Part shown: piece by piece, positions 1 through 24,457 of the stretch
Layout of the letters: each line of letters opens with the position of its first letter
Position numbering within the stretch: position 1 is the stretch's first letter
IMG/VR virus record: IMGVR_UViG_2534681674_000009
Strand: one strand, 5' to 3'
DNA from: a virus
Lineage: Duplodnaviria > Heunggongvirae > Uroviricota > Caudoviricetes
DNA: 24,457 nt
Notes under the pieces: generated by a model
What the model was told of the DNA's origin: nothing
The model's database searches: none
The model's input: only the letters and a program-made list of their open reading frames with translations
Translations under genes and position numbers: made by a program

Positions 1-1943
<1,943 letters not shown>

Positions 1944-1963
<20 letters not shown>

Positions 1964-3263
1964 TCTCCCGCATATTGCCAGCATGGCTTTTAATGAGCCG
2001 CTGATGCTTGAACCCGCCTATGCGCGGGTTTTCTTTTGTGCGCTTGCAGGCCAGCTTGGGATCAGCCGCCTGACGGATGCAGTATCCGGCGACAGCCTGA
2101 CTGCCGGAGAGGCACCCGCGGCGCTGGCGTTATCCGGTGATGATGACGGACCACGACAGGCCCGGAGTTATCAGGTCATGAACGGCATCGCCGTGCTGCC
2201 GGTGTCCGGTACGCTGGTCAGCCGGACGCGGGCGCTGCAGCCGTATTCGGGGATGACCGGTTACAACGGCATTATCGCCCGTCTGCAACAGGCTGCCAGC
2301 GACCCGATGGTGGACGGCATTCTGCTCGATATGGACACACCGGGCGGAATGGTGGCGGGAGCATTTGACTGTGCTGACATCATCGCCCGTGTGCGTGACA
2401 TAAAACCGGTATGGGCGCTGGCCAACGACATGAACTGCAGTGCAGGTCAGCTGCTTGCCAGCGCCGCCTCCCGGCGTCTGGTCACGCAGACCGCCCGGAC
2501 AGGCTCCATCGGCGTCATGATGGCTCACAGTAATTACGGTGCTGCCCTGGAGAAACAGGGCGTGGAAATCACGCTGATTTACAGCGGCAGCCATAAGGTG
2601 GATGGCAACCCCTACAGCCATCTACCGGGTGATGTCCGGGAAACACTGCAGTCCCGGATGGATGCAACCCGCCGGATGTTTGCGCAGAAGGTGTCGGCAT
2701 ATACCGGCCTGTCCGTGCAGGCTGTGCTGGATACCGAGGCTGCAGTGTACAGCGGTCAGGAGGCCATTGATGCCGGACTGGCTGATGAACTTGTCAACAG
2801 CACCGATGCGATCACCGTTATGCGTGATGCACTGGATGCACGTAAATCCCGTCTCTCAGGAGGGCGAATGACCAAAGAGACTCAATCAACAACTGTTTCA
2901 GCCACTGCTTCGCAGGCTGACGTTACTGGCGTGGTGCCAGCGATGGAGGGCGAAAACGCCAGCGCGGCGCAGCCGGACGTGAACGCGCAGATCACCGCTG
3001 CGGTTGCGGCAGAAAACAGCCGCATTATGGGGATCCTCAACTGTGAGGAGGCTCACGGACGCGAAGAACAGGCCCGCGTGCTGGCAGAAACCCCCGGTAT
3101 GACCGTGGAAACGGCCCGCCGCATTCTGGCCGCAGCACCACAGAGTGCACAGGCGCGCAGTGATACTGCGCTGGATCGTCTGATGCAGGGGGCACCGGCA
3201 CCGCTGGCTGCAGGTAACCCGGCATCTGATGCCGTTAACGATTTGCTGAACACACCAGTGTAA
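1944..3263 (+). CDS. C: Prohead protease / minor capsid protein gpC
   Basis: GTG start at 1944 after RBS GAGGAGGA (1931-1938); 439 aa beginning (V)TAELRNLPHIASMAFNEPLMLEPAYAR, as in lambda C; overlaps the end of B in another frame. Confidence 0.93.
2658..3263 (+). CDS. Nu3: Scaffolding protein Nu3 (in-frame internal start within C, shared stop)
   Basis: In-frame ATG at 2658 (MDATRRMFAQKVSAYTGLSVQ...) sharing the C stop, giving the 201-aa nested product known from lambda; start inferred by homology, not by a strong RBS. Confidence 0.65.
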   Translation: MDATRRMFAQKVSAYTGLSVQAVLDTEAAVYSGQEAIDAGLADELVNSTDAITVMRDALDARKSRLSGGRMTKETQSTTVSATASQADVTGVVPAMEGENASAAQPDVNAQITAAVAAENSRIMGILNCEEAHGREEQARVLAETPGMTVETARRILAAAPQSAQARSDTALDRLMQGAPAPLAAGNPASDAVNDLLNTPV

Positions 3264-3272
3264 GGGATGTTT

Positions 3273-3605
3273 ATGACGAGCAAAGAAACCTTTACCCATT
3301 ACCAGCCGCTGGGCAACAGTGACCCGGCTCATACCGCAACCGCGCCCGGCGGATTGAGTGCGAAAGCGTCTGCAATGACCCCGCTGATGCTGGACACCGC
3401 CACCCGTAAGCTGGTTGCGTGGGATGGCACCACCGACGGTGCTGCCGTTGGCATTCTTGCGGTTGCTGCTGACCAGACCAGCACCACGCTGACGTTCTAC
3501 AAGTCCGGCACGTTCCGTTATGAGGATGTGCTCTGGCCGGAGGCTGCCAGCGACGAGACGAAAAAACGGACCGCGTTTGCCGGAACGGCAATCAGCATCG
3601 TTTAA
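3273..3605 (+). CDS. D: Head decoration protein gpD
   Basis: [27 protein letters not shown]...[10 protein letters not shown], near-identical to recalled lambda D (110 aa); ATG at 3273 chosen over 3267 by RBS spacing and lambda N-terminus. Confidence 0.95.
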
Positions 3606-3623
3606 CCTGACCCTTCATCACTA

Positions 3624-3648
3624 GAGGCCGCCTGTGCGGTCTTTTTTT
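3624..3648 (+). terminator. Putative rho-independent terminator between D and E
   Basis: Stem GGCCGC / GCGGTC (one G.U pair) with CTGT loop, followed by a T7 run (3642-3648). Confidence 0.45.
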
Positions 3649-3661
3649 ACGGGATTTTTTT

Positions 3662-3937
3662 ATGTCGATGTACACAACCGCCCAGCTGCTGGCGGCAAAT
3701 GAGCAGAAATTTAAGTTTGATCCGCTGTTTCTGCGTCTCTTTTTCCGTGAGAGCTATCCCTTCACCACGGAGAAAGTCTATCTCTCACAAATTCCGGGAC
3801 TGGTAAACATGGCGCTGTACGTTTCGCCGATTGTTTCCGGTGAGGTTATCCGTTCCCGTGGCGGCTCCACCTCTGAATTTACGCCGGGATATGTCAAGCC
3901 GAAGCACTTAGCATGGCTTTCTGAGGCTTTCGTGTAG
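3662..3937 (+). pseudogene. E: Major capsid protein gpE, N-terminal fragment (interrupted after codon ~82 by the integrated element)
   Basis: MSMYTTAQLLAANEQKFKFDPLFLRLFFRESYPFTTEKVYLSQIPGLVNMALYVSPIVSGEVIRSRGGSTSEFTPGYVKPKH matches lambda E residues 1-82; after 3906 the frame reads 9 unrelated codons (LAWLSEAFV) and stops. Confidence 0.9.
3897..3906 (+). repeat. Left junction direct repeat (putative attL core) AGCCGAAGCA
   Basis: Identical 10-mer recurs at 16507-16516; phage-derived sequence ends here on the left and resumes there on the right. Confidence 0.65.
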
Positions 3938-4035
3938 TTGCTGGTTTTTACACTTAATCTTTTGATAATAAAGAATAAGTTTATCTGGTGCTTTCACTGA
4001 ATTTTCCTCGTTATCTGTGTGTTGCAATCATCTCT

Positions 4036-4055
4036 GTATTGCAGCTTGTATTGCT
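4036..4055 (+). repeat. Tandem GTATTGCAG / GTATTGC motifs (putative integrase arm-type sites, left arm)
   Basis: TGTATTGCAGCTTGTATTGC upstream of int; the same motif recurs in tandem at 16409-16432 near the right junction. Confidence 0.4.
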
Positions 4056-4231
4056 TTTTGGGGCTAAAAATGGCTGGCGAGAACAAACTGAGCGACAAAG
4101 CGCTTAAAGGATATCTGGGGAAACCCAGAGAAAAGCAGATCACCATTGCTGATGGAAAGGGGCTTTCTATTCGTGTGAGTACTAAAGGGTGAACCGCCCC
4201 GGGTTTCCTGGAGAGTATTTTATCTGTGAAC

Positions 4232-5122
4232 TCAGGCTGCCAGATCATTATTTCCGATGGAAGCATAATAAGCTTTTTCTGCTTCTGCCGGAGGAATATG
4301 GCCCAGCCTTTCCAGCAATCGTCGATTGTTATACCAGTCCACCCACGTTAGTGTGGCCAGTTCCACTTCTGTCCGGTTTTTCCAGCTATTACGGTGTATT
4401 ACCTCCGCTTTGTAAAGACCATTGATGCTCTCAGCCATCGCGTTGTCATACGAGTCGCCAGTACTCCCTGTTGATGCCAGTAATCCGGCTTCCTTAAGCC
4501 GCTGCGTGTAGGCCAGCGATACATACTGAGAACCTTTATCACTGTGATGGATTGTGCCGGACGGCCGACGGGCCCACAACGCCTGCTCCAGTGCATCCAG
4601 CACGAATGTTGTTTCCATGGATGATGAGACCTGCCATCCCACGATGTATCCGGCGAACACATCAATGATGAACGCCACATAAACGAAGCCCTGCCATGTG
4701 CTTACCCAGGTAAAATCAGCCACCCACAACTGGTCTGGACGTTCTGCCACGAACTGACGGTTTACGCGGTCGCATGCGGCAACGGCTTTCCGGCTGACGG
4801 TAGTGCGGACCTTTTTACCCCGGAGAACACCGGCAAGTCCCATAACTGCCATGAGACGTGCCACAGTGCATCTGGCCACTCTGATACCTTCCCGTAACAA
4901 CTGACGCCAGACTTTACGCACACCGTATACCTGGTGATTTTCATCGTATACGCGCTGTATCTCTTTCTTCAGCCAGTCATCGTGCTGCGCACGGGCACTG
5001 CGTTTATCCGGATGATGTCGCTGTTGCTGACAATGGTAATACGTTGACGGGGCAATATGCAGTTCGCTGCATACCGGTCCGACCCCGTACTGCTCACGCA
5101 GCTTATCCAGCAGTGGCATCAT
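4232..5122 (-). CDS. IS629-like transposase OrfB (DDE catalytic domain; normally made as OrfAB by frameshifting)
   Basis: [53 protein letters not shown]...[22 protein letters not shown]... matches recalled IS629/IS1203 OrfB. Confidence 0.9.
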
Positions 5123-5446
5123 TTTTCCAGAGGCGGTCGAACTCCGCCTTCGCAAAATAAGCGGAAGCCTGGCGAAGGATATCGTTACTGCGGCGCAGTT
5201 CACGATTTTCACGTTCCAGCTCTTTCAGACGCTGACGTTCAGCGCTGGTGAGCCCACCATCACCGCCCCCGGTATCCCGCTCATGCTGGCGAACCCAGAC
5301 ACGCAGAGTCTCCGGCGTACAGCCAATCTTTGGGGCAATGGAACTACGATTGCCGCCCACTGTGAGTCATATTCATCCTGACTTTCCAGAACCATACGAA
5401 TCGCCCGCTGACGGACTTCGGGGGAAAAACGAGTATTTTTAGTCAT
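5103..5446 (-). pseudogene. IS629-like OrfA, apparently frameshifted
   Basis: N-terminal [33 protein letters not shown] is in one frame (5225-5446) and the remainder [30 protein letters not shown]...[10 protein letters not shown] in another (5103-5360); junction near 5345-5350. Confidence 0.55.
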
Positions 5447-6620
5447 CCTGTTTACCTCTTTCTCAGGGAGTTTAGTCTCCAGGATTTCCGGGGCGGTTCA
5501 GGGGCTGTGAGCTTTGTTTTCTTCTACAGGTTAGCAGGTGGCCGGGCTGCTCCGGTCTGGCTAACGTTGGGTAAATATCCTGATATGTCACTCAAACAGG
5601 CAAGGGAAAAGCGCGACGAGTGCCGTGGTTGGTTGGCTGACAAACGTGATCCGCGTATCCAGATTAAGATTCAGGCTGAAGAACGCTTAAAGCCGGTTAC
5701 AGTGGAGGATGCACTAAATTACTGGTATGAAAATTACTGTAAGGTGCGTCGTAAAACTCATGCTGTAACGCTTGGCAGATTTCGAAAGCATATCTTTCCC
5801 TATATCGGTCATTTGCCCGTAAATGACACTCACCTATATGAATGGCTGGACTGTTTTGACCGAATTAAACGTAATGCACCAGTTATGGCGGCGTATGTTT
5901 TTTCTGACACTAAATTAGCTCTTCGTTTTTGTCGGGTACGCCAGTACGCGACGTGTGATGCTTTAAAGGATTTGCGCATGAGTGATGTGGGGCAGATTGC
6001 AGGTAAGCGGGATCGGGTTCTGGATGAAGCCGAACTCGGCCAGCTCTGGAAGGCAATTTTTGTCGAGCCTGATTTAAAACTAATGTCTGAATACACGCGA
6101 AAAATGTTTGTGCTTTGTACAGTATTTGGATGTCGAATGAGTGAAGCCCGATTATCAGAATGGAGCGAATGGAATCTCGAAAGTTGGGTTTGGACTGTAC
6201 CAAAAGATCACTCAAAAACTGGTGTTGAAATCGTCAGACCAGTACCTGAAATTCTACGACAGTGGGTAACGGATGTTCACGAAGAGACAAAACATACTGG
6301 TTATGTGCTGGGAAGTCTGCGAATTAGAGAAAGCGTAAGCAAGATTGGGGGGAAAATCGGTAAACGTTTGGGCCATGAAAAACAATGGTCACTACACGAC
6401 CTTAGAAGAACGCTATCTACTCATCTAAGTGATCTCGGTGTTGAATTTTATGTAGTAGAACAACTGTTAGGCCATGCGCTACCTGGCGTGGCAGGTGTTT
6501 ACAACCGGAGTAAGTTTATGGCTAAAAAACTGGATGCTCTGGAACTCTGGACTACATATCTCAATAGCATCGCAGGTGCTGATTCAAAAGTGACAATCCT
6601 CAAACAAAAGGTTGGTTAAC

Positions 6621-6848
6621 ATGAAAAAAATGGCAATTGTTGATAAAAAGGGTCTGGAGTACATTCCTAACATTGACCGAATGATCCGTGAGAAAGAATG
6701 TCGGGAGCTAACCACTCTTGCGAACAGCACACGCTGGAAGCTGGAGAAGGAAGGAAAATTTCCTAAGCGGATCAAGATTGGTTCCACTGCTGTTGCATAT
6801 CGTCTTTCAGAAGTGCAGGCATGGATTCGAGGTGAGTGGGTAGTTTAA
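6621..6848 (+). CDS. alpA: AlpA-like DNA-binding protein (putative excision/regulatory factor)
   Basis: Small basic ORF directly downstream of int with an HTH-like segment ECRELTTLANSTRWKLEKEGKFPKRIKIGSTAVAYRLSEVQAWI, typical of AlpA/Xis-like proteins next to P4-type integrases; ATG 6621 preferred over TTG 6612. Confidence 0.75.
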   Translation: MKKMAIVDKKGLEYIPNIDRMIREKECRELTTLANSTRWKLEKEGKFPKRIKIGSTAVAYRLSEVQAWIRGEWVV

Positions 6849-6874
6849 ATTATCTCAGAATAAAATATTATGAA

Positions 6875-6908
6875 TTACTGATTTGAGAATTTGTACTCAA
6901 ATCAGTAA
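6875..6908. terminator. Bidirectional hairpin between convergent genes
   Basis: Perfect 13-bp inverted repeat TTACTGATTTGAG ... CTCAAATCAGTAA with 8-nt loop, in an AT-rich spacer between the alpA-like (+) and membrane protein (-) genes. Confidence 0.55.
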
Positions 6909-6917
6909 TAACATTCT

Positions 6918-7454
6918 TTATAAGAGATTAAATCCAAATAAAGAGTAATCATATACCGGGGTGCATTGCATCCCACTGAATATGCTGATGTTTTTTTCTG
7001 TTTCTATCCTTTTTTCAATAAGTTGTTGTATATTTTTACAGTACAATTTGTGTGTGATGTTATTATCGTAAGCCTGATATAGCAACGTCAATGTTGATGC
7101 TATGAAACATGCAGAAAGAAAATGAACTAGTACATGTGAGCGTTTTTTGGTTGTCCATGATGCATTCGCTTGTGAAATATAAATCATTCTGAGAATGATA
7201 ATGATGATAGACAGTAACAGACCACTCAATAAAATAAGTATTGGGTTTGCGTATTTAATTAATGGTTGAGAGCAAAAAACTATTATAGCTCCTGTGACTG
7301 CGTATGAGAAAAAGGAGTAATTAAACTTCTTACTCCTTCTCTCAAGTATTTTAATTTCATCTTGTGTGGGGGTTTTAGATGCCTCTAATATAAGTTTATT
7401 AAATGTTTCTGTTATCTTGTTTTTTGTGTTTGTGGCTATTTTTTTTAGATTCAT
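6918..7454 (-). CDS. Hypothetical membrane protein (AT-rich accessory gene)
   Basis: 178-aa ORF with hydrophobic segments (YSFFSYAVTGAIIVFCSQPL, ILILLSGLLLSIIIIILRMIYI, VLVHFLSACFIASTLTLLY); base composition much more AT-rich than neighbours; no recognisable family. Confidence 0.55.
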   Translation of the reverse strand: MNLKKIATNTKNKITETFNKLILEASKTPTQDEIKILERRSKKFNYSFFSYAVTGAIIVFCSQPLIKYANPILILLSGLLLSIIIIILRMIYISQANASWTTKKRSHVLVHFLSACFIASTLTLLYQAYDNNITHKLYCKNIQQLIEKRIETEKNISIFSGMQCTPVYDYSLFGFNLL

Positions 7455-7804
7455 AGCATTCTAACTCCCTTAACTTATTTATTACTTTCTCTTTATGATA
7501 AGAGAGGGGAATGACTTGGTAAAGTGATTTGTCATTAATAATGATAATCCTTGCGATAAATATTTCTGCAAGTTATTTACCTGTTTGTTGCTATCTTGTT
7601 AAGCGTTGGGTGTGGTTTATGTTTGGAGCGACTTTATTTAATCGTGATTTTATGGATTTATATTTATATCCTGTAAGATAAGCGCATGTTAGTTCAGGAG
7701 TAGTGTCAGATAAAATTATTCGGAGTAGAACTACCTTTTCTGTTTATTGCCAGTATTTACATAGCAATGCGCCGTAGTTACTCACATCACGGCGCTGATA
7801 CTAA

Positions 7805-8110
7805 TTATTCAGATTCTTTGGCTTTACGCCGCTGGAGTTCTTCACGAGCGACGGCTACGAGTTGCCCGATTTCCTCCGCTGCCTTGATGCCGATTTGTTC
7901 GACCTTAGCTAAGGCATCCAGTGAAGACACGAGGGGATTTTCTCCGCTTCCTTCTGCCTGGCGGCGGGCGATTTCACCGCGCATGGCGGTTACGATAAAT
8001 CCGGCATTGCTTTCACCGTCCAGCTTAACGGATTCCATCCCTTGCATAACATCTAGTGGGACTCTGACAGTTGTCAGTTGTGATTTTGCGTTTTTGTTAG
8101 CCGTTGCCAT
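7805..8110 (-). CDS. Hypothetical protein, possible regulator (divergent from downstream operon)
   Basis: 101-aa ORF; sits head-to-head with the 8301+ operon across an intergenic region containing repeated operator-like half-sites. Confidence 0.5.
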   Translation of the reverse strand: MATANKNAKSQLTTVRVPLDVMQGMESVKLDGESNAGFIVTAMRGEIARRQAEGSGENPLVSSLDALAKVEQIGIKAAEEIGQLVAVAREELQRRKAKESE

Positions 8111-8300
8111 TTCTGAAACTCCTAATCATCGGTGTGTTTCAGTATACACAAAAAAAGAAATACAAAAAGCCTTGACGTGTGTTTCATGCGCTCATAACAT
8201 GAAACACACCGAAAGGATTGTTGAAATACAAAGAGCAACGCCCCGCAGTGCTGGGAACACATACGGGGCGTCTAACCAACAACGTAAACTAGGAGCCGTT
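8111..8300. promoter_or_regulatory. Divergent promoter/operator region
   Basis: TTGACG (8172-8177) then 17 bp then TAACAT (8195-8200); three copies of GTGTTTCA half-site (8133-8140 and 8179-8186 direct, 8200-8207 inverted), the latter two forming a palindrome over the -10; also inverted repeat GACGCCCCG...CGGGGCGTC at 8239-8273. Confidence 0.45.
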
Positions 8301-8498
8301 ATGGTTGCTGTAAATCATATACCACACCTTGTACACACACAAACGGCCTTTGTGTGGCGTTTTCTGGCACTGAGTGCCGGAGAATCTCAAATCATCCACG
8401 TAACCGCCTGGACGGAACGCGAAGCGCGTAGCCGTTGCCCGTCCGGTTGTGTTGCTGTATTCGCTGCAAAAATCCGCCAGGGAGTGAGTCATGCTTAA
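8301..8498 (+). CDS. Small hypothetical protein (possibly Icd-like)
   Basis: ATG at 8301 preceded by AGGAG (8291-8295); 65 aa MVAVNHIPHLVHTQTAFVWRFLALSAGESQIIHVTAWTEREARSRCPSGCVAVFAAKIRQGVSHA; family assignment is a weak recollection only. Confidence 0.45.
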   Translation: MVAVNHIPHLVHTQTAFVWRFLALSAGESQIIHVTAWTEREARSRCPSGCVAVFAAKIRQGVSHA

Positions 8499-8676
8499 AA
8501 CCTTCCGTGTATTTGCCCGAGCTGTTAACCCAATAGGCCACACAATTGGTATCGCTCAGAATGTGAAGGCTGTTAATGTTCAGACGGCTATTGCTGCGGT
8601 GAGAAGCGAATCATCAGAATATGGCTTATCACAAGTCATTATTTCAGCAGTGTATGAATTAAAAGAGGTGCATTAA
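8491..8676 (+). CDS. Small hypothetical protein
   Basis: 61-aa ORF whose start overlaps the preceding stop (translational coupling). Confidence 0.4.
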   Translation: MLKTFRVFARAVNPIGHTIGIAQNVKAVNVQTAIAAVRSESSEYGLSQVIISAVYELKEVH

Positions 8677-8834
8677 TGCAGGAAATCACATTACACGAAG
8701 CCGCTGAACGTGCGCACCAGACAGAAATTATTGCCGCCTTCTTGAGGTATACCCGAACAAAATTACAGATGCTGATATATCCGCACTGGCGAGCCTACTG
8801 GCGCGTCTTTCGGGAAGTGTCGCTAGTTTTTTGA
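8676..8834 (+). CDS. Small hypothetical protein (52 aa)
   Basis: ATG at 8676 overlapping the previous stop (TAATG), preceded by a strong RBS AGAGGTG (8664-8670); below the ORF-track length cutoff. Confidence 0.4.
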   Translation: MQEITLHEAAERAHQTEIIAAFLRYTRTKLQMLIYPHWRAYWRVFREVSLVF

Positions 8835-8866
8835 TTGAGGAAGAAAGTAAGCTGGTGGGGGATTAA

Positions 8867-9088
8867 ATGAATACAGAACGGGAAGTCTTTTTTAAATTGT
8901 TAGCATGTGCAGAAAGTTCATTAACTTTAAATAATTCAGCAAAAGCAATATTAAATATGTGGCTTGATTGCATAAATGACAATGAAGATGCAAATATTGC
9001 TTATGGCCTGTTGTCACTTATTGATGAAGCAGCAGAAAAACTCAATGACGCAATAAATAGTGCCCTGCTATCAAATAAGTCGAGTTAA
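8867..9088 (+). CDS. Small hypothetical protein (AT-rich)
   Basis: 73-aa ORF with GGGGGA RBS upstream; no recognisable family. Confidence 0.4.
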   Translation: MNTEREVFFKLLACAESSLTLNNSAKAILNMWLDCINDNEDANIAYGLLSLIDEAAEKLNDAINSALLSNKSS

Positions 9089-9105
9089 GTCGAGGAATAA
9101 ATAAT

Positions 9106-9405
9106 ATGGAAATGAAAAATTCTGGCTTTATTGCCAGCGGCCCCGCTCGGCCTGAATTTATGAACGGCGATATTTACCGCGATAAATACGGCGGCACGGT
9201 AACGATTAAAGGCGTGGCAGAACGGCGCATCACTTACCGTCGTGAGGGGTATAGCTATGACTGCGTGATGCCTGTTTATCAGTTCCGGCGTGATTTTTCC
9301 CTGGTATATGCCGCACCCCGCAGTAAGCCCATCAGCAGGGAAAAAGCGCGGGGAAACATCCAGAAAATGAAAAGCATGATTAACGCATTCAGGGGCAAAA
9401 AATGA
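9106..9405 (+). CDS. Hypothetical protein upstream of primase
   Basis: 99-aa ORF with GAGGA RBS; stop overlaps the primase start (ATGA). Confidence 0.5.
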   Translation: MEMKNSGFIASGPARPEFMNGDIYRDKYGGTVTIKGVAERRITYRREGYSYDCVMPVYQFRRDFSLVYAAPRSKPISREKARGNIQKMKSMINAFRGKK

Positions 9406-11153
9406 AACTGGCACCGAACTTAAAAAAACAGCCACGCGACAGACTGACAGAGATAATCATCTTTGCAGGTAGTGATGCGTGGAGCCATGCGAAAGAGTGG
9501 CAGGAATGGGCGGGTAAACATATTGCCGCCGACGATGTGCCGCCTGTCGTGTTGGCTGATGAGCAACTGAAAAACATCACCGATTACCGGATCATTGATG
9601 AAGATCGTCAGTGTGTGCGTGTTTACCGCGCAGGACATATCACAGAGCACAGCATGACGCAGATTGTTACGTTACTGGCTGTGGCTGGAGTGAAGACCGT
9701 ACACGAATACGCGGGGATTACTGACACCAGCCCAGTGGATTTATCCGACCAGTTGCCGCGACTCAAAGAGGAATGCGAGCGTGGGGAAAGCCTGGTGCTT
9801 AATCTTCCGACGAAGCAAAAGGCGCAACTTTCACAGATGGCAGACAGTGAGCGCGCGCAGCTGCTTGCCGAGCGCTTTGATGGCGTTTGTGTGCATCCGG
9901 AAAGTGAAATCGTTCACGTATGGCGCGGCGGGGTATGGTGTCCGATCAGCACAATGGAGCTGAGCCGCGAAATGGTGGCGATCTATTCAGAGCACAGGGC
10001 CACTTTCAGCAAACGCGTGATCAATAACGCCGTTGAAGCGTTAAAAGTTATTGCCGAACCAATGGGCGAGCCGTCCGGCGATTTGCTGCCGTTCGCCAAT
10101 GGTGCGCTTGACCTGAAAACGGGGGAATTTTCCCCGCACACGCCGGAGAACTGGATCACCACGCACAACGGCATTGAGTACACGCCACCAGCACCAGGGG
10201 AGAACATCCGCGATAACGCGCCAAACTTTCATAAATGGCTTGAGCACGCAGCCGGAAAAGACCCGCGCAAGATGATGCGTATATGTGCCGCGCTGTACAT
10301 GATTATGGCGAACCGGTACGACTGGCAGATGTTCATTGAGGCCACCGGAGACGGGGGAAGCGGTAAGAGTACATTTACCCATATTGCCACCCTGCTTGCT
10401 GGCAAACAGAACACCGTAAGCGCAGAGATGACATCACTCGATGATGCAGGAGGGCGTGCGCAGGTTGTCGGGAGTCGTCTTATCGTCCTTGCCGATCAGC
10501 CGAAATATACGGGGGAAGGCACGGGCATCAAGAAAATCACGGGAGGCGATCCCGTTGAAATTAACCCGAAATATGAGAAGCGATTCACGACGATAATAAG
10601 GGCGGTGGTACTGGCAACCAATAACGACCCGATGATCTTTACCGAACGGGCCGGAGGTGTGTCACGCCGTCGGGTGATTTTCCGGTTCGACAACATTGTA
10701 AGGGAGGACGAAAAAGACAAGGAATTACCGGAAAAGATAGCGGCAGAAATCCCCGTAATTATCCGCCGCTTGCTGGCTAATTTTGCTGACCCTGAAAAGG
10801 CACGGGCTTTATTACTGGAACAGCGTGACGGTGATGAAGCTCTGGCAATAAAGCAGCAAACGGATCCGGTTGTTGAGCTTTGCGCGGCGCTGGAGTTTCT
10901 GGAGGAAGCTCGTGGGCTAATGATGGGCGGTGGTGGTGACACCGTGAAGTACACGACCAGAAACAGCCTTTACCGTGTCTATATGGCCTTCATGGCATAT
11001 ACAGGAAAGGGGAAATGTTTGAGCGTGAATGAGTTCGGAAAGGCTATGAGGTCAGCGGCGAAAGTTTACGGATATGAATATATTACGCGAAAAGTTAAGG
11101 GAGTCACGCAGACCAACGCAACGACTACTGATGATTGCGATGCGTTTTTATAA
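9402..11153 (+). CDS. Primase-helicase, D5 / P4-alpha C-terminal-like (SF3 NTPase)
   Basis: 583-aa ORF with Walker A GDGGSGKST and Walker B-like hydrophobic run ending in D (RLIVLADQ); architecture resembles satellite/P4 replication initiators; immediately followed by iterons. Confidence 0.8.
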   Translation: MKLAPNLKKQPRDRLTEIIIFAGSDAWSHAKEWQEWAGKHIAADDVPPVVLADEQLKNITDYRIIDEDRQCVRVYRAGHITEHSMTQIVTLLAVAGVKTVHEYAGITDTSPVDLSDQLPRLKEECERGESLVLNLPTKQKAQLSQMADSERAQLLAERFDGVCVHPESEIVHVWRGGVWCPISTMELSREMVAIYSEHRATFSKRVINNAVEALKVIAEPMGEPSGDLLPFANGALDLKTGEFSPHTPENWITTHNGIEYTPPAPGENIRDNAPNFHKWLEHAAGKDPRKMMRICAALYMIMANRYDWQMFIEATGDGGSGKSTFTHIATLLAGKQNTVSAEMTSLDDAGGRAQVVGSRLIVLADQPKYTGEGTGIKKITGGDPVEINPKYEKRFTTIIRAVVLATNNDPMIFTERAGGVSRRRVIFRFDNIVREDEKDKELPEKIAAEIPVIIRRLLANFADPEKARALLLEQRDGDEALAIKQQTDPVVELCAALEFLEEARGLMMGGGGDTVKYTTRNSLYRVYMAFMAYTGKGKCLSVNEFGKAMRSAAKVYGYEYITRKVKGVTQTNATTTDDCDAFL

Positions 11154-11164
11154 AAAATGGCAAT

Positions 11165-11400
11165 GGTTATCTACCTTGTCTACCTGACTGAAATAAAATA
11201 CTTTTATTTCAATGTATTAATGCAGGTAGATAACTATTTTTCACTGTCTACCTGTTATCTACCTTATCTACCCATTTTTGTAGACAGGTAAGGAGACGGG
11301 TAGAGATGAGGTAGACAGCTATTTGGGGCTGTCTACCTCCCTGAAACCCGCGCCATTACTGGCCTGATAACTAATCAGGTAGACAAGGTAGACAAGGTGG
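11165..11400. repeat. Iteron cluster (putative origin of replication)
   Basis: At least ten copies of (T/G)TCTACC / GGTAGAC in both orientations (e.g. 11168-11185, 11247-11273, 11280-11318, 11331-11337, 11377-11397) around an AT-rich block (11190-11222), directly downstream of the primase gene. Confidence 0.7.
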
Positions 11401-11442
11401 TGGTGCACAAAAAACTTTTTAAACGAGGGGGTAAAAATAAAA

Positions 11443-11685
11443 ATGCACACATCAGGAAAACTGAACAAACATATAAAGCCACATTACCGCGCCCTTGATA
11501 TGGCTGAACACTGGCTAAGGGTGGCGATTAAGGCAATAGACCGCAACGCCGGGGAAGGATACGCGAAAGCACATCCCGAACTGATAAGCGCATTCATGAC
11601 AACGGCGGCTGCAAACTTTGCCACGCTGACCGAACGGGAGATTGCCGAAGCGGAGGAAGTGACAACCATCAATATTAAGTCCTGA
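11443..11685 (+). CDS. Hypothetical protein
   Basis: 80-aa ORF with GAGGGGG RBS upstream. Confidence 0.45.
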   Translation: MHTSGKLNKHIKPHYRALDMAEHWLRVAIKAIDRNAGEGYAKAHPELISAFMTTAAANFATLTEREIAEAEEVTTINIKS

Positions 11686-11696
11686 GAGCAGGCAGC

Positions 11697-12146
11697 ATGA
11701 CGGCGCAAATAGCAGCTTACGGGCGGCTGGTGGACGACCCACAGGTAAAACATACCAGCAAGGGAACACCCATGACACTGGCACGGATGGCGGTATCTTT
11801 GCCATGCAGCCAGGCAGATGACGGAACGGCGACGATGTGGTTATCTGTGCTGGCGTTTGGCAGACAAGCCGACACGCTGGCAAAGCATCACAAAGGCGAA
11901 CTCCTGAGCGTGGCGGGTAATATGCAGGTGAGCCAGTGGACTGGACAGAACGGTGAAACGCGGCAGGGCTGGCAGGTTATCGCAGACAGCGTAATCAGTG
12001 CGCGAACGGTGCGACCGGGCGGCAAAAAAGATCAACAGGGTCAGGCTACTGACGCACTGAACAGAGCAAAACAACAGGCAGATCAGCAAGGAAGCCATCC
12101 ACCAGTGGGAGATAATGAGCAATGGGGAGATGATATTCCGTTTTAA
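11697..12146 (+). CDS. ssb: Single-stranded DNA-binding protein
   Basis: 149 aa with OB-fold-like N-terminal part, Gly/Gln-rich linker and acidic C-terminal tip ending DDIPF, the hallmark SSB tail. Confidence 0.8.
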   Translation: MTAQIAAYGRLVDDPQVKHTSKGTPMTLARMAVSLPCSQADDGTATMWLSVLAFGRQADTLAKHHKGELLSVAGNMQVSQWTGQNGETRQGWQVIADSVISARTVRPGGKKDQQGQATDALNRAKQQADQQGSHPPVGDNEQWGDDIPF

Positions 12147-12163
12147 ATATTGCCAATAAAAAA

Positions 12164-12190
12164 GGCCGGAAAAAAAAATAAATTTTCCGG
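12164..12190. terminator. Hairpin after ssb (possible terminator)
   Basis: CCGGAAAA ... TTTTCCGG stem with A-rich loop; A/T-rich on both sides. Confidence 0.35.
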
Positions 12191-12365
12191 CATGCTACAT
12201 AAATCCAGACCAAAGGGAGTGAAGATATTAACACTAATTATCCGTGCTGAAGTTGTCATCCCAAAACTTTATACAACATTGCACTCGGTTGCATGTATTC
12301 GCATGACAAATATCGGTGATAGCATATATCCACAATTATTTTTAATGAATGCAAAGAGGATGCGT

Positions 12366-13406
12366 ATGGTTGATTTATATTCGCCTACCCAGCTTGTACA
12401 GGTGGTTAATGCTGTAGATGTACAAAAACAACTAAATGCGTTGTTTACCAGTTTGTTTTTTACTCGCTCGGTAATGTTTGAATCGCGCGATATTATTCTT
12501 GATACAATCGACGATCCAAATATCCCAATTGCAGCGTTTTGTTCTCCTATGGTGGGTAGTAAAGTTTCACGTGACGAAGGGTACGAATCAAAAACAATTC
12601 GTCCAGGCTATATGAAGCCGAAAAGCAGCATTGATCCAAATAAGTTAGCTGTGCGCCCTGCTGGTGTATCACCTGAGCAATACAATGCTTTTGGAGCGCG
12701 TAATATTAAAGTTAAACAGGCGATTGTAAATCAGGCTAAAGCTATTCGTGCACGTATTGAATGGCTTGCCGTTCAGGCAATCACAACGGGGAAAAATATC
12801 ATTGAGGGCGATGGTATTGAACGTTATGAGCTGGACTGGAATATTAAACCACAAAATATCATCACTCAGTCTGGCGGTGCTGAGTGGTCAGGTAAGGATA
12901 AAGAAACTTTTGATCCAAATGATGATATTGAGAGCTACGCAGAATTTAGTGAGGGCGTCACTAATATCATCATTATGGGCGGTAATGTATGGAAGAAATA
13001 CCGTTCATTCAGAGCGATAAAAGAGGCTCTGGATACCCGTCGTGGTTCTAATTCCGAACTGGAAACGGCCCTTAAAGACCTTGGTGATTCGGTGAGTTTT
13101 AAAGGGTATATGGGCGATGTTGCGATTGTTGTATACAGCGGGCGTTATACCGACGAGGACGGAACTGAAAAACATTTCCTTGATCCTGATTTGATGGTGC
13201 TTGGCAATACGGCTCTTCAGGGGATTGTCGCCTATGGCGGTATTCAGGATCCGGAGCTAATCCGAATGGGGCTGACTAAAGCCGAACTTGCACCGAAAAA
13301 CTATATTGTGCCTGGTGATCCGGCTATTGAATATGTGCAGACACATTCAGCACCACAGCCAATACCGGCCCGCATCAATCGTTTTGTTACCGTTCGCATT
13401 GGCTAA
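12366..13406 (+). CDS. Major capsid protein, lambda gpE homologue encoded by the element
   Basis: Start at ATG 12366 (RBS AAGAGG 12354-12359). Product aligns along its length with lambda E, e.g. ITQSGGAEWSGKDKETFDPNDDIESYA...RRGSNSELETALKDLGDSVSFKGYMGDVAIVVYSG vs lambda ITQSGGTEWSKRDKSTYDPTDDIEAYA...RRGSNSELETAVKDLGKAVSYKGMYGDVAIVVYSG; clearly a diverged paralogue, not a duplicate. Confidence 0.85.
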   Translation: MVDLYSPTQLVQVVNAVDVQKQLNALFTSLFFTRSVMFESRDIILDTIDDPNIPIAAFCSPMVGSKVSRDEGYESKTIRPGYMKPKSSIDPNKLAVRPAGVSPEQYNAFGARNIKVKQAIVNQAKAIRARIEWLAVQAITTGKNIIEGDGIERYELDWNIKPQNIITQSGGAEWSGKDKETFDPNDDIESYAEFSEGVTNIIIMGGNVWKKYRSFRAIKEALDTRRGSNSELETALKDLGDSVSFKGYMGDVAIVVYSGRYTDEDGTEKHFLDPDLMVLGNTALQGIVAYGGIQDPELIRMGLTKAELAPKNYIVPGDPAIEYVQTHSAPQPIPARINRFVTVRIG

Positions 13407-13415
13407 GGGGGAGCA

Positions 13416-13757
13416 ATGGCTACTCATTACACTGAACTCATGTCTGGCACTGAAGCACTGGTTACTACGCTGGGGATATTTTCAGCCAATAAAGGGGTAA
13501 TACCTGCGTTTACGCCACTGATGCAGGAAGATGCAACTGGTGCGCTAGTGGTATGGGATGGAACGAGCGCAGGCAAAGCGGTTTATGTTTCCGCTGTACA
13601 AATCGACACAGCGAAAAAAACACAGGCACAGGTTTATAAGACAGGTGTTTTAAATGTTGATGCTCTGAACTGGCCTGAGTCTGTAAGAGAACTGTCGGCA
13701 AAGGTTGCCGCGTTTGTTGGCTCAGGTATTTCTGTTCAGCCGCTGGCTCGTGTGTAA
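13416..13757 (+). CDS. Head decoration protein, lambda gpD homologue encoded by the element
   Basis: 113 aa; ...LVVWDGTSAGKAVYVSAVQ...YKTGVLNVDALNWPE...AAFVGSGISV parallels lambda D ...[19 protein letters not shown]...[15 protein letters not shown]...[11 protein letters not shown]; RBS AAGGGGGA. Confidence 0.8.
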   Translation: MATHYTELMSGTEALVTTLGIFSANKGVIPAFTPLMQEDATGALVVWDGTSAGKAVYVSAVQIDTAKKTQAQVYKTGVLNVDALNWPESVRELSAKVAAFVGSGISVQPLARV

Positions 13758-13768
13758 AGGGGGATACA

Positions 13769-14152
13769 ATGCAGAATGATTACAATGACCTTAAGCCAAT
13801 TGCCGAAATGATGTACCCGAATCCAGCTGTAGAGGAATTAAAAGCTATCGCTGACAAAATGTGTTTAAGCGAGCGCCTTGTTGATATGAATCAGGTGATG
13901 GAAATTACAACCCTGAGTCGGCGTACACTGCTAAACCTTGAGGCTAGTGGAGAGTTCCCGGAGCGTGTGCAGGTTACGGAAGGGCGTAAGGCCTGGTATT
14001 TAAGTGAAGTGATCGACTGGATAAATAATATTCCTCGCGCTTCTGAATATTGCCGCGTACCTGTCCCAAAAAAGCCAGATGCGGCGCTATGCCTCAAGAT
14101 TGAGCGTGTACGCCGCAATGCACGGGATGGTCGCTATAAGCTGATTGGTTGA
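13769..14152 (+). CDS. Second AlpA-like HTH protein
   Basis: 127 aa; segment MNQVMEITTLSRRTLLNLEASGEFPERVQVTEGRKAWYLSEVIDWINN resembles AlpA/MerR-type HTH; RBS AAGGGGGA. Confidence 0.6.
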   Translation: MQNDYNDLKPIAEMMYPNPAVEELKAIADKMCLSERLVDMNQVMEITTLSRRTLLNLEASGEFPERVQVTEGRKAWYLSEVIDWINNIPRASEYCRVPVPKKPDAALCLKIERVRRNARDGRYKLIG

Positions 14153-14194
14153 TGAAATTAGGGCCCGCTCTGGCTGGCGGGTCCTTTCCGGCGA

Positions 14195-14340
14195 TCTGAC
14201 AGGCTACGGGGCGTCAGGCGCGCGGGTTTTCTCTATTTATGAGCATTTTAAGGGGACTGGTGGTGGTTTTGTTGTTCGCTATATCTGTATGAATAATAAG
14301 AGAAAAATACAATCAATACACCAACCTGAAACAGTAATTA
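14195..14340 (+). other. cos site (cosN plus cosB-like region) of the element
   Basis: GACAGGCTACGGGGCGTCAGGCGCGCGGGTTTTCTCTATTTATGAGCATTTT closely parallels recalled lambda cos GACAGGTTACGGGGCGGCGACCTCGCGGGTTTTCGCTATTTATGAAAATTTT; lies directly upstream of a Nu1-like gene as in lambda. Confidence 0.65.
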
Positions 14341-14353
14341 AGTTGTGGTATCA

Positions 14354-14896
14354 ATGAAATTACACCTGATGAACAAAAAAAACATGGCAAAAAGTTGCCG
14401 TGTAAGCGCCACTGCGTTCGATAAGTGGGGAGTGATTCCCGTCGAGCGTAAGGGCCGTGAGGCGTTCTATGATGTTGCCAGTGTAATAGATAATCGGGTT
14501 AACAATGCAATCAGCCAGATTACAAACGAAACGGGCGATATTGATGACGATGAACTTTTACGCGTCAGGATCAGATTACTGACAGCACAGGCAGAGGCGC
14601 AGGAGCTTAAAAACGAGCGCGAACGCGGCGACGTTATTGATACAGAGTTTTGTATGTATGTTCTTTCCAAACTGGCGAGTCAGATTTCATCTATCATGGA
14701 CAGCCTGCCGCTTACCATGCAAAGGCGCTTCCCACAGATGACTCCGGCTATGCTGGATGGACTTAAAAAGGAAGTGGCTAAAGCCTGTAATGCCAGTGCC
14801 GGCGTTGCTGACAACCTCCCACAGATACTGGCTGATTATCTGATGGAAAGTACAGGAAACGTACCGGATAAGTTGCAGCTGAATAAGGATAAGTAA
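14354..14896 (+). CDS. Terminase small subunit, lambda Nu1-like
   Basis: ...RLLTAQAEAQELKNERERGDVIDTEFCMYVLSKLASQISSIMDSLPLTMQRRFP matches lambda Nu1 ...RLTRAQADAQELKNARDSAEVVETAFCTFVLSRIAGEIASILDGLPLSVQRRFP; start codon uncertain (ATG 14354, 14369 or 14384). Confidence 0.8.
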   Translation: MKLHLMNKKNMAKSCRVSATAFDKWGVIPVERKGREAFYDVASVIDNRVNNAISQITNETGDIDDDELLRVRIRLLTAQAEAQELKNERERGDVIDTEFCMYVLSKLASQISSIMDSLPLTMQRRFPQMTPAMLDGLKKEVAKACNASAGVADNLPQILADYLMESTGNVPDKLQLNKDK

Positions 14897-14907
14897 CGTA
14901 GTACGCT

Positions 14908-15183
14908 ATGACTGAATCCGAACTACTGAAAGTAATCTGCTATGCTGGTGGAGTCAGCCACCAGCATGACGAACAGGCCACGCAGCCGGGCAGTGTCACC
15001 GCTGAAAATTACGCTCGTGTGGTTGCTGAGGTTATGTGGCGTGACGGTATAGAACTGAACGGACAGGATTGCTTAGTCATCCGCACCAAAGTGCTGGCTA
15101 TACTGGCAGCTAGGCGGAGGCAGGGACAACGCCAGAACGTTGCATCGTACCAGTGGAAGAAGCCTGACAGACTGCGGCGATAA
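14908..15183 (+). CDS. Hypothetical protein downstream of terS
   Basis: 91-aa ORF; no recognisable family; weak RBS. Confidence 0.35.
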   Translation: MTESELLKVICYAGGVSHQHDEQATQPGSVTAENYARVVAEVMWRDGIELNGQDCLVIRTKVLAILAARRRQGQRQNVASYQWKKPDRLRR

Positions 15184-15337
15184 CTCTTTGATTTTCTCGA
15201 CGGCCCCAAAATGGGCCTTACCATAGCCAGCTAATAAATGAGCAAGCCTCAAAAGTGAGGTTTGTGGCCGTTTGGCCTATTCATATGCTAACTCGTTGAT
15301 ATTCCTGACGACGCAAATTTACGCCTTGTGGCTGGTA

Positions 15338-15363
15338 GTCGAATTGCAAATTTGCAACTCGAC
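15338..15363. promoter_or_regulatory. 26-bp near-perfect palindrome (putative operator)
   Basis: GTCGAATTGCAAATTTGCAACTCGAC, self-complementary except one position pair; intergenic between the terS module and the Abi-like gene. Confidence 0.35.
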
Positions 15364-15585
15364 TATGAAACTACAGGTAGTTTGGGTAGTAAAAGCAACA
15401 CACTGATTTTGGGGCTTCTTCGCGATACCTAATATTATGGTATCGGTGGAAGAGATATCGTTTCTCATAGGTTAGCACCGAGGGCGGAGTTCCGCCCTCA
15501 TCGAAAAATTGCTTACGAGTCGTCAAAATAAATTAATCGACTGAGTATAATGATTAACTAATTGCTCGTGTTACTTCATTATACG

Positions 15586-16347
15586 TTATTTCCCATCTTT
15601 AAGGTTTAACCAAGTGTTAATTAAAAAAAGAGCCATTGAGCCTGATAAATTTACTGCAAGTTCGGCATGCCTTGGGGATGGCTTAATTGATGAGCTGTTC
15701 GTTCCATGTGCATCACCGAGTTTATTACGAAGAGTACCTAACCCATTTACAACTGCAGAACAACCGCCGAGAATTTGTTTGAAGATATTTTCAGTATGTT
15801 GGTCGGCAGATAGGTTAAGTTCTTTTGAAAGAGTTTTATAAAGCTCTGACATTTCAATATTTTTATTATTATACTGAATGCCCATATCATCAAGAATGTG
15901 TTTGCAAACTGTTTCAAGAAGTGTTCTTGCGGAGGTTATCGCACCATCCGGATCTGTATGGCGCCGTTCAAGTGCTTTTATCCAAACGGCGTGGACTCCA
16001 TCCTCGTTAAACTTTCTTAATACATCAGATATGTCTTCATCCGCTGGAGCTTTATTTTTCCCTTCTAGATAGTCCAGCATCGGCTGAAATGCCTTATAAA
16101 TCAAATCTCTCCGGGGGGCATACTTTTCAGTCTTTTTTATAAATCCCCAAAATTCTTTTAGTGAGCGATTAGTTCTCACAAACTCTGGTAATAGCTGATG
16201 TAAAGGAGGATTTTGTAAGAAATATGTTCTTAGAAGCAAATAATCATTATTAGCTTCATCCTGGGCTCCTGTAGCTCTTGCAATTAGTATGTTTTGAAGC
16301 GCTACTGCGCGCTCTAGGTCATTTTGAAGGGTATCTATAATATTCAT
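15586..16347 (-). CDS. Abi-like protein with HEPN-type Rx4-6H motif (putative abortive-infection / defence effector)
   Basis: 253-aa ORF on the opposite strand at the element's right end; C-terminal LGTLRNKLGDAHG contains R-x6-H as in HEPN/Abi_C family proteins. Confidence 0.55.
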   Translation of the reverse strand: MNIIDTLQNDLERAVALQNILIARATGAQDEANNDYLLLRTYFLQNPPLHQLLPEFVRTNRSLKEFWGFIKKTEKYAPRRDLIYKAFQPMLDYLEGKNKAPADEDISDVLRKFNEDGVHAVWIKALERRHTDPDGAITSARTLLETVCKHILDDMGIQYNNKNIEMSELYKTLSKELNLSADQHTENIFKQILGGCSAVVNGLGTLRNKLGDAHGTNSSSIKPSPRHAELAVNLSGSMALFLINTWLNLKDGK

Positions 16348-16408
16348 AACAAATCTTTATTCACTTCATTTGTGGGTTGATAATTGAATGGTTTGTACAT
16401 TGATTTCT

Positions 16409-16432
16409 GTGTATTGCAGTGTGTATTGCAGC
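16409..16432 (+). repeat. Tandem GTGTATTGCAG repeats (putative integrase arm-type sites, right arm)
   Basis: GTGTATTGCAGTGTGTATTGCAGC, same motif as at 4036-4055. Confidence 0.4.
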
Positions 16433-16506
16433 ATAGCCATTCAGGTAAAGATTATGCTCTATTTTTCCTCTTATATCATTCACATACTTACACCATTGAC
16501 TCATGT

Positions 16507-16516
16507 AGCCGAAGCA
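16507..16516 (+). repeat. Right junction direct repeat (putative attR core) AGCCGAAGCA
   Basis: Identical to 3897-3906; downstream sequence TGAGGTGAATCCGCAGATGACC continues lambda E. Confidence 0.65.
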
Positions 16517-17297
16517 TGAGGTGAATCCGCAGATGACCCTGCGTCGCCTGCCGGATGAAGATCCGCAGAATCTGGCGGACCCGGCTTACCGCCGCCGTCG
16601 CATCATCATGCAGAACATGCGTGACGAAGAGCTGGCCATTGCCCAGGTCGAAGAGATGCAGGCAGTTTCTGCCGTGCTTAAGGGCAAATACACCATGACC
16701 GGTGAAGCCTTTGATCCGGTTGAGGTGGATATGGGCCGCAGTGCGGCAAACAACATCACACAGTCCGGTGGCACGGAGTGGAGCAAGCGTGACAAGTCCA
16801 CGTATGACCCGACCGACGATATCGAAGCCTACGCGCTGAACGCCAGCGGCGTGGTGAATATCATCGTGTTTGATCCGAAAGGATGGGCGCTGTTCCGTTC
16901 CTTCAAAGCCGTCAGGGATAAGCTGGATACCCGTCGCGGCTCTCATTCCGAGCTGGAGACAGCGGTAAAAGACCTGGGCAAAGCGGTGTCTTATAAGGGA
17001 ATGTATGGCGATGTGGCCATCGTCGTGTATTCCGGACAGTACGTGGAAAACGGCGTCAAAAAGAACTTCCTGCCGGACAACACGATGGTGCTGGGGAACA
17101 CTCAGGCACGCGGTCTGCGTACCTATGGCTGTATTCAGGATGCGGACGCACAGCGCGAAGGCATTAACGCCTCTGCCCGTTACCCGAAAAACTGGGTGAC
17201 TACCGGCGATCCGGCGCGAGAGTTCACCATGATTCAGTCAGCACCGCTGATGCTGCTGGCTGACCCTGATGAGTTCGTGTCCGTACAACTGGCGTAA
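16507..17297 (+). pseudogene. E: Major capsid protein gpE, C-terminal fragment (codons ~80-341)
   Basis: (PKH)EVNPQMTLRRLPDEDPQNLADPAYRRRRIIMQNMRDEELAIAQVEEMQAV...EFTMIQSAPLMLLADPDEFVSVQLA, near-identical to lambda E from residue ~83; no in-frame ATG, upstream in-frame TAG at 16506-16508. Confidence 0.9.
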
Positions 17298-17301
17298 TCA
17301 T

Positions 17302-17325
17302 GGCCCTTCGGGGCCATTGTTTCTC
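17302..17325 (+). terminator. Hairpin after E (possible terminator)
   Basis: GGCCC TTCG GGGCC followed by a T-rich tract ATTGTTTCTCT. Confidence 0.35.
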
Positions 17326-17338
17326 TGTGGATGAGTCC

Positions 17339-17734
17339 ATGACGAAAGATGAACTGATTGCCCGTCTCCGCTCGCTGGGTGAACAACTGAACCGTGATGT
17401 CAGCCTGACGGGGACGAAAGAAGAACTGGCGCTCCGTGTGGCAGAGCTGGAAGAGGAGCTTGATGACACGGATGACGCAGCCGGTCAGGACACGTCTGTC
17501 AGCCCGGAAAATGCGCTGACCGGACATGAAAATGAGGTGGTATCAGCACAGACGGATACCGTGACTGATACGGCTGCTCTGGTCACGGTTGTGGCACTGG
17601 TGACGCTGCATACCGATGCACTTCACGCCACGCGGGATGAACCTGTGGCATTTGTGCTGCCGGGAACGGCGTTTCGTGTCTCTGCCGGTGTGGCAGCCGA
17701 AATGACAGAACGTGGCCTGGCCAGAATGCAATAA
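17339..17734 (+). CDS. FI: DNA packaging protein gpFI
   Basis: MTKDELIARLRSLGEQLNRDVSLTGTKEELALRVAELEEELDD...GVAAEMTERGLARMQ, matching recalled lambda FI (132 aa); start at ATG 17339 rather than upstream ORF start. Confidence 0.9.
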   Translation: MTKDELIARLRSLGEQLNRDVSLTGTKEELALRVAELEEELDDTDDAAGQDTSVSPENALTGHENEVVSAQTDTVTDTAALVTVVALVTLHTDALHATRDEPVAFVLPGTAFRVSAGVAAEMTERGLARMQ

Positions 17735-17745
17735 CGGGAGGCGCT

Positions 17746-18099
17746 GTGGCTGATTTCGATAACCTGTTCGATGCTGCCATTGCCCGCGCCGATGAAACGA
17801 TACGCGGGTACATGGGAACGTCAGCCACCATGACATCCGGTGAGCAGTCCGGCGCAGTAATACGTGGTGTTTTTGATGACCCTGAAAATATCAGCTATGC
17901 CGGACAGGGCGTGCGCGTTGAAGGCTCCAGCCCGTCCCTGTTTGTCCGGACTGATGATGTGCGGCAACTGCGGCGTGGTGACACGCTGACCATTAACGGC
18001 GAGATGTTCTGGGTGGACCGTGTTTCTCCGGATGACGGAGGGAGTTGTTATCTCTGGCTCAACCGTGGGCAACCACCGGCAGTTAACCGGCGACGATAA
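17746..18099 (+). CDS. FII: Head-tail connector gpFII
   Basis: MADFDNLFDAAIARADETIRGYMGTSATMTSGEQSGAVIRGVFDDPENISYAGQGVRVEGSSPSLFVRTDD..., near-identical to lambda FII. Confidence 0.95.
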   Translation: MADFDNLFDAAIARADETIRGYMGTSATMTSGEQSGAVIRGVFDDPENISYAGQGVRVEGSSPSLFVRTDDVRQLRRGDTLTINGEMFWVDRVSPDDGGSCYLWLNRGQPPAVNRRR

Positions 18100-18113
18100 A
18101 CGCAGGGTGAATT

Positions 18114-18647
18114 ATGGCGATAAAAGGGCTTGATCAGGCGATTGAAAATCTGAGCCGGGTTCGTAAAAACGCCATTCCGGCGGCTTCAGCAATGGCCATT
18201 AACCGCGTGGCCACAACGGCGATTAATCAGTCTTCATCACAGGTTGCCCGGGAGACAAAGGTACGCCGGAAACTGGTAAAGGAACGGTCCAGACTGAAAC
18301 GGGCCACGGTCAGAAATCCGAATGCCAGAATTATCGTTAAACGCGGTGATCTCCCTGTGATTAAGCTGGGGATCAGGATGCTGGGCCGTCGTCCGGACAG
18401 CATACTTAAAGCTGGTCAGCATCGGTATCAGCGGGCATTTATCCAGCGATTAAAAAATGGTCGCTGGCATGTCATGCAGCGTGTGGCCGGGAAAAACCGT
18501 TACCCCATTGATGTGGTGAAAATCCCGATGGCGGCCCCACTGAAACAGGCGTTTGATGAGAATATTGACCGTATCCGGCGTGAACGTCTGCCCGGAGAAC
18601 TGGCATACGCGCTGAAACAACAACTTAGGATTGCGATAAAACGATGA
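18114..18647 (+). CDS. Z: Tail completion protein gpZ
   Basis: MAIKGLDQAIENLSRVRKNAIPAASAMAINRVA... and C-terminus ...KNGRWHVMQRVAGKNRYPIDVVKIPMA... match lambda Z. Confidence 0.93.
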   Translation: MAIKGLDQAIENLSRVRKNAIPAASAMAINRVATTAINQSSSQVARETKVRRKLVKERSRLKRATVRNPNARIIVKRGDLPVIKLGIRMLGRRPDSILKAGQHRYQRAFIQRLKNGRWHVMQRVAGKNRYPIDVVKIPMAAPLKQAFDENIDRIRRERLPGELAYALKQQLRIAIKR

Positions 18648-19039
18648 AACATACTGATATCCGTGCGGCAGTGCTGGATGCACTGGAGCTGCATGAACAC
18701 GGGGCGACGCTGTTTGATGGTCGCCCCGTTGTTTTTGACGAAGAGGATTTTCCGGCCGTCGCGGTTTATCTGACGGATGCAGAGTATACCGGTGAAGAGC
18801 TGGATGCAGATACCTGGCAGGCGGAGCTGCATATTGAAGTTTTCCTGCCTGCTCAGGTGCCGGATTCAGAGCTGGATGCGTGGATGGAGTCCCGGATTTA
18901 TCCGGTGATGAGCGATATCCCGGCACTGGCAGGACTGATTACCACGATGGTTACGCAGGGCTATGAGTATCGTCGTGATGACGATATGGCGTTATGGAGT
19001 TCTGCAGATCTGACTTATTCCATTACATACGAGATGTGA
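18644..19039 (+). CDS. U: Tail terminator gpU
   Basis: [95 protein letters not shown]..., near-identical to lambda U. Confidence 0.95.
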
Positions 19040-19046
19040 GGACGAT

Positions 19047-19799
19047 ATGGCAACACCAAATCCCCTTGAGCCGGTAAAAGGTGCCGGTACCACTCTGTGG
19101 GTTTACAACGGCAAGGGTGATGCTTATGCAAACCCGTTGTCAGACGATGACTGGCAGCGACTGGCTAAGGTGAAGGATCTGATGCCGGGCGAGATGACGG
19201 CAGAACCCTACGATGATAACTACCTGGATGATGAAGACGCGGACTGGACCGCGACCGGGCAGGGGCAGAAGTCTGCAGGAGATACCAGTTTTACGCTGGC
19301 CTGGAAACCGGGAGAAGAAGGTCAGAAAGGGCTTATAGGCTGGTTTGAAAGCGGGGATGTGCGGGCCTATAAAATCCGTTTCCCAAATGGCACGGTGGAT
19401 GTGTTCCGTGGCTGGGTCAGCAGTATCGGTAAGGCCGTGACGGCGAAAGAAGTGATCACCCGCACGGTGAAAGTCACTAACGTGGGCAAACCTTCCGTGG
19501 CGGAAGAACGCAGCGAAATTACGCCGGCCACTGCAATTAAGGTGACACCGACATCCGGTACGGTGGCAAAAGGGAAAACAACCACCCTGACGGTTTCTTT
19601 TGAGCCGGAAAGTGCAACCGACAAGACGTTCAGAGCGGTTTCCGCCGATCCGTCGAAAGCCACCATTAGTGTGAAAGATATGACAATTACGGTAAACGGC
19701 GTGGCGACAGGTAAGGTGCAGATCCCTGTGGTGAGCGGAAATGGTCAGTTCGCCGCAGTGGCTGAAGTCACCGTTACTGAAGCGGGCGCTGCAGGGTAA
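19047..19799 (+). CDS. V: Major tail protein gpV
   Basis: 250 aa; ...[10 protein letters not shown]...[18 protein letters not shown]...[36 protein letters not shown]... matches lambda V, including the C-terminal Ig-like region. Confidence 0.95.
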
Positions 19800-19812
19800 A
19801 CGGAGGTAATAC

Positions 19813-20235
19813 ATGTTTCTGAAAACAGAACAATTTGAATATAACGGTGTGTCCGTCACGCTTTCCGAATTGTCTGCGCTGCAGCGGTTTGATTATATAA
19901 AGTTTGTTTCAGACGCAGAACAACAGGAGACAACGAAGCATTATGTCGTGCACATTAACCAGCGATATCTGGAAACGGCATCCCTGCTTGTGGCGATGTC
20001 GCTATGGCATTCCCATTCCCTCAAAGGCACTCTGGCCTCTCCGGAGACAGAGATGCAGCAGATCCGCCGTGAAGTGATGCTGGGATGGCCTGCTGATGCA
20101 CTGAATCAGGCAACGAACCGGGTGCTTTATCTTTCAGGTATGCTGGATAACCGGCACGATGCCGATCCTGAACAAACCGGGAAAGCAGAAGCGACTGAGC
20201 CGGTAACATCAAAAAAGCATTCGAAGGCGAGCTGA
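19813..20235 (+). CDS. G: Tail assembly chaperone gpG
   Basis: MFLKTEQFEYNGVSVTLSELSALQR...LVAMSLWH..., lambda G-like, 140 aa. Confidence 0.93.
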   Translation: MFLKTEQFEYNGVSVTLSELSALQRFDYIKFVSDAEQQETTKHYVVHINQRYLETASLLVAMSLWHSHSLKGTLASPETEMQQIRREVMLGWPADALNQATNRVLYLSGMLDNRHDADPEQTGKAEATEPVTSKKHSKAS

Positions 20236-20675
20236 ACTTTGTCCTGAAACTGGCGCGAGAGATGGGGAGACCCGACTGGCGCGCCATGCTTGCCGGGATG
20301 ACATCCACCGAATATGCCGACTGGCGACGTTTTTACTGCACGCATTATTTTCAGGATACCCAACTGGACGCTCATTTTTCCGGGCTGATGTACGCCGTAC
20401 TCAGCCTGTTTTTTGGCGATCCGGATATGCATCCGGCGGATTTCAGTCTGCTTGCTCCAGCGTGTGAGGAAGAGCAGACGGAGATGCCGGACGAGGAAGA
20501 AATGCTGATGCAGAAAGCGACAGGAGTTGCCGGAGGCGTCCGGTTCGGAGGGGACGGAGGGCGCGATATTTCACCTTCTGCGGATGTGGTGGATGTCAGC
20601 GAGGATGATGTTGCATTAATGATGGCTTCAGCGGGGATTTCCGGAGGTGTGAGATATGTCCCAGCCAGCGGGTGA
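19813..20675 (+). CDS. G-T: Tail assembly chaperone gpG-T fusion (programmed -1 frameshift near 20211-20217)
   Basis: The -1 frame is open from 20199 to 20675 and encodes a T-like sequence (...RPDWRAMLAGMTSTEYADWRRFY...GGVRYVP...); the only G/T-frame overlap (20199-20232) contains heptamer A AAA AAG in the G frame. Confidence 0.75.
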
Positions 20676-23268
20676 TCTGGTTATTGATTTGAGTCTGGAT
20701 GCGGCCCGGTTTGATGAACAGATGGCCCGGGTACGCCGTCATTTTTCCAGTCTGGAGGCGGATGCCAGAAAAACCGCCAGTACTGTTGAACAGGGGCTGA
20801 GCCGACAGGCGCTGGCGGCACAAAAAGCCGGGATATCAGTCGGACAGTATAAGGCTGCCATGCGCACACTGCCCGCACAGTTCACGGATATTGTCACTCA
20901 GCTTGCCGGTGGTCAGAATCCCTTCCTTATCATGCTGCAGCAGGGGGGGCAGATCAGCGATTCATTCGGTGGACCGCTCAGCCTGCTTACCCTGCTGAAG
21001 GAGGAACTTCTCGGGATCAGGGATGCCTCTGAATCATCAGAGGAGTCGCTGTCAGATACGGCAAATGCACTGGCTGAAAATGCCCGGAATGCCGGTGAGC
21101 TGGGACGATTTATGTCGGTGGCCCGTGTGGCGGCAGGTGGCGGGGTTGCCGTACTGGCCGCGCTTGCTGCCGCCGCCTGGCAGGCAGAGCAGGCTGACCG
21201 GGCCTTATTGCGTTCACTGATCCTGACCGGAGGGGCTGCTGCCACCACAACGGCAGAATTGTGGAAAATGGCCGGGGTGATCAGCGATGAAGCCGGTGGT
21301 GGTATCAGACAGGCGGCAGAAAATCTGGCCCGTCTGGCAGAAAGCGGGAAATATACCGCCGGGCAGCTACGGATCATGGGGGAAACCTCTCAGAGATGGC
21401 TGCAGACGGTGGGGGACGATGCCGGGAAGGTGGAAAAAGCCTTTGAAGGGATTGCAGCAGATCCGGTGAAGGCGCTGGCCTCCCTGAATCAGCAGTATAA
21501 CTTCCTGAGCGTTTCCCAGTTACGCCATATTGATGAGCTTGAGCGCACGAAAGGTAAACAGGCTGCGGTGACGGAGGCGATGTCCCTGTTTGCGGATGTC
21601 ATGAATGCACGTCTGGAGCAACTTGATAAAGCGGCCACGCCGGTGGAAAAAATCTGGGACAATGTTAAAACCTGGACTTCTGACGCATGGGCATGGATAG
21701 GTGATCATACACTGGGGGCACTCAGTCTGATCACTGACGTGGTGGCCGGAACCGTTGAACAAGTGAAGCTGCTGCTTGTGCAGGGGGATCTGGCGCTGGC
21801 TGAATTTATTCAGTCAGCCTGGGAAACGACAAAGAATGTGCCCGGCGTTGGTGCGTTGTTTGGTGAACTGGCAGAAGAGAACCGCGTATTTATTGAGAAA
21901 ACAAAACGCGATGAACTGGCGCTGAGAAAATCCATTGCGGAACGGGATGCGCGTATACGCCAGGGGGAAATGGGGTACATCAACCGCTCGCGTGCAACAG
22001 GCGTCAGCAAAGGTCCAGGGCAGCAGGAAGCCGTCAGCCGTCTGGCTGAAGAGCTGACAGGTAAAAAGCATACATCACCGAAAACGCGCTCTGCCGGGGA
22101 GAGGGAAGAGGAGCAGGCAAGAGAGGCTCTGCTTGCCCTTGAAGCTGAGCTCAGGACGCTGGAAAAACACAGCGGTGCGAATGAGAAAATTAGCCGGCAG
22201 CGCCGTGATTTATGGAAGGCGGAAAGTCAGTATGCGGTCCTGAAAGAGGCTGCCACGAAACGACAGTTATCTGAGCAGGAAAAATCCCTGCTGGCGCATA
22301 AAGACGAGACGCTGGAGTACAAACGCCAGCTGGCTGAGCTGGGCGACAAGGTTGAATACCAGAAACGCCTGAATGAGCTGGCACAGCAGGCGGTGCGGTT
22401 TGAAGAGCAGCAGAGCGCGAAGCAGGCCGCCATCAGCGCAAAAGCCCGCGGTCTCACTGACCGTCAGGCGCAGCGGGAGTCTGAAGCGCAGCGTCTTCGG
22501 GACGTGTACGGTGATAATCCGGCTGCGCTGGCGAAGGCCACATCGGCACTGAAGAACACCTGGTCTGCGGAGGAGCAGCTTCGTGGAAGCTGGATGGCCG
22601 GGCTGAAGTCCGGCTGGGGGGAGTGGGCGGAAAGTGCGACGGACAGTTTTTCGCAGGTTAAAAGTGCTGCCACGCAGACCTTTGACGGTATTGCACAGAA
22701 TATGGCGGCGATGCTGACCGGTGCAGAGGCAGACTGGCGGGGATTCACCCGTTCGGTGCTGTCCATGATGACAGAAATCCTGCTTAAACAGGCCATGGTG
22801 GGCATTGTCGGGCGTATCGGCAGCGCCATTGGCGGTGCTTTCGGTGGTGGTGCATCTGCTTCCTCGGGGACGGCCATTGAGGCTGCGGCGGCGAACTTCC
22901 ATTTCGCGACCGGAGGATTTACGGGGACGGGCGGCAAATATGAGCCTGCGGGGATAGTTCACCGCGGGGAGTTTGTTTTCACGAAAGAGGCAACCAGCCG
23001 GATAGGTGTGGGGAATCTTTACCGTCTGATGCGCGGCTATGCGGAAGGTGGTTATGTGGGTGGTGCCGGAAGTCCGGCGCAGATGCGGCGGGCGGAAGGT
23101 ATTAATTTTAATCAGAACAATCACGTGGTGATTCAGAACGACGGCACCAACGGACAGGCGGGGCCGCAGCTGATGAAGGCGGTGTATGACATGGCCCGCA
23201 AGGGGGCGCAGGATGAGCTCCGGCTGCAGTTGCGTGATGGCGGTATGTTATCGGGGAGCGGGCGATGA
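20656..23268 (+). CDS. H: Tail tape measure protein gpH
   Basis: 870 aa; N-terminus MSQPAGDLVIDLSLDAARFDEQMARVRRHF... and C-terminal ...FHFATGGFTGTGGKYEPAGIVHRGEFVFTKEATSRIGVGNLYRLMRGYA... match lambda H. Confidence 0.95.
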   Translation: MSQPAGDLVIDLSLDAARFDEQMARVRRHFSSLEADARKTASTVEQGLSRQALAAQKAGISVGQYKAAMRTLPAQFTDIVTQLAGGQNPFLIMLQQGGQISDSFGGPLSLLTLLKEELLGIRDASESSEESLSDTANALAENARNAGELGRFMSVARVAAGGGVAVLAALAAAAWQAEQADRALLRSLILTGGAAATTTAELWKMAGVISDEAGGGIRQAAENLARLAESGKYTAGQLRIMGETSQRWLQTVGDDAGKVEKAFEGIAADPVKALASLNQQYNFLSVSQLRHIDELERTKGKQAAVTEAMSLFADVMNARLEQLDKAATPVEKIWDNVKTWTSDAWAWIGDHTLGALSLITDVVAGTVEQVKLLLVQGDLALAEFIQSAWETTKNVPGVGALFGELAEENRVFIEKTKRDELALRKSIAERDARIRQGEMGYINRSRATGVSKGPGQQEAVSRLAEELTGKKHTSPKTRSAGEREEEQAREALLALEAELRTLEKHSGANEKISRQRRDLWKAESQYAVLKEAATKRQLSEQEKSLLAHKDETLEYKRQLAELGDKVEYQKRLNELAQQAVRFEEQQSAKQAAISAKARGLTDRQAQRESEAQRLRDVYGDNPAALAKATSALKNTWSAEEQLRGSWMAGLKSGWGEWAESATDSFSQVKSAATQTFDGIAQNMAAMLTGAEADWRGFTRSVLSMMTEILLKQAMVGIVGRIGSAIGGAFGGGASASSGTAIEAAAANFHFATGGFTGTGGKYEPAGIVHRGEFVFTKEATSRIGVGNLYRLMRGYAEGGYVGGAGSPAQMRRAEGINFNQNNHVVIQNDGTNGQAGPQLMKAVYDMARKGAQDELRLQLRDGGMLSGSGR

Positions 23269-23594
23269 AAACATTTCGCTGGAAAGTGAAGCCGGATATG
23301 GAGGTGAACTCGCAGCCATCGGTGCGTGAAGTGCGTTTTGGTGACGGGTATTCGCAGCGTATGGCGGCGGGGCTGAATGCTGACCTGAAAACATACCGGG
23401 TGACGCTTTCCGTGACCCGGGAGGAGGCCCGGCATCTGGAAGCGTTCCTGGCAGAGCACGGAGGCTGGAAGGCATTTTTGTGGAAGCCACCCTATGCATA
23501 CCGGCAGATAAAGGTGACCTGTGCCGGGTGGTCTGCGCGGGTCGGGATGTTGCGCGTTGAGTTCAGCGCGGAGTTTAAGCAGGTGGTGAACTGA
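23265..23594 (+). CDS. M: Tail tip protein gpM
   Basis: MKTFRWKVKPDMEVNSQPSVREVRFGDGYSQRMAAGLNADLKTYRVTLSV..., lambda M-like, 109 aa. Confidence 0.95.
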   Translation: MKTFRWKVKPDMEVNSQPSVREVRFGDGYSQRMAAGLNADLKTYRVTLSVTREEARHLEAFLAEHGGWKAFLWKPPYAYRQIKVTCAGWSARVGMLRVEFSAEFKQVVN

Positions 23595-24292
23595 TGCAGG
23601 ATATTCACGAAGAAAGTCTGAACGAGTCGGTTAAATCAGAGCAGTCACCGCGGGTGGTACTCTGGGAAATCGACCTGACGGCGCAGGGCGGTGAGCGGTA
23701 TTTTTTCTGCAATGAGCTGAATGAAAAAGGGGAGCCGGTGACCTGGCAGGGGCGTGAATATCAGGCGTACCCGATTGAGGGCAGCGGCTTTGAGATGAAC
23801 GGAAAGGGCAGCAGTGCCCGCCCGTCGCTGACGGTGTCCAATCTGTTCGGTCTTGTCACCGGGATGGCGGAGGATTTGCAGAGCCTGGTGGGTGCCACGG
23901 TGGTCCGCCGCCGGGTGTATGCGCGTTTTCTGGATGCGGTGAACTTTGTGGCAGGCAATCCGGAGGCCGACCCGGAGCAGGAGCTGACTGACCGGTGGGT
24001 GGTGGAGCAGATGTCAGAGCTGACGGCCATGACGGCCTCGTTTGTGCTGGCCACACCGACGGAGACGGACGGAGCGCTGTTTCCCGGTCGCATCATGCTG
24101 GCGAACACCTGTATGTGGGATTACCGGGGAGATGAATGCGGGTATAACGGTCCTGCGGTGGCGGATGAGTTCGACAACCCCACCACGGATATCCGTAAGG
24201 ACAGATGCAGCAAGTGCATGCGCGGGTGTGAGATGCGCGGCATGGTGGCTAATTTTGGCGGTTTCCTTTCCATCAATAAACTTTCGCAGTAA
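23594..24292 (+). CDS. L: Tail tip assembly protein gpL
   Basis: MQDIHEESLNE...VVLWEIDLT..GGERYFFCNE.NEKGEPVTWQGR.YQ.YPI.GSGFE.NGKG...C-terminal Cys cluster CSKCMRGCEMR; lambda L-like, 232 aa. Confidence 0.95.
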   Translation: MQDIHEESLNESVKSEQSPRVVLWEIDLTAQGGERYFFCNELNEKGEPVTWQGREYQAYPIEGSGFEMNGKGSSARPSLTVSNLFGLVTGMAEDLQSLVGATVVRRRVYARFLDAVNFVAGNPEADPEQELTDRWVVEQMSELTAMTASFVLATPTETDGALFPGRIMLANTCMWDYRGDECGYNGPAVADEFDNPTTDIRKDRCSKCMRGCEMRGMVANFGGFLSINKLSQ

Positions 24293-24302
24293 ATCCTGTT
24301 TT

Positions 24303-24457
24303 ATGACACAGACTGAATCAGCGATTCTGGTGCATGCCCGGCGGTGTGCGCCTGCGGAGTCGTGCGGCTTCGTGGTGAGAACGCCGGAGGGGGAGCGGTA
24401 TATCCCTTGTGTGAATATCTCTGCAGAGCCGGAGGCGTATTTTCGTATTGCACCGGA
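24303..24457 (+). CDS. K: Tail assembly protein gpK (3' partial)
   Basis: MTQTESAILVHARRCAPAESCGFVVRTPEGERYIPCVNISAEPEAYFRIAP..., matching the lambda K N-terminus; runs off the window end. Confidence 0.85.
   Translation, partial: MTQTESAILVHARRCAPAESCGFVVRTPEGERYIPCVNISAEPEAYFRIAP

Follow-up and report, generated by a model that had tools for sequence, protein, structure and literature searches.

Satellites of lambda-like phages move virulence and defense genes, and the means by which they gain packaging priority is understood for one route only, that of Rpp. EcCICFT073, an island that carries Rpp, is reported to be packaged as phage-length DNA (PMC10111431). A related group comprises the helper-embedded PICIs (HE-PICIs), among which the site E:Phage_cap_E:80 accounts for 201 instances, with 11capE of Escherichia coli NRG857c as the model element (PMC10111431); 11capE is without terS and has 258 bp in common with the cos of its helper (PMC10111431). 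TerS-bearing PICIs of E. coli, IHE3034 and 18098, were noted in 2018 as showing little or no transfer, and their cos sites were not analyzed (PMC6092414). Phage N15 offers a further point of comparison: lambda TerL works when paired with a chimeric TerS whose DNA-binding domain comes from N15 (PMC4669245).

Here, we analyzed a 24,457-nt stretch of viral DNA (IMG/VR record IMGVR_UViG_2534681674_000009), hereafter the window, which carries an island with its own cos and terS. The reading that we favor, and consider reasonably probable, is that this is a HE-PICI packaging site in which lambda-type cosQ, cosN, and I2 are joined to an N15-type cosB that would be read by the island TerS together with the helper TerL. 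Such a site points to a possible second route within the same island family, i.e., a private cosB plus an island-encoded, full-length TerS of predicted N15 specificity.

An Island Within the Helper Major Capsid Gene

In the window lie the head and tail genes of a lambda-like prophage (portal, protease/scaffold, and D, then FI to L). The helper major capsid gene E (3662-3906 plus 16507-17297) breaks off at 3906, past codon ~82, and continues from 16507, with the island lying between the two parts. Its genes run in the order P4-type integrase, accessory genes, DUF4222, D5-type primase, SSB, E-like capsid, D-like decoration, AlpA-like, cos, Nu1-family gene, 91-aa open reading frame (ORF), and, on the opposite strand, Abi_C. 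The features outside the packaging site are as follows:

3897-3906, plus strand: left att core AGCCGAAGCA, 10 bp, inside helper gene E at the left end of the island
4190-5499, minus strand: IS3-family insertion sequence of 1,310 bp, splitting the integrase near codon 40
12366-13757, plus strand: E-like major capsid gene and D-like decoration gene (the latter at 13416-13757); Pfam Phage_cap_E 2.7e-41, HDPD 4.6e-15
13769-14152, plus strand: AlpA-like regulator/excisionase gene, ending 26 bp before cosQ; Pfam Phage_AlpA 7.6e-09, PHROG 2790 1.1e-49
14908-15183, plus strand: 91-aa ORF, 12 nt after terS; PHROG 1561 (unknown function) 1.1e-45, no Pfam match
15586-16347, minus strand: Abi_C abortive-infection-type accessory gene at the right end of the island; Pfam Abi_C 1.3e-23
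16507-16516, plus strand: right att core, where helper E resumes

The att core occurs in exactly two copies in the window versus 0.04 expected, and joining of the flanks restores the E frame (...GYVKPKH/EVNPQMT..., with the slash at the junction); precise excision of the island would thus restore helper gene E. Without the insertion sequence, the island measures 11.3 kb. It has a P4-type integrase, AlpA, a primase, a size of ~11 kb, co-orientation within the lambda E cognate, and the 10-bp att block, and on these features it is a HE-PICI at the published site E:Phage_cap_E:80. The island/E junction is present in 41 complete E. coli genomes, and Citrobacter/Enterobacter-type contigs hold relatives, with TerS proteins 57-61% identical, at the equivalent place in their own prophages. 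E-embedded PICIs are therefore not uniformly without terS, contrary to what the single model element might suggest.

The island encodes its own E-like and D-like proteins while splitting the E of its helper; the start of the island capsid gene was taken from RefSeq gene lengths in relatives. In EcCICFT073, the homologues of these two genes were reported as dispensable for the interference tested (PMC6092414), and such PICI capsid genes as dispensable for transfer (PMC10111431).

The insertion sequence was delimited by comparison with the island of KMi006, which is free of it: the window aligns to that island at 1-4189 and 5500-6840, with a 4-bp overlap, and an Rfam ALIL frameshift pseudoknot falls within the element at 5048-5163. 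Because the insertion sequence splits the integrase, the copy in the window is probably stranded and immobile, with both the island and helper E locked in the host genome. The accessory/replication zone of the island (6840-11490) is unrelated to that of KMi006 (locus L001, 19525-24179), both flanks being 94-99% identical; the same zone matches 11capE and STEC711 in part, which makes for a mosaic backbone.

The slot between terS and the right att carries Abi_C in the window, HEPN and DUF262 genes in 11capE (L113, 28536-30252), and FRG and DUF3892 genes in a Citrobacter-type island (L007, 6559-7916). From this cargo, the slot looks like a hot spot for defense genes.

Three composites of island and prophage without the insertion sequence (KMi006, STEC711, and NRG857c) include the rest of the helper. 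In all of them, the prophage around the island encodes lambda Nu1 and a TerL of lambda type (641 aa) and has a canonical lambda cos, complete with R3/R2/R1, which lies ~15.3 kb upstream of the island cos.

A Lambda-Type cos in the Island

Between the AlpA-like gene and the Nu1-family gene, positions 14179-14252 align without gaps to the lambda cohesive-end region, the island reading ...CTACG/GGGCGTCAGGCG/CGCGGGTTTTCTCTATTTATGAGCATTTT and lambda ...TTACG/GGGCGGCGACCT/CGCGGGTTTTCGCTATTTATGAAAATTTT. Throughout, cos positions are numbered in bp from the first overhang base (bp 1). The elements of this left part are:

14179-14185, plus strand: cosQ, GGGTCCT, the packaging-termination element, identical to lambda cosQ and 30 bp from overhang base 1, as in lambda
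14209-14220, plus strand: cosN, inferred 12-nt 5' cohesive end GGGCGTCAGGCG, in gap-free register with the lambda and N15 ends
after 14208 (top strand) and after 14220 (bottom strand): inferred cosN nicks, in the same register
14221-14252, plus strand: cosN-cosB spacer (the I2 segment of lambda), CGCGGGTTTTCTCTATTTATGAGCATTTTAAG, with 1 mismatch in 22 to lambda over 14221-14242

A 23-bp segment ending in the letters TACG separates cosQ from the overhang, and cosN keeps the layout TACG/GGGCGTCAGGCG/CGC, with conserved CG flanks, a 12-bp stagger, and the left half GGGCG. I2 is required for termination in lambda (PMC4669245). When 14100-14400 was compared by blastn with 50,697 phage records, the sole matching part was 14177-14249, every match being to cos in lambda-like phages, at 85-90% identity and with E values as low as 4e-19. 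The pattern cosQ-N19-TACGGGGCG-N7-CGC occurs once in the window (14179-14223), as does the spacer string CGCGGGTTTTCGCTATTTATGA with one mismatch allowed (14221-14242), and for both the number expected from shuffles was 0.00. Given the gap-free alignment, phage matches confined to cos, and two patterns absent from shuffles, the observation is real, and the island cos is confirmed, at the level of sequence, as a genuine lambda-type DNA-packaging site.

An earlier note on this DNA had proposed a lambda-like cos directly upstream of a Nu1-like gene within a satellite, and both the gap-free alignment and the Pfam Phage_Nu1 match of that gene bear this out; the similarity to lambda cos on which the proposal turned was reproduced over 14179-14252. 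The strings that it quoted are present in the window. The interval that it assigned to the site, 14195-14340, starts too late, cosQ lying upstream of it at 14179-14185. Likewise, a 12-nt block is found where an overhang at ~14208-14219 had been expected, with its inferred position at 14209-14220.

No second cos, such as is present in EcCICFT073, was found elsewhere in the window with up to 3 mismatches allowed. None of the loci collected, 80 IMG/VR contigs among them, terminates at the island cos, whereas the lambda and N15 records do end at their own cos.

A 9-bp hairpin (AGGGCCCGC...GCGGGTCCT) at 14160-14185 overlaps cosQ, and in IHE3034-type islands (L012, 16943-16968) a GC hairpin with a T run directly precedes cosQ. 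Given these hairpins, transcription from the upstream genes may halt at cos. A promoter and terminator scan of 13700-15300 returned no promoter-like site and a single minus-strand terminator-like match within terS, which is no more than expected by chance.

Overhang Divergence and Cutting by a Lambda-Type TerL

The cosN of the island had been described as near-identical to that of lambda, which does not hold: only 7 of the 12 overhang bases match lambda GGGCGGCGACCT, the differences being at bp 6, 8, 9, 10, and 12. The helper cos lies outside the window, and the comparison with it was made in the composites. There, the helper has the canonical lambda overhang GGGCGGCGACCT, and the island, with GGGCGTCAGGCG, differs from it in cosB and, in KMi006, STEC711, and NRG857c alike, at five overhang bases.

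We then considered conservation in 100 loci with an island-type TerS, anchored on the terS coding sequence and giving 75 distinct cos sequences. Six positions of cosQ are invariant and one is conserved in 74/75; little or no variation is seen at bp 1-5, at bp 11, or in the flanking TACG and CGC, and bp 6-10 and bp 12 vary among islands to give nine overhang variants. In the spacer, bp 23-35 are invariant except for a T at bp 24 in the window's sequence (also in locus L039), and the DNA upstream of cosQ is unalignable across the family. The T at bp 24 was considered as a private decay mutation, and this was ruled out, as 11capE, which is outside the 75-sequence set, carries the same T.

These data bear on whether the cos is a relic, that is, a nonfunctional leftover of captured prophage late-gene DNA. 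PICIs have been proposed to capture helper late-gene clusters (PMC10111431), the integrase of the window's copy is broken, and the base at the otherwise invariant spacer bp 24 is rare. However, the position-specific conservation extends across genera, terS is intact in all 102 copies examined, and the cosB is distinct and itself conserved; moreover, the element that shares the bp-24 T, 11capE, is active in excision and replication (PMC10111431), and the cos at the equivalent position in EcCICFT073 is functional (PMC6092414). We therefore regard a relic as very improbable.

In lambda, changes at bp 7-12 of cosN have little effect and changes in the left half can hurt (PMC4669245). Four of the five island changes (bp 8, 9, 10, and 12) fall within the tolerant bp 7-12, and bp 6 falls within the sensitive half. 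Lambda TerL cuts cosN of N15 as efficiently as its own cosN, and termination needs cosQ, cosN, and I2 and not cosB (PMC4669245). Phage PhiR46_1, whose TerL is identical to that of the KMi006 helper at 639/641 residues (99.7%) and which has a lambda cosB, carries the overhang GGGCGGAAGGCG, the right half of which is similar to that of the island. Since four of five changes lie in tolerant positions and a variant overhang is found with this TerL, it is plausible that the island cosN is cut by the helper TerL. Comparison of the sequences shows the left part of the island site (cosQ, cosN, and I2) to be a lambda-type substrate for a lambda-like large terminase.

The mismatch with the overhang of the resident helper, seen in 3/3 composites, would also fit a different helper, i.e., use of cos and terS with another phage whose TerL suits the C terminus of the island TerS, the resident lambda-like prophage being a landing site only. 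In line with this, that C terminus is unlike lambda's, and islands that occupy ordinary chromosomal sites, with no prophage next to them, have a TerS of the same type. We nevertheless think a different helper improbable: among the sequenced phages searched, no TerS is closer to the island's than that of N15 (47% identity), so that no matching phage type is visible; the integrase clade is specific for late genes of the lambda type, and excision and replication of 11capE follow when its composite is induced (PMC10111431); and such overhang variants are used by lambda-type TerL, as PhiR46_1 illustrates.

A Putative N15-Type cosB

The similarity of the island cos to lambda ends at ~bp 44, beyond which the alignment collapses. 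The lambda R3 string is absent from the island cosB, and the CGTTTCC-type specificity of the lambda R sites is not found there. In this, the earlier note was right that the downstream region differs from lambda. Two conserved blocks were found instead:

14259-14276, plus strand: putative R3-type TerS-binding site of cosB, G/T-rich GGTGGTGGTTTTGTTGTT, bp 51-68
14314-14328, minus strand: second conserved block CAATACACCAACCTG, bp 106-120, a possible inverted R2-like site

Past the spacer, conservation is highest in the first of these blocks (mean column identity of 0.94-0.98 vs 0.75 just before it). The GGTGGTGGTTTTGTTGTT motif is conserved in the 75 distinct island sequences and is found in E. 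coli, Citrobacter/Enterobacter-type, Kosakonia, and Superficieibacter islands. It is similar to the R3 site of N15, GAGGTTGTTGTT, which was experimentally defined at bp 48-59 (PMC4669245). In the second block, mean column identity is 0.96 for bp 111-120, and the reverse complement of TACACCAACC (bp 109-118), GGTTGGTGTA, has 2 mismatches to the N15 R3 core; action of this block as an inverted R2-like site is thus possible. A scan with the N15 R3 core, which recovered both the known R3 and rR2 of N15 as positive controls, gave 3 matches in the island cosB region versus 0.32 in shuffles. No conserved IHF consensus was found between the two blocks; a single 2-mismatch match was seen by eye, at a column that varies among relatives.

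The number of GGT units before TTTTGTTGTT varies (L019, L025, L027, L029, and L030 vs 14259-14267 of the window), and the distance from cosN to the ATG of terS is 140, 143, or 146 bp. Differences of one or two GGT units among relatives shift the downstream motif by 3-6 bp, and in lambda the spacing of the R sites tolerates a shift of only 1-2 bp (PMC4669245). If spacing were as strict as in lambda, shifts of this size would be unexpected. Together with the position of the motif at bp 51-68, compared with bp 48-59 for R3 of N15, and the missing IHF consensus, they count against the explanation that we favor.

The TerS-type cosB starts with GGTGGTGGT (14259-14267), and the Rpp-type cosB of CFT073 (L031) cos1 has ACCACCACC at ~bp 53-64. 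The two amount to one triplet repeat in opposite orientation at a near-equal distance from cosN, and TerS and Rpp are unrelated proteins.

Taken as a whole, the right part of the island site appears to be an N15-type recognition site, unlike lambda's, and binding by the island TerS is predicted.

A Full-Length Small Terminase of the Nu1 Family

The gene that follows cos is the following:

14354-14896, plus strand: island TerS, Nu1 family, 180 aa; Pfam Phage_Nu1 1.1e-24, PHROG 57 "terminase small subunit" 9e-53

Its start, the ATG at 14354, corresponds to bp 146 and lies 133 bp past the right nick. The Pfam PF07471 score is 87 bits against a cut-off of 30, and the PHROG 57 match spans residues 2-174. 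The protein is 35% identical to lambda Nu1 over 178 aa (aligned to Nu1 6-166) and 47% identical to N15 gp1 (aligned to gp1 5-166), and its parts differ in this respect. The DNA-binding domain is 64% identical to that of N15 and 39% to that of lambda Nu1, with the recognition helix AFDKWGV common to the island TerS and N15 gp1; the central domain is ~58-59% identical to Nu1 and ~58% to N15; and over the last 39 residues, which presumably bind TerL, identity is 28% to Nu1 and about 30% to both Nu1 and N15. Across TerS copies, too, the DNA-binding domain is the most conserved (75-98%) and the C terminus the least (26-82%).

A PDB search with an island TerS profile gave as top match the winged helix-turn-helix of lambda TerS 1-98 (6HN7_B), a weak yet specific match of the N terminus at E 0.007, and a single-sequence search of the PDB gave nothing relevant. 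An AlphaFold2 model from a 15-sequence alignment (pLDDT 58.6, pTM 0.29) was too poor for fold comparison.

In both the island and N15, a TerS with AFDKWGV is thus paired with a G/T-rich, GTTGTT-type site ~50-68 bp from cosN. A scan of the genome collection for TerS relatives gave six loci, comprising two islands, two marine loci with a cos-like region upstream, and two without cos upstream; the marine relatives, whose TerS reads (A/G)FDKW(G/N)V, have GGTTGTT-type motifs in the equivalent position after the cos-like region. On these comparisons, the product of the gene is shown to be a Nu1-family TerS of full length whose DNA-binding domain is N15-like. The further suggestion that packaging would be biased toward the island by its own TerS finds its support in comparison, through the N15 R3-type motif, the N15-like helix, and the published genetics of N15 and lambda.

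In the Superficieibacter TerS (L014, 5001-5500), the N-terminal domain is of the island/N15 type, and the C-terminal half closely resembles that of lambda Nu1 (...FCTFVLSRIAGEIASI...NKAAGLDEIIP...). The protein has the look of a naturally arisen chimera, which would fit C termini being matched to the TerL of the local helper.

Identification of the island TerS as an Rpp protein was rejected: Rpp proteins are 139-154 aa, BLASTP against RppA gave E 6.3, and RppA has no Phage_Nu1 match. The protein might still act in the manner of Rpp, entering mixed dimers or oligomers with helper Nu1 and steering them to the island cosB and away from that of lambda, with Nu1 making the contact with TerL. Sister islands have an Rpp acting in this way at the same place after cos (PMC6739421; PMC9026076), the TerS central domain is 59% identical to the oligomerization region of Nu1, and the C terminus, at 28% identity to Nu1, is poorly conserved. 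Yet the island protein is of full length and aligns to the C termini of Nu1 and N15 gp1, including their ..P..L..Y.. pattern, whereas Rpp proteins are without the TerL-binding C-terminal region (PMC9026076); it has no sequence similarity to RppA; and lambda TerL can work directly with a TerS that has the DNA-binding domain of N15 (PMC4669245). On balance, we consider an Rpp-like role unlikely and favor a TerS that would itself recruit the helper TerL.

Exchange at the cosN/cosB Border

Up to 14249 (bp 41), the identity between the window and 11capE is 97.3%, and directly beyond that point the two are unrelated. Past bp ~42, 11capE has a lambda cosB (R3/R2/R1), a 64-aa Nu1 remnant, and the HEPN/DUF262 genes. 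A second comparison, between the TerS-type island L019 and EcCICFT073, both at the phoQ site, gave 94% identity up to bp 42 and no homology over cosB and terS/rpp, the alignment resuming beyond. Because both comparisons lose homology at cos bp ~42, cosB and the gene for its reader are, as judged from these alignments, a swappable cassette, for which three alternatives are found: a copy of the helper cosB without a protein, the Rpp adaptor, and a private N15-type cosB with its own TerS. In IHE3034, whose TerS is 90% identical to that of the window, the cos has the same cosB and a lambda-type overhang.

A second, inverted cosQ-cosN lies just downstream of terS or rpp in L019 (9686-9759) and CFT073 (L031, 12275-12339). 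Chromosomal TerS-type islands and EcCICFT073 thus have a specificity cassette bracketed by inverted cos repeats, and the island in the window is without the second cos.

One might go further and suppose that everything between bp ~42 and the end of the specificity gene is a "packaging key" hot-swapped among the three alternatives by recombination in the invariant cosQ-cosN-I2, and that, in the helper-embedded lineage, divergence of the overhang from that of the helper is adaptive. We put this forward as a tentative and rather doubtful idea. If it were true, unexcised composites cut at the island cos and the helper cos would have mismatched ends (GGGCGTCAGGCG vs GGGCGGCGACCT) and be poorly infectious, and divergence in cosN would be adaptive rather than neutral.

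Discussion

In the mechanism that we favor, induction of the helper would lead to excision of the island from gene E and to its replication. The island TerS would then be bound at GGTGGTGGTTTTGTTGTT, ~50-68 bp to the right of cosN, and would recruit the helper TerL through its Nu1-like central and C-terminal regions. TerL would nick with a 12-nt stagger around 14209-14220, and packaging would proceed rightward to end at the next cosQ-cosN-I2, probably after ~4 island units (4 x 11.3 kb = 45 kb), filling a lambda-sized head. Helper Nu1 alone would be expected to use the island cos poorly, leaving the island with a private packaging signal.

The terminases of lambda and phage 21 package cosB-N15 DNA at ~10^-4, which for lambda terminase is ~10^-4 of the level reached by a TerS with the N15 DNA-binding domain plus lambda TerL (PMC4669245). 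By analogy with this poor use of cosB-N15 against the functional N15-type TerS, the island cosB/TerS pair should give a private initiation signal, from which the helper is not necessarily excluded; lambda DNA, too, is packaged with this N15-type TerS, at roughly half the efficiency (PMC4669245). The weak points of the explanation are the diverged C terminus of TerS, the change at bp 6, the variable GGT units, the broken integrase of the window's copy, the finding that no contig ends at the island cos, and the little or no transfer of IHE3034 and 18098, the only TerS-type E. coli islands for which attempts are published (PMC6092414), all of which count against it.

Two questions could be put to the island as a natural system, namely, how large a part of cosN is really required by a lambda-type TerL and by what means a foreign TerS docks onto that enzyme. 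Its practical value is modest because the general principle has already been established. That principle is known from the pac-type SaPIs, in which a satellite small terminase redirects the helper large terminase to satellite DNA (PMC6739421), as is inferred here from sequence; unlike the present island, SaPIs are packaged by the headful (pac) mode, have a TerS from an unrelated family, and occur in a Gram-positive host.

Among the closer relatives, N15 (Feiss et al. 2015) shares a lambda-like cosQ/cosN/I2, a G/T-rich R3 ~50 bp from cosN, and a TerS DNA-binding domain at 64% identity. In contrast to the island, N15 is autonomous as a phage, encodes a TerL of its own, and has a simple cosB (one R3 and a remote rR2); the island has a longer site with a (GGT)n start, a possible inverted partner at bp 106-120, and a diverged TerS C terminus.

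EcCICFT073 (Fillol-Salom 2018, 2019; Murialdo & Feiss 2022) resembles the island in having int, alpA, DUF4222, primase, SSB, capsid, and decoration genes, cos, and a small DNA-binding protein, and in a lambda-like cosQ/cosN/spacer followed by a cosB unlike lambda's. It differs in that its gene after cos encodes the 144-aa Rpp rather than a 180-aa TerS, its cosB motif is ACACCACCACC rather than GGTGGTGGTTTTGTTGTT, and it has two cos at a chromosomal site, whereas the window has one cos inside a prophage gene. Eco567.11capE (Tommasini, Mageeney & Williams 2023, PMC10111431) shares the gene E site, the 10-bp core, the 97.3% identical backbone, cosQ, the overhang GGGCGTCAGGCG, and the T at bp 24, but has a lambda-type cosB and a Nu1 remnant in place of the N15-type cosB, complete terS, orf91, and Abi_C of the window. 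The TerS-type packaging module is, then, a variant of the known PICI cos/HE-PICI system, one that is uncharacterized in the literature searched.

Follow-up and report, generated by a model that had tools for sequence, protein, structure and literature searches.

The stretch of DNA analysed here (24,457 nucleotides, referred to as the window) contains a PICI satellite embedded in its helper, a lambdoid prophage whose head and tail genes occupy positions 1-3906 and the sequence from 16507 onward. The satellite begins with a tyrosine integrase gene that is disrupted by an insertion sequence (IS), followed by genes for an HTH protein, an Icd-like protein, a P4-type primase and SSB, and continues with a lambda-E-like capsid gene, a D-like decoration gene, AlpA, the small terminase TerS and a 91-aa ORF. 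The last gene of the satellite, and the only one on the opposite strand at that end, encodes a protein of the Abi_C/HEPN family (the Abi gene and Abi protein in what follows); it is convergent with the late operon of the helper and of the satellite. The coordinates of these features are collected in Table 1.

Table 1. Location of the satellite, its attachment sites and the Abi_C/HEPN cargo in the window.
Feature	Position	Strand	Remarks
Helper major capsid gene E, 5' fragment	3662..3906	+	Pfam Phage_cap_E profile positions 1-78
attL core, 10 bp	3897..3906		AGCCGAAGCA
Helper-embedded PICI satellite	about 3907-16516	+	11capE type; within the lambda-E-like capsid gene of the lambdoid helper prophage
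IS3-family element, 1311 bp	4190-5500		about 120 nt into the integrase gene; 3-bp target duplication
IS transposase	4232-5212	-	
ALIL frameshift pseudoknot in the IS	5048-5163	-	
Near-perfect palindrome/hairpin, 30 bp	15336..15365		left boundary of the insertion site; hairpin counterpart in L002
Cargo cassette, 1004 bp	15373..16376		GC 38% vs 45-47% for the satellite
Abi_C/HEPN gene	15586..16347	-	ORF with ATG start, 253 aa; PF14355 match; PGAP name
C-terminal HEPN module, aa ~100-250	15598..16050	-	
Pfam Abi_C match, aa 168-243	15619-15846	-	
Catalytic-type HEPN motif R207-N208-K-L-G-D-A-H214	15706..15729	-	invariant R, N, H
N-terminal domain, aa 1-98	16054..16347	-	helical bundle, conserved; function uncharacterised
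attR arm of the satellite, conserved	16377..16506		holds doubled TGTGTATTGCAG (x2) at 16408-16431
attR core, 10-bp identity block	16507..16516		AGCCGAAGCA; matches the 10-bp block of 11capE
Helper major capsid gene E, 3' fragment	16507..17297	+	100% identical to the Stx1a phage capsid gene

The 11capE type of helper-embedded PICI (HE-PICI) was described by Tommasini, Mageeney and Williams in 2023 (PMC10111431), and the satellite in the window is like it in its capsid-gene integration site, its 10-bp block, the doubled TGTATTGC motif and the gene order. Integration at the site E:Phage_cap_E was indicated by the split capsid gene, whose 5' fragment PGAP calls a 'major capsid protein' pseudogene, by 10-bp blocks at both ends and by doubled motifs at the reported distances. 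The latter were found at 4035-4054 and 16410-16429 (chance expectation, 0.03 matches), the first about 132 bp beyond the attL core centre and the second about 80 bp ahead of the attR core centre; the published positions of the doubled TGTATTGC motif in HE-PICIs are about 132 bp downstream and about 81 bp upstream of the attP centre (PMC10111431). In the attR arm, this motif is thought to bind integrase or AlpA. Two things set the window copy apart from the 11capE description. In that paper no Abi or other defence cargo is discussed (the words 'abortive' and 'HEPN' occur 0 times; PMC10111431), and the IS3-family insertion in the integrase goes beyond what was described, so that the window copy lacks a functional HE-PICI-clade integrase. 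The satellite has an E-like capsid gene and a D-like decoration gene of its own at 12150-13757, while the E gene of the helper is split; with the integrase broken, they may be the sole pair of E/D type left intact downstream of the split. The satellite capsid gene was listed as a 418-aa ORF starting from TTG, and PGAP predicts 346 aa in sister loci.

Neither the embedding of the satellite in the helper capsid gene nor the IS in the integrase had been mentioned in the initial annotation. None of the 5426 complete E. coli genomes searched contained the IS-integrase junction, and the integrase was intact in three related satellites (L001, L003 and L013). Because the integrase is broken, the satellite in the window is probably unable to excise and locked in place, and the capsid gene of the helper would then be permanently split. 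The Abi gene in the window was intact and identical to the copies found in satellites with intact integrases.

The opposite-strand 253-aa ORF with an HEPN motif was present exactly as the initial annotation had claimed, and profile searches, motif conservation and the predicted fold agreed with the Abi_C-type HEPN identity proposed there. The search against Abi_C/HEPN profiles suggested in that annotation gave a Pfam match to Abi_C (PF14355) of 83.3 bits, well over the gathering score of 24 (E=1.3e-23), and the C-terminal part of the PADLOC AbiJ profile matched the Abi protein at E=2e-21. An identical protein, WP_001021158.1, is named 'abortive infection family protein' in the PGAP annotation. 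The peptide LGTLRNKLGDAHG corresponds to residues 203-215 and bears the catalytic-type motif, in which the codons for R207 (15727-15729) and H214 (15706-15708) give the R-x6-H (RNx5H) spacing. In an alignment of 34 homologous sequences, R207, N208 and H214 were invariant, as were R128, R129, D132, T138, R141, E145 and K149 in the first HEPN helix and several residues of the N-terminal domain, and the RNx5H motif was found in 255 of the 269 homologues collected. The predicted fold was that of an all-alpha HEPN protein, with low confidence in the active-site loop (model pLDDT <50 at residues 213-215).

A search of a collection of 5.8 billion proteins recovered 5746 homologues, many of them with 58-86% identity over 96-100% of the length, the named best matches coming from Klebsiella, Pectobacterium, Pantoea, Enterobacter and Serratia; an exhaustive search yielded 3440 clusters at 50% identity. 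The Abi_C/HEPN match and these numbers of homologues are far beyond chance, showing that the Abi gene is an intact two-domain member of a widespread family. Searches of solved structures with full-length and N-terminal profiles returned chance-level matches only, and nothing in NCBIfam scored above threshold (STM4504/CBY_0614 reached 17 bits, the cut-off being 150). By analogy with characterised members, the residues of the motif would confer RNase activity, and the N-terminal bundle presumably has a role in sensing or regulation.

One of two relatives that have been studied is SadR of S. aureus, a 266-aa Abi_C protein with the motif RNEYGDAH (Nat Commun 2026, PMC13590631). SadR cuts ssRNA as well as total RNA, runs as an apparent dimer and, when expressed alone, blocks phages and plasmid uptake; both the RNase activity and the defence are lost in the R225A, N226A and H232A mutants (PMC13590631). 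Judging from its published description, SadR and the Abi protein are both the products of single genes (266 and 253 aa, respectively) with a C-terminal Abi_C/HEPN module, an unmatched N-terminal domain and carriage on a mobile element, and the R-N-x5-H spacing is common to both (RNKLGDAH in the Abi protein). In contrast, SadR belongs to another phylum and is carried by SCCmec or the rlmH locus instead of a PICI. The N-terminal domains of the two proteins probably differ as well, because Firmicute Abi_C proteins aligned to the Abi protein only from about aa 104 on. Abi_C proteins with no recognisable N-terminal domain make up the majority class in the SadR paper (PMC13590631).

The other is lactococcal AbiJ, a classical abortive-infection protein that phages escape through mutations in an ssDNA-annealing protein (PMC13064643). 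AbiJ (Abi-859 of Lactococcus lactis; PADLOC PDLC02347) is an abortive-infection system of one gene which, like the Abi gene, stands alone and is carried by a mobile element, and its HEPN module is homologous and has the same RNx5H motif, with 26% identity over 112 aa (aa 130-241 of the Abi protein) in BLASTP (E=5e-11). The N-terminal halves of the two proteins are unrelated: the Abi protein covers only positions 162-274 of the 281 positions of the PADLOC AbiJ profile, whereas a true lactococcal AbiJ (L014) spans positions 1-281 (E=9e-126), and the AbiJ_NTD Pfam domain had no match in the Abi protein at E<=1. We therefore rejected a strict AbiJ identity, the similarity being confined to the HEPN half. 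HepS, from the Gifsy-1 prophage, consists of one HEPN protein; it recognises the tail tips of siphoviruses and cuts tRNAs in the anticodon loop (Nature 2026, PMC13043305). It appeared as a structural neighbour of the predicted model of the Abi protein and may serve as a useful working model; its architecture is different, and no sequence similarity between the two was detectable.

Comparison with other satellites defined the limits of the cargo. The satellite of strain FDAARGOS_1296 (L002) is collinear with that of the window, homology being lost at 15062 and regained at 16377. In a finer comparison, the hairpin element at 15330-15372 corresponded to positions 13402-13444 of L002, where it adjoins the att arm, and consequently the Abi gene sits in a clean 1004-bp insertion relative to that strain. 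The breakpoints fall at 15372/15373 and 16376/16377, the flanks being joined directly in L002, and the cassette comprises the Abi gene with 213 bp downstream and 29 bp upstream of it. The attR core lies 160 bp upstream of the Abi ATG, in agreement with the earlier placement of the gene at the right end of the satellite. In E. coli 95-3322 (L013) the right-end slot holds, instead of the Abi_C gene, a gene for a 252-aa DUF2971 protein (12993-13751, minus strand) with a match to PDC-S31, a candidate defence system in PADLOC. The cargo status proposed initially was thus corroborated both by the absence of the cassette and by its replacement, and the slot behaves like an exchangeable accessory position of which the Abi gene is one occupant. 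Likewise, the view of satellite ends as defence hotspots accords with the report of the Penadés laboratory that immune systems can be located at either end (5' or 3') of PICIs (PMC11364771). The palindrome bordering the insertion site on the left may act as a terminator or bind a protein at the end of the late operon of the satellite. A GC-rich hairpin was also observed at 15481-15500, 85 nt beyond the stop codon of the Abi gene, with no U-tract on either strand.

The junction between the Abi gene and the capsid fragment was present in 41 of the 5426 complete E. coli genomes. Homologues of Klebsiella and Enterobacter, with 70% and 68% identity, occupy an equivalent place in PICIs and capsid-forming-PICI-like elements, where they are the last gene, in opposite orientation, next to the att site at fis. 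Other locations of homologues were chromosomal islands, in one case with a SIR2-type gene as neighbour, and plasmids from many phyla. The closest homologue from outside E. coli (86% identity; L016:4888-7762, named Klebsiella pneumoniae in the source) lies 70 bp downstream of a co-oriented gene for a protein of about 672-680 aa that carries no annotated function, and adjoins a SIR2_2 protein. This locus resembles a defence island, possibly with a two-gene arrangement there.

Another accessory slot on the opposite strand was noticed near the integrase end of the satellite. At 6918-7454 (minus strand; GC 31%) it holds a gene for a 178-aa protein with no family match and with several hydrophobic stretches that could span the membrane; the equivalent slot of L001 and L003 contains an AbiC/AbiP-like 'putative phage abortive infection protein'. 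The 178-aa protein is a candidate for a second defence cargo.

A scan for promoters upstream of the Abi gene gave no more sites than shuffled sequence, and the one weak sigma-70-like site, at 16479..16451 (minus strand), was no better than those of shuffled sequence. For the same gene we found no convincing Shine-Dalgarno sequence and no canonical terminator. Given that only 29 bp of the cassette precede the ATG, we infer that the Abi promoter is localised in the attR arm. The shortness of this upstream part also implies that any cargo placed in the slot would have to use the conserved arm for its transcription.

The initial suggestion that the gene could act as an addiction-like module found no support in the surroundings of the Abi gene. 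The remark that no partner ORF is obvious held across loci, since no neighbour of the Abi gene was common to the window and any of the homologue loci examined. No minimal nucleotidyltransferase (MNT) ORF flanks the gene, as would be expected of a HEPN-MNT pair; no RNA repeats of the kind found in type III toxin-antitoxin (TA) systems (AbiV/ToxIN-like) were seen near it beyond the 2 x 12-nt motif of the att arm, and an Rfam search gave no match near it. A 47-aa ORF at 16361-16504 (minus strand), ending 13 nt before the Abi ATG, was rejected as an antitoxin because it overlaps the att arm, which is conserved even when the Abi gene is missing, and because it has no counterpart in the homologue loci; it is probably spurious. 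The Abi gene is best read as a single-gene system.

It would be conceivable that the Abi protein is the toxin of a TA module that stabilises the satellite, or the composite of helper and satellite, and has no part in phage defence. HEPN proteins are frequent toxins, AbiV being one that is paired with an RNA antitoxin, and the location of the gene on a mobile element would suit such a role. We regard this as improbable, because neither an antitoxin gene, MNT or other, nor a tandem-repeat RNA was found next to the Abi gene, because the neighbours are wholly different from one homologue locus to another and the upstream ORF overlaps the conserved att arm, and because SadR works alone and is tolerated when expressed alone.

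Slightly less probable still is a function directed at the helper, in which the Abi protein would be an interference or regulatory factor, for instance an RNase trimming late transcripts to favour packaging of the satellite. The satellite is embedded in the late operon of the helper and the gene is convergent with late transcription, so that its expression could be linked to induction. However, some satellites that are equivalent in other respects lack the gene or carry another in its place, so that it has no core function in the life cycle, and close homologues are also known from chromosomal islands, next to SIR2-type genes and not on satellites, in a family spread over plasmids and many phyla. 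An inactive or decaying passenger with no current function, as might be imagined from the damaged integrase of the satellite and the lack of a clear promoter, is the most doubtful reading of all, because the ORF is full-length, its product is identical to the protein of genomes with intact integrases, and every invariant residue of the family is retained.

The family, motif, fold and cargo position together support the interpretation of the Abi gene as a defence cargo, and an anti-phage role is suggested by analogy with SadR and AbiJ. We consider it likely, with a probability of about 0.7, that the gene encodes a stand-alone HEPN RNase that is triggered by phage and aborts infection, carried on an exchangeable PICI cassette. 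According to this model, the Abi protein would be made constitutively from a promoter in the attR arm and would homo-oligomerise, two RNx5H motifs forming a composite RNase site. It would stay inactive until a component or an activity of a phage is sensed, probably through the N-terminal domain; once activated, it would cleave cellular and/or phage RNA, and infection would be halted before the release of progeny. The RNase activity, its RNA target, the trigger and the abortive outcome are proposed here from what is known of the relatives. Such a cassette would shield the host, the satellite and the helper prophage against competing phages. On the other hand, killing the cells that support lambdoid growth could clash with the need of the satellite for a lambdoid helper.

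A way around this conflict would exist if expression of the defence gene were wired to the state of integration. The cargo could be on while the satellite is integrated, and it could be switched off or silenced by antisense when helper late transcription reads through and Int or AlpA load on the arm. We judge such a link to the integration state or to helper induction to be possible but unlikely, and we hold in equally low esteem the separate idea that the N-terminal bundle is a new sensor domain defining a subfamily of Abi_C. If true, integration-wired expression would provide a built-in means of sparing the helper.

The type of element, the protein family and the presence of defence cargo at PICI ends have all been published already, and the Abi gene does not represent a new kind of system, as it is named by routine annotation and has characterised relatives. 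[quoted passage not shown] The Abi gene is therefore a handy candidate for asking how a HEPN abortive protein spares the lambdoid helper that its carrier needs, and is also convenient for asking what the conserved N-terminal domain senses.
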